From NCBI GenBank assembly GCA_964454175.1, contig CAYVSA010000047.1, positions 1 to 15,996 of the forward strand: 15,996 nt of DNA, written 5' to 3'. This stretch comes from an uncultured Pseudomonadota bacterium. Its GTDB lineage: Bacteria; BMS3Abin14. Position 1 is the stretch's first letter. Each line of letters opens with the position of its first letter. Position numbers and translations under genes: made by a program. The notes below the pieces were generated by a model. The model ran no database searches, was not told where the DNA came from, and worked only from the letters and a program-made list of their open reading frames with translations. This document shows positions 1-15,996 of this stretch, in pieces.

Positions 1-930
1 CCCCCCAGAGTCGTAGGTAAAGGACACACCTTCGAACTCAAGCACGCCAGGCCTGGCAGCAGACCGAACGCGTCCCGGGAGTGTATCTCCATGATGGTTA
101 CTAACTCCCTTGCTGCGGGCAAACATCCCGGCCAGGATGGTTGCCATCTCGTCAGTGCTGCGCACGGGTATATTCAGTTTAATACCGCATCCAGCGAGGC
201 TTTGCTGAAGGTCTGCAAGGAACGGTCTAACGATCCTGCCGACACCGAGTACCGCATCGTCGGCAAAAAAATCGGGTGGTTTTCTGACACACTCCACACG
301 GCCGTCAATTATCAGTGCGATCCTGTCGGCCCTTGCCGCTTCCTCCATGTCATGGGTTATCAGGATCACTGTCCTCCCCATCCTGGAAACTCCCTCAAGT
401 GCTTTCAGGACCAGTCCGCGCCCTATCGGATCCAGAAAGGATGTGGGTTCATCCAGAACGATAACCTCCGGGTCCGGTGCAAGTACGCCGGCCAGAGCAA
501 CCATCTGCTGCTCACCGCCGGACAGTCTGTGAGGAAGGGAGCGGCTCAGCCTTTCGATACCAAGCTGGCGTAAAGTATCAGAAACCACCCTAACGATCTC
601 AGCTGGCTCCTTTGCCATCGATTCCAGACCGAAGGCCACATCCTCCTCCACAATCGAAGTTACCAGCTGATTTTCAGGATTTGAGAGGAGAAGGCCCACC
701 CTTGGGTCTGGAGCATCATCAGACAATCCGCGCCCGCCGATGCTGATAGTTCCGCCCGTATGCGCCACAAGACCCTTGATCGCCATTGCGAGAGTGCTTT
801 TACCAGCAGCGTTTGGACCTACGACTGCTATAAACTCCCCTCGCTCAACCTCCAGATCGACACCGTTAAGTGCCGGCTGGTCAGATCCGGGGTAGGAATA
901 TGTAAGATTTTTTATAGACAGGTAGGGCAT
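1..930 (-). CDS. ECF-type (CbiO/EcfA family) ABC transporter ATP-binding protein, probably a fused tandem-NBD form; runs off the window edge (3' partial)
   Basis: Not in the supplied ORF track because there is no stop inside the window. I translated it by hand: ATG at 930, in-frame TGA upstream at 949-951, no stop down to base 1. Protein: MPYLSIKNLTYSYPGSDQPALNGVDLEVERGEFIAVVGPNAAGKSTL...NPENQLVTSIVEEDVAFGLE...LSGGEQQMVALAGVLAPDPEVIVLDEPTSFLDP...ITHDMEEAARADR... It has Walker A, signature, Walker B and H-loop, plus the EcfA/CbiO-typical NPxNQ..VEEDVAFG motif. It ends in VLEFEGVSFTYDSGG, which looks like the start of a second NBD. Confidence 0.88.
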   Translation of the reverse strand, partial: MPYLSIKNLTYSYPGSDQPALNGVDLEVERGEFIAVVGPNAAGKSTLAMAIKGLVAHTGGTISIGGRGLSDDAPDPRVGLLLSNPENQLVTSIVEEDVAFGLESMAKEPAEIVRVVSDTLRQLGIERLSRSLPHRLSGGEQQMVALAGVLAPDPEVIVLDEPTSFLDPIGRGLVLKALEGVSRMGRTVILITHDMEEAARADRIALIIDGRVECVRKPPDFFADDAVLGVGRIVRPFLADLQQSLAGCGIKLNIPVRSTDEMATILAGMFARSKGVSNHHGDTLPGRVRSAARPGVLEFEGVSFTYDSGG

Positions 931-946
931 GGATAGAAATAGACCT

Positions 947-995
947 CGTCAAATGTCCAACGTCCAATGTCAGACGTTCGACGTTCAACTTTAAA
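947..995. repeat. Degenerate 7-bp tandem repeat array, consensus YGTYCAA, 7 units
   Basis: Contiguous units read directly: cgtcaaa tgtccaa cgtccaa tgtcaga cgttcga cgttcaa ctttaaa. Confidence 0.75.
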
Positions 996-1017
996 TGTTT
1001 TTTCAATATGTGCGTAT

Positions 1018-1067
1018 CCTCTAATTTCCAATCTCCAATGTTCCAGTTTCCAATATCCATTAACCAA
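1018..1067. repeat. Degenerate 7-bp tandem repeat array, consensus TNTCCAA, about 7 units
   Basis: Contiguous units read directly: cctctaa tttccaa tctccaa tgttccag (8 nt) tttccaa tatccat taaccaa. Confidence 0.75.
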
Positions 1068-1081
1068 ACCCTACCGCATAC

Positions 1082-1111
1082 AAAAAGGGCAAGGAAACAT
1101 TCCCTGCCCTT
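1082..1111 (-). terminator. Rho-independent terminator ending the ribosomal protein cluster after rplQ
   Basis: Minus strand reads AAGGGCAGGGAA-TGT-TTCCTTGCCCTT-TTTG: a stem of about 12 bp with one G-U pair, running into a T tract, about 30 nt after the rplQ stop. Confidence 0.85.
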
Positions 1112-1140
1112 CTGAGATCTGGTTTGTCGAAAGTGTCCCC

Positions 1141-1815
1141 TCAGCTCTTATCCTTCGGCTCCTTGTCCTTCTTTTTTTCTGTGGCAGTCTTTTTCCCGGT
1201 TTCCTTTTTGGCTGTTTCCTTCTTGGCTGTAACCTTCCTGGCTGTCTTCTTGCCAGCGGGTTTTACTTCTGCCGATTTCTCGTCTTTCGCCTTCTGGGCC
1301 TTCTTTGCTGTTTCCTTGTCCTTCTTTGCCGGTTTATCCTTTGTCTTCTGGTCGGCTTTCTTCTCGGAAGATCCTTTTTTTGCGGCTGTCTTCCTGGGGG
1401 TTTTGGCTTTGGTTTCCTTCTTCTTTGTCTTGCTTTCCTTCTCTTGCTTGGCCTCAATAGGCCTGTCTACAAGTTCCACCATGGCCATGGGAGCATTGTC
1501 GCCACTCCTGGGTTCAAGTTTCAGCACCCTGGTGTAGCCCCCGTCCCTGTCCCGGTAGCGCTCAGCAAGCACGGAAAACAGCTTTTTGACGACCTCATTG
1601 CTTTTGATAAAGGAGATGGCCTGGCGCCTGGCATGAAGGTCGCCGCGCTTACCCAGGGTGATCATTTTTTCGGTCAGCCTGCCAACCTCTTTGGATTTCG
1701 CATTGGTTGTTACTATCCTCTCGTACTGGAGGAGAGATGTCACTATATTGCGGAACATGGCTCTCCGGTGGGAGGTGCTTCGGTTGAGCTTTTTACCAGC
1801 TTTCATATGCCGCAT
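1141..1815 (-). CDS. rplQ: 50S ribosomal protein L17 with long Lys-rich C-terminal extension
   Basis: MRH...[15 protein letters not shown]...[24 protein letters not shown] is the L17 core (aa 1-117). It sits in the canonical position after rpoA. Confidence 0.98.
1186..1245 (-). repeat. Four tandem 15-bp units inside rplQ encoding [20 protein letters not shown]
   Basis: Plus strand reads agtctttttcccggt / ttcctttttggctgt / ttccttcttggctgt / aaccttcctggctgt. Confidence 0.75.
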
Positions 1816-1849
1816 CTGTACCCTACCTTTCGCTCACGACGATGTGTCC

Positions 1850-2875
1850 CTAGGACTCCAACTCAGTCTGTTCTTCCACCGACTCCTCAACCTGTGTCCA
1901 GCCCATAATGTCCATGCCGAAACTAAGACCCATTTCCTCAAGGATCTCCTTGAGCTCGTTCAGTGACTTGCGGCCAAAGTTCTTGGTCTTTAGCATCTCC
2001 GACTCGGTCTTCTGAACCAGCCCCCCGATAGACTTTATGTCAGCGTTCTGGAGGCAGTTGATGGATCGCACCGACAGTTCAAGCTCACTGACGCTTTTGT
2101 TCAGCTTCTCATAAAGCTTCTGTTTCTCTTCCTGGGACTCCTTCTGGACTTCCTCTTCGCCGATCTCCTCCTCCTCGAAGTTGATAAAGAGGTTCATATG
2201 CTCCTTCAGGATCTTGGCGGAGATGGCGAGGGTGTCTTCAGGAATAACACTGCCGTCAGTGGTAATTTCCATGATCAGCTTGTCATAATCCGTCATCATT
2301 CCCACACGAGCGCTCTCTACGCTATAGTTGACCTTGACAATGGGCGAGTGGATAGAATCAATAGCAATAAAATCGACAGGCAATTCCTCTGATTTATTTC
2401 TATCTGCTGGTACATAACCCTTGTTGACACCCACAACGATCTCCATCTTCAGATGGGCACCTTTTTCGAGCGTTGCAATGGTGATGTCAGGGTTCAGGAT
2501 CTCCACTTCATGATCAGTAATTATATCCGCACCGGTGACAACGCCCTTTTTCTTGGTATCCACGGAGATAATCCTTGATTCAACAGTGTGTACGTTAAAA
2601 CGGAGTTCCTTGAGGTTAAGTACGATCTGGGTCACGTCCTCGAAAACACCCGGAATCGTAGAGAATTCGTGGAGCACTCCCTCTATCCTGAAGGCGGTTG
2701 CCGCAGCACCCTGGAGGGAGGACAGCAGGATCCTCCTGAGAGCGTTGCCTATCGTTGTCCCGAATCCCCTTTCGAAGGGTTCTGCCGTAAATCGGCAGAA
2801 AGTCTCACTATTGTTCTTTTCGTCAAATATCAGTTTCCTGGGACGTGTCAGGCTTTTCCAGTTTTTCTCAATCAT
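1850..2875 (-). CDS. rpoA: DNA-directed RNA polymerase subunit alpha
   Basis: Motifs [36 protein letters not shown] and alpha-[15 protein letters not shown]...[17 protein letters not shown] upstream. Confidence 0.99.
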
Positions 2876-2902
2876 CGCAATCTATCTCCTGGCAGGCTCG
2901 TG

Positions 2903-3529
2903 CTACTTGGAGTAAAGCTCAACTATAAGCTGCTCCTGCACCGGCAGGGCAATTTCTTCACGGGTTGGAAAATTCTTGAACATACCCTTGAAACTGGGGG
3001 GTTCAAGTTCCAGCCATGCGGGAACACTTTTACGTTCAGCTGAGAGCATGGCTTCCTTGATCCTTACAGTTTTCCTGCTTTTTTCCCGGATCTCCACCGC
3101 ATCTCCCGGCCTGAGCAGGAAAGACGGAATATTTACCTTACGGCCGTTTACCATGACGTGCCCGTGCCTGATCAGTTGGCGCGAATCTGCCCTTGATGAA
3201 GCAAAACCAAGCCGGAAAACAGTATTGTCCAGCCGCCGTTCCAGCAGAACGAGGAGGTTCTCGCCTGTCACACCTCTCTGATTGTCGGCCATCTTGAAGT
3301 AATTCCTGAACTGGGCTTCCATCACGCCGTAAATTCTTTTTGCCTTTTGCTTTTCCCGAAGCTGGATCCCATAGTCGGAATGCTTGATCCTCCTCGTGCC
3401 ATGCACTCCGGGAGGATAAGGCCTGCGCTCAACGGCACATTTATCCGAGTAACACCGGTCGCCCTTGAGGAACAGCTTAGCGCCCTCCCTCCGGCATAAA
3501 CGGCAGACTGATTCGCGGTATCGAGCCAA
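2903..3529 (-). CDS. rpsD: 30S ribosomal protein S4 (Cys-containing form), TTG start
   Basis: [51 protein letters not shown]. Confidence 0.99.
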
Positions 3530-3548
3530 AATAAACCTCCTTGTTTAC

Positions 3549-3938
3549 CTAAACCCTTCGCCTCTTGGGCGGACGGCATCCGTTGTGTGGTATCGGCGTA
3601 ACGTCTCTGATGGTGGAGATCTCGAGGCCTGCGGCCTGGAGAGCCCTCAGGGCTGCTTCTCGCCCTGATCCTGGGCCTTTTACAAGGACGTTGACTTTGC
3701 GTACACCGTGTTCCATGGCCATTTTGGCGGCATCCGTGGCTGCCAACTGGGCCGCAAATGGTGTGCTCTTCCTGGAACCCTTGAAACCCTTACTGCCAGC
3801 GCTGCACCACGTCAATGTGTTGCCGACTGGGTCAGTAATTGTGATTATTGTGTTATTGAACGTAGCCTGGATATGGGCAACCCCCACCGGTACGTTCTTC
3901 TTGACTTTTTTTGACGATCCTTTTTTCGGTTTAGCCAT
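3549..3938 (-). CDS. rpsK: 30S ribosomal protein S11
   Basis: [42 protein letters not shown]. Confidence 0.99.
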
Positions 3939-3958
3939 TTCTTCCTCCGGATTCCCAG

Positions 3959-4330
3959 CTACTTCTTCTTCCTGCCGCCAATAGAGGGCTTGCGGCCCTT
4001 TCTCGACCTGGCATTTGTTTTAGTCCTCTGGCCCCGCACCGGCAAACCGCGCCTGTGTCTCAGGCCCTCATAGGAACCCAGGTCCATCTTCCTCTTGATG
4101 TTGAAGGCTATCTCTCTTCTGAGATCCCCTTCCACAATGTGCGTATTGGTGATGACATCCCTGATGCTGCTGACCTGCTTTTCATCCAGGTCTACAACCC
4201 TGACATCCGGATCCACATCTGCATCCCGCACAATTTTAGCGGCCTTGGTTGGTCCTATACCGTAAATATATGTAAGGGCCACCTCGATCCGTTTGTTCCT
4301 TGGTAAATCCACTCCAGCGATACGAGCCAC
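3959..4330 (-). CDS. rpsM: 30S ribosomal protein S13, GTG start
   Basis: [43 protein letters not shown]. Confidence 0.99.
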
Positions 4331-4346
4331 TTTCTACCTCCTGGCT

Positions 4347-4460
4347 TTAACCCTGTCTCTGTTTGTGCTTCGGGTTCACGCAGATGACCCGGACGACCCT
4401 ATTTCGCCGGACGATCTTGCACTTGTCGCACATCTTCTTCACCGAAGGTCTGACTTTCAT
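4347..4460 (-). CDS. rpmJ: 50S ribosomal protein L36 (zinc-ribbon form, 37 aa)
   Basis: Too short for the ORF track. Hand translation gives [37 protein letters not shown]. It lies between infA and rpsM. Confidence 0.98.
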
Positions 4461-4484
4461 CTCTCATCTATCCTTTCGGGAAGG

Positions 4485-4703
4485 TCATTTGACCCGGTAA
4501 GTTATCCTTCCCCTGGTAAGATCATAGGGTGAGAGCTCAACGGTGACCCGGTCTCCAGGCAGGATCCGGATATAGTGCATCCGCATTTTGCCGGAGATAT
4601 GAGCCAGCACCTGGTGCCCGTTGTCCAGTTCAACCCTGAACATCGCATTCGGCAGCGGTTCAACTACCTTGCCCTCAACCTCAATTGCTTCCTCTTTGGC
4701 CAT
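4485..4703 (-). CDS. infA: Translation initiation factor IF-1
   Basis: [55 protein letters not shown]. Confidence 0.99.
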
Positions 4704-4720
4704 ACCTCAATTATCTCCTG

Positions 4721-5479
4721 CTATAGTTCCTCATCTATGGTCAATATGACGGGGCCATCAGCGGTAATGGCGATCGTGTGCTCAAAGTGGGCCGACAAAC
4801 CGCCGTCTGCTGTTACCGCTGTCCATCCGTCACCCTGCACGTTCACAGCATCTGTACCCTCGTTGACCATTGGCTCTATTGCCAGTGTCATGCCCTCCTT
4901 GAGCCGGGCTCCGGAGTTAGGCCCACCAAAGTTGGGTACCTGGGGTTCCTCGTGAAGACTCCGCCCTATACCGTGCCCAACGAAGGTTTTGACAACCGAG
5001 TACCCGTTTTTTTCGACATAGCTCTGAACTGAATGGGATATATTCCCTATCCTGTTCCCGGCAGTAGCCGACCGGATACCCTGGAAGAGCGACTCCTTCG
5101 TAACCTTCATCAACTTCCTGGCATCACCGCTGATCTCACCGACTGGTAATGTTACAGCAGCATCGGTGTAAAAACCCTTGTAATAAGCACCAAAATCGAA
5201 TCCAACTATATCACCGTCTTCAAATATCCGCTCGTCCGATGGTATTCCATGCACAACCTCGTTGTTAATGGACACGCAAATACAACTTGGATAACCCATG
5301 TACCCTTTAAAAGCAGGCACCACACCCATTGCTCGCGACTTTTCTTCGACCAGTTTCTCTATTTCCGATGTGGCAATTCCAGGCCTTAACGCCTCCTCAA
5401 CCTCTTTCAGTATCTTTGCCACGACCCTGCCGCTATGCAGCATGATAGCGATATCGGTTAGAGATTTGGTATGAATCAT
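4721..5479 (-). CDS. map: Type I methionine aminopeptidase
   Basis: CVSINNEVVHGIP, with metal ligands in DFG...TD, GHGIG..LHEEP, AIEPM and SAHFEHT. Confidence 0.97.
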   Translation of the reverse strand: MIHTKSLTDIAIMLHSGRVVAKILKEVEEALRPGIATSEIEKLVEEKSRAMGVVPAFKGYMGYPSCICVSINNEVVHGIPSDERIFEDGDIVGFDFGAYYKGFYTDAAVTLPVGEISGDARKLMKVTKESLFQGIRSATAGNRIGNISHSVQSYVEKNGYSVVKTFVGHGIGRSLHEEPQVPNFGGPNSGARLKEGMTLAIEPMVNEGTDAVNVQGDGWTAVTADGGLSAHFEHTIAITADGPVILTIDEEL

Positions 5480-5513
5480 CTCCTGCCACCTGGTCCTGAG
5501 GCCGATCCCGTTC

Positions 5514-6167
5514 CTAATCCAACCCGGCCAGGCTGTCGACTATCTGGGAGAAGATATCGCTTATGTCTCCCGTACCCTGGATATTTTTTAAGCTGCCCTT
5601 TTTCCCGTAGTACGAAATAAGGGGGGACGTCTGGTCGTGATATACCCTGAGGCGCTGCCGGATAGTATCTTCCTTGTCATCATCTCTCTGGTAAAGCTCC
5701 CCCGCACAACTATCACAAGCGTCCTCGCTGGCCGGGGGGTTGAAAACGACATGAAAACTTTCGCCGCATCCCTTGCACATCCTGCGCCCCGTCAGACGGG
5801 TCACCAGTTCTTCATCATCTACTTCGATGCAGACGACGCTGTCTATATTCCGGCCGTTTTCGCTGAGAATGCCGTCGAGGGCCTCTGCCTGGGCGATGGT
5901 CCTGGGAAACCCGTCCAGGATGAATCCACCACGTGCATCAGGTTCCTTAATACGCTCATCGATGATGCCTATGACAACGCTGTCGGGCACCAGCTCACCC
6001 TTGTCCATGTAGTTTTTCGCTTCAGTACCGAGCTGGGTCCCTTCCCTGACGGCGGCTCTGAGGATATCTCCTGTGGATACCTGGGGAATATTCCATTTTT
6101 CAACCATCATTTTGGCCTGGGTACCTTTACCGGCACCAGGAGGCCCCAAAAGAATTATATCCATCAT
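5514..6167 (-). CDS. adk: Adenylate kinase with four-Cys LID; start could be 6167 or 6164
   Basis: P-loop [31 protein letters not shown]. The start overlaps the secY stop (ATGA). Confidence 0.98.
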
Positions 6168-7471
6168 CTTCTCCCCTTGATCCTGCCTTTTTTAAGAAAA
6201 CCTTCGTAATGCCTGGTTACAAGGTGTGTTTCGATCTGGGTAACAGTGTCCAGGGCCACACCGACTACAATGAGGAGTCCAGTTCCGCCAAAATAGAAAG
6301 GAACGTTAAATATCCTGTAGAGAATCTCCGGCAGAACGCATACCAGTGACAGGTAGATGGCTCCTCCGAAAGTAATCCTGGAAAGGACTCTGTCAATATG
6401 CTCAGAGGTTCTCCTTCCCGGTCGGATCCCGGGAATGAATCCCCCGTACTTTTTCAGATTGTCCGCAACGTCAATGGGGTTGAACTGTATGGCTGTATAG
6501 AAGTAACAGAAGAAGATTATTAATCCTACGTAAAGCACCGTGTAGAGCGCCCTGCCCGGAGCAAAAGTGTTGGCGATCGCCTCCATGATGGGGTTCTTTA
6601 TGAACCCGGCAACAGTGGCGGGAAACATCAGGATGGAAGACGCAAAAATAGGCGGTATGACTCCCGAAGTGTTTACCTTGAGCGGAAGGTGAGTGCTCTG
6701 CCCACCGTACATCTTCCTGCCTACAACTCGCTTGGCATACTGGACCGGTATCTTACGCTGACCCCTTTCCATAAATATGATGAAGCCAACGACAGCCACC
6801 ATGAGGATCAGCACGAAAACCATGAGAAAAGCCGATATCTCGCCAGTTTTGAGAAGGGTAAAAGTCCTGCCTGTTGCCGTGGGCATCCTCGCCACAATTC
6901 CCGCAAATATGATCAGGGAAATACCGTTGCCAATACCCCGCTCTGTGATCTGTTCGCCGAGCCACATTATGAAGGCAGTTCCAGCCGTGAGGCTGATCAC
7001 GGTAAAGACCCTGAACCCCCAGCCGGGGAAGGGAACGATGGCCGCTCCGCCCGGGCTTGTCATCTGCTCCAGCCCGATGGATATCCCGAAACTCTGGAAC
7101 GCCGCGAGGCCGACAGTTCCGTAACGAGTGTACCTGATGATCTTCCGACGACCAGCCTCCCCTTCCTTGGAAAGCCTCTCCAGGTAGGGTATCACCACGG
7201 TGAGCAGCTGAATGATAATGCTTGCACTGATGTATGGCATTATCCCCAGAGCGAAAATGGTCATCTTCAAAAGAGCGCCGCCGGCGAAAAGGTCGAAGAA
7301 TCCGAGAAGAGTTCCCTGGGCCTGCTTGAAAAACTCTGCCAGAGCGACGCCGTCGATCCCTGGTGTGGGGATATGGGCACCGATCCTGTATACCGCAAGG
7401 AGACCCAGCGTAACGAAGATTCGACGCTTTAATTCAGGGATCTTGAAAACATTTGAAAGTCCACCGAACAA
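6164..7471 (-). CDS. secY: Preprotein translocase subunit SecY, TTG start
   Basis: [62 protein letters not shown]. Confidence 0.99.
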
Positions 7472-7475
7472 TTAA

Positions 7476-7916
7476 CTATCCTTCCAGAATTTCTACCTTG
7501 CCCCCGGCCTTTTCAACCTTACTGGCAGCGGATTCAGATATCTTATGGATCCTGAGCGTGACAGGCCGTTCGAGTTCTCCCACCCCCAGCACTTTAACAG
7601 GGCGGCCTTTTCTAACGAGCCTGAACCTTTCCAGAACGTCCGGGTCAATAACGTCAACATCGGAGATCCTGGAAAGATCCTTCAGATTGACAACGGAATA
7701 TACCGTCCGGAACAGGTTTGTGAAACCGCGCTTCGGCAGCCTCCTCTGGAGAGGCATCTGGCCTCCCTCAAAACCGGCTTTGACACTGCCGCCCGAACGG
7801 GACAGCTGGCCGTTGGCTCCGCTGCCGCAGGTGCCGCCCAAACCCGAGCCCTGCCCTCTGCCTACCCGGCGCCGTTTTCTGGTGGCGCCTGGTGCCGGCT
7901 TCAATTTATCCAGCAT
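7476..7916 (-). CDS. rplO: 50S ribosomal protein L15
   Basis: RVGRGQGSG.G.T.G.G..GQ.SRSG, GFEGGQMPL.RRLPKRGF. Confidence 0.98.
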   Translation of the reverse strand: MLDKLKPAPGATRKRRRVGRGQGSGLGGTCGSGANGQLSRSGGSVKAGFEGGQMPLQRRLPKRGFTNLFRTVYSVVNLKDLSRISDVDVIDPDVLERFRLVRKGRPVKVLGVGELERPVTLRIHKISESAASKVEKAGGKVEILEG

Positions 7917-8105
7917 CTATTTATCCTCCAAAATTTCGATCCTGACCAGGTGCGGTACCTTGTCAAGCATACCCCTGATCCGCGGATTGTCGTCGTGTTC
8001 GACAGTCTGGTGAAGCTTTCTCAGCCCCAGGCTCTGAACTATCCTCTTGTGATTCTCAGGCCTTCCAATGGTGCTTCTAACCAGGGTAACCAAGATATTT
8101 CCCAT
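7917..8105 (-). CDS. rpmD: 50S ribosomal protein L30 (62 aa)
   Basis: Start reassigned to the ATG at 8105, which has GGAG upstream and does not overlap rpsE. Protein: MGNILVTLVRSTIGR...SLGLRKLHQTVEHDDNPRIRGMLDKVPHLV. Confidence 0.95.
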   Translation of the reverse strand: MGNILVTLVRSTIGRPENHKRIVQSLGLRKLHQTVEHDDNPRIRGMLDKVPHLVRIEILEDK

Positions 8106-8121
8106 TCTCCTGCTCCAATCC

Positions 8122-8649
8122 TCAATCGCCCAGGATCTCGCTGACCTTCTTGCCGCGAATGAAGGCAATCTCCTCAGGGCTCCTCAGCGACAGAAGTCCC
8201 TGCATGGTGGCCATCAGGACGTTGTTGGGGTTGTTTGTGCCTATACATTTGGACAGTACGTCCTTAACACCTAGTGACTCCATAAGGGCCCTCACTGGAC
8301 CGCCGGCGATAACTCCTGTTCCGTGGGATGCAGGCTTCAGGAGTACGCGAGCCGCTCCCCACCTGCCCATAACCTGATGATGAATAGTCGTCCCGGCAAG
8401 GGGTATCTTGTATAAATTCTTCTTGGCGTCCTCGATGCCCTTTCGGATAGCCTCCGGGACCTCGTTAGCCTTGCCTGAACCGACTCCCACCGTACCTTTG
8501 CCGTTGCCGACCACAACCAGGGCGCTGAAGCGGAACCGCCTCCCACCCTTGACGACCTTGGCAACACGATTGATGAAGACTACCTTGTCTATAAGCTCTG
8601 TCTCGTCAAGTCGTACGTCCCTGAGAGGTTTTTTAGAAAGCTTTTTCAT
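8122..8649 (-). CDS. rpsE: 30S ribosomal protein S5
   Basis: [47 protein letters not shown]. The ATG at 8649 (AAGGTG upstream) is preferred over the GTG at 8655. Confidence 0.97.
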
Positions 8650-8680
8650 CGTCACACCTTTTATAAACTGTTTGTGGCCA

Positions 8681-9049
8681 TCAGAACTTCAAGCCGCCTT
8701 CCCTGGCTGCCTCGGCCAGAGCCCTTATCCTTCCGTGATACCTGTAGCCGCCCCGATCAAAGGAGACTACTCCTATTTTCTTTGAAACCGCTCGCTCGGC
8801 AAGAAGGCTGCCCACTCTGGATGCTGCATCTGAGTTGCCGCCATGCTTGACCGAACCCTTAAGCTCCCTGTCCATCGTGGAAGCGCTGACCAGGACAGTG
8901 CCGAGATCATCGTTTATTATCTGTGCATAGATGTGCCTTGAACTTCTGAAAACAGAAAGCCTTGGTCTTTCGGCACTACCGAAAATCTTTCCCCTGATCC
9001 GGCGCCGCCTTCTGCTGCGCGCAACCACTTTTTCGTCAGTCTTTCCCAC
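8681..9049 (-). CDS. rplR: 50S ribosomal protein L18, GTG start
   Basis: [44 protein letters not shown]. Confidence 0.98.
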
Positions 9050-9073
9050 CTTATAAATCCTCCGCTGAAGCAG

Positions 9074-9613
9074 CTATTTAATTACTGCTTTTCCAACCTT
9101 GCGCTTGATGTACTCACCCACGTATCTTATCCCCTTGCCCTTGTAGGGTTCAGGAGGACGGATGGACCTGATATCGGCCGCTACCTGGCCCACCTGCTGT
9201 TTGTCTATACCGCTTACAGTTATACGGTTGTTGCCGTCGACATCGGCAGTGATCCCGTTGGGCAGTTTGAACTGTACGGGATTTGAGAACCCAACGTGGA
9301 GCTCCAGGCTTGACCCCTTCTGGAATGCACGGTAACCAACGCCTTCCATATCCAGTTTCTTTTCAAACCCTTCGGACACGCCCGTAACCATGTTGCTGAT
9401 CAGCGAACGCATAAGGCCCTGCAGTGCCGTATTCTGTTTTGGGCGGGAAGGAGGAAGGACCGATACGGATTCCTTTTCGACTTCCACTTCAACCCCATTA
9501 GGAAGGACCCTTGCCAGGCTTCCCTTAGGGCCCCTGGCGGAGATCTTCCTGCCTTCCAGGCTTACGACAACACCGCCTGGTATGAACACCGGCTGTTTAC
9601 CTATTCTGGACAT
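9074..9613 (-). CDS. rplF: 50S ribosomal protein L6
   Basis: MSRIGKQP, GVGYRA, RPPEPYKGKGIRY. Confidence 0.99.
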   Translation of the reverse strand: MSRIGKQPVFIPGGVVVSLEGRKISARGPKGSLARVLPNGVEVEVEKESVSVLPPSRPKQNTALQGLMRSLISNMVTGVSEGFEKKLDMEGVGYRAFQKGSSLELHVGFSNPVQFKLPNGITADVDGNNRITVSGIDKQQVGQVAADIRSIRPPEPYKGKGIRYVGEYIKRKVGKAVIK

Positions 9614-9665
9614 CTCAATTGCTCCATTGGCTGATCATATCGAAAAGGTCTGAAAAGTTAGAGAC

Positions 9666-10064
9666 CTACCAGATATAGCAGAGGACCTCGCCGCCCACTT
9701 TCATCCTTCTGGATTCCCTGTCGGCAACTACACCCTTGGAAGTAGACAGAATGGCGATCCCAAGACCGTTCAAGACCTTTGGTATCTCCCGTGATCCAAC
9801 ATATACCCGCCTACCCGGCTTACTTATTCGCTCCAGGTGAATAATCGCAGGGGTCTCCTGCTCAACATACTTGAGAGTAACCCTCAGAACGCCCTGTTTG
9901 CTGTCCTTCAGGACCCTGTAATCCTTTATATAGCCCTCGTCCTTCAAGATCCTGGCAATCCCCTCCTTGAGATAGGACATGGGGATGTCCACCTTTTCCT
10001 TACCGCTCATAAGAGCGTTGCGGATCCGGGTGAGCATATCGGCTATGGGATCGGTCATGGCCAT
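9666..10064 (-). CDS. rpsH: 30S ribosomal protein S8
   Basis: [42 protein letters not shown]. Confidence 0.99.
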
Positions 10065-10076
10065 TGATCTAACCTC

Positions 10077-10262
10077 CTACCAGCTGGCTTTCACCACACC
10101 GGGAATTTCGCCGTTAAGAGCTCTGGTACGAAAACATATACGGCACATGCCGAAGCGTCTCAGATAACCGCGGGACCGACCGCACAGGGGGCAGCGATTG
10201 TACCCCCTCACCTTGAACTTCGGTTCTTTTTGCGCTTTGTTAACCAGCGATTTTTTTGCCAT
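10077..10262 (-). CDS. rpsN: 30S ribosomal protein S14, short zinc-binding type Z (61 aa)
   Basis: MAKKS...[32 protein letters not shown]...[11 protein letters not shown]. Confidence 0.98.
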
Positions 10263-10274
10263 ATCATTTCACCT

Positions 10275-10814
10275 CTAGTTCCTGAACGGCATTCCGAGAA
10301 GCTTGAGAAGCTCCCTGGCCTCCTCATCCGTCCCGGCACTCGTTACAATTGTTACGTTCATGCCTTTTAACTGCTCAACATTGTCGTAGTCAATCTCGGG
10401 GAAAATCAGCTGTTCTCTGACCCCGAGTGTATAGTTTCCCCTGCCGTCAAAAGCCTTGGGGGACGAACCCTTAAAATCCCTCACTCTGGGCAGAGCAATG
10501 TTCATCAGCCGGCTGAGAAATTCGAACATCTTTGCCTTCCGCAGGGTTACCCTGCATCCGATCGGGTTCCCCTCCCTGAGTTTGAAGTTGGCAATGGATT
10601 TTCGAGCCCGGGTGAGGACAGGCCTCTGACCTGTGATCTGGGCCATTTCCTCCATGGACGTGTCCAGGACTTTTGCATTTTCCAGAGCATCACCCAATCC
10701 CATGTTGACAACTATTTTTTCCAGTTTTGGGACCTGCATTACGTTGCTGTAGCTGAAAGTCTTCATCATGGAAGGAATAACTTCTTTTTTGAATTTTTTC
10801 TGCAGCGAGTCCAT
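10275..10814 (-). CDS. rplE: 50S ribosomal protein L5
   Basis: [47 protein letters not shown]. Confidence 0.99.
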
Positions 10815-10827
10815 TTATATCTCCCGA

Positions 10828-11148
10828 TCAATCGAAGGACTCTCCGCACCCTGCGCAGAGTCTTACCTTGTTTCCGTCTTCCAGATGATTACTTTTGGTC
10901 CTCACGCCCTTGCCGCACTTCTGACAAAAGAGCATTACGTTTGAAACATGCAGAGAACCCTCTCTCTCGATGATACCGCCCTGTCTCGTCTCTCCGGAAG
11001 GTTTCTGATGCCGCTTAATAAAATTTACCTTCTCCACAACAACCCTGTCCTTGTCAGTGATGACTTTCAGGACCTTGCCTTTTTTGCCTCTTTCCTTGCC
11101 TGACCTGACAACAACCATGTCGTCTTTTCTGATCCCTATTCCAGCCAT
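10828..11148 (-). CDS. rplX: 50S ribosomal protein L24 (106 aa)
   Basis: Start reassigned to the ATG at 11148, with a GAGGT RBS overlapping the rplN stop. KOW motif [21 protein letters not shown], then [15 protein letters not shown]. Confidence 0.97.
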
Positions 11149-11158
11149 TTCATAGACC

Positions 11159-11527
11159 TCACAGCACCTCGGGTGCAAGGGAGACGATCTTCATGAAATT
11201 CTTTGCCCTGAGCTCGCGCGCGATGGGCCCGAAGATCCTCGTTCCAACCGGCTCCTGGTTTTCATTGATAATAACCGCCGCGTTGTTGTCGAAACGGATA
11301 TAGGAACCGTCAGTGCGGCGAACTTCCTTTTTGGTCCTAACTATTACCGCCCGGTGAACCTCTCCCTTGCGGACCTTGGATTCAGGGACAGCTTCCTTGA
11401 CGGTAACAACTATCATGTCTCCGACGCTTGCGGATTTCCTGCGCGAACCGCCCAGGATCCTGAAACAGAGGACCTTTTTGGCCCCGCTGTTGTCGGCCAC
11501 GTCGAGAACAGTTTCAACCTTGATCAT
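11159..11527 (-). CDS. rplN: 50S ribosomal protein L14
   Basis: [41 protein letters not shown]. Confidence 0.99.
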
Positions 11528-11551
11528 CTCAAACTCCCTGAGGTCCCGCCT

Positions 11552-11824
11552 CTATTCCAGCGAGCCTTTTTCTATAACGGATAGCAGCCGCCAGCGCTTT
11601 TTCCTGGAAAGCGGCCTCGTCTCCATGATCTGGACTGTATCACCGACTGCCAGCTCATTTTTCTCGTCGTGGACCATGTATTTGACCCGCCTTGTTACAT
11701 ATTTTTTGAAGACAGGGTGCGCGAATTTCCTGGAAGACTGTACGACTGCTGTCTTATCCATTCCGCTGCCGACCACCGTACCGGTGATGACCTTTCTGCC
11801 TGATCCGCTTTTAACCTCACTCAT
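11552..11824 (-). CDS. rpsQ: 30S ribosomal protein S17
   Basis: MDKTAVV, HPVFKKYV, HDEKNE..VGDTV.IMETRPLSRKKRW. Confidence 0.98.
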   Translation of the reverse strand: MSEVKSGSGRKVITGTVVGSGMDKTAVVQSSRKFAHPVFKKYVTRRVKYMVHDEKNELAVGDTVQIMETRPLSRKKRWRLLSVIEKGSLE

Positions 11825-12030
11825 GGTGTATCCTCTTTCGCCGCAGTGCTTTTCTCAGCTATGATCGTTTTTACTCTCGCCAGGTCTTTTCTGGTGAGGG
11901 ACAGACTCATGGGATTTTCCAGCTGATTGGTTGCAAGCTGGAAGCGGAGGTTAAACAGCTCCGAACTGAGGTCTTTCTCCTTCTGCTGCAGCTCTTCAAC
12001 GGTCATATCACGGAGTTGGGCAGTCTTCAT
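11821..12030 (-). CDS. rpmC: 50S ribosomal protein L29
   Basis: [17 protein letters not shown]...[13 protein letters not shown] overlaps with both neighbours. Confidence 0.98.
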
Positions 12031-12443
12031 CGCCTATCCTCCCTTGATACGATCCTCGCCTTGATGGGTAGCTTGTGAATTGCAAGTCTGAGTGCCTCCC
12101 GGGCAACGGACTCCGTAACACCTTCGATCTCGTACATGATCCTTCCGGGCTTGACCACGGCTACCCAGGCTTCCGGGGCACCCTTGCCCTTTCCCATCCT
12201 TGTCTCGGCAGGCTTGGCTGTTACCGGTTTGTCCGGGAATATCCTGATCCAGACCTTTCCGCCCCTTTTTACATATCTCGTCATGGCTATACGGGCTGAC
12301 TCTATCTGCCTGGAAGTGATCCACCCGGGAGCAAGTGCCTGGATCCCGAAATCGCCGAAATTCAGGGTGTTACCCCTTCTGGCAGCGCCTCTCATCCTCC
12401 CGCGGCTCTGTTTCCGGAACTTTACTTTCTTGGGCATTAACAT
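12027..12443 (-). CDS. rplP: 50S ribosomal protein L16
   Basis: [42 protein letters not shown]. Confidence 0.99.
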
Positions 12444-12497
12444 GACGCAATCTCCGTTTTATCCGCGACGGTAAAAACCGCGGCTCCATACCCGTAC

Positions 12498-13154
12498 CTA
12501 CCTGGCCTGGGGCTCTTCACTCTCCCTGGCAGACATTACCTCGCCTTTGAAGATCCATACCTTGACCCCGATAATTCCATAAGTAGTCTTGGCTTCGGCG
12601 AACCCGTAATCTATGTCCGCGCGGAGGGTCTGAAGGGGCACACGTCCTTCTCTGTACCACTCCCTCCTGGACATCTCGGCGCCGTTGAGTCTTCCAGAGC
12701 ACATAACCTTGATGCCTTCAGCGCCGAATCTCAGTGCAGAGGCAACGCTCCTCTTGAGTGCCCTCCTGAAAGCCACTCGGCGAAGAAGCTGGCTGGCAAT
12801 ATTCTCGGCAACCAACTGTGCTTCAACTTCCGGTTTCCTGATCTCGATAATATTCACAAAGATGTCCTTGTCGGTCATCTTCTGTATGTCTCTGCGGAGA
12901 AGTTCAACTTCGGAACCTTTCTTGCCGATAATTATCCCTGGTCTGGCGGCATGGATGTTAATCCTTGCGCGCTTTGCCGTCCGCTCGATGATGATGTCGG
13001 ATATGCCCGCGTGGAAGAGCTTTTCCTTGATAAAGCCCCTGATCCTGATGTCTTCATGAAGAAGGCGGGCATAGTCTTTCTCTGCGTACCACCGGGAGTC
13101 CCAGTCCCTGATGATCCCTAAACGGAACCCCTTAGGGTGAACTTTCTGACCCAC
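12498..13154 (-). CDS. rpsC: 30S ribosomal protein S3, GTG start
   Basis: [47 protein letters not shown]. Confidence 0.99.
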
Positions 13155-13156
13155 GT

Positions 13157-13498
13157 TTATCCTCCTGACTTCTCTTCGAGCACGACCGTGATGTGGCTGG
13201 ACCTTTTTCTGATAACAGTAGCCCTGCCCATGGCCCTGGGCATGAACCTCTTCATTGTAGGTCCTTCATCCACAAAAGCAGACTTTATGACCAGGCTGTC
13301 GGCATCCATACCCTTGGTGTTTTCCGCGTTGGCGACAGCAGACTTGATAACTTTGGCGATAACAGGGGATGATGCCTTGTGTACGAGCTCAAGGATATTC
13401 AGAGCCTCGTTAACACTTCTGCCCCTGACCAAGTCCATAACCAGGCGAACCTTTCTGGGCGCTATTCGAACAAATTTCGCTTTGGCAAGTGCTTCCAT
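13157..13498 (-). CDS. rplV: 50S ribosomal protein L22
   Basis: [51 protein letters not shown]. Confidence 0.99.
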
Positions 13499-13510
13499 GA
13501 TCTGATTCCC

Positions 13511-13792
13511 CTACTTGGATCCTCTCCTGTCAGACTTTGACGTGTGGCCCCTGTAGGTCCTGGTGGGAGAAAACTCCCCCAGCCTGTGACCAACCATGTT
13601 CTCGGAGACGAAAACGGGTACGAATTTTCTGCCGTTGTGGACTGCAAATGTATAGCCGACCATGTCAGGTGTGATCATGGACCGACGCGACCACGTCTTG
13701 ATAACTTTTTTATCCCCGGTCTCCTCCATCAACTGGACTTTCTTCTGCAGGTGTTCGTCTACAAAGGGACCCTTTTTTATGGACCTGGCCAA
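13511..13792 (-). CDS. rpsS: 30S ribosomal protein S19, TTG start
   Basis: [36 protein letters not shown]. Confidence 0.99.
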
Positions 13793-13807
13793 AATCTTCC
13801 TCCTGTC

Positions 13808-14629
13808 CTATGACCGCCTCTTGACGATATAGCGGTCCGAGTTCCGGTTCTTGCGTGTCTTGAAGCCCTTGGTGGGCTTTCCCCAGGGTGTGCAGGGATG
13901 ACGGCCACCAGAGCTTTTACCCTCTCCGCCGCCCATTGGATGGTCAACCGGGTTCATGGCAACGCCCCTCACGTTTGGGCGCTTTCCGAGCCATCTTGAC
14001 CTGCCCGCCTTGCCTATACTGATAATCTCGTGGTGCGGATTGGACAGCTCACCGATGGTAGCTTTGCACTCGAGGCGAATGAGCCTGATCTCCCCCGATG
14101 GAAGTCTGATATGGGCAAACTCTCCCTCCTTGGCCATGAGCCTGGCGTGTCCGCCTGCACTCCTGACCAACTGCCCGCCCTTGCTTTCCTTCATCTCAAT
14201 GTTGTGTATGCTGGTGCCCGCAGGAATGTTCTTCAGCCTCTTCGTGTTTCCAGGCCTGATATCAGCATCCGGACCGGACAATATCGTGTCCCCCACATTC
14301 AGGTTCTGGGGGGCAAGAATATAGCGTTTCTCTCCATCAGCATAGACAACCAGGGCAATATGACAGGACCTGTTCGGATCGTATTCAACAGTTCTCACTC
14401 TGGCCGGGATCCCGTCCTTGTCCCTCTTGAAATCAATTATCCTGTAGCGTCTCTTGTGACCACCGCCGCGGTGCCAGGAGGTGACCCTCCCGGTATTATT
14501 CCTGCCGCCGGTCTTGCGAAGTGGGGCCAGGAGGCTTTTTTCCGGTTTCGAGGTAGTGATCTCCGCAAAATCGGAGACAGTCATAAAGCGTCTGCCCGGC
14601 GATGTAGGCTTCATTTTCTTAATACCCAT
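13808..14629 (-). CDS. rplB: 50S ribosomal protein L2 (273 aa)
   Basis: Start reassigned to the ATG at 14629 ([18 protein letters not shown] upstream; avoids overlap with rplW). Motifs EYDPNRS and [17 protein letters not shown]. Confidence 0.98.
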
Positions 14630-14643
14630 CTGCTTCTCCCGGA

Positions 14644-14934
14644 TTAAACGCCCTCGAAGAACTCGATCGTGCTGCCTTCTGCGAGGGTAACTATGGCCTT
14701 TTTCCAATCCCGGCGTTTGCCAAGGTGGCGGCCCATGCGTTTTACCTTGCCCTTCATATTCATGACATTTACAGTCTCGACAGAAACCTTGAAAGCTTCT
14801 TCAATAGCTTTTTTTATCTCGATCTTGTTGGCGTCTTTGGCTACCTCGAAGACCACCTTGTTCTGAAGTTCCTTCAGAATAGCGTTCTTTTCGGTGATGA
14901 GCGGCCTGAGTATGATCTGGTTGTAAGGTCTCAT
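14644..14934 (-). CDS. rplW: 50S ribosomal protein L23
   Basis: [38 protein letters not shown]. Confidence 0.98.
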
Positions 14935-15551
14935 TCGGCCTGAACTCCTTCCAAAGCCTCAATGGCTCCCTTTGTCAGGACCAGCGTATCGAAGGAGAGG
15001 ATGTCGTATGTATTGACCCTGGCTGCCGGCACAACCTTCACCCATGACAGGTTTGATGATGCTCTGGCCAGATCCTCGGTAACCTCCTCGACTACCAGGA
15101 GAGCACTGACAATATCAAGCCTGTCCATCATTTCCACAAGAAGCCTGGTCCTGGGGGATTCAAGGCTGATCTCATCCAGAACGACAAGTGAATCAGTCTG
15201 AACCCGGTGGGCAAGAGCACTCCTGATCGCTTTTCTGGAGGCCTTCTTGTTCATCTTTTTGGCAAAGGACCTTGGTGTGGGGCCGAATACAATGCCGCCA
15301 CCCCTCATTTGTGAAGCACGGGTGGTACCTTGTCTGGCGCGACCGGTCCCTTTTTGCCGGAAGGGCTTTTTCCCGCCTCCCCGGACGTCTGAGCGACTCT
15401 TTGTACTCAATGTACCCCTCCTGGCTCCTGCCAAAGCGGCAACCACGGCCTGATGCACGAGGGGTCCATTTACAGGGTCGTCCCACCAGGAGGCAAGATC
15501 TACCTTCCCAACGACTTCCTTCTCACTGTTAACTACTTCAACCTGAGGCAT
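14931..15551 (-). CDS. rplD: 50S ribosomal protein L4
   Basis: [42 protein letters not shown]. Confidence 0.98.
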
Positions 15552-15562
15552 TTCACACCCGC

Positions 15563-15874
15563 CTACGAAAGTTTGATTTCCACGTCAACACCGGCAGATA
15601 GATCCAGCTTCATAAGCGCATCTACTGTCTGGGGCGTGGGTTCCACAATGTCCAGCATCCTTTTGTGGACGCGGATCTCGAACTGTTCTCTCGATTTTTT
15701 ATCAACATGGGGCGAGCGAAGCACTGTATAGATACTGCGCCTTGTAGGAAGCGGGATCGGGCCGCACACCCTGGCACCGGTCCTCCTGGCAGTCTCAACG
15801 ATCTCTGTGACCGATGTGTCCAGGACCCGATGGTCGTACGCCTTCAGTTTGATCCTAATTTTTTGCTGTTCCAT
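15563..15874 (-). CDS. rpsJ: 30S ribosomal protein S10
   Basis: [39 protein letters not shown]. Confidence 0.99.
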
Positions 15875-15925
15875 TACCCGATTCCTTTCCTGCCTTTTTA
15901 AAGCTGAACGCCCGACAGGCCATAG

Positions 15926-15996
15926 CTACTTTATGATCTCGGCAACGACCCCGGCTCCCACTGTTCTGCCGCCCTCGCGGATGGCAAAACGAAGCT
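15926..15996 (-). CDS. tuf: Elongation factor Tu, C-terminal fragment (5' partial)
   Basis: Hand translation gives LRFAIREGGRTVGAGVVAEIIK*, the conserved EF-Tu C-terminus, directly upstream of rpsJ. Confidence 0.96.
   Translation of the reverse strand, partial: LRFAIREGGRTVGAGVVAEIIK

Follow-up and report, generated by a model that had tools for sequence, protein, structure and literature searches.

The window analysed here, i.e. the whole stretch of 15,996 bp, is the entire contig C47 of a 2.17-Mb draft genome (135 contigs, rated 98.5% complete), and it carries an S10-spc-alpha ribosomal gene cluster on its minus strand. At the upstream end of the cluster lies the 3' end of a tuf gene (15926-15996), truncated by the contig end, which was identified from its reading frame rather than by Pfam and the frame of which stops at a TAG (15928-15926). 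Over its final 71 nt the contig is 98.6% identical to the end of contig C49 of the same genome (C49 15442-15512). On C49 a second tuf 3' end is followed by nusG, rplK, rplA, rplJ, rplL and rpoB (translations read by eye), and C47 thus ends where it does because the contig end falls in a duplicated tuf. Between tuf and rpsJ there is a spacer of 51 nt (15875-15925), which is too short for rplC.

The rpsJ gene (uS10, 103 aa; 15563-15874) has its ATG at 15874 and its TAG at 15565-15563, covers positions 1-98 of the 98 in Pfam PF00338 (Ribosomal_S10, 1.4e-38), and shows 91-94% identity to the relatives in its family. It is followed, after an 11-nt spacer GCGGGTGTGAA (15552-15562) at the usual slot of rplC, by rplD (uL4, 206 aa; 14931-15551; PF00573 Ribosomal_L4, 4.5e-62). 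The rplD product is 60-74% identical to its homologues in the family, which were found in 14 of 15 relatives, the only miss being a genome rated 71% complete. The start of rplW (uL23; 14644-14934; PF00276, 1.1e-35) overlaps the rplD stop, and the remainder of the cluster, from rplB to rplQ, occupies 1141-14707 in canonical order. After L23, Pfam named L2 and S19 (rplB, rpsS) and, in the expected order, 24 more open reading frames on the same strand: L22, S3, L16, L29, S17, L14, L24, L5, S14, S8, L6, L18, S5, L30, L15, SecY, Adk, Map, IF-1, S13, S11, S4, RpoA and L17. An ABC-transporter ATPase gene, also recognised by Pfam, follows rplQ. Two of the products may be noted: rplQ (1144-1815) encodes a 224-aa L17, in which the Pfam domain spans residues 20-116 and the C-terminal ~100 residues make up a Lys-rich low-complexity extension, and rpsN (10077-10262) encodes the short 61-aa form of S14.

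The original prediction had placed the rpsJ stop at 15563-15565 and, after a gap of 11 nt, the rplD ATG at 15551, and these coordinates agree with the minus-strand reading and the table of open reading frames. It was also right, in our judgement, in describing the flanking genes as intact and the rplD start as native-looking, and the GGTGTGA-bearing string AAGGTGTGACGATG that it reported upstream of rpsE is found in the sequence. The Pfam names, rpmJ apart, bear out its statement that the other S10, spc and alpha genes are present and in order. That no L3-like reading frame or remnant occurs in the window was likewise confirmed: when the full-length uL3 of the closest relative was used as tblastn query, the best E in the window was only 1.7, within other genes, and a profile search of the whole genome matched a different contig alone (see below).

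The gene order rpsJ-rplC-rplD is among the most stable in bacteria. Ten of the eleven genes of the canonical S10 operon (gene list and control by L4 as given in the relevant parts of PMC3616713) are found here on a single strand with their order unchanged, running into the spc and alpha genes, but rplC is not located between rpsJ and rplD, which directly adjoin. With rpsJ only 51 nt after tuf there is moreover no room for an S10 leader of the E. coli type. Unlike in the canonical S10 operon, synthesis of uL3 cannot here be coupled to the S10 transcript.

The second locus of rplC and its conservation in the family

The whole genome was searched with the Ribosomal_L3 HMM (PF00297), and one match was obtained, on the minus strand of contig C111 (3288-3551). 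C111 has a length of 3768 bp, and the open rplC frame comprises 267 codons and continues past the edge of the contig; judged against relatives, the first ~23 codons are missing. With the equivalog model TIGR03625 (L3_bact, NCBIfam) the frame reached 243 bits, compared to a cut-off of 142.9, and spanned model positions 21-201 of 202, the coverage being incomplete because the contig ends inside rplC. The full-length uL3 of the relative G012 reached 283.3 bits with the same model (positions 2-202) and can be aligned over its whole length to bacterial uL3 chains of solved structure (E 5.4e-67). The presence of one bacterial-type uL3 gene on C111 shows that uL3 has not been lost, in line with the earlier view that a true loss is very unlikely, and the search for L3 that had been proposed led to a single rplC elsewhere in the genome, among non-ribosomal neighbours. 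No convincing match to the missing 5' end of rplC was found on the other contigs of the genome (best E 0.43).

On C111, rplC is followed on the same strand by the gene of a 136-aa receiver-only response regulator (REC), by tatA and by a gene of the arsR family, and no rplD is present. Beyond arsR there is a divergent pair consisting of a 205-aa reading frame and an aminotransferase gene. The order aminotransferase, 205-aa reading frame, arsR, tatA, REC, rplC is also that of the relatives. In the genome of the window and in G010, a simple sigma-70 and terminator scan gave a terminator-like hairpin after tatA and then a near-consensus TTGACA-18-AATAAT site before arsR (L138, i.e. G000:C111, 2166-2259, minus strand; L127, 9864-9922, plus strand). 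This conserved hairpin and the TTGACA site suggest that arsR is transcribed separately from rplC-tatA.

The uL3 proteins of the family end in an acidic C-terminal tail rich in Pro, Glu and Ala, with a median length of 87 aa (range 20-107; lengths taken from C111 and the family rplC loci L003-L024). The tail encoded in the genome of the window (L001:1180-1430, C111) has 84 residues, with 28 Asp plus Glu and 2 Lys plus Arg. The median in 86 canonical genes is 5.5 aa.

The lineage, i.e. the GTDB phylum of the window, comprises one family only, which a phylum-level search represented with 16 species genomes of 9 genera. Each of the 16 contains one L3 match. Fifteen genomes (the window's own and 14 relatives) contain the complete rpsJ-rplD locus, and in every one of them a G-rich spacer of 11-15 nt separates the end of rpsJ from the rplD ATG, so that the comparison with relatives called for in the original prediction returned the same junction throughout. 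At the family rplC, conversely, none of the 12 loci long enough to judge had rpsJ as a neighbour, and none of 15 had rplD. The distance between the two genes can be read directly from three single-contig genomes: 33 kb in G010 (rplD at 1,824,093, rplC at 1,856,922), 332 kb in G002 (1,676,313 and 2,008,378), and, on the 2.78-Mb chromosome of G001 (390,530 and 2,095,832), 1.7 Mb, or 1.07 Mb the other way round. A search of public sequencing runs for the junction gave three matches, all at a word share of 0.04, and turned up no RNA data for this organism.

Downstream of rplC, tatA and arsR (names from Pfam) are present in 11 of the 12 relatives examined, and a match to the receiver gene lay between rplC and tatA in 5 of the 12. 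The upstream neighbours are variable, with MoxR-DUF58-VWA genes in three genomes and tRNA-Sec in three. The latter shares the strand of rplC and lies ~220-275 nt upstream of it (L135:2152-2249, L129:9954-10051, L130:9651-9748). In the genome of the window, tRNA-Sec is instead found at the start of contig C52 (52-149) with different downstream genes, from which it follows that the upstream side of rplC has been rearranged. Among assemblies of the two most closely related genera, three independent ones break ~12-23 codons into rplC (at the end of G000:C111, the end of G006:C278 and the start of G015:C251); G012, which belongs to one of these two genera, has an intact rplC leader region.

Since the junction, the separate rplC and its synteny recur across the family, the move predates the common ancestor of the family. 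The relocation of rplC is real, ancient and fixed across the whole of this deep lineage, and an artefact is not supported.

Stand-alone rplC in other lineages and the descent of uL3

Adjacency of rplC to its usual neighbours was assessed outside the family by scripted tblastn with a limit of 400 nt. Among 13 unrelated genomes, rpsJ and rplC were adjacent in 11 of the 12 loci with room to judge, and rplC and rplD in all 13. The 80 named loci best matching the C111 uL3 come from other phyla (45-57% identity, none from the family), and here rpsJ was adjacent in 69 of 77 and rplD in 69 of 76, two of the misses lying barely above 400 nt. Seven loci among the 80 are truly stand-alone, and they belong to metagenome-assembled genomes (MAGs) labelled Bacteriovoracaceae, Deltaproteobacteria (UBA5756 and RA.bin14), Myxococcales, Syntrophorhabdaceae, Syntrophus sp. 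and Omnitrophota. As in the family, each of these MAGs has a single L3 gene that is beside neither rpsJ nor rplD, and rpsJ directly precedes rplD in all six in which L4 was found. On the other hand, their rplC neighbourhoods, of at least four kinds, are unlike that of the family, and their uL3 tails are short (median 12 aa in the seven genes, compared to 87 aa). In four of them, which are Syntrophus/Syntrophorhabdaceae-like (L050, L053, L059, L068), rplC is followed by PTPS (queD-type), folE2 and yqeC, a neighbourhood that is a second conserved home for rplC; two of the four also have divergent HDOD and hybrid histidine-kinase genes upstream of rplC. The neighbours are HEAT-repeat and FtsJ genes in the Myxococcales MAG, efp in the Omnitrophota MAG and exoD in the Bacteriovoracaceae MAG.

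A sample of 151 genomes from the phylum of the Syntrophus MAG included 148 with both rplC and rplD (tables compared by eye). The genes were adjacent in 138 and on different contigs in 10 of the 148. With seven other genomes and these 10 of 148 showing it, the rplC-rplD split is rare yet recurrent, and a separate rplC is not unique to this lineage. A search of the open full-text literature on gene order, leaders and uL3-rRNA contacts gave no report of rplC outside the S10 operon or of an L3-binding leader.

In a careful uL3 tree (68 rows, leaving out 40 of 46 actinobacterial rows) the family forms one clade with support of 100/99, and its inner groupings agree with those of the uL4 tree, showing that uL3 has been inherited vertically within the lineage. 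The family is placed in a group with 88/87 support, the other members of which are six stand-alone uL3 genes from outside the family and two from Nitrospinota, the latter pair with the canonical rpsJ-rplC-rplD order. An AU test did not reject the family and the six stand-alone genes as one clade (p 0.915). No placement matching this deep grouping was seen in the uL4 tree, and the deep nodes of both single-protein trees are weakly supported. A quick uL3 tree had placed the other stand-alone genes apart from the family; it was given no weight on this point because the constrained tree had a higher likelihood.

Three other accounts of the split have to be weighed against a relocation of the native gene. 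The original prediction had offered, beside relocation, the reading that 0.6-0.7 kb had been lost through assembly or editing. A drop of ~0.65 kb with rplC between rpsJ and rplD might be suspected in a 135-contig draft in which rplC is found on a short, 3768-bp contig that breaks inside the gene. However, 14 relatives whose genomes were assembled independently, three of them as single contigs, have the same tight junction, the genes after rplC on C111 are REC, tatA and arsR rather than rplD, and the end of C47 is accounted for by the duplicated tuf, so that only the relocation part of that prediction stands and the chance of an artefact is negligible. It is also very improbable that C111 was mis-binned from another organism, which would leave the organism's own rplC unaccounted for. 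The contig is short and its rplC end has no k-mer overlap to other contigs, but over 190 matched residues its uL3 shares 81% identity with that of G012, the nearest family genome, and it branches where the uL4 of the window branches. All six C111 genes are moreover in the family order, and the composition of the contig is typical of the bin (GC 0.537 compared to 0.528 +/- 0.014; tetranucleotide distance ranking 13 of 24 among contigs of similar size). C111 could stem from a close relative in the same sample, and the biological conclusion would then be unchanged. The remaining account, in which a stand-alone rplC entered an ancestor from another lineage and the operon copy was lost afterwards, draws on the 88/87 group, the outcome of the AU test and the uL4 tree that lacks a matching placement. 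We consider it improbable, as the deep nodes in question are poorly resolved in both trees, the Nitrospinota pair in the same group keeps the canonical order, and the genomic contexts of the stand-alone genes differ among lineages. Two L3 genes were found in no genome examined, and for this reason transposition of the native gene is favoured over replacement by an acquired copy.

A conserved leader and promoter-like box upstream of rplC

Upstream of rplC a single-copy promoter-like box and a conserved leader are present in 13 of the 16 family genomes; the other three are G006, G015 and the genome of the window, in each of which the contig is broken within the 5' end of rplC. The leader of the window's organism is thus inferred from its relatives because its own rplC 5' end, promoter and leader are unassembled. 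From 5' to 3', the series conserved in alignments A1, A2 and A4 consists of a TTGACG box, a TA-rich element ~17 nt later, a CUUCUCC-like stretch, CUA, AAAC, a hairpin with an AUYCG/CGGAU base and a variable loop, AAGA, UAG, AAGGAGG and the start codon. The leader has a length of ~65 nt. The -10-like element has A rather than T as its last base, and in G010 the conserved box upstream of rplC was not among the sites called by the simple sigma-70 scan.

A degenerate core motif occurs exactly once per genome in 12 of the 16, always before rplC, with no occurrence in a reversed control, and the thirteenth genome has the core motif with a longer loop. Similarly, the covariance model R1 gave one match per genome in 13 of 16, with scores of 58-76 bits (these 13 include the model's own sequences), and no match in the genome of the window. 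In 29 further sources (the window, C111, the seven stand-alone and 14 canonical loci, and six pieces of 23S rRNA) the best E was only 0.92, and the stand-alone MAGs thus differ from the family also in showing no match to the leader model.

The 9-bp hairpin is paired in 88% of cells, and five of its nine pairs have changed on both sides; when the partners were slid, 37-50% were paired. All 13 predicted minimum-free-energy folds are three-tiered, with GGAGG paired to the 5' CUUCUCC stretch. The outer helix predicted in this way encloses the invariant CUA/UAG helix, a 4x4 internal loop (AAAC opposite AAGA) and the covarying hairpin. It cannot itself show covariation because one of its strands is the ribosome-binding site. 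Folding z-scores of single leaders are modest (+0.07 to -2.56).

A structured, conserved 5' UTR before a ribosomal gene, with a predicted ribosome-binding site within a helix, is what the rplC leader has in common with known ribosomal-protein leaders. It differs from them in lying outside every family of Rfam release 15, against which the leader region of a relative gave a best E of 0.057, for a sub-threshold snoRNA model. Eckert and Weinberg (2020) presented 20 candidate ribosomal-protein leaders (PMC7247131), in what is the largest list published so far, and the logic by which their label 'Only' assigns a ligand applies equally here, since rplC is the sole ribosomal gene in its unit. In the passage around Table 1 of the same paper, no L3 ligand is given.

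The 23S rRNA of the family (L157-L163) contains GCUA(A/C)AUYCGGAAAGGAUAACCGC, which shares with the leader GCUAAA, the AUYC/GGAU stem base and the following AA. Among ribosomal leaders, mimicry of rRNA sites is common but not universal. Here the likeness is confined to a short motif, and mimicry of 23S rRNA by the leader, as a possible reading of it, is given little weight; R1 had no match on the six 23S pieces, in loci where most of the 23S reads as N. According to PMC9687910, uL6 natively binds H97.

Proposed explanation and implications

Taken together, the rpsJ-rplD junction, the conserved second locus and the vertical inheritance of uL3 within the lineage are best explained by a departure of rplC from the S10 cluster before the lineage's last common ancestor, with the gene kept at the second locus ever since, and we hold this to be very probable. 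In the window, rpsJ now borders on rplD with just a short spacer between them, which is G-rich and resembles a Shine-Dalgarno sequence, and the S10-spc-alpha cluster is otherwise unaltered. At its new location rplC probably heads a transcription unit of its own, starting from the TTGACG box and the TA-rich element.

The most likely role of the leader would be translational feedback on uL3 synthesis, in which an excess of free uL3 would cause a protein (uL3 itself, to judge by position) to keep the ribosome-binding site shut. With rplC as the sole ribosomal gene in its unit, uL3 is the most likely ligand, and we infer that the leader is a candidate uL3 feedback operator. Such feedback would replace the operon-level coupling that rplC has lost. 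A stronger form, namely that the lineage evolved a dedicated uL3-sensing translational operator after rplC had left the S10 operon, is tentative and in our estimate rather unlikely. Free uL3 would then bind the AAAC/AAGA internal loop and the flanking helices and lock the ribosome-binding site in the outer helix, and the long acidic uL3 tail gained in the lineage could belong to the same adaptation.

The leader could instead be a stem-loop that stabilises the 5' end, or be bound by some factor different from uL3, and to this we assign a chance somewhat short of even. The structure begins at the likely 5' end of the transcript, R1 did not detect 23S mimicry, rplC is co-located with a response-regulator gene in some genomes, and uL3 as ligand is a prediction, all of which would fit such a role. 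Pairing of the ribosome-binding site in 13 of 13 predicted folds and the position of rplC as the only ribosomal gene in the unit argue for feedback by uL3 instead, as does the combination of internal loops with little or no variation and a covarying hairpin stem. Invariant loops together with a covarying stem are the typical pattern of a protein-recognised operator. If the leader is indeed a uL3-sensing operator, it would be a bacterial ribosomal leader with uL3 as ligand, of which none was found in the literature searched, and a new feedback control would have arisen to compensate for lost operon coupling.

An entire deep-branching lineage without the rpsJ-rplC-rplD order shows that production of uL3 need not depend on the S10 transcript. 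In practical terms, phylogenomic and binning schemes that expect the ribosomal block on one contig will miss uL3 here, or take it from a small and easily lost contig, and annotation checks may falsely flag such genomes as incomplete or mis-assembled. The same split in other lineages, with different neighbours, suggests a recurring rearrangement that can be mapped systematically. Of the leads obtained, the leader, as a candidate element for feedback by uL3, holds the most promise, and its predicted structure offers a testable case in which stoichiometric control may have been rebuilt after an essential ribosomal gene left its operon.
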